A stretch of 64,000 bases of DNA, taken from Eledone cirrhosa (Eukaryota). Positions 1 to 64,000 of this stretch are shown here, piece by piece; the stretch's first letter is position 1; each line of letters starts with the position of its first letter. The notes beneath the pieces were generated by a model. The model was not told where the DNA came from and did not search any database. It worked only from the letters and a program-made list of their open reading frames with translations. Position numbers and translations under genes: made by a program. The DNA lies in the NCBI GenBank assembly GCA_964016885.1, contig OZ024742.1, forward strand, positions 248,930,001-248,994,000, in the 5' to 3' direction.

Positions 1-99
1 TTTCAATTTGATAAAAAATGAGAAATAAAAACTATGTGTTCTATGTTGAACTGTAATGGATATACGAATAACATTTACGTGAGAAAAAATACGCCCTAA

Positions 100-470
100 A
101 TGTGTTTTCAAATTTATTGATCGATGTGTTTGGTACAACAACTTAATTTCCATCAGATTATGGGCTACCATTTTAAAATATGGAAAGATACAATAGGTAA
201 TCTCATAAAATTATTTAGATCTGTTGATATGGTCGGGGTGTTGTGCCACTAAAAGCATATTATTAGTGACAAAAATTTTCCTGACAGGTCATCGGGATTA
301 CATTTCAGATGGAATATTTACTCAATTTGATGGACATTCAGTATTTGAATGGTTCTTTATTTTGTAAGGAGGAATGAGGAAGTTTACAGTAATTGCCGAT
401 TTAAACGGAGGAATTAAACATGCCATAACTAAATACTCCACAGCGTTTAATCCGGCTTTCTATTGATTCG
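100..470 (+). mobile_element. Very decayed Tc1/mariner-superfamily transposase remnant
   Basis: Frameshifted fragments (IWSG, IISDKNFPDR, LLNLMDIQ, ADLNGGIKHAIT) recall DD37D/Tc3-type catalytic and C-terminal segments. Confidence 0.35.
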
Positions 471-519
471 AATATACAAAAACAATAAGAATATTTATTA
501 TTATTATTATCATTAGAGG

Positions 520-1570
520 TTGGGGAATTGGCAGTATTGGTAGACGGTCGAACGCCATGCTTTGCAGCATAGAGTTACCGCCCTTTATGGTAAGAGTTCA
601 AATCCCGCCGAGGTTAACTTTGCCTTTCATCCTTACGTCGTCGCTAAAATAAAGTACCAGTAACGTGGGTTTGATATAATCGACTTTCTCCTCCCCCAGA
701 ATTGCTGGCCTTGTGCCTATATAAGAAATCATTATTGTTATCATCAAAGGGAGGAGTGCGGGACTGTGTCCTGAATATATCTTTTTATCCCGTTAGTAAA
801 ATAAGTCGGATTACTTTGAATAAATAATAAATGAATATTGCATAATTTATGTACTAAATTTCGTAGCTGTTGATTATTCTTATATATAATTGTTTCTATT
901 TTTGGCTCAAGGCCAGCAATTATCTCAGTACATTACTGGTACTTTATTTCATCGACCCCGTAAGGATGAAAAGGAAAGTTGACCTCAGCGGGTTTTGATC
1001 TCAGACCATAAAGGGTCGCAACTCTATGCTGTAAAGCATGGCGTCCGACCCTCTACCGATAAGAATGATTGTTTATTCTAAGATTCACTTCTTTAAACAT
1101 TTTCAAATGTCAATAATTCCGGTTATGATATAACTGACGAACGCTTATATAAACGTTCACATATTTGCATCGTTATATCATAACGTTTATATTGCATATA
1201 ATATCAATATGCACACTACACATGCTAGCAGAAAACCACCCTAATGGTGGTTTTCTGCTAGTTTAAATAATTGTTTCTACTTTTGGCACAAGGCCAGCAA
1301 TTACCCAGTACATTACTGGTACTTTATTTTATCGACCCCGTAACGATGAAAGGCAAAGTTAACCTCGGCGGGATTTGAACTCAGACCATAACTCTTTGCT
1401 GCAAAGCATGGCGTCAGACCCTCTAACGGTACTGCCAATCCACCTCCTAGTTTAAATAATTGTTTCTACTTTAGGCACAAGGCCAGCAATTACCCAGTGT
1501 ATTACTGGTACTTTATTTTATCGACCCCGTAACGACGAAAGGCAAAGTCAACCCGCTAGTTTAAATAATG
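520..1570. mobile_element. Cluster of tRNA-derived SINE family A copies (520-737 +; 889-1060, 1268-1445, 1457-1555 -)
   Basis: A-box-like TGGCAGTATCGGTAG, B-box GTTCAAATCC and conserved body GCCTTTCATCCTTACGGGGTCGATAAAATAAAGTACCAG (Nin/Deu-domain-like by recollection); ATT-type tail. Confidence 0.88.
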
Positions 1571-2005
1571 ATAAATATAATAATACGTTCCTGTATTAGC
1601 CACAATGTCTTTTACGTGGAACATAAAAAGGATTACGAACAAAAGGATTATGATACATATCGGGTTAGATGAAATAAATTATATCAACAGGAGGGTAAGG
1701 GCAAGTATACAAAGACGCTTTAAAGTTGAATAAATACATTATATTCATAAAAGAATATTAATAGTAACAATATTAAGATGAATCTTGCTATCAATTTTTT
1801 TTTCTAGATATTTTAAAAGTAAATGACCTGCAAGAATCCGAGTTGCCAGCTTCAGATGAAGGTTGGTTTACAATATTATTTTTATTATTTTCTCTCTCTG
1901 CACATTGCACGATTCCTATCTTTTAGTGCACACACACAAATATGATCGGTACACCATATATCACCTATAAATTATACGCATTTCTCTTTATCTATATATA
2001 TATAA

Positions 2006-2075
<70 letters not shown>

Positions 2076-2107
2076 GCGTGTGTGTGTGTCTGTGTGTCTG
2101 TGTATGG

Positions 2108-2460
2108 TGGCTGCAACTCGATATCGAGTAATGCCATTGCTTGGTACTTAAGCATGAGCATCACGGATTGGCATTCAGTATTCTTATAGAATTGTCTCTG
2201 GTCAGCAATAAGATGCATCACAAAAAAATGTCACATATCAAGGGATGCCTGAGCTTGAAGCTTTTTTAAGTGAGGAAATGCTTTGTAAGAAGCGAAACCC
2301 ACTCTCTGAACATCAAATGCATTTGCCCCAAATGAAGAACTGGTCGAGATCATTGGATGCAAACGCTGTCGCAGGTCCTATATCAGAGTGACCTTTTCCT
2401 TGATAGATGTCTTGGTGAAGACTAGAAGTCTCTCGCTCCACAAAATAAAGAAACTTTACT
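2108..2460 (-). mobile_element. Retroposon 3'-end remnant (related end at 14355-14660)
   Basis: Shared terminus GGCTG...CTCG(A/T)TATCGAGTA...GCCATTGC next to microsatellite in both places; RTE-like tail by recollection. Confidence 0.4.
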
Positions 2461-2508
2461 GGATGAAATAAATATATGATATATATATATATATAAATAC
2501 ACACACAC

Positions 2509-2553
<45 letters not shown>

Positions 2554-3083
2554 ACACCTCAGTATGCAGATTGGAGGACTCGACGAAATATGCAGGTTGG
2601 TTTCAGTTAATATTTTCCAAATCTTTCAAATGTTGATATTGGTTGTAACCCACATGCATTTTATTTTTTAATTTGTTTGTCACCCCCTACCACGTGAAAT
2701 GGTGGCAGGATAGAAGCCAACCCCCACACACAAATATTCTGAACATAGCAGCAGCAAACCAAAGCTGACCTGCCAGCTGATCCCTTAACACCACTACCAC
2801 TACCAACACAATGGAGGAGGTCAGCTGTACTTAAATAAAGACAACCACAACAGATTGTCTTGCCTCAGAAAAATTTCTATAAACTTTTGACTGAGGAATG
2901 TTCTCACAACTGACCAATGGGATGCGAGCGTGTCCTATGACGCTGAAATACATTTTTCTAATTCATATGATTCCATTTCCTCAGAGAAATAACAACGCAA
3001 CCCGGAACTGGACATATCGGAGTATTGATGGAGTAAAACACACTTCAACAACATGTGTACCTGTCTTTCCCACATCAATTCGG

Positions 3084-3138
3084 ACTGCCTGAAGAGGCCA
3101 CAGCCAATGATGGTTGTCACCGAAATATATATAGCAGT
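3084..3138 (+). ncRNA. Type I hammerhead ribozyme, family 1
   Basis: ACTGC-CTGAAGA-GGCCACAGCCA(ATGA)TGGTTGTCACC-GAAA-TATATA-TA^GCAGT. Stem I ACTGC/GCAGT, intact core, palindromic minimal stem III. Confidence 0.88.
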
Positions 3139-3189
3139 ATATCTATAATTTATAATAAACGAAGCCAAATTTTACATACTTGACTTAAT

Positions 3190-3238
<49 letters not shown>

Positions 3239-3265
3239 TGGTTACGCAACACTTAGTTCACCATA

Positions 3266-3304
3266 CCGAGAACAATTGTTTCACCTTAGCGGATCCTCAG
3301 CTCG
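3266..3304 (-). ncRNA. Type I hammerhead ribozyme, family 2
   Basis: Minus strand CGAG-CTGAGGA-TCCGCTAAGGT-GAAA-CAATTG-TT^CTCGG. A truncated + strand copy starts at 3322 (inverted pair). Confidence 0.82.
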
Positions 3305-3442
3305 TAATGGACATGGTTATACCGCTAAGGTGAAACAATTGTTCTCGGTATGGTCAACTAACTGTTGTGTAACCACTTCTACCTAACTCGTCCCATGGAC
3401 TGAGTGCTCTACCACTACGGATATTACCTTCCAGTGTTCTAC

Positions 3443-3479
<37 letters not shown>

Positions 3480-4542
3480 AGTAAAAATTAGCGAGAATCG
3501 AATTTCAGCCTATGAAATAACGAAAAAACACTTTCGAATTGTGAGGCAAACGCTCAATAATTCAAAAGAATTAGAGCTTACAACTTACGTTAAAGGCCAA
3601 ACACACTGCGATGGTGGTTAAACTAATTATCCACACAGCGAAGATTTGATCTCCTATTTCGGGTCAAACAGATATACAGATATAAAAATATATATATATA
3701 TATACAGAGGGAGGGGGAAGAGAGGGAGAGAGATGAGGATTTTACCAGTTTTAAACAAGGCCATTATTCAGCACACACTCTCTCATATATATATATATAT
3801 ATATCATACCAAACTCTCCTCTAACCACATCTTACTTCGCGCTGCCATTTTTGTACTGTCATTTAGAATGTATGTCTGCAGACCGCTGAGATAAATTCAG
3901 AATGATAATATAAATAATGTACACATACTACTGTGTATCCATTCTTTTGTTTGGTATAAATATTTCTCTACTTGATTGTTATTCTCTCTGTAAAACAATC
4001 CAGAATGTGAATAATAATATAGGTAAATCCATAGGAAAATCCACTTATGTGAAAGTGTTCTCTTCTAGAGAAACGGCTATAAAACATTAGTGCACGTAAT
4101 AAAGCATACGTCGTATGTTGTCATTACTTTCCATATTCGGATAAGATATAATATTTTTAACTCAGAATGCACAGAGTTTGCTGGAATATATATTGCAAAA
4201 CTTCTCATTCTAACGCTGTACCAGTTCCGCAAATACAACGGTCCTGGACTAGTATTTTATTTATCGATCCGCGGGAGGAGGAAAAACAAGGTTTCTTTCA
4301 GCAGTATATCAATAAAGAACGCTAGGTGCCAGAAGATTTAAAATAATACAAGGTTTCACAGCCGTCGTAATGAATATTCCATATTTTATACATGGACCTC
4401 GAAAGATTGAAACACTAAGTGGACATGGGCAGAAAACAGAGTCCTTAGAGCCAGTAAATATACGGCAGCATTTCTGCTAATTATCTGCCCTAACATTTCT
4501 GTTAATGCTCTGTCTATGACAGGATTGAAATAAAGATAATGC

Positions 4543-4730
4543 TGTTTCTACTTTTGGCACAGGGCCAGCAATTATACCAGTGCATTACTGGTACTTTATT
4601 CTATAGACCTCGTAAGGATGAAAGACAAAGATAACCTCGGCGGAATTTGAACTCAGAACTTAAAGGGCCATAAGTCTATGCTGCAAAGCATGGCGACTGA
4701 TGCTCTACCGATCCTGCTAATCCACTTCGC
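4543..4730 (-). mobile_element. SINE family A copy
   Basis: Reverse complement of the same head and body. Confidence 0.85.
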
Positions 4731-4948
4731 TGAAATAAAGCTAATGTGGAAGTGAATGCAATCTGCAAAGAGATGCGAGCAGCCTGGTGGTCTTGTTCTG
4801 TACTTGGTGATTACACATGTTAAAATACTGACCTTAGATCAACAACACAAATGAAAATATCGACTTAAGCCGACAATTGACATCTAGTGACCTATCTCGG
4901 AAAATTCTGAATTATGGCTACATCTTTGAAAATATGCGCGTGAGCGCG

Positions 4949-5034
<86 letters not shown>

Positions 5035-5088
5035 AACACACACACATAAACACACACCCACACACATATATATATATGATATCATATC

Positions 5089-5190
<102 letters not shown>

Positions 5191-5420
5191 AAAGGTAAAC
5201 AGAAATAACAACACAGTCGGTACAGTATATGGAAGGGATATATTAGGTTAACGCTTGATATAGCTGGAAGAGGGTTTTAGATGCTAGTCCTTCATCCGAA
5301 GAAAGAATGAGAAATAAGATAGATTGAGGGGCTGGCGGGATGGAATTGGAAAAAATGTCTTTAGATAAAAATGACAGGTCCATATATATATATCATATAT
5401 CATATTATATATATATATAT

Positions 5421-5477
<57 letters not shown>

Positions 5478-6249
5478 CACACATATATATATATATAAAG
5501 AGAGAGAGATAATATATACATACATAAAGTATATAAGTATATATATGTGATGGGTTTGTTGGACATATAATAGAGTAGTGTAATAATTAAGTGTGTGTGT
5601 GCGTGTGTACGTATAAAATAGAGAGTGTTATCAATGGTGTATTAAGTAGTGTGTAGTGTGTAATACATAGGTAGTGGGTTATTTAATAAGCTGTAGTCTG
5701 GGTGATAAAATTCCACGCTGTTGTATTAATAGGGTTATGTCGGTTAGAAGAGATATTATGACAGCTTATAAGCAATAAATACTTTCACAACCATTCAATC
5801 ATTGATTTCCCGCCTCCTCCGCATTTCCCGCCTTCTTCGTCACCTCCTGCTATATATATACATATACATATGTATTGCTCTTCCTCCTCCCCCTCCATTT
5901 CACTATTGAAGACAATCTCCTCTATCTGAATACAAATGTTATGTGTTCAGTTTATGGTTTTGGTAGCTTGTAAATTAACTAGAACACATATACTTAGAGA
6001 CACACATGCACATACATACATAGATACACAGACATACGCAAATACACTAAGCACTCACACATAAACATACATGCAATCTACATACGTATAGGCTCACACA
6101 TACAAACACAAAAACACACATACATAGTAAAACTAGACATATTCACATAGAGAGAAAGACAGAAATAAATAAATGCACAGAAACATACATAGATATATAT
6201 ATAGTGACACACTGGCACACACACACATACACACACACACCCACACACA

Positions 6250-6535
6250 CACGTGAGTGCATACACATACGCAAACACAGACATTCACACACACACACAC
6301 ACACACATACGCACAGGCGAGTGCATACACATACGCAAACACAGACATTCACACACACACACACACACATACACACACGCGAGTGCATACAAATACGCAA
6401 ACACAGACATTCACACACACACACACACACACATACACACACGCGAGTGCATACACATACGCAAACACAGACATTCACACACACACACACACTCACACAC
6501 ACACACATACGCAAACACAGACATTCACACGCTCA
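6250..6535. repeat. CA-rich minisatellite (~62-66-bp unit, ~4.5 copies)
   Basis: Recurring GAGTGCATACACATACGCAAACACAGACATTC(AC)n. Confidence 0.9.
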
Positions 6536-7454
6536 CACACACACACATACACACACACACACACACGCACACAAACGTGCATTCATAAGCTTATGCACTC
6601 ACAAAGACACGCCCGTACTGTGACTATGCGCATCTGAGTGTGTGTTTGAATGTATATATGGCGTCACTGTGTCTGTATGTGTGTAAGTCTGTATGTGCTT
6701 GTATGTACCTTTGTGTCTACTCGTGTGTGTGTTTCTGTATATGTGGGAGTCTCTCTAATTGCATATGTAGAGTGTGCGTGTAACTTACACACACACACAT
6801 ATATTCAATCAAAGAAACATATATATATAGGGAGAGAAACATGCCAAGAAACGCACATACAGACATACACATATAGAGAAACACACATAAGTCCATATAT
6901 ATAAGAACATACAGGCACACAGACACACATATGCATGCACTTATATACAATCTAACACACACAGAGATTCACATACACACTGTATATAAAGACACAACAC
7001 ACTAACGGTTTGATTTCACCTCGCGATCTAGACATTGTGATAAATGAATATAGATTCATGTTTTTTTTTTTCTCTATTTAATTTGTTGTTGTTGATGCAG
7101 TTATTCTTATATGCGATACCGTTGTCGTCATTGTTTTTGTTACTGCTGTTTGTTTTTCACTTGTTGTTTGACTTCCTATTTATGTCATTGATAAGTGTGT
7201 ACTTGTCATTGTTAAATGTACCGTTGTTGTTCTTATTATAGTTTATGTTTTTGTTATTGATTTTCTTCTTATTGCCTTGGCACTTCTTTGTATCTTTGCA
7301 GTTTATATTTTTCTCTTGTGGCAGATTTGCCCCAGATCAGCTCTGATCGAGGAGACATAATTAATAGCGTTCCAAATGTGACCCACCTTCCAGAGCATGT
7401 GTCTCGAGGATTGCGTCATTCAATGTATTCATTCATTATTTGATGCTTTGCATG

Positions 7455-8385
7455 TCGGTGGATTGGCAGTATCGTTAGAGGGTCGGACGCCGTGCTTTGC
7501 AGCATAGAGTTACGGCCCTTTATGATCTGAGTTCAAATCCTGCCGATGTTAACCTTGCCTTTCATCCTTACGGGGTCGATAAAATAAAGTACCAGTCATG
7601 CACTGGGATCGATTTAATCGACTTCCCCTTCCGCCAAATTGCCGCCCTTGTGCCTATATAAGAAACCATTATTTTATACTTTGAGTCGTATAGTTACGGT
7701 CCTTTGTGCTCTGAGTTCAAACATCTTCATGGGGTCGATGTAATAAAGAACCAGTAATGCACTGAGCTCGATTCAATCGACTTTCCTCTCTCCCAATACT
7801 GTTGACCTTGTGCTGAAATCAAAAGTCATCATTTATTTAATGACTAGTGTGGATGATTGGCAGTATAAGTATAGCATCGGACATAACCTTTGTGGAATAT
7901 AGTTACAGCCGTTTTCATTCTGAATTCGAATCCCACCGAGGTTAGCTTTGACTTTCTTACTCACGGAGTCGATAAATTGAAATACCAGTAATACACTGGG
8001 TCGATTTAAACGACTTTCCCCTGTCCCCAAATTGTTGGCCTTGCGCCAAAAGTAGAAGCAGTTATTTATTTAATGAATTTGAGGCATATTTTTACGGCTG
8101 TGAGTTTAGCTCTGATTTTATATCCTTACGGGGTCAATAAAATCAAGCACCAGTAACACACTGAGGTCGATTTACTCGACCTTTCTCTCCCCAAAATTGT
8201 TGGCCATGTGTCTAAATCAGAAACTATTATATAATTAATAGTTTCTACTATTTGCGCAAGGCCAGCAATTACGCCAGTGCATTTCTGGTTCTTTATTTTA
8301 TCGACCCCGTAAGGATGAAAGGCAAAGTTAACCTCGGCGGGATTTGAACTCAAAACGTAAAGGACCATAACTCTATGCTGCAATG
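7455..8385. mobile_element. Cluster of five SINE family A copies (four +, one -)
   Basis: Repeated GTTCAAATCC / GGGGTCGATAAAATAAAGTACCAG bodies. Confidence 0.85.
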
Positions 8386-8417
8386 ACTTCAAGGATGGAG
8401 GAGGGCTTGGGGAATAT

Positions 8418-8579
8418 TTGTATTTCCCGGCGCCGAAGACGCTTCGTCCTCGAGGACGCACCCTAATTTCGGCAACCAAAATTTTGAAAAAAAAGTATTA
8501 AACAACCTCTAGGACGTATGGTAGACTTTTGAGACTTATTTTAGGAAAATAGTAGCGTCTTAGACGCCAGGAAATACGG
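8418..8579. mobile_element. pogo/Tc2-like MITE
   Basis: Imperfect TIRs GTATTTCCCGGCGCCGAAGACGC / GCGTCTTAGACGCCAGGAAATAC. Confidence 0.65.
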
Positions 8580-8679
8580 TGTTTGTTATTGGTTTTGTGA
8601 CAAGATACATGTTCCCTTATTGTTGTTTTATTGTGGCTTTTATAGTTGTTGGTGTTGTGACGGTTTTCTCATATGCTAC

Positions 8680-9760
8680 CACTGGTATTGGTGGTGGTAT
8701 TGGTGGTGATGGTGGTGGTGGTGGTGGTGGTGGTGGTGGTGATGGTGGTAGTTGTTGTTGTGGTGGTGGTGGTGGTATTGATGGTGATGGTGGTGGTGGT
8801 GGTGGGGTGCTAGTGGTGGTGGTGATGTTGGTGGTGGTATGGATGGTGATTGTGGTGGGATGCTAGTGCTAGTGGTGGTGGTAGTGGTGGTGGTAGTGGT
8901 GGTGGTGGTGGTGGTGGTGGTGGTGGTAGTATTGATGGTGGTGGGTGGTGGTGGTGGTAGTGGTGGTCATTGTGGTGGTGGTGGTGGTGGTGATCTTGGT
9001 AGTGACGGCGGTAATATTGATAATAAGGTTATTGCTGGTAGCGATGATGATGATGATTAGTATGGAGATGATGATGATGGGATGATGATAGTGATACTGA
9101 TGACGACGACTATGATGACGACGACTATGATGATGATGATTAAGAAGACGTCGATGATGATGACGATGATGAGGGCAATGTTGATAATGATGATGATGAG
9201 GAAGAGGAGTAGGAGGAGGAGGAGAAGAAGAAGAAGAAGAAGAAGAAGAAGAAGAAGAAGAAGAAGAAGAAGAAGAAGAAAAGAAAAAGAAAAAGAAAAA
9301 GAAAAAGAAAAAGAAAAAGAAAAAGAAAAAGAAAAAGAAAATAAAGAAGAGAAAGAAAAAGAAAAAGAAAAAGAAAAAAGAAAAAGAAGAAAAAAAAGAA
9401 AAAGAAAAAGAAAAAGAAAAGGAAAAAGAAAAAGAAAAAGAAAAAGAAAAAGAAAGAAAAATAATAAAAAAGAAGAAGAAGAAGAAGAAGAAGAAGAAGA
9501 AGAAGAAGAAGAAGGGGAGAGGGAGAGGAGGTTGCTGCTGCTGTTGCTGCTTCTGATGATGATGTTGATAATGATGATAATGATGATGATGATATTGATA
9601 ATTGGTAGTGTTGTGGCGATAATGACGATAATTGACGGTTGTGATGATAAGAATGATGATGGCAATGATGATCATCACGATCACGATCACGATCAGGATA
9701 TCATCACGATCATGATATCATCACGATCATGATCGTGATGATATCATCATCATGACCATG
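8680..9760. repeat. Compound tri/hexanucleotide microsatellite (GGT)n-(GAT)n-(GAA)n-(GAAAAA)n
   Basis: Direct inspection; similar blocks at 22470-23060 and 38920-39500. Confidence 0.95.
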
Positions 9761-10157
9761 ACGTTGATTGGTTCTGATGACTCAGCTCAAATGATGGTTA
9801 TAACAACTGATATCTTCTGCTCTCTATTTGATTGTTTCACTGTTATGCTGTTGTTTTTGTTGTTATTCATTTTATTTTCTCCATACAATAGTTGTGTTGG
9901 TTGTATTGGTTTAGAATTGTCAATGATATAAGAAGATTTGGCTAAAGCCGTGTAAGGTCACCATTTTCATAGCTTCCATGACATGCAGTCTTTGGTGGAG
10001 TTTAGCTTCTTCTCTGTGAAACTTGTCAGGTTCTCTTAGTAGAATGTTAAATGTTGAATATTTATTCTGTGATTCTGCATAATTGCTTCGGTGAATCACA
10101 TGACCTGCACGGTTCTTTACACACACACACACACACATACACACACATACACACACA

Positions 10158-10208
<51 letters not shown>

Positions 10209-10393
10209 ACACACACACACGTGGTATATGGAATTATGCATACATATTTACAGTTACATGTATATGAACGCCCGCCCATACACACACATACACACGTATA
10301 CACATACATATACACTTACAGATATATACATATAAATATATATACATATATATTTACACACACATACAATATACATATGTATATATTTATATA

Positions 10394-10435
<42 letters not shown>

Positions 10436-10520
10436 AGACACATACAATATACAATATACATATGTGTATATATATATATATATATACGTATATATATACA
10501 ATATACACCTACACACACAT

Positions 10521-10553
<33 letters not shown>

Positions 10554-11296
10554 CATACATGCATACATACACAGATACATGCATACAGACATACAGACAT
10601 ATATATGCATATGTGTGCATATATAAACATACATACATACATACATACAAATGTACAGGCATACACAAACACACACATGAATATACACATGCATAATCAT
10701 ATGCATGCATACAAATATTATAAGTTCCTCTTTTTTACAGAAAAGGGTCATCTCTTCAAAACGCTAAAGATTTCGCCGAAGCATGTTGCTGTTAAAACTA
10801 AAAGTGCATTGATGTTAGAATAAGTCTGGGGCCGCCCACATGTAGATTTATGACACTTTGCTTCTAACCAGTCGAGTCTGCACACGTTATCACTCCTCAA
10901 TCGTCATGGGATATGTGAAGAAATATCTGCACAATAAAGATGGTAATGCTACGTGTCTGTTCTAAAATACTTAGCACACACACACCATTCCCGCACGTAA
11001 GCAATACAACAGGACAGTTATGAAGATCCCCCTGTGTTATTATCGTGGAGTTTCTCCTTTCCAGGGATATAGCTGTACTCACCATGCTTGGATAATTGCA
11101 CGTTGGTGTGACTGTTTAATTCATAGTTGGCGTGGAGAGACGTTGATTGCGGAATTTATCCGCCCTTCGACAGCTTTTGCGTATTGTGTTGCTGAGTTTC
11201 CACTTACCCTTCTGACCAGACTAGGGTCTGGTGGCGGAGACGTTTTAATCACTGACCACCCGACCATGAAGCAATACCTGTAGCAGCGATAAACCT

Positions 11297-11346
<50 letters not shown>

Positions 11347-11647
11347 GAGAAGAAAGAAGAATACTGCGTGGTTGCACATGGGTTACATATGATAAAATTA
11401 GTCCCTCATCAGTGATTTGCCAACCATCATTGATATTTCATCGCATTAAAAATCATATACCTCAGGTTGGTGCGTGCAATAACTAAAAAAAGCTATTGGG
11501 ACAAGTAAATCGCGTAAAGCGAGTGAGACAAGTAAACAACATAGAAGGATAAAAGCAAACCGAAGATAGGTAAATAAACAAGCAACATGGTTATCCGGTC
11601 AGCATAAGCTGGGTGGATTTCATATATATATGTATGTGTGTGTGTGA

Positions 11648-12425
11648 AAAAAAGGAAAAGAATGACTTCACTTGTAGTTCTAAATAATTTGATTTAATTT
11701 GATAATATTATATTATGAGTTGGTAGATCTAGTAAGTTATTTGTTAACTTCGATTGGAAGAATTTTAAAGATTCCTGGTTAACTTTCTTGGAGAACTTTC
11801 TCTCATTCATCGGTGGCGATTGTCAAACTGAGATCAGATTGTGTTGTGATGTGTGACTCTAAGAGAGATTTAGATGTGTCTGGGTTGTGGGGTGAGGTGT
11901 TAATGAGTGTGGGAGTGAAGGAGTGTTGATGATAATTTAAAGAAATTAAAGCATACGCACATACATATATACACACAGAAAATGGTGAAGGTTGACAGCA
12001 AGATAAGGTTTTATTTCGATAGATGACCTTTGATGAATATAATGGCAGGATGTTTTTGCTGAATCAACTCTCTAAAATTTATAAAGAATATCTTCTACAA
12101 ATTTCTATATCAAAGATGAATTTAGTTGCGTGTCTGGTTGTTGTGGAGGTGGTGGGTTTTAATGAGGTGTCAGATACATGTCTTTTGATAAGAATGGCAT
12201 GACAGTAAAAAGAAAAAAAGAAGGATAGTTTGGGAATATTTGTCAGAAATGTATGTTGTTGATATTGGTTTGGGAGGGGAAGTGTGGGGGGGGGGACGTG
12301 CTAGCTCACATATTCACTTCTCTATATGCAAATATATTTACAGTCCATATATCTTACATACATACACACACACATACACACATACACACATACACACATG
12401 TATATATACCCACATACACACACAC

Positions 12426-12466
<41 letters not shown>

Positions 12467-12571
12467 GTTATAGTCTGTAGTATACTAGTTATCCTACATG
12501 AGCTAAAACCACACTGTCATACCAAGGGCAATATATCTACATGTCTGGGCATATTGATATATTTGTCAACG

Positions 12572-12626
<55 letters not shown>

Positions 12627-12793
12627 CACATATGTACACACACATGCATCCGCATATATATATATACACATACATATACACCTACATATATGTATATATA
12701 TATACATACACATACACACACACACATAGATGTACATACATACATACGTATACACATAAACACACACACACACACATGCATATATATATATAC

Positions 12794-12835
<42 letters not shown>

Positions 12836-13390
12836 GCACGTACATACATACACATATATTCATAAATACACACACACATATGCACACATACACATGTATA
12901 CACATATCTGTACACCTACAGACATATATACAAACACATCTATACATACATATATGTACACGCATCTACTCAAGTAGTTAAGTTCACATATACATTGGCG
13001 TGGGGAAGGGAGAATTAATGAAATGTTATTGTACCTCTGAGGGTTTTTCTTCACTTCAGAGATCGAATGTTTGAAAGTACGGGTGTCATCAACTATTTTT
13101 CTTTTTCAATATGAGATTTGTTAAAGAAAAGAGAGAGAGGGGGAGAATCCCGTTACTTGAAGATGGAATATCACTTTTTTGTGTTCAGTAGAGATTTGTA
13201 TTTTCTAATAAAGAATTCTTCTTTATATTTTCGGAAATGTTCGTAGTCCGACCATATCTTAAAGAAGGGGGAAAACACCAAAGTTAACAAAGAACTTACT
13301 AGATTTACCAACTCATAATATTATAATATTATAAAATTAAATCAAATTATTTAGAACTACAAGTGAAATCATTATTTTCCTTTTTTTCAA
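11648..13390. mobile_element. PLE remnants bracketed by ~105-bp inverted repeats
   Basis: 11648-11752 is the reverse complement of ~13280-13390. The minus strand near 13175-13240 encodes RKYKEEFFIRKYKSLLNTKK*, resembling a GIY-YIG C-terminus (E..FI...LN). Confidence 0.55.
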
Positions 13391-13663
13391 ATATCCCTCA
13401 CTGTACCAATGATCTCAGGCATTTTCCAATATATATAATATATATATATATATATATAAGTATGTACACGTACATACATATATGTATACAAACATACAGT
13501 AGTATGTATATGTATACATACATGCACACATATATATATATGTACGTATGGGTTTACCGAACATTTATTATAATGTTCGGTTTGTTTGTAAACAAACAGA
13601 CCGAATTAAGCCGTACAGTGTTCAGCAACCATCGTTGCCCTTTTGTTCAACACTGACAAAGGA

Positions 13664-13706
13664 ACCATGAACTAGTTTCAAGCTTATTAACTATCGTCAG
13701 CATCGT
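13664..13706 (-). ncRNA. Minimal type I hammerhead ribozyme, family 4 (tandem copy 1)
   Basis: Minus strand ACGATG-CTGACGA-TAGTTAATAAGCTT-GAAA-CTAG-TT^CATGGT. Confidence 0.83.
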
Positions 13707-14105
13707 ACACTTTCCTGTCAGATGATTGGACGCTTGAAAGTATATACTTTCCTTATGCATGTTAACGGCTGAGCAGCCTAATTTGCATATCGAGTGAGTT
13801 ACTCGGCCGGGCGCACCGAAAACGATAAATGGAAAAAATGAAACGAAATTTCATTTCTCACTCTTAGTACGGCTGTTACTTAAATATAAGTATGTACACG
13901 TACATACATATATGTATACAGACGTACAGTAGTATGTATATATATATACATACATGCACACATATATATATGTATGTATGTATGTATGTATGGGTTTACC
14001 GAACATTTATTATAATGTTCGGTTTGTTTGTAAACAAACAGCCCGAATTAAGCAGTACAGTGTTCAGCACCCATCGTTCCCCTTTTGTTCAACACTGACA
14101 AAGGA

Positions 14106-14148
14106 ACGATGAACTAGTTTCAAGCTTATTAGCTATCGTCAGCATCGT
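14106..14148 (-). ncRNA. Minimal type I hammerhead ribozyme, family 4 (tandem copy 2)
   Basis: Minus strand ACGATG-CTGACGA-TAGCT(AATA)AGCTT-GAAA-CTAG-TT^CATCGT. Perfect 6-bp stem I; ACTAGT palindromic stem III. Confidence 0.9.
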
Positions 14149-14721
14149 ATACCTTCCTGTCAGATGATTGAACGTTTGAAAGTATATACTTTCCTTATGC
14201 ATATTAACGGCTGAGCAGCCTAATTTGCATACTGTACGTCTATATACATACATGCACACGATATAAATACACATATAGCATAAATAAATATATATATATA
14301 TATATATTCATACATGCATACATACATACATACATATATACATACATACATACAGGCTGCCCCCTCGTTATCGAGTATGGCCATTGCACGATATACCATT
14401 AATTTATAATTATTAATTAATCTTGCAATGCCTGTGCGTGAAGATTTTTTTAAAGTGAGCGACAGTAGATATAACCCGAAAAGAAGAAAATATCAACATC
14501 ATCGGTAACTACTGAGCCGCAGGTTTTATGTCGGGGAATCCTAGATTCCTGAGTTGCCTTCTCCTAGAAGAATGCCCTGACAAATGTTAGGGGTCCTTCA
14601 CTCCTGTGGCTGAACCGCGTGATCGGGTATCCCGTCCGACTATTTCTATGTCCTCGCGCTACATACATACATACATACATACATACATACATACATACAT
14701 ACATACATAGACACATACCTC

Positions 14722-15570
14722 AATTTCATGGCTTGGCGTCGCAAACGATGATTATGAAGGGCAAGGTTCACGTTGACTGCAAGCATGATTGTGGCTGTTC
14801 AGGCTAATGCAGTGACTGACAAGCACGGCCTCATTGGTTGCTGCTGAATGTTGTGTCAGAATTTAATGACTTGGTGTTGTGGTTATTCCGCCTGTGCCTT
14901 CTGTTCTTGAGGGTGGCTGTGGGGGTGTTTTCAGAGGATTAAACAGCATGGTTGAGGGTGAGACTGCAAGCGTGATGGTTCTCAGCAAGGTTGATCATCA
15001 GTGATTGTCGATGTGACAAACACCAAGGAATTTTTTCAAACAATCCTTGTATCGCTTCCTTGATTCCCCCTGTCATGATGGCCAGTGGAATGTTCGCCGC
15101 AAAATGTGATCCTGTTGTGCTGACGATCCTGGAGACATGCCTGCTCAGCGTAGTCGATTCTTCAGCAGCTCTGGTGACCTCTACTCGTTCAAGGACTTCA
15201 ACACTGATGACGACGTCTCTCCAGTGGATGTTGAAGATGGTGCGCAGTCTGTGCTGTTGGAAGTGCTTGAGGAGTCAAAGGTTATGCCCATAAGTGATTT
15301 ATAAGTCGGAGCCATATAGGAGGGCGGTAAGGACTATGACTCTGTACACTCTGATCTTGGTTCCCTTCTTCGGCTGTTTATTGCTACACACATGTTTGTA
15401 CAATTTGCCAAATGAACTGCTCGCATTTGCCAGCCTGTTGCTGATTTCCCTGTCGATTTTGGCATTTGACGTTATGGTGCACCTCAGGTAGGTGAACTAA
15501 TGGACTGGTTTCAATTCAGTCTCACCAATGGTGATGTGAGTAGGGCGATACTCTTACTGAGGTACAGGAT
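14722..15570 (-). mobile_element. RTE (BovB-like) LINE 3' fragment
   Basis: Minus strand FTYLRCTITSNAKIDREISNRLANASSSFGKL...TKIRVYRVIVLTALLYGS...IFNIHWRD; 3' end ...GCGACGCCAAGCCATGAA. Confidence 0.88.
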
Positions 15571-15905
15571 AATCGAGTATTTCATTCTCCTTTACTATTA
15601 CTTCCAACCGCGTAGCGGGATGTAATGAGTTTCTCTGTGTGGGCAAAAAGAGATAGGGAGATTGAGGAATATCCCCGCAAATGTAACACTGAATGTTATT
15701 GGTGAGTTCGGGATTATTACTAAGATAATAGAAGGATTCCTGAATTACAAGAAATGTAGCGTTGGTCCAAAAGTCGGCCTTACTGTGTACAGCAAGAATC
15801 ATCGGAATGTAATTTGAGCTCTAATTAAGCTAGTTCTGACCCGAACAAAAATTCCAATATATTTGTGCGAAACAACAGAAGCAACAACAACAACAACAAC
15901 AGCAA

Positions 15906-16295
15906 TAATTGTTTCTACGTTAGGCACAAGGCCAGCAATTACCCAGTGCATTACTGGTACTTTATTTTATCGACCCCGTAAGGATGAAAGGCAAAGTTAA
16001 CCTCGGCGGGATTTGAACTCAGAATGGCAAGGGCCGTAACTCTATACGTCAAAGCATGGCGTCCGACCCTCTCCCAGCAATAATAATGGTTTATTATATA
16101 GGCACAAGGCAGGCAATTTGGGAGGAGGGGAAAGTCGATTAAATCGACCCGAGTGCGTGACTGGTACTTTATTTTATCGATCCCATAAGGATGAAAGGCT
16201 AAGTTAACCTCGGTGGCATTTGAACTTTTAACGTACAGGGACATGACTATATGCCGCAAAAATGGTACCCGACGCTCTACCGATACTACCAATTC
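15906..16295 (-). mobile_element. Two tandem SINE family A copies
   Basis: Two CTGGTACTTTATTTTATCGA...AAGGATGAAAGGC blocks. Confidence 0.87.
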
Positions 16296-16299
16296 ACGA

Positions 16300-16995
16300 A
16301 GAAAGTGTGCAGGAAGAAAAACCGCCGAACAAAGTCTCAGCTCCTCATTGATAGCATTATGCTTAAAGATTGTAAGAGGCGCCACACGAATTTGGGAATG
16401 GCGTGGATCGATTATAAAAAGACATATGATACGTTCCTCCATTCCTGGGTCATAGAAATTTTAGAAATGACATATGTTTCAGACAGCATAATGAATTTTA
16501 TTAAATGATGTAGACAGAATATACGTAACAAGGAACAAATGAGAAAGCGGATTAATAAGATGTGAGGAATCTGCGAGGATGAAGCAGAATAACCTTACTT
16601 GGTATATCAGGAATTTGGAAAAATTACAGTTAAAAACGTTAAAAAGAAGTGGTGTCATTCATACTGAAAAGGCTAAGTTTAAGAATGACTATAAACGGGA
16701 AAAGTTAACTGAAAAGGTGGCAAAATGGAAAGGAAATATAAGGTACCAACAGTGATAGATGCTCTTGGTTATGTGATGAAGAACTTAGAAAAAATGATAG
16801 AAAAACATGGGATCCAGACAAAGGAAGAATTCCTCCAGAAAACGACACTCTAGGCTCAACTCAAATTTTAAGAAGATTGATGGGAACATAAAACCTAGGA
16901 GAAAGTAAACAAGAGCTCCTAGGTAATTTGTTATGGCCTTTCGTTTTGGTTTAGTAATGCGGCAAAAGTGGAGCCTGAGAAAGAAGAATTAATAA
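16300..16995 (+). mobile_element. Internally deleted R4/Dong-type LINE remnant
   Basis: TKSQLLID...[23 protein letters not shown], then C-terminal VPTVIDALG...FLQKTTL; ends at TAATAA. Confidence 0.85.
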
Positions 16996-17464
16996 TAAGG
17001 ATAATGATCATGAATTATTGACAATATTATATAAATGTTTTCAAATTTTCAATTGGGTAATCGTGAATAATTTAACTTCACTTAGAATTGACTTAATTAG
17101 AGATGTCAAAATAAATTAAAAGTGTCACAAATAATTAAGGATGCCATAGTTAATTAAGGATATCGTAGATAATTAGTGACGATACTCAGACAATATATTT
17201 TATATCAATCTTTCGCAAAATTTATAGCTTTTAATGTAAAATTTTCTTCAGAGAAAACCTGTTTGGCATTGATGACGTCATTTCGTTTCATTTAAAGCAT
17301 GGATTATAACAAAATTATTTCCCTTCCTTGTTTTTTTTTTAATTTCCTGATGAGCTTTGTTTCAGCAGATCTATGATCGAAATGAATTCCAGACGTAACT
17401 AGTTTGCATATTCTAGTTTGTGTATTTAGGACTACATTGAAGTGTGCATCTATTTCTTGTTATG

Positions 17465-18060
17465 AAGGGCGGTGGATTGGCAGTATCGATAGAGAGTCGG
17501 GGGCCATGCTTTGCGGCATACAGTTAAGGCCCATTATGGTCTGAGTTCAAATCCCGCCGAGGTTAACTTTGCCTTTCATCCGTACGGGTCCATAAAATAA
17601 AATACCAGTAATACACTGGGATTATTGCTAGCCTCGTGCCTATATAAGAAATCATTATTTGATGCAGTGGATGAAGGGCGGTGGATTGACAGTATCGGTA
17701 GAGAGTCGGAGGCCATGCATTGCAGCATCGAGTTACAGCCCTTTATGGTCTTAGTTCAAATTCCGCCGAGGTTAACTTTGCTTTTCATCCTTACGGGGTC
17801 AATAAAATAAAGTTTTATAAAGGATTTGAACTCAGAACGTAAAGGGCCGTAACTCTATACTGCAAAGCTTAGTGCCTTACATTTGCCAAAACGGTGTTTC
17901 TATAACAACAATACTATTAATAGTAATTGTTTCTACTTTAGGCACAAGGCCAGTAGTTTGAAGGGAAAGTGGATTAAATCGACCCCAGTGACTTACTGGT
18001 GATTTATTTTATCGACCCGTAAGGATGAAAGGCAAAGTTAACCACGGCGTGATTTGAATT
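17465..18060. mobile_element. Cluster of SINE family A copies in both orientations just upstream of exon A
   Basis: 17465-17660 and 17673-17812 (+); 17820-17870 and 17925-18060 (-). Confidence 0.85.
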
Positions 18061-18132
18061 TATAATAATAATAATAATAATAATAATGATAATAACGGTG
18101 GAAATATTTCCTTTTCTTCTGTATTATTTCAG

Positions 18133-18224
18133 CAGTTCGACTTGATTGTTGGGGCGGCTGGGAAGAAGAAGACTATATCTTCCTAGTGGCGGCACCTGCC
18201 GGCCAGAAACCACAGTATTGTATG
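18133..18224 (+). CDS. Exon A (first found) of a cysteine-rich ShKT-domain protein gene: xVRLDCWGGWEEEDYIFLVAAPAGQKPQYCM
   Basis: Polypyrimidine tract plus TTTCAG acceptor and ATG|GTAAGT donor. 92 nt, phase 1->0, open frame. Joins in frame to exon 32574. Confidence 0.85.
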
Positions 18225-18844
18225 GTAAGTTAATGTTTAAAATTATATTTGACTTCTTCAGATGCTGTTAAACATGTTTAGTGTTAAAACTTGGTTCCTC
18301 CTTGGGATGGCATTTTTTCTGTGAAATTGTTTAATTATTTTATCCCATTGCTGTTAACACTTTGATGCCACCACAGTAATCTCCACTCTTATTGACTTAA
18401 CAAGAGGCTAATCTGTCTGGTGTTCAAGCCGTTTAAAAAAATGATTATATTCTCGGCTCTATAACATGACATACACGCAGTAACAGAATAGGTAACCATC
18501 GTCAACAGTACTAGATATATTCCACTTAGTGAGCAATTAGACGTGTGTGTGACACACAACCCTCCACCCAAATTCTAGATCTTTCCACTTTACCTTTGTT
18601 CAGAAAAAAAAGAATTGATGTAACGCGCGTAAATAAACAAAATGTATAAGGAAATAATAAACATACTACACGCACTAATAATCCCAATCCTGTATATGCA
18701 CATACATACACATGGTCTTAATTCTGTCATATGGCGTATTCACTAAATCTATAGAGCGTTGATTTTAAACACACCCAACACATTCTCTGAGAACAAAACA
18801 GCTTTACGTTGGACATATTTTTGTTATTGTATTGTCACACAACC

Positions 18845-19020
18845 ATTGGCCACAAACCCGGGCTGCACTGCCTGCAATGAGAAGGAGAGGTAGATACACA
18901 AATACCGGGACGTGACCGACTGTTTCCTATTTGCACCGGTCTCTGTCGAGACCTCTACCGTCATTGATAAACGCATTGCTGATTTCCTACCTAAAGTCGG
19001 AACGACGGCCGCCCGCTTGA
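18845..19020 (+). mobile_element. CRE-like LINE RLE C-terminal fragment
   Basis: PGCTACNEKER*IHKYRDVTDCFLFAPVSVETS...ADFLPKVG resembles the E..K..KY...F.P.AVET motif. Confidence 0.55.
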
Positions 19021-19021
19021 G

Positions 19022-19761
19022 AAGTGCTTGAATCCCATTGGTGAAGAAGCTTTCATCTTTGGTGAAAAACGTCAACAGCAGATATGACGTCATCATCCCT
19101 GCGATGCTGGTTCCCAACCATATTTCAAGTTGGGAACATATGATAGCCAAATGGGAACAAATCAGGAGAATAGGGGGAATAATCAATCAGTTCAAAGTCA
19201 CAAACGCGCACTCTAGCCATTAAAACCAAGGACTTGTGTTTTGGAGCATTGTCCCGATGAAACTAGACCCCTTTCGTCAGTTTTCCTGGGCGTTTGGTGT
19301 TCATAGCCTTTCATAACTGTTTCAGCAAATTGGCATAGTACTCTCCATTGCTGGTGTGTCCCTTTTGAAGATACTCAATAGTTTGCATCCCAAAATACTG
19401 AGGCCACTGCAGATGAAACTAACTCTCCCATTTTCCCTATATTCAGCTGCCTACATTTGCACAGTTGTTAAAGCTGGAACGTCATCCCCTAATGGAACAA
19501 CCCTATCAACATAAATATCGTTTGGTTTAAACATTTTTTCTGTAGGTTTTTGATAACACCACGATGTCAATTTTTGTTCATTTTCAAGAAAGATCGTTAC
19601 TTGTTACATTTGATATCTTCTTTGAACAGTCAGTCTTCAGTCTACCTGGAAATAAACCATACTGTTCTTAATAAAAAGTGATGAAATTTATGCATGCTAG
19701 ATGTCCCAATTCTAATATCACTCTTTCATAGCCAGCCTATAAACTTTTCAGCCAACCCTCG
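19022..19761 (-). mobile_element. Deleted copy of the same mariner family
   Basis: TIR ...AACTTTTCAGCCAACCCTCG|TA at 19742-19763. The interior is the reverse complement of parts of 59440-60570. Confidence 0.88.
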
Positions 19762-19949
19762 TACATACATACATTTGCACCAAGAAAGTTCCCCTTTGAG
19801 GCACAAGTCTGGTCATACCATTCTCCCCTCTCGTTTTTGTTCTGGAGCAGCGTGAAATAAAGTGTCATGCTAAACTGTCATGCACAACACAATGACTGAT
19901 CCGTGAATCGAACTCACAACCTCAAGATAGTAAATCCAATTAAGACATT

Positions 19950-19982
<33 letters not shown>

Positions 19983-20037
19983 GAACGAGTAGGACCCCGA
20001 CGGCTGAGCTCAAGCCGTTTCGACGGCTAATTCTGGA

Positions 20038-20072
<35 letters not shown>

Positions 20073-20092
20073 GTATAGGATTATCTGATTTC

Positions 20093-20204
20093 TGCTCTGA
20101 GGAAACAGTGGTCACAGCATTGGATATTCGAGTTCTGCAAATACTTGTGAATTTGCACGTAGCGGAACTAGGCTGCAGTACCACCGTGGAAACACTTGTA
20201 AGCA
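20093..20204 (+). ncRNA. Type I hammerhead ribozyme with a long structured stem II, family 6
   Basis: TGCT-CTGAGGA-[~85 nt: ACAGTGGT/ACCACCGT, CAGC/GCTG, AGTTCTGC/GCGGAACT]-GAAA-CACTTG-TA^AGCA; the cassette is flanked by (TA)n. Confidence 0.75.
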
Positions 20205-20251
20205 CACGGAATAAACTACCTTTTTATGATGTCTACCTGTTATTATTCATT

Positions 20252-20383
<132 letters not shown>

Positions 20384-20792
20384 TCTGATTGACGTATGTT
20401 AATGTGTGTGGTCTCTTCTCATCCATTCTATTTCTTCCTTACTATCATTTCTTCGAGTCAACTCACATCGAACCGCTCGTTCCTGTCTTTCGAGGTAATG
20501 TTTTAGCCAACGCCGCTTCGACGGCATTTTGCTGTTTTAACAGATTCCTTACGCCGAGTTTTTCTATTCTCCTACGAATTCTAATACACTTGCGTTTCAA
20601 AACTCGATATTCGAGTTCATATTGTTTATGTGTATATATATATATAGTAATAATAATAAATTTGAAGACTAAAATCCAAAGAGGGCTCGATAAGGATAAA
20701 TATATATCAAATATATAAGAACCGTAGAGCAAATATTTATTAAAATAATAGATTAAAGTTTAAGCAAAGAATCGCTGCTTTCACCCTTAACG

Positions 20793-20841
20793 GTTTCAGA
20801 AGATCCCGTTAAGGGTGAAAGCAGCGATTCTTTGCTTAAAC
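20793..20841 (+). ncRNA. Hammerhead-like motif, family 3 (CAGAAGA core variant)
   Basis: GTTT-CAGAAGA-TCCC(GTTAA)GGGT-GAAA-GCA(GCGATTCTT)TGC-TT^AAAC, abutting an inverted truncated copy. Confidence 0.7.
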
Positions 20842-20853
20842 GTTAATCTATTA

Positions 20854-20938
<85 letters not shown>

Positions 20939-21131
20939 TAGACCACCGTTGACGTGTTGGGACACGTTCACTTCAAAATATTTTTGATAAGTTATGTTTA
21001 TTATAAATGATTAAAATATACACAGACATGTATATAATATGAAATGAAACTGGAAGGCCCATATATATATACGTGTGTGTATGCATATATATAAATGTGT
21101 GTTTGTATACATATATATATGTATGTGTATG

Positions 21132-21187
<56 letters not shown>

Positions 21188-21230
21188 GGTGTCTGCGATG
21201 TATATGCACTGGTCATAGGCACACACACAT

Positions 21231-21278
<48 letters not shown>

Positions 21279-21337
21279 TCACATATATATATATATATAT
21301 ATACAAAACATCGCCATCTCCTCTCCCTCTTTCTATG

Positions 21338-21403
<66 letters not shown>

Positions 21404-21900
21404 CTTATGAGGGTACCCGGAAAAACCCCATATCTCGGGAAGCCGATATCCGATTTATGCGAAACTTGTTTTATTCCTTTGTATTCCCATCTCAGGGTCA
21501 ACTCCCTTGCAAAGTATTTTCCCATCATGCACCCTTTTGGTGGTATTACATTACAGACAAGCAAGCATGCAAGCAATCACGGATTTTTAATAATATATTG
21601 GTCTCGGCAAAAATATTATATTAATTCTAAAAGAATCCTACTTCTATAAATCTCGGCAAAAAAGAAGGGATATGCAGTCTTGATAACCAGTAACGCGCGA
21701 GTAATGGCCGTCGGTTGCTTCCCTTTGTTCTGCCTAGACGAAGCAAGTGACATAGTCACTACTTTAAAACTCATAGCGAATGGTCTTCAAAATGTTTGTT
21801 TTAAATAAACATAGAGTATATTATCAAATATACTATACATACATTTATATATACATCGCTATTTCAGAGCACCAACACTAACACACACATATATATATAT

Positions 21901-21973
<73 letters not shown>

Positions 21974-22042
21974 CAGATAGATAGATATACACACACACAT
22001 ATATGTATATATATATATATATATACACGCCCACACACACAT

Positions 22043-22086
<44 letters not shown>

Positions 22087-22468
22087 CTACATATATAAAA
22101 TATATTGTCATCTTAATTACTGATTGTATTCTTTTTAATGGATGTATAATTAACTGTTCTTTGTTTATCTGAGTGTATAACGAGATATATTTGTATGTTG
22201 TTGTAGTTGTTGTAGTTGTTGGCTCTCCTGTGTCTGATTCATGTTTAGCATAATGGTGGGTATGTGAAGGAAGTTCTCTTAATTTTGTTATTGCTGTCGT
22301 TTTTGTAATGGTGACGTTGTTATTGCTCTGATTGTATTGTTGTTTCTTTTTAATTGCTTCGTTGTTGTTGATGATTTTATTGTTTATAGTTTTAATTCTA
22401 ATTGAATCCGATATTTCATTTTCTTCAAAATAATGATAATAAAAATATTCATAGCCAATTTCATTATC

Positions 22469-22515
<47 letters not shown>

Positions 22516-24067
22516 GATATCAGTATAGTTATTCTTTTTTTCTTATTAGTTAGTCTCTTCTTATTTTCATGCTGTTTCACTTACTTCTGTTTCTGTAAGG
22601 CGTCTAATTGTTTTGTTGTTGTTGTTGTTGTTGTTCTTCTTCTTCTTCTTCTTCTTCTTCTTCTTCTTCTTCTTCTTCTTCTTCTTCTTCTTCTTCTTCT
22701 TCTTCTTCTTCTTCTTCTTCTTCTTCTTCTTCTTCTTCTTCTTCTTCTTCTTCTTCGTGGTGGTGCTGGTGGTGGTGCTGGTGGTGGTAGTGGTGGTGGT
22801 GGTGGTGGTGGTGGTGGTGGTGGTTTTGGTGGTTTTGGTGGTGTTGGTGGCGTTGGAGGCGGAGGTGGTGGTGCTAATGGTGACAGAAGAGGTGGTGGTG
22901 GTGGTGTTGGTGGTGGTGTTGGTGGTGGTGGTGGTGGTGGTGGCGGCGGCAGCGGCGGCGGCGGTGCTTGGTGGCGGAGGTGGTAGCGGTGGGCGTGGTG
23001 GTGGTTTTGGTGGTGGTGGTGGTGGTGGTGGTGTTTATGGTTTTGAGGATGATGACGATGATGTCGGTGTTGATAGTGAATATGGTGCCTGTTCTGGTGT
23101 TGATGGTGCTATCATCAACCCAGTTCCTCAATAATAACATATACGTTAGACCAACGATCGTAGGTGTTTTAATCAATGTGAACATGCCATCTTTTTTATA
23201 CAACCTCCAGGTTTTCTTGGGAGAGAGGAAGTAAAGGGCGAAGCGCATGGCTCCCTTCTAAGACATTTACATTTTGGGGGATAACTGGAAGTCAAATAGA
23301 ATTATACATACATACATGCATACATACATGTATACATACATGCATACATACATGCATATATGCATACATGCGTACTTGCATAGGTGCGACAAGTTACTAA
23401 CATCCCACTTGGAAAGATACCTCATTGTAATCTAGGAACAAGAAATACCCACCAAGTACCTACTGCACGAACTGAAAGGCGATCAGTTGACATAAATTGT
23501 GGTTTGCCACATTATTGATAACTGGTAAATAATGTCTTCTCCCACCGAGGTTAACTTTGTCTTTCATCCTTACCGGTAATTGCTTACTGGGTAATTGCTG
23601 GCCTTGTGCCAAAAAGTAGAAACAATTATTACCTCCCCAAGAAGCATGATGTGATAGTTAAAACAATCTGAAATGTCATGGCTAAAAGAAATATTGGTAG
23701 AACCCAAAAATAAAAAACCGTTATGAAATTTAAGCACCACTGGCGTCATTTTCTTGTTTGGGACTACATATTGAAAACCAGATCTGTTGTAGAAGCCGGC
23801 AACCCACCTGATGACAATGAAATCAGAAAAATTGCATGGGAATGATCATTGATGAGGAATTGGCAGATCCAGTATCCAAGATACCCCATTTGGTTACCAT
23901 ACAGAGAGATGGGGAGGGCGAGAGAAATGGAGGCGATGAGAGTGGGAGTTCGGCTCTTCCACGTTCGGGTCATATCCTTGTGGTTGTGTTTATTATCTAT
24001 ATAGAAAATTATAGATGATAATTATGTTCCTCACACATCCATGAATTATTATTGGATACAGTAGTAA

Positions 24068-24230
24068 AGGGCGGTGAATTGGCAGTATCAGTAGAGGGTC
24101 GGACGCCATGCTTTCCAGCATAGTTACGTCCCTTTACGATCTGAGTTCAAATCCCGCCGAGGTTGACTTTGCCTTTCATCCTTACGGGGTCGATAAAATA
24201 TCGTACCAGTAAAGTAGAAACAATTATTGG
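24068..24230 (+). mobile_element. SINE family A copy with apparent TSD
   Basis: Head and body consensus; TTATTGGATACAGTAGTAA occurs on both sides (~24049 and ~24224). Confidence 0.85.
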
Positions 24231-24531
24231 ATACAGTAGTAACTGGGAGTAAACAGAAGGTCATGTGAAAACGACGTTGCGCTAAATTTATATTTGACCA
24301 AAATATAACTACACTTGGTTTTGTGGAGAAGGAACGTTGCCCCTTAATTCATAAATGACATATAGCTGCGATATCTAGAATCTTCAATATCTGTAATTTT
24401 TTCTAATAATTCAAAGGATGAATGCTTACACAAGTGACGACGGCAATTTCCTTTTCTTTACAACATTGCCATCGGGAAGTTGGCCGGTTTAAAAGAAAGA
24501 CAAAATTGAAAAAAAAGAGAGAATACATACA

Positions 24532-24616
<85 letters not shown>

Positions 24617-24642
24617 ACGTGTGTGTATGTGTGTATAAGTGA

Positions 24643-24698
<56 letters not shown>

Positions 24699-24823
24699 GT
24701 GTGTGTGTGCGTGCGTACGTGAGTTGGTTACACATTTGCAAAGAGAGTAAATCAGAAACATATATAAAAAGTAATTGAGAGGCATACACACACATACATA
24801 TTTATACACATATATATATATAC

Positions 24824-24871
<48 letters not shown>

Positions 24872-24998
24872 GTATATATATATATATATATAAATATATA
24901 TTTATACATATATATACATATATCTGCATATATATATATATATAATATATATTATGAAATACTGTTGCGTTCTTGCTCACATTAATTTCTCTATTTTC

Positions 24999-25085
<87 letters not shown>

Positions 25086-25472
25086 AGAGAGATATCGAGA
25101 TCGTGTGTTAGATAGATACAGAGAACAATCGGAGTGATATATATAGATAAAGTTGGAGGTAGATCAAAGAAGGAATGTAAAGAAGGAGATAGAGGGAAGA
25201 GAGAAAACGCGAGACTGAAGTTCAGTAAAAAAAAATTGCAAAGCATGCCGGGATGGGCAAACACGTGCCAAGAAGAAAATTAATTAGAGTTTAACCAATG
25301 AGATGTGTTTGTCAATGTTTTGCCGGCAGACGACCATCATAAGTAATGGCTGACAGTGAAATGATAGGCTGTCCACCATTTTACTCTTAAACTTAATTAT
25401 ATAAACACAGACCAACGTTGGTTTCACTCAATTTATTCCTAACCATTTTCATTGTTTGATCATCCCTCAACA

Positions 25473-25507
<35 letters not shown>

Positions 25508-25600
25508 GCCTCTCTCTCTCTCTTTCTCTCTCTCTCTTTGTAGATTTGTATGTATGTATGTGTGTATATATATATATATATGTATAAATATATATATATA

Positions 25601-25670
<70 letters not shown>

Positions 25671-25833
25671 TATATACACATATATATATATATATATACA
25701 TATATGCATATACATATATATATATATATATATTCTTATATTTCTCTCTCGTTCCCTCCGAATGTTCTACATTCGCTTTTGATTCATCGTCTCTTTCTAC
25801 CATCTTACTTTCCTTCTTCAACACAGCCTTTTC

Positions 25834-25869
<36 letters not shown>

Positions 25870-26015
25870 TATTTATTTATTTATTTATTCCTTTATTTCT
25901 TTCTATCATTCTGCGTCATACGTTAGTGAGGTGCCCCCTTAGTCTCGGGCTGTCCAATGCATTGTGATTGGGATTTGGTAGACGGAATCTCTATGGCAAC
26001 CCGTCATATATATAT

Positions 26016-28176
26016 ACTAAAAGCGTGAGATATCGTCAGACACTTAAGATGGCGAGCCCTAGCTTTTGACGGCAAAATTACAGGCACCAGTAACACCTTC
26101 AAACTGAAATCGACAGCCTACCCTCCTAAGGTAACTGAACTCGCTCCTTTCGAAGTGGACCTTCTTGACTTAGTCGCTAACATTTCATTTCGCAAACACT
26201 CCAACACCTTCCAAACTAAACTTAGAAATGATATTAAGAAATTTAGGTCTTCTAATAACACTTTCGTTCTTTCTGACAAAACTAATAATATTTACGAAGT
26301 CGACAACACTACTTACAGCCACTTGGCACGTAACGCCATAGCCTCTAATTATAAGAAGGCTAACCCTATGGCCTACCACGACATCAATACAGAAGCCAAA
26401 GAATTTGCTGCCGCTCCTGAAAGTAGATAAGAAACTACAATGCTTAGCTAAACGTGAGGCGTTTCTATTCCTGAAGGATCACAAGGTTGACTTTGCTTCT
26501 AATCGCACGTATAGACTACTAAACCCGGCACGCACGGTAAGGGACTAGTCATAAAAACATAGTTAAGACCATTAGGATCAAGTCCAACCTGTCCAGTGGG
26601 AGAACAGCGACTCCGTCATTAAGTGGTTAAACTCATTGAACTCCTTGAACTCCAAAAAAGCGAAGTTCACGCAATTCGACATGTTAGATTTTTACCCGTT
26701 TATCTCAGAGACCCTGTTAAATAAAGCTACCACTTACACTACCGTCCATGTTTTAGACAGGGAGATCATCGCACACTGCCGGAAAACCTTCTCTTCAACA
26801 ACAGAGTATCCTGAGCAAAGAAGTCAACCACTTCAGAACTATTCGACGTCTCCATGGGCTCGTTCGACAGTGCTGACGTATGCGTTTTTGTTGGCTTATT
26901 TATTTTTTGGGTAGCTACTGTTATCCTAAGTCCTAACTCATTATTTACTTTTAATGAGTTAGGACTTAGGATAACAGTAGCAACCAACCTCTCCAGCGTA
27001 GATTTTTTAGACATTAATTTAGACCTTCGCACACATACCTTCGGACCCTTCCATAAAGTAAACGAAAAACTTCATTACATACACAAGAACTTATGCCAGC
27101 CCCTACTGTTTTTAGAAACTTCGTAAATAATATCAGTACTAGAATCTCTAATCTCTCCTCTAGTAAGGCAATATTTGACAGAGCGGCCCCCTACTATAAC
27201 ACGGCGTTAGCTAACAGCGGCTTCTCGCAACCAATTACTTACTCCCCCACTAATACCAACAGCAGTAAGAAAAGAAATGGTAACAATAGACAAACTATCT
27301 GGTTCTCTCCTCCCTTCTCACTCAACGTTAAAATTAATGCAGAAAAAAATGTTAGTCCTCTTAGATAGACACTTTCCCATAGGTCACAGATACCGCTCAA
27401 GCTTTAACAGACATAGAGTAAAAGTAGGTTACTCATGCGCTAAGAATATAAAGACCCACATCACCAACAGTCCTAAGAGCGGCACCCCACCAGGATGCTC
27501 TTGCTGAAAGCCTGAAGCTTGTCCTCTTCAACATCAATGCAACACACCTGCTGTAGTTTATGAAGCTGTGGTCACTTCCAACCGACCAATCAACCACAGA
27601 AGGTCAAATCCTATATGGATGTGGCGCAGGGCCGATTTAAGGAATGCTTCCTGAACCATCAGTCGACCTTTAGGTACCCGGACAAACGATCATCCACAGA
27701 ACTCGAGAGCCACGTATGGTCCCTCAAAAACTCAGGTATAGACTACACCATTCAATGGAAAGCTATCACTAAGTCCAAGCCATACGCAAGGGGCAATCCA
27801 TCTTGTGGACTGTGTATTGAAGAAAGGATGAATATTCCAAGGAGATTACGTAATAGCGATTAACTAAATTCAAGTAATAAAATCTTCTCACGTTGTCCAC
27901 ATGTCTGGAAATACCTCTTGCAAAGCTCCGGATTGAATAACAACAACATTCTAATTTTCTAATCAACTCGAACATTTTATTCCGGACATTCGCAGTTATC
28001 TCCCTTAGACCTTTCGCCCGTGGTTTTGTATCGCTTGGGTAAAGTGACTGTTTCTGCGCATGCGCATTCATACGGTTGTTCTTCCTGTTCCATATAACCA
28101 TTACCAGTCCGAGCTGAAGATCCGCTTAAGGCGAAACAATTGTTCTCGGTATGGTGAACCAACTGTTGTGTTACTA

Positions 28177-28180
<4 letters not shown>
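26016..28180 (+). mobile_element. Near-full-length decayed Penelope-like retroelement (RT plus C-terminal GIY-YIG; Hydra-group-like)
   Basis: Frameshifted motifs LRWRALAF, PPKVTELAPFEVDLL, DKTNNIY, FDMLDFYP, MGSFDSADVC, VDFLDINLDL, IWFSPPFS, CSCxxxxxCPL, VVYEAVV, FKECFLNHQSTF, KPY...CGLCIEE, RCPH. HHR at the 3' end; (TA)n at both ends. Confidence 0.92.
28109..28149 (+). ncRNA. Type I hammerhead ribozyme, family 2, in the 3' pLTR of the PLE
   Basis: CCGAG-CTGAAGA-TCCGCTTAAGGC-GAAA-CAATTG-TT^CTCGG, about 180 nt after the end of the GIY-YIG coding region and just before (TA)n. Confidence 0.85.
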
Positions 28181-28244
<64 letters not shown>

Positions 28245-28311
28245 TATGTATGTGAGTGTGTCCATATTGCTTTCTCTTTCTCTGTCTCGCTATCTAACTT
28301 TTGATGTTTTG

Positions 28312-28350
<39 letters not shown>

Positions 28351-28487
28351 TAGATAGATAGATATTTATATATATATATATAATACATATATATATATAT
28401 TGATTATGTAAGTATGTATGTGAGTATTTCTATATCTATTACTTTCTCTCTCTATGTATCTATGTATCTTTTAATGTATATATATAT

Positions 28488-28529
<42 letters not shown>

Positions 28530-28530
<1 letters not shown>

Positions 28531-29130
28531 AGCATTTGAACCCCGACAACTAATAACCCTCTACAAAGCTCGAGAGATACTCACAAGGGTGTAGTAATGT
28601 GACATTTGGACGTGGATGCTATTGTTCACATTGGAGAGTCTTAGAGTGCTGCCAGAGAATAGCCATTGTGCTAAACTGTTTGAAGTTCTTCATTGATACT
28701 ATCCAGTCTCTGTCCTTCAGAGTGTACATTGAGGAAAGCTCATATCTGGTCATAATGTTTAGTGTGTGATCTGGGACACCGGAAGAGGCGAGGAAGATGT
28801 GGATGAAAGTAAAGTATTAAAAAGTTCCAAGACAGGGATATAGTAGCTATAAAAATGTTTGTGAGAGAAGAGACAGCGTGTCCGAGGTCAACTGGTTGGT
28901 ATGTGTTGATCAGAGATTTTATTATCTGTTGGATGTTGGTCTATTAGTAGAGGACACATTATTACCTATAGAAAAGTCAGAATATGGAGACATTAAATCT
29001 CTAGTTGTTAGTGAATGAGTTTATGAGCTCTAGGCGTAGTTGGACATAGTAGAATAGGTAAAAAATCAGAGACTGCAAGCCTGTGATCTAGAGGCTGGAG
29101 TGATTTGGCATATGAGACACGTTGGCAATA
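28530..29130 (-). mobile_element. Highly decayed Penelope RT/thumb remnant
   Basis: Minus-strand fragments such as ...INEELQTV*HNGYSLAAL (the NGYP thumb motif); begins at (TA)n. Confidence 0.5.
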
Positions 29131-30294
29131 AATCGTAGGGCGCTTTTTATTTTATTTTATTTTATTTTATTTTAATTTTGTGATGTAGTCTTTAATATCT
29201 GTATGTGATGCAACAGTATCGTCACATATACGTCTTATGGAGTTATAGAGGCTCCGCTGTAACATTTAAATCTGGTGAGGTGCATCCCACTACTGGTTTG
29301 AACACAACTGATTTTAAAGAGTGAGGGACAGTGAGAAGGATAATGAGAGGGGTTATAGAGGGGTTGTAAAAAAGAAATATAGAAAAAACATTGACACCAG
29401 TATTGAACTAATACTATATTTATTGACATCGAAAGGATGAAAGGCAAAGATGGCCTCTCCTAGATTTGAACTCACAACGTAGAGAGCAAAAACAAACACG
29501 ACAAAACATTCTATCCGACGTTCTAATCGCTAATAAGATAAGGGTGCAGCACTCCATTATATACCCACCCCTACATTCATATAATATATAATGAATTAAA
29601 TGATTCCAACATAGTACATTCATATTAGTCCACTTTGTTGCAAGTATTGATCCCAAATATTCCATTTGAGGATAGCTTTCTCTGTCCCGCATAGGGTTTC
29701 CTGCATTGAGTCATGGATACTACACCCCGTCTATTACTAAGGAGTCCACCTCACCTACTTTTTACACAAAGGGAACAAATTATTGAACAAAACAAAATAA
29801 ATAAAATGTTTGTTTCTACTTTTGGAAAAAGGCCAGCATTTTTCAGGGAAGAGATAAGTGCATTATTGCTATTTTATTTACCCCGTAAGGATGGAAGGCG
29901 TACTAATCTCAACGGTAGTTGAGCTCAGCTTAGGCATCACATTATGTTACAAAAAAGTAGCTATAAAAATTGCTAGGGGAAATAACCTTTAAAAGATTTA
30001 AAAGAGTTATTTCCCTTGGATATTTTTTTTTTCATTTTTTTAAACGTAATTTTTCCAACTTCCTCAAGACAACGACTATTTAGGCAATAAAATACAAAGA
30101 TAAAATAATCCCCCTTATCTCACATGTATCACTGTATTTCTGCCACCCACTCGCTCTCCCTTTCTTTTATCTAGACGTTTTTTCCTCACTTTTGCAAATA
30201 TATTTTTATATAATAATAGTCATATACAATAACACATATCTAAAATCTTTCTCAGGCTCCCTTTCGCGTTATACTCCCGCTCCACACACACGCG

Positions 30295-30335
<41 letters not shown>

Positions 30336-30558
30336 GAGTGTGTGTGTGTGTATTCCATTACTTTATTTTCCAGTTTCATTGCTAATGCACCTAAATATAT
30401 TAATGTGCAATATTGCATAATATTGGATCTGTAACTTTGAATATATTTCATTTTTAGAAAGCAGGCTTAGTATGCCATATACATAGGGTTCATGAATATC
30501 CAGCTTGGAAAGTATGCGTTTTAATAAGGATATGATCTGCATAATCATATCCTTATGG

Positions 30559-30780
30559 TTTGCAGCACAGTGTTACGACCGTTAAGGGGCGTAACTCTAT
30601 GCTGCATTACTGGTACTTTGCAGCACAGAGTTACGACCGTTAAGGGGCGTAACTCTATGCTGCATTACTGGTACTTTGCAGTACAGAGTTACGACCGTTA
30701 ACGGGCGTAACTCTATGCTGCATTACTGGTACTTTGCAGCACAGAGTTACGACCGTTAAGGGGCGTAACTCTATGCTGCA
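30559..30780. repeat. 58-bp tandem repeat x3.8, each unit a hairpin derived from SINE A
   Basis: Units start at 30559, 30617, 30675 and 30733: TTTGCAGCACAGAGTTACG-ACCGTTAAGGGG-CGTAACTCTATGCTGCA-TTACTGGTAC. Confidence 0.95.
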
Positions 30781-30841
30781 AACCTTGGCGTCACTCTCTG
30801 CCGATACTGCCAATCTACCACCGTAGACAAACCGTATAATT

Positions 30842-31022
30842 AATTGTTTCTACTTTTGACACAAGGCCAGCAAATTATCAGTGCATTACTGGTACTTTAT
30901 TTTATCGACCCCGTAAGGATGAAAGGCAAAGTTAACCTCGGTGGGATTTGAACTCAGAATGGCAAGGGCCGTAACTCTATGCGTCAAAGCACGGCGTCCG
31001 ACCCTCTACCGATACTGCCAAA
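30842..31022 (-). mobile_element. SINE family A copy
   Basis: Near-consensus reverse-complement copy. Confidence 0.88.
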
Positions 31023-32203
31023 TAATTAATGATGATTATTGACACGTGGAAGGGATTAATAATAAGAATGACATTTTAATAATTTATTTCTAGGATCTAA
31101 TTACCTATATGTTTATCATGTATGTACAAATGGCAGACATTTAAATATATGAGTAAATTTGGTGAAATGTCTATTTACAGAGGCAACCTTGGTTTAGAAC
31201 TTGGGTCCTTCTGGTATAGGAAATACATTGTGCCGATGAGGCTTTTATATTATAAAGAGCTACTAACGGAAATATACATTAACAGTGGTGGACTTGCCCA
31301 TAAGCTAAATAAGCTATAGCTTAGGTTCATACCCACTCAGGGGACTCTATTTTAAAAATATTATTCTATTTATCATTAGTTTTTATTCTTTAACACTAAA
31401 TCAATATTTCATATAGCACATGGCCTCAGCAGATGTATGTCCAGCTATGTATACTAATGTTAAAACAAGGTTGGTTTATTATTATTGCTGATACAATATA
31501 AAAACTGGCATTCTTTCGACGACATGTGACCCAGTTGATACGATGGACGGAACAACCTGCTTGTGAAATGAACGTGCAAGCAGCTGAGCATCCAACAGAC
31601 CCGAGCCCCCACCACGTAGTTCTCAGAAGGATTATGGGTGACACAGACTGTAACAGGGCTGCTACATCAAATTACAAGTAAAAATGATTTTTTTTCCAGC
31701 TGAATGGACTGGAAGAACGGAAAATAATGTGTCTTGTTGAAGGACACAAAGCACCGCCCGGTATCGAACCCATGACCTTACTATCCTGACCGGAATACCC
31801 TAACCATAAAGCCAAGCACCTTCACACAGTTTGCCGTCAGCGATACTTAGAATCGGCTCGGACTGTGGGAGTTTGGTTCCATTGTGTTCGGACCTGGTAT
31901 ATATATCTATATATTTAGGTTTGTTGGTTCACCACTGGATAGAACTGGTCATTCCGTATGGTCAATCTCAATGTAATATTATGGAGAGCACTCAACGTAA
32001 TGCAACTCACTCGTCTTCGTTTGTGTAGTTGGTGGTGCGAGTACGGAGTTAATTATTATAAAATAACAGGAGGCTAGACTGGTGTAAATCGGCCTCCCTC
32101 GGGGGCCGACTGAGGTAGAAGCTGCTAAATAGTCGGTCGTCCTCTTGTCTCTGATTTTCAGTCCCATGGATTTTATCTGTTATATTCCTTTGTTATATTT
32201 TGA

Positions 32204-32261
32204 ATACCTGATGATGTCACCGGATTCATACTGAACCTGGTCATTGAAATGATCATAGTAT
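32204..32261 (+). ncRNA. Type I hammerhead ribozyme (family-1-like architecture)
   Basis: ATAC-CTGATGA-TGTCACCGGATTCA(TAC)TGAACCTGGTCATT-GAAA-TGATCA-TA^GTAT; palindromic stem III TGATCA. Confidence 0.82.
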
Positions 32262-32573
32262 AATAAACCTTTCAATGATTGTGATACAGTATACTTGACG
32301 CCAATAGCCGAAGCGAAGTGTGCTCAATGCTAAGAGGTGCAATGTTAAATATTATAGAAAGGTGAATATTTAATGAGAGTTAAGCGCAGAAGGTAAGCAG
32401 AGCAAGTATAATCAGAATGAATATGTATATATATTTATCACACCACATAAACTGCATATATAAACATTGCAGCGTATCACACAATTTACATTTTTCTGTA
32501 TCAATTAGTATATGACTGTAAATATCTCATGATCTCTATATATGTCTGTCTATTTTTCTCTCTCTATTTTCAG

Positions 32574-32700
32574 AGGTTCCCTAAACGAATGGACGGTGAA
32601 TTCTCCATATTCATTTACTTTAGCGTTATCTGCCCTTCAGAATCAGACGGTATACCTCCTCATGGTATAGAATATTATGAACTTAAAGCACAGCAATCAG
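32574..32700 (+). CDS. Exon B: RFPKRMDGEFSIFIYFSVICPSESDGIPPHGIEYYELKAQQS
   Basis: TTTTTCTCTCTCTATTTTCAG acceptor and CAG|GTAAC donor. 127 nt, phase 0->1, matching both neighbouring exons. Confidence 0.88.
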
Positions 32701-32821
32701 GTAACACAGTCTAACCCCCAACATCATCAATAGGACAATCTGTCTCAATAATATATCTATATATCCTTACAGTTATCTCTCTCTGTTTCTCTCTCACTCT
32801 CACTCCCTCAACACACCATAC

Positions 32822-32886
<65 letters not shown>

Positions 32887-33044
32887 AGTGTGTGTGTCTG
32901 TGTGTGTCTGTGTGTGTGTGTATGTATGTATGTATGTATATATATATATTTATAGATATATGTGTGTGTGCGTATGTGTGTATATCTATATCTATATATG
33001 TATACATATATATGTATACATATATATATGTATATATAATATAG

Positions 33045-33099
33045 ATGAGATTCTACAGGACTAGAACTGTTTCATTCTTTAGAAATCATCAGGAATCTC

Positions 33100-33101
<2 letters not shown>
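33045..33101 (-). ncRNA. Solitary type I hammerhead ribozyme, family 5
   Basis: Minus strand ATGAGATTC-CTGATGA-TTTC(TAAA)GAAT-GAAA-CAG(TTCTAGTC)CTG-TA^GAATCTCAT. 9-bp stem I. A related 3' half lies at 63481-63523. Confidence 0.9.
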
Positions 33102-33155
<54 letters not shown>

Positions 33156-33251
33156 ATTAAAGGTTAAACAAGGTTCAATTAATATAGTTTCACAATATAT
33201 TAGAAGCACTCCACAGTTTGGTTTTCTGGAGTTATTAATATATATATAATA

Positions 33252-33331
<80 letters not shown>

Positions 33332-33534
33332 TATGTACACGTACATACATATATGTATACCGACGTACAGTAGTATGTATATATTTATACATACATGCAC
33401 ACATATATATATATGCACGTATGGATTCACCGAACATTTATTATAATGCTCGGTGTGTTTGTAAACAAACATCCCGTATTAAGCCGTAGTGTCTAGCAAC
33501 CACCGTTGCTCGTTTGTTCAACACTGACAAAGGA

Positions 33535-33577
33535 ACGCTGTACTAGTTTCAAGCTTGTTAGCTATCGTCAGCAACGT
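33535..33577 (-). ncRNA. Minimal type I hammerhead ribozyme, family 4 (dispersed copy)
   Basis: Minus strand ACGTTG-CTGACGA-TAGCT(AACA)AGCTT-GAAA-CTAG-TA^CAGCGT, in a ~370-bp cassette (33328-33697) between (TA)n tracts. Confidence 0.88.
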
Positions 33578-33695
33578 ATACCTTCCTGCCAGATTGTTGA
33601 ACATATATACTTACCTTATGCATATTAACGGCAGAGTAGCCCAATTTGCATATCGAGTGGGTTAATCGGCCGGGTGCACCGAAAACGATAAACGG

Positions 33696-33807
<112 letters not shown>

Positions 33808-33908
33808 ATATATTTGAAGACTAAAATCCAAAGAGGGCTCGATAAGGATAAATATATATTAAATATATAAGAACCGTAGAGCAAATATTTATTAAAATAA
33901 CGGATTAA

Positions 33909-33959
33909 AGTTTAAGCAAAGAATCCCTGCTTTCACCTTTAACGAGATCTTCTGAAACT
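33909..33959 (-). ncRNA. Hammerhead-like motif, family 3 (CAGAAGA core variant)
   Basis: Minus strand AGTTT-CAGAAGA-TCTCGTTAAAGGT-GAAA-GCAGGGATTCTTTGC-TT^AAACT. Confidence 0.65.
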
Positions 33960-34028
33960 AACAAAGTCAATCTGTGAATGCAGAAGTGAATATTTCAAAA
34001 AACGTTGAAAATAGCTCAGTACTTTGTT

Positions 34029-34079
34029 AGTTTCAGAAGATGCTGTTAAGGGTGAAAGCAGCGATTCTTTGCTTAAACT
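34029..34079 (+). ncRNA. Hammerhead-like motif, family 3 (CAGAAGA core variant)
   Basis: AGTTT-CAGAAGA-TGCTGTTAAGGGT-GAAA-GCAGCGATTCTTTGC-TT^AAACT; inverted partner of 33909-33959. Confidence 0.65.
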
Positions 34080-34095
34080 TTAATCTGTTATTTTA

Positions 34096-34142
<47 letters not shown>

Positions 34143-34624
34143 CTGTAGGCAAATATGTTTACTATACCGTCACGTTAGACGAAGTTCCATGAGAGTTGCC
34201 TACCCCGGGCTCAATACACTCCATCAGTGCCTCTACTGGCCCAAGCTACCTTCATGTCCTTCAGCACTGTATAAGGCAATTAGAATAAATTGCTGATCAA
34301 TGAGAGCTTTCACGTGGATTTTGTAAAACTAGATAGACGTAGAATAGATTTGATTGCAGCAAATCAGTTCTGTCTGGCCCTGTTTAGGGTGGAGTTTAAT
34401 GTCATACAATAGTAAATTATTATTACATATGTATCTCTCTATATACATATACATAAACCCTCTCACAAACGCAGTTACACACACACACATTATATATATA
34501 TACATATATTTACATTTATGTATATATATATATATATAATTAGGATTTAGCTTCAGACACAGCTGTATACAGATATGTAGAGAAATTTCGTATTTCTAAA
34601 GAAACACACACACACACACGCACA

Positions 34625-34768
<144 letters not shown>

Positions 34769-35488
34769 AAATACGTATGACACCGATTATGTTACCAATA
34801 AAATGAAGTTAATTTTGCTTCGTTGTTATATATAGCAAATATATATGTACGGAGGTAGTCCAAAGAGAGTTAATACTGCCAAGTAATGAAATTTTCAAGC
34901 TCAATGTGTTTGTATCATTAGAGATAGAAACTCAGAAGAGATTTTCTATTTAGAATAGATGAAATTAGGGCATATAATACTATAGTGCTTATATAATAAA
35001 TTGACATGACAGAGTGGATTTATTACACTATTTACTTAAAGAGAAACATATTGAGTATAACAAACAATTATTGAATATTGTACATCCTCAGAAGTATTAT
35101 AAATGATTATGCAGCAAGCCCAAAAGAGACGTTTTACCGCCAGTAAACTAAATATATAGCAATGCTTTGTTATACTTAATATTTTTCCTTTTTAACTAAA
35201 GTGAAATAACGTAAGTTTAATAAGATATATGAGACACACTTGTAACATAAAGCTATTACAGAAATCTACTCTGTCAGCTTCATTTATATATATATAAATA
35301 TGCGTGTGTGTGTGTGTGTGAGTGTCTGTCTGTCTGTACAGGCGTGTGTATATATATATATATATATGTATATTGTGTTCAGATCTAGTGACAACTATAG
35401 TCCACGAAAGGCGGAACTCTCTTTCTCTTTCCCTATGTATACACATGCACGCATACATACACACACACACACACACACATACACACAC

Positions 35489-35547
<59 letters not shown>

Positions 35548-35692
35548 TATATAAATAATAATACATTTGAAGACTAACATGCAAAGAGGGTTCAATAAGA
35601 ATAAATATATATCAAATATATATAAAATATATAAGATCCCGTTAAGGGTGAAAGCAGCGATTCTTTGCTTAAACTTTAATCTGTTATTCTAA

Positions 35693-35730
<38 letters not shown>

Positions 35731-35815
35731 CATGTATACATGTATGTATATATATATATATATATATATATGATATTAAATAAATGGAAACTATAATTAT
35801 AAAACCATATTTATT

Positions 35816-35873
35816 TCGTTATATATATTTCAGGGATATCATATTAACAATATGTTATGCCTTCTTCAGACAA
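35816..35873 (-). ncRNA. Type I hammerhead ribozyme (family-1-like architecture)
   Basis: Minus strand TTGT-CTGAAGA-AGGCATAACATATT(GTT)AATATGATATCCCT-GAAA-TATATA-TA^ACGA, within an inverted-repeat cassette between (TA)n tracts. Confidence 0.85.
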
Positions 35874-35986
35874 TTATAGTTTCCATTTATTTAATATCAT
35901 AAATATACTCCAAATACTTGTTGAGTGCTTTTATATCAGTTATAAATATTTACTCGTTGTTAACCCAACAATTTAAATATAACTTT

Positions 35987-36039
<53 letters not shown>

Positions 36040-36760
36040 TACATATAATTGTTTCCCGAAGAAGAACTGAAAGAAGTCACAGTTAAAAATGGTACACCAT
36101 ACAAATTGATTTATTTTACATAAAAATGGCTTCTACAGGAATAGAATGGCTTCATTTGTTTGAAATCATCAGAAATGTACTTTTTCCTATATGGGTCAAT
36201 AACTGTAGTTGGTATGGGTTCCACAGTTGCGTGTCAAAATAATGAATACAAGGAACACAGTTAAATAAGGTACCCCTGATGATTTCAAGTGACTGAAACA
36301 TTTCTAGTTCTGTATAGGTAATCAATATTTGAAATAAATCCTTTTGTTTCAACTTCACTGTTTATTAAATGCCAATGTTTTTTGCCACTGATTGCATTTG
36401 TGAATTGATGTATATGTCTTCTGTCGTATGTATGTATGTATGTATGTAAATATGTATGTGTGTATGTATGTTGTATATATGTATGTAAATATGTATGTGT
36501 GTATGTATGTTGTATGTATGTAAGTATATATGTGTGTATGTATGTTGTATGTATGTATGTACGTATGTATGTATGAAGGTATGTATGTATGTTGTATGTA
36601 TGTTGTATGTATGTTGTATGTATATTGTATGTATGTATGTAGGTTTGTATGTATGTATTTGTGTGTGAATGTATGTAAGTTTGTTTGTATGTTTGTATGT
36701 ATTTTTGTGTGTATGTATGTATGTACGTTTGTATGTACGTATTTTATGTATGTATGTATG

Positions 36761-36978
36761 TGTGAAGGCGTGTGGCTGAGTGGTTAGAGAATTGGATTCA
36801 CAATCTTGAGATTGTGAGTTCGATTCCTGGACCGGGCGATGCGTTATGTCCTTGAGCAAGACACTTTATTTCACGTTGCTCCTTCTACCTGGAGTTGCGA
36901 GCGATAGATAGTATTAGCAACTGGAAAGACCGACGAAAACATTGTTTCCTCGGTCCGATTTGACGAAAGTCGATCGTC
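36761..36978 (+). mobile_element. tRNA-derived SINE family B (CORE/V-like); close paralogue at 50170-50377
   Basis: TGGCTGAGTGG A-box and GTTCGATTCC B-box, then GTCCTTGAGCAAGACACTT. Other copies at ~44730-45035 (+) and 19850-19930, 31500-31828, 39870-39970, 63090-63200 (-). Confidence 0.85.
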
Positions 36979-38288
36979 CTAGTATGTATGTATGTATGTA
37001 TGTATGTACGTATGTAAGTATCTATGTTGTATGTATGTATGTATGAACAAAATCTTCACTTGTTTTGTGTGAGCATGGCCTTTCCTTTTTCGTTTCGATG
37101 TAGCATATGAAGAAAGGAATGTAAGACATTGGGGGGCTAAAACGTCATGTTCGTGCCTCCCATATATGAGAAAAAGATCAAATGATAGCAATTCTTGTAA
37201 CTGAGATCCAGCCATTATGTATATATGTACATGTGTGTCTATGCATCTATATATTTATATAACAATAATAATATGAAAATTATTGTGTACAGTGCTCAGG
37301 TGCATTACAACTCATCAAAGGTGCAGGTATAGTACATAGAATAATGTACAATTGTCAGGAAAGTGAACAGTGTATGACACATGATATCCACACATATACT
37401 TGCGTGCGTATGTATGGAGAGTGAATATCAGGTGTAATGTAAGTGTGTACATATTGGGATACGCTGACGGTCTGAGCATACATTCATGCACCAATAAAGT
37501 GTAAACAGCGCTAGATTATTCCTTTGAGTTTTCTACCCATCGTCTCTTCGTTGAAGAAATGAAATCGTGGGACAGCAATAACAACTGATTGAATAAAACT
37601 CGATACTTCACTTGTACTTTATTGTATCGATCAGTAACTAGATGTTACTGTATTTTAATGAACTCCACACTTTCACAGTTACGTTATCTTATCGACCCCA
37701 CTACTCAACTAGTACTTGTTTTATTCCATCGACCTCAATAGTTCACTGGTATTTTATTTTATTGAACTAAATAAGTCAATGGTACTTTATTTATCGACCT
37801 CTATATTTCGTCCTATGGAAGAATGAACGGGTTGATTGCAAACATTTCGGCCAGATCCATAGAGAATATATTTGAGAATAATTCTCTCCCTCCCGTCTTC
37901 TTACCAGTCACTGATAAAGATTTTGGGCCTCACTGTCCCTATTTTTCCGACAAATTAACAGCCAAAAATAATAGAATCACATAATAGTGTCTAATGCTTT
38001 AGCGACTCTACGAAAACAAGGAAAAAAATTAATAATTGCTAGGGGAAGTAACTTTGTAATTAATAAACAAGAGTTATCCTGCTTGATTAAAAGTAATATT
38101 TTCTTTTATGACTGTTTGGTTTATCATGGCGCCAAACGATGTAAAATGAATGGTATATATGTCATGTGTAGGTGTATGTATCTATCTATAATGTACATGT
38201 GTGCGTCTACTCGTGTATACATTTGTATGTCTTGTGAATGTATGTTTGAAAACATATATGTATATATGTATGTTTATTTGTATATGTA

Positions 38289-38368
38289 CAGTGTGTCCCC
38301 CCAAAAATGTATACACATTTCAACAACATTCTAATAAATATGTGTATACATTTTTTGGGGACACCCTG
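38289..38368. mobile_element. 80-bp Tc1/mariner-type MITE
   Basis: TA|CAGTGTGTCCCCCCAAAAATGTATACACAT ... ATGTGTATACATTTTTTGGGGACACCCTG|TA; ~30-bp TIRs and TA TSD. Confidence 0.85.
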
Positions 38369-38750
38369 TACATATACAAATATACATATTATATATATAT
38401 GTGTATGTGTATTTATATATGCTTGTGTGGGTGTGTGTGTTTGTGTGTGTACGTGTGGATGTGTGTGTGGGTGTTTGTGTGGGTGTGTGGATGCGTGGAT
38501 GTGTGGATGTGTGTGTGTGGATGTGTGTGTGGATGTGTTTGTGTGGATGTGTGTGTATGTGTGTGTGGATGTGCGTGTGTGGATGTGTGTGTATGCGTGT
38601 GTGTGTGTGTGTATGTGCGTGTGTGGATGTGTGTGTGTTTGTGTGGATGTGTGTGTATGTATATCAGTGGACGTGTTGACATGGAAAGCTAACGTACCAT
38701 CCCGGTGCATTAGGTCTCTCTCTTCACAATTCACTTTTGATCGTCAACAG

Positions 38751-38867
38751 ATCCGTGGAATTGTGAGGATGACCACGAAGAATGTCGAGAAATCATGCGA
38801 CGTGGCCGTTGTACGAAGGAGGGTGGCAAATACTACCTCCATTGTCAACGATCGTGTGGACTTTGCG
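38751..38867 (+). CDS. Exon C, ShKT domain: DPWNCEDDHEECREIMRRGRCTKEGGKYYLHCQRSCGLC
   Basis: CAACAG acceptor and G|GTAAGC donor. 117 nt, symmetric phase 1-1. Six cysteines spaced C-x6-C-x8-C-x10-C-x3-C-x2-C, with C.D start and CxxSCGLC end, the ShK/SXC pattern. Confidence 0.92.
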
Positions 38868-39592
38868 GTAAGCGACCTCATCAAGTACTTCTTCATTGTG
38901 TTGAGGCGGTGACCTGCCATTGGGTGCTGGCGGTTGTGTTGGTGGGGGTGTAGTGGTAATGGCAGGGATGTTGGTGGTGTTGGTAATGGGGGTGGGTGGG
39001 GGGGTGATTGTGGTAGTGGTGGTGTTGATGGTGGTGGTGGTGGTGGTGGTGGTGGTTCTAATGGTGGTGGCGGTGGTGGTGGTGGTGGTGGTGGTGATGG
39101 TGGTGGTGGTGGTGTTGATGGTGGTAGTGGTGGTGGTTCTAATGGTGGTGGTGGTGGTGATGGTGGTGGTGGTGGGTGTGTGGTGGTGGTAGTGCTGCTG
39201 CTGCTTTTGGAGGATCTAGCGGTGGCAGTAGGGCCATTGTTGATGCTGTTAGTTGTCTAGGTGGTGGTCGTGTTGGTGGATGTAGTTATGATGGGGGCTA
39301 TGGTGTAGGTAGTGGTGGTGTGGAGGAGAGGGTGGTGGTGATGCTGAGGATGATGATGCTGGTAGTGGTTGTGATGGTGGTCATGGAGGCTGTGGCGAAG
39401 GTGGTATGGATCAGGGGGTTGTGCTGATGATGGTGGTTGTGGTGGTGGTGGTGGTAGTGGTGGTGGTGGTAGTAGTGGTGGATGAGCTGATGACGATGAG
39501 TTACTGTCAGCAATGTTGGCCGTGACACACATACAAAATCATGTGCAGTATCACAATCACATTTAGTCACACTCACACACACACACACACAG

Positions 39593-39624
<32 letters not shown>

Positions 39625-39662
39625 GCACACACACACTCACACACACACACACATGCACACGC

Positions 39663-39714
<52 letters not shown>

Positions 39715-40019
39715 ACACACATATTTCCACCATTCATCATTCACCTTACTGTGTGGTGTGGAACTCGTCAGATTGGGTCAACGGAACCATGTTTCCATCG
39801 GACTTACCAATTACTCACACACTCTACCGGTTGCAACTCCTGGTAGAAGAAGTAACATGAAATAAACTGTCTTGCACAAAGGCATCGTGTGTTTTCCTCT
39901 CCTGGAATCGAACTCACAACCTTACGATTCTGAACCCAAATCCCTAACAAATAAAGCCAACTTGCCTTCACATACATACATACGCGCATGTATGTATATA
40001 CGCGTGCACACACATACAT

Positions 40020-40818
<799 letters not shown>

Positions 40819-40910
40819 ATGACGCCGACGGCGGAGTTCAAGTCGTTTCGCCAGCTATTTCTGGAAATAGCCGTCGAAAGAGCTTGGGCTCTGCCATCGG
40901 GGTCATACAT

Positions 40911-40941
<31 letters not shown>

Positions 40942-41027
40942 GGTGTGTGTGTGTGTGTGTGTGTGTCCCAAGGCTCTGATACCATCAACACTATACACAC
41001 AGAGCTGGCATATCTAAGAACTGACAA

Positions 41028-41083
41028 ACTGCCTGATGAGGTCATAGCCATTCAATGGCTATCATCGAAATATATATAGCAGT
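41028..41083 (+). ncRNA. Type I hammerhead ribozyme, family 1
   Basis: ACTGC-CTGATGA-GGTCATAGCCA(TTCAA)TGGCTATCATC-GAAA-TATATA-TA^GCAGT. Compensatory C-G to T-A change in stem II relative to the other copies. Confidence 0.9.
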
Positions 41084-41124
41084 AAATAAAGGATTATGAG
41101 TTCATGCAATTGACTTATGTTTCG

Positions 41125-41192
<68 letters not shown>

Positions 41193-41259
41193 CAAGGTTT
41201 AGCAAATAAGAAAAAGTTTTAAAATAAATTTTAAAAAATTCACTCTACCTGCTATGGTT

Positions 41260-41345
41260 ACCTTTACCGTACGGTTTCGAGTCTCAAAAATAAATGGATA
41301 GTCCTTGCCGGCCTCCATTGAAAAGAAAAACTCTCGTCAGAAGGT
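41260..41345 (-). ncRNA. Type I hammerhead ribozyme, family 7
   Basis: Minus strand ACCTT-CTGACGA-GAGT...AATGGA...TCCATT...ACTC-GAAA-CCGTACGG-TA^AAGGT; palindromic stem III CCGTACGG. Confidence 0.87.
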
Positions 41346-41705
41346 TCTCTTCACTCGGAGAATATAAAATTCGCGAGTTCGAATTACGAACTGGCGCTAT
41401 TCAAAATTGTTCCCGAGATGAGAATGAATGATGTGGAAGCAATTGTGTCCAGTGCCGTGTGCAAAGATAGAAGGCAAATGCGGAAAAGTCAATCTACTAC
41501 CACTAGAAATAGTAGCAGTCAAAACGACCAAATGTTATCTCGACCAAGGGGAGATAATAATAATAAAGTATATATCCCTACACGCAAAATACATATAGGC
41601 ACACATGTATTATCCATCCATATGACAATGTGGTTCTATCGCAGGTTGATAAATTAACGAGCCAGAACATATATAATCAAGGTTTAGCAAATAAGAAAAT
41701 ACATC

Positions 41706-41744
<39 letters not shown>

Positions 41745-41819
41745 GGGGGGGATATAGATGCATGTGTGTGCACGCATATATACGTACATGTGTGTATGTA
41801 TGTGAAAGCAAGTTGGCGC

Positions 41820-41927
<108 letters not shown>

Positions 41928-42065
41928 CATAAACACGTACATAGATACATACATAGATAGATACATACATAGACACATACATAGATACATACACACACAT
42001 ATACATACATACACACAGACATACATAGACATATACTAACATATACATGCATGCATACATACATA

Positions 42066-44249
42066 CACCTAATCAACAAAACTGCGATGTCGGAGGTGCG
42101 ACAACTTAGGAGGAATATGGCTACAGTCTGGCTGGACTACAGGAAAGCTTTCGATTCTGTTCCCCACTATTGGATGATAGAGGCCCTCCAACTTTATAAA
42201 GTCCCAGACATTATTGTCAGAGCCATAGAGAGGCTGTCTTCTTCTTGGGCTACTATCCTAAGACAGAGAGGGAGGACTCTATTTTCACGGATAAAATAAA
42301 ATATCACAGGGGTATATTTCAGGGAGACAGTCTCTCTGTGATAATATTCATCTTGTCATTAAGCCCCTTGTCCTTTCTTCTCAAGAAATGTGAGGGATAC
42401 ATCATTGGCTCACAGGAGGACAGAAATACGAACCTAACCCATAATTTCTTTGTGGATGATCTGAAACTCTATGCTAAGAACATGGATGGGTTGAAGAAAA
42501 ATCTTGACCTGGTTACAAGGTTCTCAAAGAATATAGGAATGTAGTTTGGCCAAGATAAATGCTCATACATGACTGTAAAGATTGATGACAATCTAGCAAC
42601 ATTGTCATCAATGGCCTAACTGTTTCACATATATCTGATGAGGACTGCTACAGATACCTGGGGATAGATGAGAACATATCCTATAATGGTATCTGTAATA
42701 AGGAACGCGTAACCAGGGAATACTACACCCGATTAAGAAAGATTTGGTCATCGGAACTCTCTGCGCAAAACAAAACAGTGGCTCACAATGTGTTTGCTGT
42801 GCCTGTCCTAACACCAACGTTTGGAATACTCAATTGGACGATAGACAAAATCCGAGAAGTTGATGTTGGAATTCGAAAAATACTAAACAACACCGAAACT
42901 TCCACATCAACAGTGACATAGACCGCCTTTACTTGAAACGTAATCAAGGAGGCAGAAGCCTAACATCAGTCCAGACAGCATTTGAATGTCGCATCATATC
43001 CCTCTGACAACATCTACGAACCTCGAAGCGTAGGAACCCGTCCCTCGAGCAAGTCTATCTGCATGAAACAGATAAGATCATGAGAGTTGGGAAGGAACTC
43101 CTCGAGAGATATTCCCTGTGTGATAATCAAAAACTCACACCCAGGGATGTCGCTCAGCAGTATCGCAGTGAATCCATGGATGAAAAACTGCATGCTTATC
43201 AGCAAAAAATCATGCATGGATATGTTGCCAGGAAGCTCCAGAGTGAGAGTAATATAGATAAGGAAAGTAGTCTATCTTGGACCAACAACCGCTATATTGG
43301 CTCCCACTTTGAAGGATATGCTTTTGCAATCCAAGAACAGGAAATTAACACGAAATACCTGATTCACAAAAGAGATAGGGATGCAGACAAAATTCCTACA
43401 TGTGATAATAAGTGCAGACTCTGCAGAACTAACATCGAGGATATCACCCATGCCATCAGCAGCTGTACTATCTACCTATGTCCAAAGATGTCATCGCGGT
43501 ACTATCTACCTTTGAGGCATGATGTAGTGGCCAAAACACTGTACAATGCAGTCCGTAAAAAAGATAGCCCCGATAATAAACACATTAAAAGCTACAGCAA
43601 TGTGGAAGACATCCACGTATATAACATGAAAGAGTACTGGTAGAATGTTCCAGTAAAAACCCCAATAAAATGCAGGCATAACAGACCAGATATTATGATA
43701 TGGGACAGGGAGAAGAAAGCATGCACAGTAGTGGAAATTAGCTGCCCAGCAGATGCCAATAAAATATCAAAGATTAGCGAAAAGGAGAAATTGTATGCAG
43801 AACTGATGAGAAATCTGCAGATACTCCACCCTGATTACACCTTCAGATTTATTCCTGTGATTATTGGAGCACTGGGGTATTTTAGTAACTGCCTCAATAC
43901 AAATCTTGAGAAGCTAGGCTTCACAGGAACAGAAAGAACACAACCAGTTAGGAAATTACAAGTACAATCCATTAATGGAACAATACAAATATGTAAAACA
44001 TTCCAAAAATTTTGCATCTAATAACTGCATATACACATGTACAGATACAAAGCATATACACATGCACACATACAACTCAAAATATACACATCCACACATA
44101 CAATAACATCTATATCTACACATGCATGCATACATACATATCTACCTAGTTGATGTTGTGTAAATTCCAATGAGAAAGTCTTGTGTGTATGTTAGAAACC
44201 GACTCTCTCTCTATTGGTAAAACTTTGTGAAATTATAAAACCAGAAGAA
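42066..44249 (+). mobile_element. 5'-truncated R4/Dong-clade non-LTR retrotransposon (RT, CCHC, RLE endonuclease), inactivated
   Basis: WLDYRKAFDSVPH, RGIFQGDSLS, FFVDDLKLYA, CRLC...ITHAISSC, RHDVVAK, NRPDIMIWD...VEISCP, PVIIGALG. Stop at 44021, several frameshifts and stops. Both ends abut (CATA)n. Confidence 0.93.
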
Positions 44250-46945
44250 CATACATTCATACATACATACAGCCAGCCAGTCAGCCAGCCATTCAGACAG
44301 ACAGATAGGCATACATAAATACATACATACATACAAATATGCAAACATGCATACATACAAATATACACACATATATACATACATATATACATACACACAT
44401 ATATACATACTAAACATATCACCCTACATCCTTAAAAGTGTCACATATGTTAGAGTAAACCTAGTTATAGTAGTGGGATGATCACTGTTGGAACGTAATT
44501 TACTATAATTCTGCTGGCCTAGAGTTAAACTGAGATAAAACGTTCAAGAAACAGACCATACACACTTATTAAAATAATTGAAGGGTTCATTAAATGTTGT
44601 AGTCCTAGATACACTATGTCAGAGTATATGGTCATTGATGAAACATATTATAGTTGACGAAAGGTTACCACTAACATTGAAGAACACAATAGATAATATA
44701 GTCTAAGATACACTGTGCCTATATAAGTGTGAAAGTGTATGGTTTTGTGGCTGGAGCGTCGATCTTACAATTGTGAGCTTGTGAGTTCTATTCTCGGACC
44801 TGGTGATGCACTGTTTTCTTAAGCAAGATACTTTATTTCATGTTGCTCAGTAGTAAACAAGTGTTGTGATGTCACTGATGCCAAGCTATATCAACCATTG
44901 TCTTTCCCTCGGACATCAATGACGTGGAGAGGAGAGGCTGGTATCCTTGCCTGGATTTGGGTCACGGAGGGGAACTTTTTAGGTGCAAATCTCATGGACA
45001 TTCGTGACCGAAGGGGGTTTTTATCGTTTACCCTTATATAAGAGATGTTATAATCATTGATGGAACATATTCGATCATTTCATTCAAAGCCTGACTTAGG
45101 GCTAAACAATATCAAACAATCCACAAACTACCATCACAACAACAATTTAAAACAGGAACAAAAGTAAAGCTTTAAACAGTAACAACAATGACAACAGCAA
45201 TGATAACATTAACAACAATAAACAAACATCAACATTTTTTCAAATCACATTTTTTTTGTATATTTATTTTCACTATCGATTTTAATGTTTAAAATATTTT
45301 AATTGAATTTATCAACAAATGTTCATTAGACAGTCGAAATTTCGTTGTAGTTATTAGCATTGATGATGTTGTTATTGTTGTTGTTGTTATAGTAGTGGTA
45401 GTGGTATTGATGGCGATGAAGCTGATTTTTCTTTCTTGTTGTGTAGTAATAACAGTTTTGTTGTCCTTATTATGATTTTGTTATCATCGGTATGGTGGTG
45501 ACGGCGATTTTAAAGCTTTTGTCGTCGCCATCATTGTCGATGCTATCTGTTGTTGTTGTTATTGTTGTTGTTGTCATTATTGTAGTTGTGGTGATGATGG
45601 TTGCGCTGGTGAATTTGTTGTAACTAATTTTGTTGTTTTAGTGAAAGTTGTAACTGTGGTGATGATGAAGCATCCTATATTTGTTGTTGCTTTTATTGTC
45701 GTTGCCTTTGTTGTAGTTGTTCATCATCTTCTTCTTCTTCTTCTTCTTCTTCTTCTTCTTCTTCTTCTTCTTCTTCTTCTTCTTCTTCTGCTTCTTCTTG
45801 TTAAAACCATATCTGTGCTGACGACTGCGCTGTTCTTTGTTTCACTGAAATCTGTTTCGAAATGGTCCGATTAACCTCGGTTATAATTAAATCGTTTACA
45901 TTCTTGCTACTGCTACTGTTGCTGATGCTGCTATTACTTCTGATGTCTTTATTGCTACTACTCGTGCTTTTTCTGATATTGTTGTTATAGTTGTTTGTTA
46001 TTGTTAAACAACGTTATAATCATTTACAATGAATATGTCGATAATTGATACACAACAGGCATTTATGATATGGAATATGATGTCAGACATATTTTCTGTT
46101 ATCTAATGGTCTGTCTGTATGTTAGAGATTCATCGTATTTTCTTTTTTAATATGATACGTTTGAGTACCAGAAGGCTTTTTCTTGAAGCAGTGAATTTTG
46201 GTGGTTATATGCATATTGTGAAGCCTTAGTACGTAATTGTGCGTCCATGTATACTTTGTCAGATCTAGCGTGGGTTAATTTGATACAATCTTTGTTGTTG
46301 TCATTGGTGGTATGGAGGTGTTGTTATTGGTGGTGGTGGTAGGACTCTTGTCATCGTTGTGGATACTTGTGGTTATTATATGTTACTATCTTTTTAATTC
46401 TTCAAACAGTTCTTATTTACCTGTATGTTCTCAACAATGGCAGTGAATTAGCAGAATCATTATAACATCAATCTAAATGCTTTGGTAATTATTCCGGCTA
46501 TCTGTGCTACGAGTATAAATCCCACCGAGGTCAATTTTTGCCTTTCATCCTTTCGGGACTGATACATAAAATACAAGTCCATGAGCGGAAGATTGGCGGA
46601 ATTGTTAAAGAGTTGGATGGAATGATTTTGAATAGCTCTTCTGACTTTGTTTCGTACTGAATTCAGAACATGCTTCCTGAAATTGGGGAAGCGGTGCCAG
46701 TTATGCCAAGAGTTGTGACTAACAGATATTATCAACAACGCAAAAGTATGTAAAAAAAAATTGTCCATAATCCACTTTAAATATCGGCTCCTTCACTTTT
46801 TTATTCACATATCTACTATCAATACCAACATACCTCACTCCCTTTCTTAACTGTCAGTCTTTCACACCCAAATTTAACGAAATATAGGCTTATAAGGTCC
46901 TACTGGGGCAGATTCATACATTTATTATTAATGGAATATTTTCAG

Positions 46946-47147
46946 GAGTCCGCGAAGAAAGTAAACAACGGTGTCATTTCGCAGACATATATGTCGGTAA
47001 ATGGATGTTATATGAAGAAGAGTATAGTGAAAAGGTGATCATCAACAGAACACATATTAGTTTCTCCAAGTTAGGATCATTCAGATGTGAAGAATTAAAC
47101 CCATATAAAGAGAAATACAAAGTGTCCTCAGTCTTCCCTAATGGATG
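46946..47147 (+). CDS. Exon D: GVREESKQRCHFADIYVGKWMLYEEEYSEKVIINRTHISFSKLGSFRCEELNPYKEKYKVSSVFPNG(C)
   Basis: TTTTCAG acceptor and TG|GTAAGT donor. 202 nt, phase 1->2, open frame with a C-x-F...G-x-W motif. Confidence 0.9.
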
Positions 47148-47323
47148 GTAAGTACCACGATTCATTTCCTCATTTATTCTTTTTGTCCTTTACGCTTAAT
47201 TTTCTATTTCGTTTCTTTTCTTGTTCTATTAACTTTTCATTCCTTTCTAGTGAAGATATACGATATAAATGTTTCCCATCAGAAAATTAAGTATATAGAA
47301 GTCTATCAAAAAGAAGAATATAT

Positions 47324-47396
<73 letters not shown>

Positions 47397-47707
47397 AGAT
47401 GTTATAGTTTGCTTGAAGCATTGTATATAATATATAACTATGAAAGAGATAGATGGCTAAACAATGCAAAATGGACTGTAAGATGAGGTAACAAAAAGTA
47501 AAAGTTACCTGGTAATCTTTGTTGTTGTTGTTGTTCTTCTTCTTTTATCTGGCCAATATTTTGGGACCTAAAAGTCCTTTCATCAGGGTTTAAGTAACCT
47601 TCAGTGGATAACGTTCCAATTTCTAAGTCATTTTCAAGCGTTTTTCGATAGTTACTTCGAGTTACACGTGAATGACGTCAATTGCCAATATATATATATA
47701 TATATAT

Positions 47708-47877
47708 GTTGGTAAACGGAAAAGAAAATGCTGACAAATTGTTCACAATGAAAAATAGTGAGAATTAGTAATAGTATTGGTTAGTATTCAGTTTTGGTTT
47801 TAAGTTTTACCGGTTGCGCATTTCTAATGCTTTTCAAAAATAATTTTGAGATAGAACGTCCGTGATGTTTGCTCTAA

Positions 47878-47883
<6 letters not shown>
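47708..47883. repeat. TA-flanked dispersed repeat with an inverted copy at 58963-59166
   Basis: Shared CCGGTTGCGCATTTCTAATGCTTTTCAAAAATAATTTTGAGATAG in opposite orientations. Confidence 0.85.
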
Positions 47884-47937
<54 letters not shown>

Positions 47938-48102
47938 GCGACCTGTGCTTGGAGAAAACAACACAAAGCTTCAGCATTGAACATATAGAAAATTCGAAAT
48001 AACAGAAATAAACTTACCCCGGAGTAAACAGCCACGCCTGCGTACTTTGTTGAGTGCTCTACATGGCATACTGAAGTGTCGGTAATTAATCAACACATAC
48101 TC

Positions 48103-48146
<44 letters not shown>

Positions 48147-48830
48147 CTGAAACCTGGACATATGTAGGAATGTCTGACAGCCGGTTTAAAAGCCGTTTCC
48201 TGAACTACGAAACAACCTTCAGACATCCTGAAAAAAGACATACAACTCAGTTCGTGTCCCATGTGTGGAAACACAAAAACAATGCCAAAGCGTTCTCCAT
48301 TAAATGGAGGATACTGGCAAGATCTACTCGCTGTGTCAATGGGACGAACTGTTGCTAGCTGTGTAACACATAGATGTAGAATATACTATATCATTGGCTT
48401 TAGCAAAACGCTGTTTAAATACCCGTCTCAATTGCTTTAGTCGCTGTCCTCATGAAGCAAAATTCATTCTAGAAAAATGGTATGGACTGAAGAAATTGAA
48501 ATTATTTTCTTCGTCTTTTCATCTAAACTCCTGGGCTTCGTGTTTAACACAAGTTGCCTCCCTTTTTTTATACTTGACTCCCTATACATTTTCAAGGGAT
48601 TTGTCATTTATGCATAAATTCGAGAAAACGTATCCGTACAGCTCTTCTATACTTTCTAACACCTCAATGGGTGAAGCCATGTTTATTCATATGACAAGTT
48701 GAATATGTTGGGGTGAATAACACAACGAAACTCAAGTTCATATACATGTTGTGATTAATTATATTTAACTCGTCCTATTGATTGGATGCTCTTACTCTTG
48801 ATTATTTATACAAAAGCATATATATATATA
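48147..48830 (+). mobile_element. 5'-truncated PLE: GIY-YIG endonuclease remnant plus 3' region (second Hydra-like family)
   Basis: TYVGMSDSRFKSRFLNYETTFRHPEKR...HVWKHK...IKWRIL...C*LC...LNTR...RCPHEAKFIL, with stops and frameshifts; flanked by (TA)n. Confidence 0.85.
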
Positions 48831-48895
48831 TATATATATACAAATACACTCTGCTTAATAATTAACCTTTTTCTTCCTTCGATTTATTATTTCAG

Positions 48896-48960
48896 TTCTC
48901 AGCGTTATACTTGCATAGAATTCAATCGCAGAAATAATAACTTACTGCAGTATAGGATAG
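48896..48960 (+). CDS. Exon E: (C)SQRYTCIEFNRRNNNLLQYRI(G)
   Basis: TTATTTCAG acceptor and AG|GTGAGT donor. 65 nt, phase 2->1; completes the split TG|T cysteine codon of exon D. Confidence 0.9.
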
Positions 48961-49071
48961 GTGAGTATCGTTGTAACTCTGAATGTTGTTGTTACACTGA
49001 GTGTTGTTTTTATTCTAAGCATCGATGTATTCCTGCAACTTCTAAATGCTTGTTCTATAGATATATATACA

Positions 49072-49118
<47 letters not shown>

Positions 49119-49121
<3 letters not shown>

Positions 49122-49375
49122 TCGTTTTTGAAGCCTCAACAATGCAGATGGGTAAATCTCCGGGTAACAGAATCCGGTGGTGAAGAGAGAGATGTAAGAG
49201 GAAATGTAGAATGAGATGTATAGTGTGTAGAGGACCGTTATTATTTTTATTTTTTCGCTCTTTCCTACGTTCCTCTACACACTATACATCTCATTCTTAC
49301 ATCTCTCTCCTCACCACCGGATTCTGTTACCCGTATATTTACCCATCTGCATTGTTGAGGCTTCCAAAACGACCA
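49119..49375. repeat. Foldback with ~105-115-bp arms starting at (TA)n
   Basis: TGGTCGTTTTTGAAGCCTCAACAATGCAGATGGGTAAAT... and its reverse complement ending ...GGCTTCCAAAACGACCA. Confidence 0.9.
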
Positions 49376-49557
49376 GATTTTTTATTATTCCACAATGCTT
49401 CAAGCAAACTTCAATACTCTCTTAGATATATATTTAAAATATGATTCCAGTTCCTCGGAGGACTAACAACACACCAAGGAGCTGGACATGTCCATGTATT
49501 GACAGAGTGGAACACATTTCAACAACATGTTTACCTTCCTTTTCCACATTAATTTGG

Positions 49558-49613
49558 ACTGCCTGAAGAGGTCACAGCCAATAATAGCTGTCACCGAAAT
49601 ATATATATAGCAG
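49558..49613 (+). ncRNA. Type I hammerhead ribozyme, family 1
   Basis: ACTGC-CTGAAGA-GGTCACAGCCA(ATAA)TAGCTGTCACC-GAAA-TATATATA-TA^GCAG, inside a ~310-bp cassette (49440-49755) homologous to 2965-3190. Confidence 0.88.
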
Positions 49614-49750
49614 AGAATTTATAATATGCGAAACCAAATTTTACATGTTTGACTTACTTATTTTTTACATTACTCCGGAGTAAACAAACCAATCTGCGTA
49701 CTTCGTCGAGTGCATACTGAGGTGTCGGTAAACAACCAACCCAACATATA

Positions 49751-49800
<50 letters not shown>

Positions 49801-49955
49801 TATATATATAAGTATATGTTGGTTGTATATGTTGGTTTTATATATATATATATATATATAAACGTTTCCACGAACCAAAGTATTGTCTTCCTGTGTTCCT
49901 CCGGTTGTAACGTTTTTTGAAATATCCACTTCTGCGTTTACAGATTGACTTTGTT

Positions 49956-50006
49956 AGTTTCAGAAGATCCCGTTAAGGGTGAAAGCACCGATTCTTTGCT
50001 TAAACT
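49956..50006 (+). ncRNA. Hammerhead-like motif, family 3 (CAGAAGA core variant)
   Basis: AGTTT-CAGAAGA-TCCC(GTTAA)GGGT-GAAA-GCA(CCGATTCTT)TGC-TT^AAACT; the cassette is flanked by (TA)n on both sides. Confidence 0.72.
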
Positions 50007-50030
50007 TTAATCTGTTATTTTAATAAATAA

Positions 50031-50129
<99 letters not shown>

Positions 50130-50130
50130 C

Positions 50131-50169
<39 letters not shown>

Positions 50170-50170
<1 letters not shown>

Positions 50171-50377
50171 GTGAAAGCATGTGGCAGAGTGGTTAGAGAT
50201 TTAGATTCTCAATCGTGAGATTGTGAGTTCGATTCCCGGGCGATGCGATATGTCATTGAGCAAGACACTTTATTTCACCTTCTACCTGGAGTTGCGACCG
50301 ATAGTAAGTATTGGCAACTGGAAAGACCAATGCAAACATTGTTTCCTCGGACCGATTTGACAAAAGTCGATCGTTCC
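50170..50377 (+). mobile_element. SINE family B copy
   Basis: Same head, CORE-like block and tail (CTTCTACCTGGAGTTGCGA...CCGATTTGAC) as 36761-36978. Confidence 0.85.
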
Positions 50378-50786
50378 TGATATATATATATATATATATG
50401 TGTGTGTGTATGTATGCTGTGAAGAAAAGGAAACTGTCGTCATCTCTTGTGTCAGCGTTCCTCATTTATGCATGTACGTATGTATGTATGTATGTATGCA
50501 TGTACGTATGTATGCATACATAAATATATATAGGCATTGAAATTAGAATTAAAAGCGCAGTGTGTATTGACTACAGACTACAGAAAATAGTCTAATATTA
50601 GAGCATATGGGCTCCATTAACGGGGAAAATTGGCATTAGCCCACGGCGGCTAATACCCATTTTTTCCTGTTATTTGAGTTCATATTTGACTAGTTTCTGT
50701 CGTTAATAAATATGAAATGTAATTCTATTCTCAAAAACGTCAATCACCAGGATATTTATGGTTTGAACAGAACTTTGATTCATCTG

Positions 50787-50848
<62 letters not shown>

Positions 50849-50897
50849 GTACATTTATTGTATTCACCCATGTAGAGCGAAATTTTCTTTTATATAA

Positions 50898-50953
<56 letters not shown>

Positions 50954-51387
50954 CAGATGAATCAAAGTTCTGTTCAAACCATTTATTAGATTGCAATTAT
51001 TTCGTCCAAACCGAGGTTTGGAGTCTTCGAACCAATTTTTCAATGATTGTTTACATACATGACCTCCTTTCCAACACAAGAGACATACACAAACATATGT
51101 ATATATCGATGCACATTATAATATTTTTGCATAGCAATTTAAATTCAAAAATTAAAATCATATTAAAGCAAAATTAAAGTTAAAATACAACATCGGCAGT
51201 TTACGAAGATAATGTTAGTCAGTTGAAGTAGTTAGTGCATGCAATAGTTACACGGGGCGAATTTAAATTGCCATGCAAAAATATTATAATGGATGTCACT
51301 CCACTGTGCATCGATATATACATATGTTTCTGTATGTCTCTTGTGTTGGAAAGGAGGTCATCTATGTAAACAATCATTGAAAAAGTT

Positions 51388-51432
51388 GCTCCGAAGACTC
51401 CAAACATCGGTTTGGACGGAACAATTGTAAGC
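51388..51432 (+). ncRNA. Degenerate hammerhead motif, family 8 (inverted partner at 50989-51033, minus strand)
   Basis: GCT-CCGAAGA-CTCCAAAC(ATCG)GTTTGGAC-GGAA-CAATTG-TA^AGC. The partner reads TCGAAGA...GAAA-TAATTG. Both copies carry core mutations. Confidence 0.6.
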
Positions 51433-52196
51433 TAATAAATGGTTTGAAGAGAACTTTGATTCATGTGATTTCTATATAACTGCTCTGTAGAACAACTGAT
51501 GTTATTACATTGAGCTATTTATCTTACTGGTAATAAGGTAGTAATAAATTACTGTATTTCACTGTTTAGGGTTTAAAATATATATAACTATAAAAAGTTT
51601 AGTATATTCATAACCATATATAGTATCCTTAATACTATATATATAGATATGGATGCGATTAAGTGTCTTATGAACAGTGGTTTAGTTTTGATAGGTTATG
51701 TGGTAAGCCATCTGTTATGGCAATGAGTGTTCTTCCAGTTGATTCGATCCACGAACACGAAACAGCCTGCTCGTGAAATTACCTGCAAGTCGCTCAGCTT
51801 ACCACAAACGCGTGTATCCTTAACGTTAGGGAGTGTGTGTGTGTGAGAGAGAGAACAAGATTGACCATAAACACAACACTACCGTAAAAAATAACGACAT
51901 GGTCTGTTAATTACCAAAATGTTAGTTAGTTGTACTTTTCGTCCCCGGCAAGATGAGAATTGAACTCAAAACGATAAAAAGGACCTAATTTAATACTATA
52001 GGTTATTTAGTCTAATATTCTATATTTTGCCCTATTACAGCTCCCCATATCCCCGGAGTGATAGTGTATAGGATATACAAAGAACAGCTACACAACATGA
52101 CCATACACAGGTTGCATCAGGTTGGAGTAGTGGGGCGCTTATCCTTCATTGAATATCTAATTGAGAATATTTATGACGGTCGCCCTTTAAGATATA

Positions 52197-54028
52197 CTAG
52201 CAGATTTACCCGGCGATGCTCGGGGTTTGAAATTATGCTAAGAACCTGTCAAAATAAGCAGAAATCTTCAATAATTAATGCAAACGAATATTTAGTGCAC
52301 TCTTTGTACACATAAAACTATGTTGATAATGAAGGAAAACACTGAACAGGATGTAGTTATACAAATGATTAAAGACAATACACGTTGCAAATCTGTATAA
52401 AAACAGGCAGTTTTGCTAAAGTACAAAAAGTTGTAATGAAAGCAGAGTTGTATACAAACAAAAAAACAATGAGAGTAGAATAAGAGAAAATCTATTCTTT
52501 GAGAGCATCCTCTGCTGTGTATGGTTACATTTTGAACTTGTAATCCAAAATATCCTGCATGACATATTCATTGGTATGTTTTGTAATGAGTAAGGTGAAG
52601 TCAAGGCAGAGCTGTAATCATTTTTTTTGTTAACACTAAAACACTTCAGGATAGACGATATTCTTTGTTTTTCTTTTCGGAACAAACGCAAAGAGATTAT
52701 CTCGACTGCCAACTCGTGAGCAGGCAACGTAGAATTGTCCGTGCGAAAAGCAAGGTTCATCCAAGTGAATTCCAGTGACAGACAGAGTTTGACCTTGCGA
52801 CTTGTTTATGGACATCGCAAAGGCAACATGAAGGGGAAATTGGGTTCGGCGAAAGGAGAAGGGAGTATCCACGCCTGATGGAGTCAGGCTAATTTTTGTT
52901 ATTATCACATCCTCGCCTTTTCCACATCCGGATAGAATGGTAGCGTCAATACTAAGTGGAGACAGTTTTTTAACCACAAGGCGTGTACCATTGCATAGTT
53001 TTGGAGGAGTGATATTTCTCAGCAAAATAACTGGCGTTCCCTCTTTCAGAACCAATGTATTAGGAGGTAAACCAGGAGGATTTAAAGAATTTAGAAATTC
53101 AACTGGATAGTTGACCGCATCCTCTGGATCACATACAGTATCAATAGATTTATATATCCGTGGACATCCAGGAAGAATACTGTTCAGTATGTTCCTTCAT
53201 TGTCAAAAAAGTTTGATGTGTACGAATACAGCTGGAAGGATAGATAATGCCTGCCTCAAATGTGGACGAAATTACTTTTAAAATGTAAAAGCTGTAGGTC
53301 CCAATGGTTTGAATGGAAAGTCTCATAATGATTGTTCTAAAAATAAACACACCATCATAAACATTTCGTCAATTCGAGACTGCTGCGAGATTAGGCCCTT
53401 ACCGCGAAAATTAACACATAATATAGTGAAACAAGTTAAAACAACAAGTGTTTTTTAAATTTGAAAGTGCAACAAATTTTTTTTGTATCAACATGGCTTA
53501 TGAAAGTTTTAAAAATGTAAAAGTTGTAGGTTCCAATGATTTGAATGGAAAGTCTAATAACGATTGTTCTAAAAATAAATAAACCATCATCAAAATCTCG
53601 TCAATTCGAGTGAAACAAGTTAAAACAACAAGTGTTTTTTTAACTTTGAAAGTGAAACAAAGAATAAACAAGAAACAAACGATAATATTAGTGATTTATC
53701 TTCAAATGAATCTGATGTTTATATGTCTGAAATTTCGTCCGGTGATGATTGTTGTTTTAAAATTGAAAACGAACGTTTCCATATCTCACTGTTTTTATAA
53801 GGATTGTCAATAAAGTTGGTTATCTCCCTTACATCAATTTTGCTACCGATAATTTTGATATCGATTTTTTATTGCTCAACGTGAGTCGATTTTGTGATGT
53901 GACCATCTTAGTGACCTGTGCAATGTGCACAGAAAATTTGGTCAAATTCGGTTAGTAACTGTAAAAGCCTTAGGTATCCAAAGTTGTACACACACACACA
54001 CACATCCTCGCTTTGATATATATAAAGA
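52197..54028 (-). mobile_element. Non-autonomous Helitron (~1.83 kb)
   Basis: Minus strand A|TCTTTATATATATC 5' end; 3' hairpin CCCGAGCATCGCCGGG, then 8 nt, then CTAG|T. Carries a Pif1-like helicase C-terminus and an internal tandem duplication (~53280-53460 / 53510-53660). Confidence 0.88.
52636..53150 (-). pseudogene. Helitron RepHel Pif1-like helicase C-terminal fragment
   Basis: YPVEFLNSLNPPGLPP...LLRNITPPKLCNGTRL...RTQFPLHVAFAMSINKSQGQTL...FSHGQFYVACSRV...TKNIVYPEVF*. Confidence 0.93.
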
Positions 54029-54209
54029 TATATATATATATAACAACACAATTAATTAGACCACATAAACATCTAAATGCATATATGCATACGTATATAT
54101 ATACATGTGTGTGTGTATGTGTGTGTATGTATATATATTTATTTATATATATATATACATACGCACACATATACAAACAGTGAAACAGACAGGCATACAA
54201 ACACTCACA

Positions 54210-54344
<135 letters not shown>

Positions 54345-54521
54345 CACACACACACACTCGTTAAATATAATTTATTTTCATTAAACATTTATATCGCAAC
54401 ACATAAAATGAATAGTCGCCATGTTTACAGAAGTATATAGAGTTTGATAACGGTGTGTATTTATAATGTGTATACACCAAGGTCAACTAGATTACCACAA
54501 ATATTATGAGTGTGTATATAT

Positions 54522-54565
<44 letters not shown>

Positions 54566-54732
54566 GAGAGAGAGAGAGAGAGAGAGAGTGAGTGTATGTG
54601 TGTCTGTGTACGTGTATGTGACTGTGTGTATGTATGTGCATGTGTATTTCATTGTGGCAAGTAAGTGTATGTGTGAAAGATAGAATCTCAATTGGAGTTT
54701 GTAGATGTGATGTGAATGGGTTGAATATACAT

Positions 54733-54801
<69 letters not shown>

Positions 54802-55198
54802 CCACAAGAGTCTGAGATATTTATTAGATGTATATAAACACAAGACGAACATATGTTTGGGAATGCATGGATATATAATAATTTATTATTCCAAACACAA
54901 GTGCTCAAGTGTGTTTTACATTCCCCTACATATAACAATCAACACACAAACACAAACACAAACATTCCCTCACACGCATACACCAATATATATGTACATA
55001 TGGAAGTACATATAACAACATATAATAAATATATCTTGTGTGCTGTACAAGTTGATTTATTGTAGACCGTGTTTTACAAGTACAAACCCATGTTTTGCTA
55101 GTACATAAAGCATTGAAAACATTAAAAAACTGTAGAAGTGAAACTCCACAAGCCCACTAAGTAACTTGTTTAAATCACTGAGAATGTAATGATAGCAA

Positions 55199-55250
<52 letters not shown>

Positions 55251-55282
55251 ACGTGTGTGGGCGCGCGTGTATGTATATATGA

Positions 55283-55357
<75 letters not shown>

Positions 55358-55388
55358 TATATACACAAACGCACACACACTCACACAA

Positions 55389-55443
<55 letters not shown>

Positions 55444-55683
55444 TTATATATAAAGATAGATAGATAGATAAAATAAGCTATATTCATACACAAAATTGGG
55501 AAATAGATGTTGCGTCAGTACATGGAAATCTAAGCGACAACAACAACATTGGTAAACGAGAGACTCTGCTTGTGTGTGTATGTGTATGTATGTGTGTATG
55601 TGTGTGTGTGTGTGTGTGTGTGTCACACATAAGACATACGCTTGCAAAGAATCAAACGCATACACAGGCGCGCACACTCACAC

Positions 55684-55758
<75 letters not shown>

Positions 55759-56095
55759 GGTAAATAGAAAGACATGAAAGAAAAAGTGTGTGTGTGCATG
55801 TGTGATTAAGTGAGAGAGTGAGTGTGTGAAAATCTGTATTGTTTATGAGAACTGGCGTCATTTTACCGAAATATGTAGAAACAGTTTATTGATTTACCAC
55901 AATCACTCCTTAATTTTTTTTATGTATTCCCCATCCCTCTGCTGGCTATGAAAGATCAAGTTGTCTTTATAGGAAGGTAAACTCCAGCTTTGAAATCACA
56001 TCAACAACCCCAATAACAACAATGACTATAATAACTACCACAACGAAACGAAAATGTAAACATTATCATATACATATATATATCTGTATATATAT

Positions 56096-56147
<52 letters not shown>

Positions 56148-57126
56148 TATACCTACTCACATGCATACATACACATATACATACAATCTGACAGACAGAC
56201 AGATAGACATGATCTCGGTCACCAATCTAATGGATTCTTCGCTAAGAAACCCTTTATAAAATGAAATTCAGGGTTCAAATCCCGCCAAGATATATTTTTC
56301 TCTTCAATCTGTCTGGGTCGAAAAATAAATTACTAATTCATGTCGGTGGATGGACGGAGTTATTAAAATGTCTGACAATATTTATTAACACTGCATGTTG
56401 GTAGATGGATACAGTTGTTAAAATGTCTGAAAATAAATTAGCAGTTGAAACAGGTAGCTGGATGGATTTGTTAGAACGTCTGACAAGATAGCTTGATATC
56501 TTTCATCCAATGATCCGTTTCTTTGACGGAATTGCTAGAACATCTGTCAAGATATCTCCTAAATGATATCGTTTTAAATGAACGTCTGATAAGGCCCGCT
56601 TCTTTGCTTTAAGAAGACAAATTCCTGTGAAGGCAATGTATGATGATGTGACTTTTTAAAATTAATATATATATAGACACATCTCGTATTTAGCATAACT
56701 GGGTGAGAATATTGATATCTACCATAAGATAGCATGTTCATTGATTTCTATATATTTCTAGTTCTGACACAAGGCCAGCAAATGTGGTGGAAGGAGCAAA
56801 ATTTATTAAATCAGTCTCCTTACTGGTTATACTTCATTTCATTATCTCTGGGAAGACGAAAGGGGAATTCTTCTAGGCGGGATTTATACTCAAAATTTAA
56901 AGACGTGGGTACTATAATAAATAAAAAGCAAATTTTACCTTTTGGGGATTCGAACGCTGAACGTTTACTTCCGCAAAGAATTTGTCCGTCGCTCTACTGA
57001 TCTTGCCGGACAACACTCAGGATGTGACAAAAGTGTTCGGGTCAACATTTCGAGAGCATTAGGTTTTATGTTATTGCTGTTTAACAACTACACATATTGA
57101 CTTTCAATAATTTCTCCTTATTGTAG

Positions 57127-57234
57127 GTAAATTTAGACGAATGAACTTACCACTGGATCAGCTGTGTGTATTTAATGACGATGCATACCCTTGGATGGAA
57201 AGTGGGTGGAGTTACCATATGAAAAATCTCATCC
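57127..57234 (+). CDS. Exon F: GKFRRMNLPLDQLCVFNDDAYPWMESGWSYHMKNLI
   Basis: TTTCTCCTTATTGTAG acceptor and C|GTAAGT donor. 108 nt, phase 1-1, open frame. Confidence 0.85.
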
Positions 57235-57735
57235 GTAAGTACTTCAGTCAGTTTATCAAGTCATCTTACATTGTTTTCTTTTATTATATTGTCTACATTT
57301 ATAGTACAGCGTGGATTGTTTAAATCGATGTTATTTAGTCGAAGTCAGCTCTGATCTCGCACAGGTGTACGAGTAAATGTGTTAGCCAAATTAACTAGAT
57401 TTTATCCAGCAGATATAGAACCAATGTCGATAACCGCTCATCATATCTAATGTAGCATATATAGGATCAAGTACATTACCCGTATATGAGGCAGGATCTA
57501 ACCAATATATGATAAAGTTGCTATCCATGATCAGAGGTAGTCATGTCGGATATGATTCAACAGACCTATATGGAGAAAGATGTTGTTAGCCTCCTGTCTG
57601 TACTGATTCAGCAAATATGAAATCAAATACTCTAAGTATACACACACGCACACACAGACACACACATATATATATGTGTGTGTCTGTTGTGTGTGTGTGT
57701 ATGTATCTATGTATGTATATATATATATATATGTC

Positions 57736-57862
<127 letters not shown>

Positions 57863-58094
57863 TTGAAAATTGCAAACTTCACTGTCACCGCACAATATAA
57901 ACCTGAAGATTGCGAAAGCATGAAAGTACTTGTTCAATTAACACTTAACATTTAATATTCTACCATACTATTTCATTCTAATACCATGATAAATGTTAAA
58001 GAATTGTAAATAAAACGAGTAAATCAGACAAAGTTAGAATTCCTTTTATTAATATAATCTTCTATACACAATCATACACACCCGTGTATATTTA

Positions 58095-58222
<128 letters not shown>

Positions 58223-58224
58223 TG

Positions 58225-58610
58225 TCGTCCAGCGATGGACACAGAGCAACAAACCAACCTGAAGTTTCTGGGCCGGCTGGGGAAAATTCCATCAGACTCA
58301 CTCGGAATACTGCGACAAATGTAGGGACTTTCGAGTGGCACAAAAGGTTTAAAGTGGCGCGAGGGCGCGGAAGACGACCCCCAGGAGTGGGAGGGCTTCA
58401 GCGAGCAGGACTGAGGTCAACGATTAGCGCATGAGGCAGGTGATGCGTGGCGATGGTCTGCTGACTGTTTGACTGTAAGTGAGCCGAACACGAACCGCAA
58501 CACCTTGATCATCCGTTAGATCCTGGCCTAGAAAAACATTGCCGTACTGGAACAGCCTCTTTATTCACCTGATCTTGCTCCGTGTGACTTTTTTTCTTTT
58601 CCTCTGTTTG
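58225..58610 (+). mobile_element. Internally deleted mariner (irritans-like) transposase remnant
   Basis: EQQTNLKFLGRLGK...FEWHKRFK...EDDP and KNIAVLEQPL(Y)[13 protein letters not shown] motifs. Confidence 0.82.
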
Positions 58611-58613
58611 TTA

Positions 58614-58645
<32 letters not shown>

Positions 58646-58650
58646 GTATT

Positions 58651-58708
<58 letters not shown>

Positions 58709-58718
58709 TATATATGTA

Positions 58719-58771
<53 letters not shown>

Positions 58772-58780
58772 ATATATATA

Positions 58781-58837
<57 letters not shown>

Positions 58838-58846
58838 ATATATATA

Positions 58847-58880
<34 letters not shown>

Positions 58881-58910
58881 ATACATATATATATATATAT
58901 AATATATATA

Positions 58911-58964
<54 letters not shown>

Positions 58965-59215
58965 TCAGATCAGAGCAAACAGCACGGACACTCTATCTCA
59001 AAATTATTTTTGAAAAGCATTTAGAAATGCGCAACCGGTAAAAACTTAAAAACTTAAAACCACAACTGAATACTAACCCATACAATCACTAATACTCTTT
59101 TATTCCTAATTAAACCATTTTTCAACTGTGAACAATTTGTCAGCATTTTCTATTCCGTTTACCAATATATAAATATATATATATATATTTATATATATAT
59201 TTATATATATATATT

Positions 59216-59322
<107 letters not shown>

Positions 59323-59407
59323 AGATGACTGTTAATAACATTGTCTTTTCAAACATTCCTTCTTCATGCATAACCCTCTTTTCAAACTATAATTACTCAC
59401 AAAAATA

Positions 59408-60689
59408 AGAGGGTGGGCTGAGAATTTCATATGCTGATTATGAAGTATAAGGTTAGCGCTGTGAAATCTTGCATGCATAAATTTCACTTTTTCTTTTTAA
59501 TAACTGCTTTGTTTATCCACAAAATCTGACATCTGACTACAGAGAATGCTTGAAAAAAGTACCTAGTATCAACTTCTCTTGAAAATGAACAAAATTTGGC
59601 ATTGTTGTGTTATCAACTATCTGCAGAAAAAAAGGTTTTAGCCCCCAAGGACATTAATGTTGACATGGTTGTTACATTAGAGAATAACGCTGCAGCCTTA
59701 TCAGTGCAAAAGTGGGTAGCCAAATTTGGGAGAGGAAGGGAGAGTTTAGAAAGTAACCCAAGCCCATGACGTCCTGCAACTGCTACCACCGATAAACACA
59801 TTGTTTGTGTTCACCACATGGGGGTGGGTGACAGGTAATTGACTATAAATCAAATTGACAGTGCTATTAACATATCCCGTGAGAGAATTGAGAATATTCT
59901 GCACAATGAACTTGGCATGATGAAGGTTTCTGTTTGGTGGGTGCCACGTTTTATGACACCTGATCAAAAGCGCTCAAGGGTGATCATATGAGGTGAAAAT
60001 CTAGCATTGTTTAAGGCACATCCAGCTGGTTTCATTGAACGTTTCTTATCATGAGGTGAGCGTACGTTTCAACACTTTGAATCAAAGACAGAGACAATCC
60101 ATGGTGTGGAAACAGCCTTCCTCACCTGCTCCTAAGAAGACCAAGTTTGTTTCATCTGCAGTGAAACTGATGGTCTCAGTTTTGGGGGATACAAAAGGCA
60201 TTGTGTTTTATTTACTATCTTCAAAAAGCCCACACCATCAATGGAGAGTACTATTCCAACATACTGAGGCATTTACGAAAGACTATGTAACCCAAACACC
60301 CAGTAAATCTGACGAAAGGATTCTTGTTTCATCAGAACAATGCTCCAGCGCACAAGTCCTTGGTTTCAATGGCTGCTGTGCGTCACTGTGTCTTTGATCT
60401 GGTTGATCACTCTCCCGATATTTCCGATTTGACCCCATCTGACTATCAACTGTTCCCCAACATGAAAAACCACTTGGCTGGGAACCAGTGTCACGGTGAT
60501 GAGGACATCATATCTCTGGTTGACGACTTTCCTTTACCAACAAGATGAAGGCTTCTTCACCAAGCACTGCAACACTAGTTGAACAAGTGTGTGGACCACA
60601 AGGGAGACTATGTTGAACAAATATATCTCATTTGTTCCTATTCCTTGAGAGTATCTTGATCAGCATATGAACTTTTCAGCCAACCCTCG
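59408..60689 (+). mobile_element. Full-length mariner transposon (~1.28 kb) with a pseudogenised transposase
   Basis: 30-bp TIRs (AGAGGGTGGGCTGAGAATTTCATATGCTGA / TCAGCATATGAACTTTTCAGCCAACCCTCG) and TA TSD on both sides. ATG at 59585; WVPR, HQNNAPAH and DLTPSDYQLFPNMK motifs with frameshifts. Confidence 0.93.
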
Positions 60690-61405
60690 TAATGTCAAAA
60701 ATAAGATATAGTTGTCACATCTTCATGAAAAGGAATCTGAATTTCTTGTATGATATTTTTAGAAGTTCAGCATATTCTCATTTCAAACTTAAATTTCGCC
60801 TGTAAGTGTATCTGTTAAATGCATATTTTAACCAAACTACAATTACACAAAATCTATGTATAGAGACTATAGATTGTAATATTTCTCTTTGATAGAAATA
60901 CCTCACAAACGACCTGAAATCAAGATCCGAAAATGTTTTTCTAAAGCATTGTCTGCATAGTAAAACATCTTACTAATTGGTTTTAGATCCTAATATAACA
61001 TTTACAAGAACCACATTTAGACAGAAATATTTTTTTTTTATATTTATCTTGTTAAAATACCTCGCCAATACCAGTACACATTAACATAATTCAATCACAT
61101 TGACAGTGTGGTGATGTTGTCTGTATCAGTTTCACACATTTTAAAATAACATTTTTCTAGACAGTGGAGTGTTATCAACGATACTGTGCCGAACTAAATG
61201 GTGAAATATATAGTTTTATCCTCTTATGTTCTCAGTTCAAATCCCACAGGTGCTTATTTAAGCTTTTTCCCACCTACGTCGTTCATAACATAGTTACTTC
61301 GCTTGAATCTGGCTATAAATGTGTTTCCTTAAAAATGTGTTGCCTAGTGCCATTTTCAGGAAATATTATATACAAGTATGTGTGTATATGTACATGTGAG
61401 TGAGT

Positions 61406-61490
<85 letters not shown>

Positions 61491-61538
61491 AAAAGAGAGA
61501 GAGAAATAGGTAGATAGATACATAGATAGACAGATTAG

Positions 61539-61578
<40 letters not shown>

Positions 61579-62115
61579 TAGATAGTCATTCACGATTTCA
61601 ACGAAGGCAACCATATATGTGCCGGCTCCAAGAGGTTTGCAGTATTGCAAACAGAGATATTGGTTTAATTTCATAAGGCTAATGCATATTTTCAACTGCC
61701 CTCCTCGGTATTTCTGTCATCCCTCGAATGAGTTCACCTAGTGAGCAGCGTAACACGTGTCTAAAAAACAGAGGTACTGTTGAGTAGTCGCTATTGAGAG
61801 GGGGAGATAATTCAGCAGAGACAACGACTTTTGACTCAATTTAATATTCGAATCCATGGATAAAAGCCCCGAACTACACTGCTTCTTTTTGAAATAGTTA
61901 TCTGAAACACAAACAATAGGTATATGATTTTAGGTTCAGTCTCACGTCGTGGGTTCATGGGAAAATGTCTTCTGCAGTAGTAATATAATTGATAATATAC
62001 GTTTTGGGGTTTGTTACGATCATATAATTGAAGCCTTACGATAATATAATTGTCGCAGTCAAATGATTGAAACCAATAAATGAATAAGAATTAACTATCG
62101 TGTTTTTGTTTGTAG

Positions 62116-62292
62116 AAATGGAGAATTTGTTCCCGTCGTATTGTGGTCTGGAAAGCAGCATTCCCTTCAGTGGAACCTACGATGGACAGTACTGTGAAGG
62201 GACGATAGCAGATTGGAACGAGTCTACGTGTCTTACCGAAAGCTCTCTTATTTTGAGGTCAGATACCTGTTCAGCTCTTTTGATCCCTCAAG
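62116..62292 (+). CDS. Exon G (last found): QMENLFPSYCGLESSIPFSGTYDGQYCEGTIADWNESTCLTESSLILRSDTCSALLIPQ
   Basis: TTTTTGTTTGTAG acceptor and AAG|GTAAGA donor. 177 nt, phase 1-1, four cysteines, N-E-S sequon. The gene probably continues beyond the window. Confidence 0.87.
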
Positions 62293-63449
62293 GTAAGAAG
62301 TACCCTCTTTTTGATAGTTTTCTTCCCCGGCCTCATATACATTTAACCACACTTTACATCATACCTCACTCAAATTCGTTCCCGTTTTTCTTAAAAAATT
62401 AATCTCCTTCATTTTCACTTCCCATGTGATATTCTATTTAGCCTTACACCCTCCCAGATGGTGGATTGGCAGAATCGTTAGTGCATAGAATACATTTTCT
62501 TGCGGAAATTGATCCGGCTTTCTGAACTCTGTTTAAACCCTCCCAAATTTGGTCTTCATCAATAAATAAAATATAAATTCAGGATGTTAGGTCAGTTGAA
62601 TTGTTAGAAGGTCAGACACAATGAGTTGGGCTTTTTGTCCTAGTTCTTTACATTCTAAGCTGAAGTTTCGCTAAAGCTTGTCTGGATGGTAGACCTAACC
62701 CATTTCCCAGTTTAACAGAACACCCTGGCTCTTCGACACATTTATGGAAATCAATTCTATTACAAGCATTTGAACAAGGTCTTGCATCTGAGGTTAACAG
62801 CCTTCCTCCCGACTACCAATCTTGGTAGCTTTGAAAAAAGCCAGAAACAATTCTGTTCTTTTCTTCAGTAATCAGGAAACGGGAAAAGAAAAGGCCCTCT
62901 TAGGTCATGATTGGTCATAGGACTGAATGATCATAGATTGGCCTTTTTGAGGCACAAGTCTAAGAAAGGAAATTTGTGGAAGACCAACTGTCGCCCATGA
63001 TGGCAGTCTAATCCCTCCACCTCATATATTTTTTCAATAGAAAAGCAAAAGGTCCAAAGTAACTTCACGCCAGGGATGATGCAATTCACAGTACCACGTA
63101 AAATGTCTCGTTGAATGACACAAAGCACCATTTCGTCCAAGAATCGAACTAAAGTCCTGACAATCGTGTGTCTAGTGCCCTAACCATTAAGTCACATATG
63201 TCCACTAACAACAACAACAATACACATATTCATCAACAAACCCTTTTCTACACTAAATTAACTCTCTATATATTATCGATCTACTATTGTTTCTTCTACA
63301 GAATTTGAGTGCCTTGCCTTCTTAAACGAGCAAAATGGATTGATTGATAATCTGGTTATAACTCGTAGCAAAGATGGAAAAAATGAATTTAACTGTTGGG
63401 TAAGTAGCTTTTGTCTTAATAATGATAATACTGTTATTAAAACAAGGCC

Positions 63450-63480
<31 letters not shown>

Positions 63481-63607
63481 AGAGCTTCACGAATGAAACA
63501 GGTCTCGTCCTGTAGAAGCTCTTCTATATTAACACTTTTATACTCTGCTATATATTGAGTACCTTACTTACTGTGGTTACCTCCGATTCAACCCGGTATA
63601 ACTTATA

Positions 63608-63639
<32 letters not shown>

Positions 63640-63964
63640 ACGGCGATGAATTTGTTTTGCGAGGTTTTTGATATGAAACAAATAAGATGGCGTAGATATA
63701 CAATACAACAGGAGGAACAAAATAGTACCACTGATGATGTTGCAGATGTGCAAAGAAAGAACTTTGTTAGACTATATATATGTGTTTATATCTATATTAT
63801 ATCTGTATTGTTGGCCGTTGGTCAGTCAATGGTAAACATTGAGGACCGAATGAAATAACTATGGAGATATAAAAGATACAGAAGCGAAAACCAACCAAAC
63901 AGTGAGTGTGTTCTGTTATTATTTCTGGCAATATTATTCCAACAATATGACTCTCCCCAAATAT

Positions 63965-64000
<36 letters not shown>

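Follow-up and report, generated by a model that had tools for sequence, protein, structure and literature searches.

A high-copy hammerhead repeat family of Eledone cirrhosa with retrozyme features and a PLE-type insertion footprint

Retrozymes and PLEs as the closest described systems

As described in Cervera 2020 (PMC7229834), metazoan non-LTR retrozymes are non-coding tandem units of 150-450 bp with a type I hammerhead, less than 50% GC, thousands of copies and a highly paired predicted circle; they coexist with PLEs, which are named there as their likely helper, and their target duplication, when present, exceeds 4 bp. Li, Clavereau and Pollet 2026 (bioRxiv 10.64898/2026.07.22.740005) proposed that retrozymes are non-autonomous PLE derivatives, based on co-occurrence and pLTR homology in Xenopus, with no mollusc among the species sampled in the text available, and reported that eight of nine predicted Xenopus retrozyme dimers failed to cleave in vitro. 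In the literature available to us, PLE mobilisation of animal retrozymes and circles as the templates are proposed, not demonstrated. As for the PLEs, Craig 2021 (bioRxiv 2021.04.23.441226) describes an insertion structure matching the one reported below, and by the account of Frangieh 2024 (PMC11167929) the tail of PAc is delimited by two internal RT start sites, cutting and extension take place on both target strands, the protein is a predicted dimer, and transposition in vitro is independent of the hammerhead, HHR mutants being without effect.

We analysed a 64,000-nt stretch of the genome of Eledone cirrhosa (hereafter, the window) holding a tandem hammerhead repeat, together with related loci elsewhere in the genome. 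The family agrees with the retrozymes of PMC7229834, as described there, in hammerhead type, unit size, GC content, non-coding tandem structure, copy number, predicted pairing of the circle and coexistence with PLEs. Expression and circles were demonstrated for those elements and are a prediction for the present family; conversely, the fixed 3' ends, tail, inverted arms and (TA)n targeting seen here are not described for them in the text available. In place of the stable invertebrate type reported there, this invertebrate ribozyme has the weak amphibian-type stem III. By description (PMC7229834), axolotl HHR_Amex1 has a one-pair helix III with a palindromic tetraloop and HHR_Amex2 a U.U at the base of helix II, both as here, and the axolotl and newt satellite hammerheads are expected to work as dimers, as is this one; the two weak Amex features are combined in one motif in the present family, with GUU in addition in the subfamily of the locus.

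EN+ PLEs, as far as described (Craig 2021; PMC11167929), share with the family partial tandems, 5' truncation, an inverted upstream copy, a tail on one end, microsatellite or AT-rich targets and two internal RT start sites, from which it differs in having no ORF, a tail of ~60 nt instead of 30-40 nt, and many-unit arms. A homologous pLTR exists in Xenopus (Li 2026) but none was found here. That work, in the text available, attributes arrays to local amplification; the two arms of the arrays in the present family suggest that units multiply during insertion itself. The same texts of Cervera 2020 and Li 2026 report neither two-armed tailed insertions nor edited arrays, and a literature search on inverted, tailed or edited retrozyme insertions gave nothing on point by title or opening of the abstract. 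No cephalopod retrozyme was found by literature search or in the main texts of PMC7229834 and PMC7761336, though the supplement of PMC7229834 may list one.

The retrozyme class is already known, and the locus itself is ordinary. The first-pass annotation had read it as a non-coding tandem retrozyme, and this was supported, a high-copy type I hammerhead repeat being a non-LTR retrozyme sensu Cervera and de la Pena 2020, as that term is given in the text available. Judged by its sequence features, the family would belong to the metazoan non-LTR retrozymes and is likely PLE-mobilised. We put at roughly 80% the probability that it is a high-copy, non-coding hammerhead non-LTR retrozyme, likely pasted into (TA)n by a PLE reverse transcriptase-endonuclease and probably from a one-unit RNA circle, and that the locus is a decayed insertion of 1.8 units.

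The locus and its hammerheads

The features of the locus are listed in Table 1, in which q denotes a position in the 430-nt unit, numbered in the direction of its RNA from q1 (window position 13885), the cut falling after q216.

Table 1. Features of the hammerhead repeat locus and of the separate copy (window coordinates).
Feature	Position	Strand	Remarks
Whole insertion, 1.8 units	13456..14232	-	Locus L001; RNA 3' end untailed, at 13456, abutting (TA)n; 5' end truncated, at 14232
Complete 430-nt unit, downstream in RNA sense	13456..13885	-	Differs from subfamily majority at 9 places in 221 nt
5'-truncated unit, upstream in RNA sense	13886..14232	-	4 differences from majority over 221 nt
Upstream type I hammerhead	14095..14163	-	Intact stem I; U.U at stem II base; stem III ACUAGU; GUU; predicted cut 3' of 14112
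Downstream hammerhead	13653..13721	-	G.G mismatch in stem I; predicted unfolded; nominal cut 3' of 13670
Cut-to-cut monomer, 442 nt, 36% GC	13670..14111	-	Circular fold: 2/3 of bases paired
~60-nt "tail" bounded by the two fixed 3' end sites of the family	13825..13885	-	Internal at this locus
Candidate internal promoter (putative)	13741..13788	-	ATGCAAAT 13781-13788 and AAAGTATATA 13741-13750; long hairpin in same stretch
Second ATGCAAAT	14223-14230
Two hairpins of the first-pass annotation	13556..13597	-	Starts 13556/13572 and 13580/13590
Scar at 5' junction	14232..14260	.	Short rearranged unit pieces, both orientations
Separate solo copy, GUA subfamily	33328..33697	-	Between two (TA)n runs; H17 at 33541

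Two head-to-tail copies had been annotated, and the tandem starts at 13456 and 13886 were borne out (TRF period 442); however, the second copy begins at q97, so that ~97 nt of the RNA 5' part are missing and the locus amounts to 1.8 units with one cut-to-cut monomer. The annotated spacing of 442 nt between the cleavage sites also held (H17 at 13670 and 14112); it includes a local GTAT expansion, most of the sampled family monomers measuring 415-433 nt. The tail holds an AU-rich hairpin common to a sister family termed V, with loose (TA)n ends at 13825. The extra hairpins were present where annotated, the absence of any ORF of note was confirmed on the circularised monomer (longest ATG ORF 51 aa sense, 68 aa antisense), and the third copy at 33328-33697 is predicted to have a paired stem I (0.76-0.77), with 85.5% identity over 283 nt.

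A minimal minus-strand hammerhead had been proposed for each copy. Type I cores CUGACGA (-) were indeed located at 13694-13700 and 14136-14142, the type I hammerhead with its conserved core being present in each unit, and stem III was the palindrome ACUAGU as proposed; the description as minimal was wrong, stem I comprising ~15 bp with an internal loop. The stem II loop reads AAUA or AACA, and the triplet is GUU in both motifs of the locus, GUA being the family majority. In the downstream motif, a single change puts G opposite G in stem I, so that the predicted pairing falls to 0-0.02 as compared with 0.77-0.94 for the upstream motif. Because this stem is broken, the locus is probably a decayed, dead copy, and it probably could not release a monomer by itself.

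Covariation was assessed over 17 segments, one per recurrent stem type, drawn from 139 distinct ones and including four from loci picked as stem II mutants. Eight of the 21 pairs changed on both sides and 92% of cells paired, while none of 500 shuffles scored as high and slid controls paired at 34-48%; the signal is largely one split (this family versus V, three sister-family rows) plus the subfamilies. Stem I consists of 6+3+6 pairs flanking a nearly invariant internal loop, and loop 2 is AAYA. On the strength of this long stem I with its conserved internal loop and of the conserved loop 2, the aligned motif is classed as a hammerhead of the full type, unlike the PLE hammerheads of PMC7761336, which are minimal and without loop-loop elements. 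Its weak points are the one-pair stem III and the U.U at stem II. For the ACUAGU palindrome a self-duplex of -7 kcal/mol was predicted, and thus cleavage as a dimer would be the mode to expect. A U.U or other non-pairing first stem II position recurs in several unrelated hammerhead families (L061-L110 and the window).

Rfam searches gave no hammerhead at E<=10 in 14000-14235, and none among the 150 listed of 285 matches in the whole window. The circular monomer had a predicted MFE of -131.5 kcal/mol (z -8.0), with the antisense alike (z -7.5) and a z of -3.7 for the non-microsatellite core; by folding prediction, it is highly self-paired, as in retrozymes. A hairpin blocking the hammerhead was considered as a general switch in the circle and was rejected, since stem I forms, by prediction, in the majority of intact young monomers (~0.77; 0.87 in sister family V); it is predicted to be blocked mainly in mutated copies.

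The window contains further elements. At 3089+, 41033+ and 49563+ there is another hammerhead family, whose stem II is long and whose stem III reads AUAUAU; a canonical hammerhead with a 4-bp stem III, abundant at other loci, lies at 33050-33100 (-) and 36276 (+), the former adjoining the third copy with (TA)n between them. Degraded PLE-like RT frames lie at 26029-28170 (+) and 3300 (-), followed by a hammerhead at 28114 with the palindromic stem III ACAAUUGU, and an inverted terminal fragment of the same PLE-like family as 26029-28170 lies at 3237-3420. Broken RT and restriction-like endonuclease frames of a non-LTR element were found at 41985-44021 (+), a 58-bp tandem repeat of 3.8 copies at 30559-30780, and a PIF1-like helicase fragment, which we take to be Helitron-like, at 52636-53196 (-).

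Family size, insertion ends and template

A 30-nt core pattern gave 13,302 exact matches in the 3.0 Gb genome against none for the reversed control, so that the motif is not a product of chance. The tandem units of ~420-440 nt, with 36% GC and in arrays of up to 10 units, fall in the retrozyme range of size, GC content and copy number. Subfamilies are distinguished by stem I and by a GUA or GUU triplet, with GUA at ~92% of depth in the contigs of one sample. A young subfamily with a 422-nt unit gave 1,114 exact 85-nt matches, and five of its 22 mapped insertions were without any variant over 318 nt. Sister family V, with a unit of 466-468 nt and a G-C-based stem II, is colinear with the locus family around the whole unit at 63% identity; a shared hairpin pattern had 7,771 matches, mostly V among the 100 listed. 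Its two-armed arrays reach ~32 units (C1:5,738,000-5,752,700; L142/L143) and ~20 units (C1:30,831,600-30,840,900; L144/L268). A further family, W (L206-L235, L100, L103; 1,379 exact matches), came from a profile that itself contained the ATGCAAAT motif, and has a 437-444-nt tandem hammerhead unit with a three-pair stem III, GUC, repeated octamer-bearing 33-nt blocks and two 3' ends ~36 nt apart.

Insertion ends were mapped in 94 clusters from 91 loci (85 once duplicates were removed), some of them having been selected for a best match, for multiple hits or for a mutated stem II. The outer 3' ends lay at two sites ~60 nt apart, q413-430 (67) and q46-64 (56), in 123 of 141 cases, and 107 of the 141 abutted (TA)n, as against 11 of 47 5' ends and a background of 10.6%. 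Both orientations were present in 51 of the 94 clusters. Among 40 insertions with two outward 3' ends, 28 had one tailed and one untailed end, two had both untailed and none both tailed, and ten had one end elsewhere; of the 22 young-subfamily insertions, selected for having several hits, 14 were two-armed, and every one of these had one end of each kind. The 5' ends were scattered, with no pile-up at the cut site, and sister family V showed the same insertion pattern. The copy at L147 sits within a PLE ORF and is flanked on either side by TAAATAAT; these 8 bp are the one candidate target duplication, duplications inside (TA)n being unreadable. The features of PLE insertions, namely partial tandem, 5' inversion, tail on one end and microsatellite target, are present in the family, and this footprint supports movement in the manner of a PLE, not membership of the PLEs.

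Spread or amplification of a satellite at the DNA level, by unequal crossover or gene conversion and with an incidental hammerhead, would account for the mosaic variants in a 30-monomer array of the sister family, but it is at odds with thousands of short dispersed insertions whose 3' ends are fixed and strand-specific while their 5' ends vary, and which have inverted arms and junctions with (TA)n, as well as with the copy nested in an ORF between 8-bp repeats. We consider it scarcely credible; as a mode of dispersal it is largely refuted, while it may still act on long arrays. The PLE-type footprint would also be left by an as yet unfound coding PLE of which the unit is the pseudo-LTR, most copies being its 5'-truncated ends. 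GIY-YIG PLEs are abundant in this genome, and PLE pLTRs carry palindromic-stem-III hammerheads; the coding PLEs here bear different ones, in one family ~400 nt 3' of the ORF. Yet the upstream neighbour of the unit is its own 3' end, in ORF-free arrays of up to 10 units. Comparison of 41 PLE ORF pieces of this genome with 87 family loci gave matches in 23, and inspection found a same-strand ORF running into the unit in 0 of the 87; ORF-unit attachments were likewise absent from 50 GIY-YIG loci and from 30 loci of one further PLE family. Three of the 50 GIY-YIG loci contained family copies; these had the wrong orientation, lay beyond the PLE's own 3' end and (TA)n, or were missing from other copies of the same PLE. 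An RT plus GIY-YIG ORF between pLTRs, the hallmark of autonomous EN+ PLEs, was seen with the unit at none of the sampled loci, and no PLE sharing sequence with the unit at the loci searched; in the sample of loci, the unit is thus non-coding and unattached to an RT ORF, as in retrozymes. A profile of five units, run over all loci for a related pLTR, returned family W and low-complexity matches only, and a variant-stem-II core pattern gave 408 matches, all 100 listed of which look like point mutants of the family. The first-pass annotation would have been overturned had all longer copies been pLTRs of a coding PLE; instead, arrays of up to 9-10 units were ORF-free and 0 of 87 loci PLE-attached. 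These counts come from ~130 of the family's more than 13,000 places, most of them examined with flanks of 1.5 kb, which leaves some room for a coding PLE, as does a direct junction at L188:1963 (C1 near 158,341,085), where a unit arm is fused back to back, in opposite orientation, to a 5'-truncated coding PLE fragment. That junction, an ambiguous single case, is possibly a chimeric insertion that could name the helper. On the whole, the pseudo-LTR reading appears very improbable. Two other candidate chimeric insertions that might have named the helper PLE were rejected: at L147 the repeat is nested within the PLE ORF, and at L189 (TA)n intervenes. Downstream of the insertion in the window, a C-terminal remnant of a GIY-YIG PLE ORF (13174-13269 (-), 81% to L105) lies unattached, with ~190 nt and (TA)n between.

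A linear monomer cut at q216 could yield at most ~275 nt, ending at the cut. Arms exceeded 440 nt in 67 of 140 cases, and one of 101 5' ends lay within 5 nt of the cut (q212-222), the 39 arms scored at q<=6 being excluded from this count as a filter artefact. The cut linear monomer was accordingly rejected as template, which leaves a circle or an uncut multimer. In the V insertion L144 (7+13 units, 9.2 kb), there are 18 identical monomers over both arms, and three private A>G changes recur in 20 of 20 units; none of them is seen in 13 other V insertions, and two of these 13 carry the remaining six variants of L144. In the locus family, L293 carries three A>G and one T>C, private and in the same hairpin region, in all three covering units on both arms; at L285, one arm shows two A>G in four of four units. 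A>G made up five of ten private all-unit changes versus four of 53 single-unit changes (Fisher p=0.003), the events being clustered and the repeated signal stemming from three insertions; taken against T>C alone, the private all-unit changes (5 vs 1) did not differ significantly (p=0.11). A family-wide A>G excess was not seen, the older copies having 33 vs 29 (p=0.6). Cephalopods edit double-stranded RNA heavily, and private A>G repeated in every unit of both arms would fit the copying of one edited circle.

Other arrays are heterogeneous: the 30-monomer V array has 19 distinct monomers with mosaic shared variants, a five-unit arm at L146 (C1:19,314,600-19,316,800) alternates as ABAB between two unit types differing at 13 sites, which means either a dimeric template or local duplication, and L145 has one variant in six of nine units. 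These arrays require dimeric or multimeric templates or later local rearrangement, and the homogeneity of long arrays could come from assembly. The heterogeneous and ABAB arrays, the weak ribozyme features, the existence of source arrays of 9-30 units and the normal PAc insertion of HHR mutants in vitro would all suit the same non-autonomous PLE parasite copied from an uncut linear multimer, its hammerhead being pLTR baggage or a 5' trimmer and circles, if any, by-products. Private A>G in all units of both arms would be unexpected if the units of a multimer were edited independently, and the stems are maintained by compensatory change across families only 63% identical; we regard the linear multimer as an unlikely template. 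Back-junction reads cannot discriminate circRNA, since tandem DNA gives the identical junction sequence. We lean, by a little more than even odds, towards the fuller reading in which the genome preserves a direct record of a PLE enzyme pair copying single, ADAR-edited circular ribozyme RNAs by rolling-circle reverse transcription, with two starts 60 nt apart on the two strands at a broken (TA)n and as many as 20 identical units per event; at least three families of 420-470 nt would share this route and an octamer-plus-TATA-like cassette.

Candidate promoter, proposed route and meaning

The stretch with ATGCAAAT and AAAGTATATA may, speculatively, be a candidate internal promoter. Of 133 ACUAGU-type motifs, 95 have ATGCAAAT in the 200 nt preceding the core, the commonest positions being -88, -80 and -100; among the other stem III types listed, one carries it in one of its three motifs and the remaining six lack it. 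In family W it lies ~90 nt upstream, inside the repeated 33-nt blocks, and an AAA(T)AGYATATA-like word stands ~50 nt upstream in the locus family, V and W alike. Comparable positions in the pLTRs of coding PLEs here hold CCAAT and TATA-like words. The youngest subfamily has, for the most part, ATGCATAT in place of ATGCAAAT, which weakens a strict need for the octamer, and the stretch is also an RNA stem, which counts against the promoter reading. The newt satellite 2 promoter is of snRNA type and contains an octamer; no publication on a newt octamer promoter was found in our literature search. An snRNA-type promoter like the host's own was unsupported for the family, with no octamer and no significant match in the 400 nt upstream of four U2 loci.

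In the proposed route, tandem copies would be transcribed, perhaps via a promoter inside the upstream unit. Two weak hammerheads, whose fold is backed by covariation, would pair via the ACUAGU palindrome and are predicted to excise a monomer of ~420-430 nt, which a host ligase may then close, as the coral, mussel and axolotl retrozymes suggest. A PLE enzyme would nick AT-rich DNA and begin copying at two internal positions separated by ~60 nt, one for each DNA strand, and reverse transcription would pass the cut site for one to many rounds; the pattern of ends is observed, and the enzyme is a presumed one. The two cDNAs would finally be joined back to back, or one arm lost.

The insertion ends of the family constitute a countable PLE footprint, and its young arrays a sequence test for a single circular template. 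The family also supplies exact constructs for in vitro work, namely the 422-nt young unit and the two start sites.
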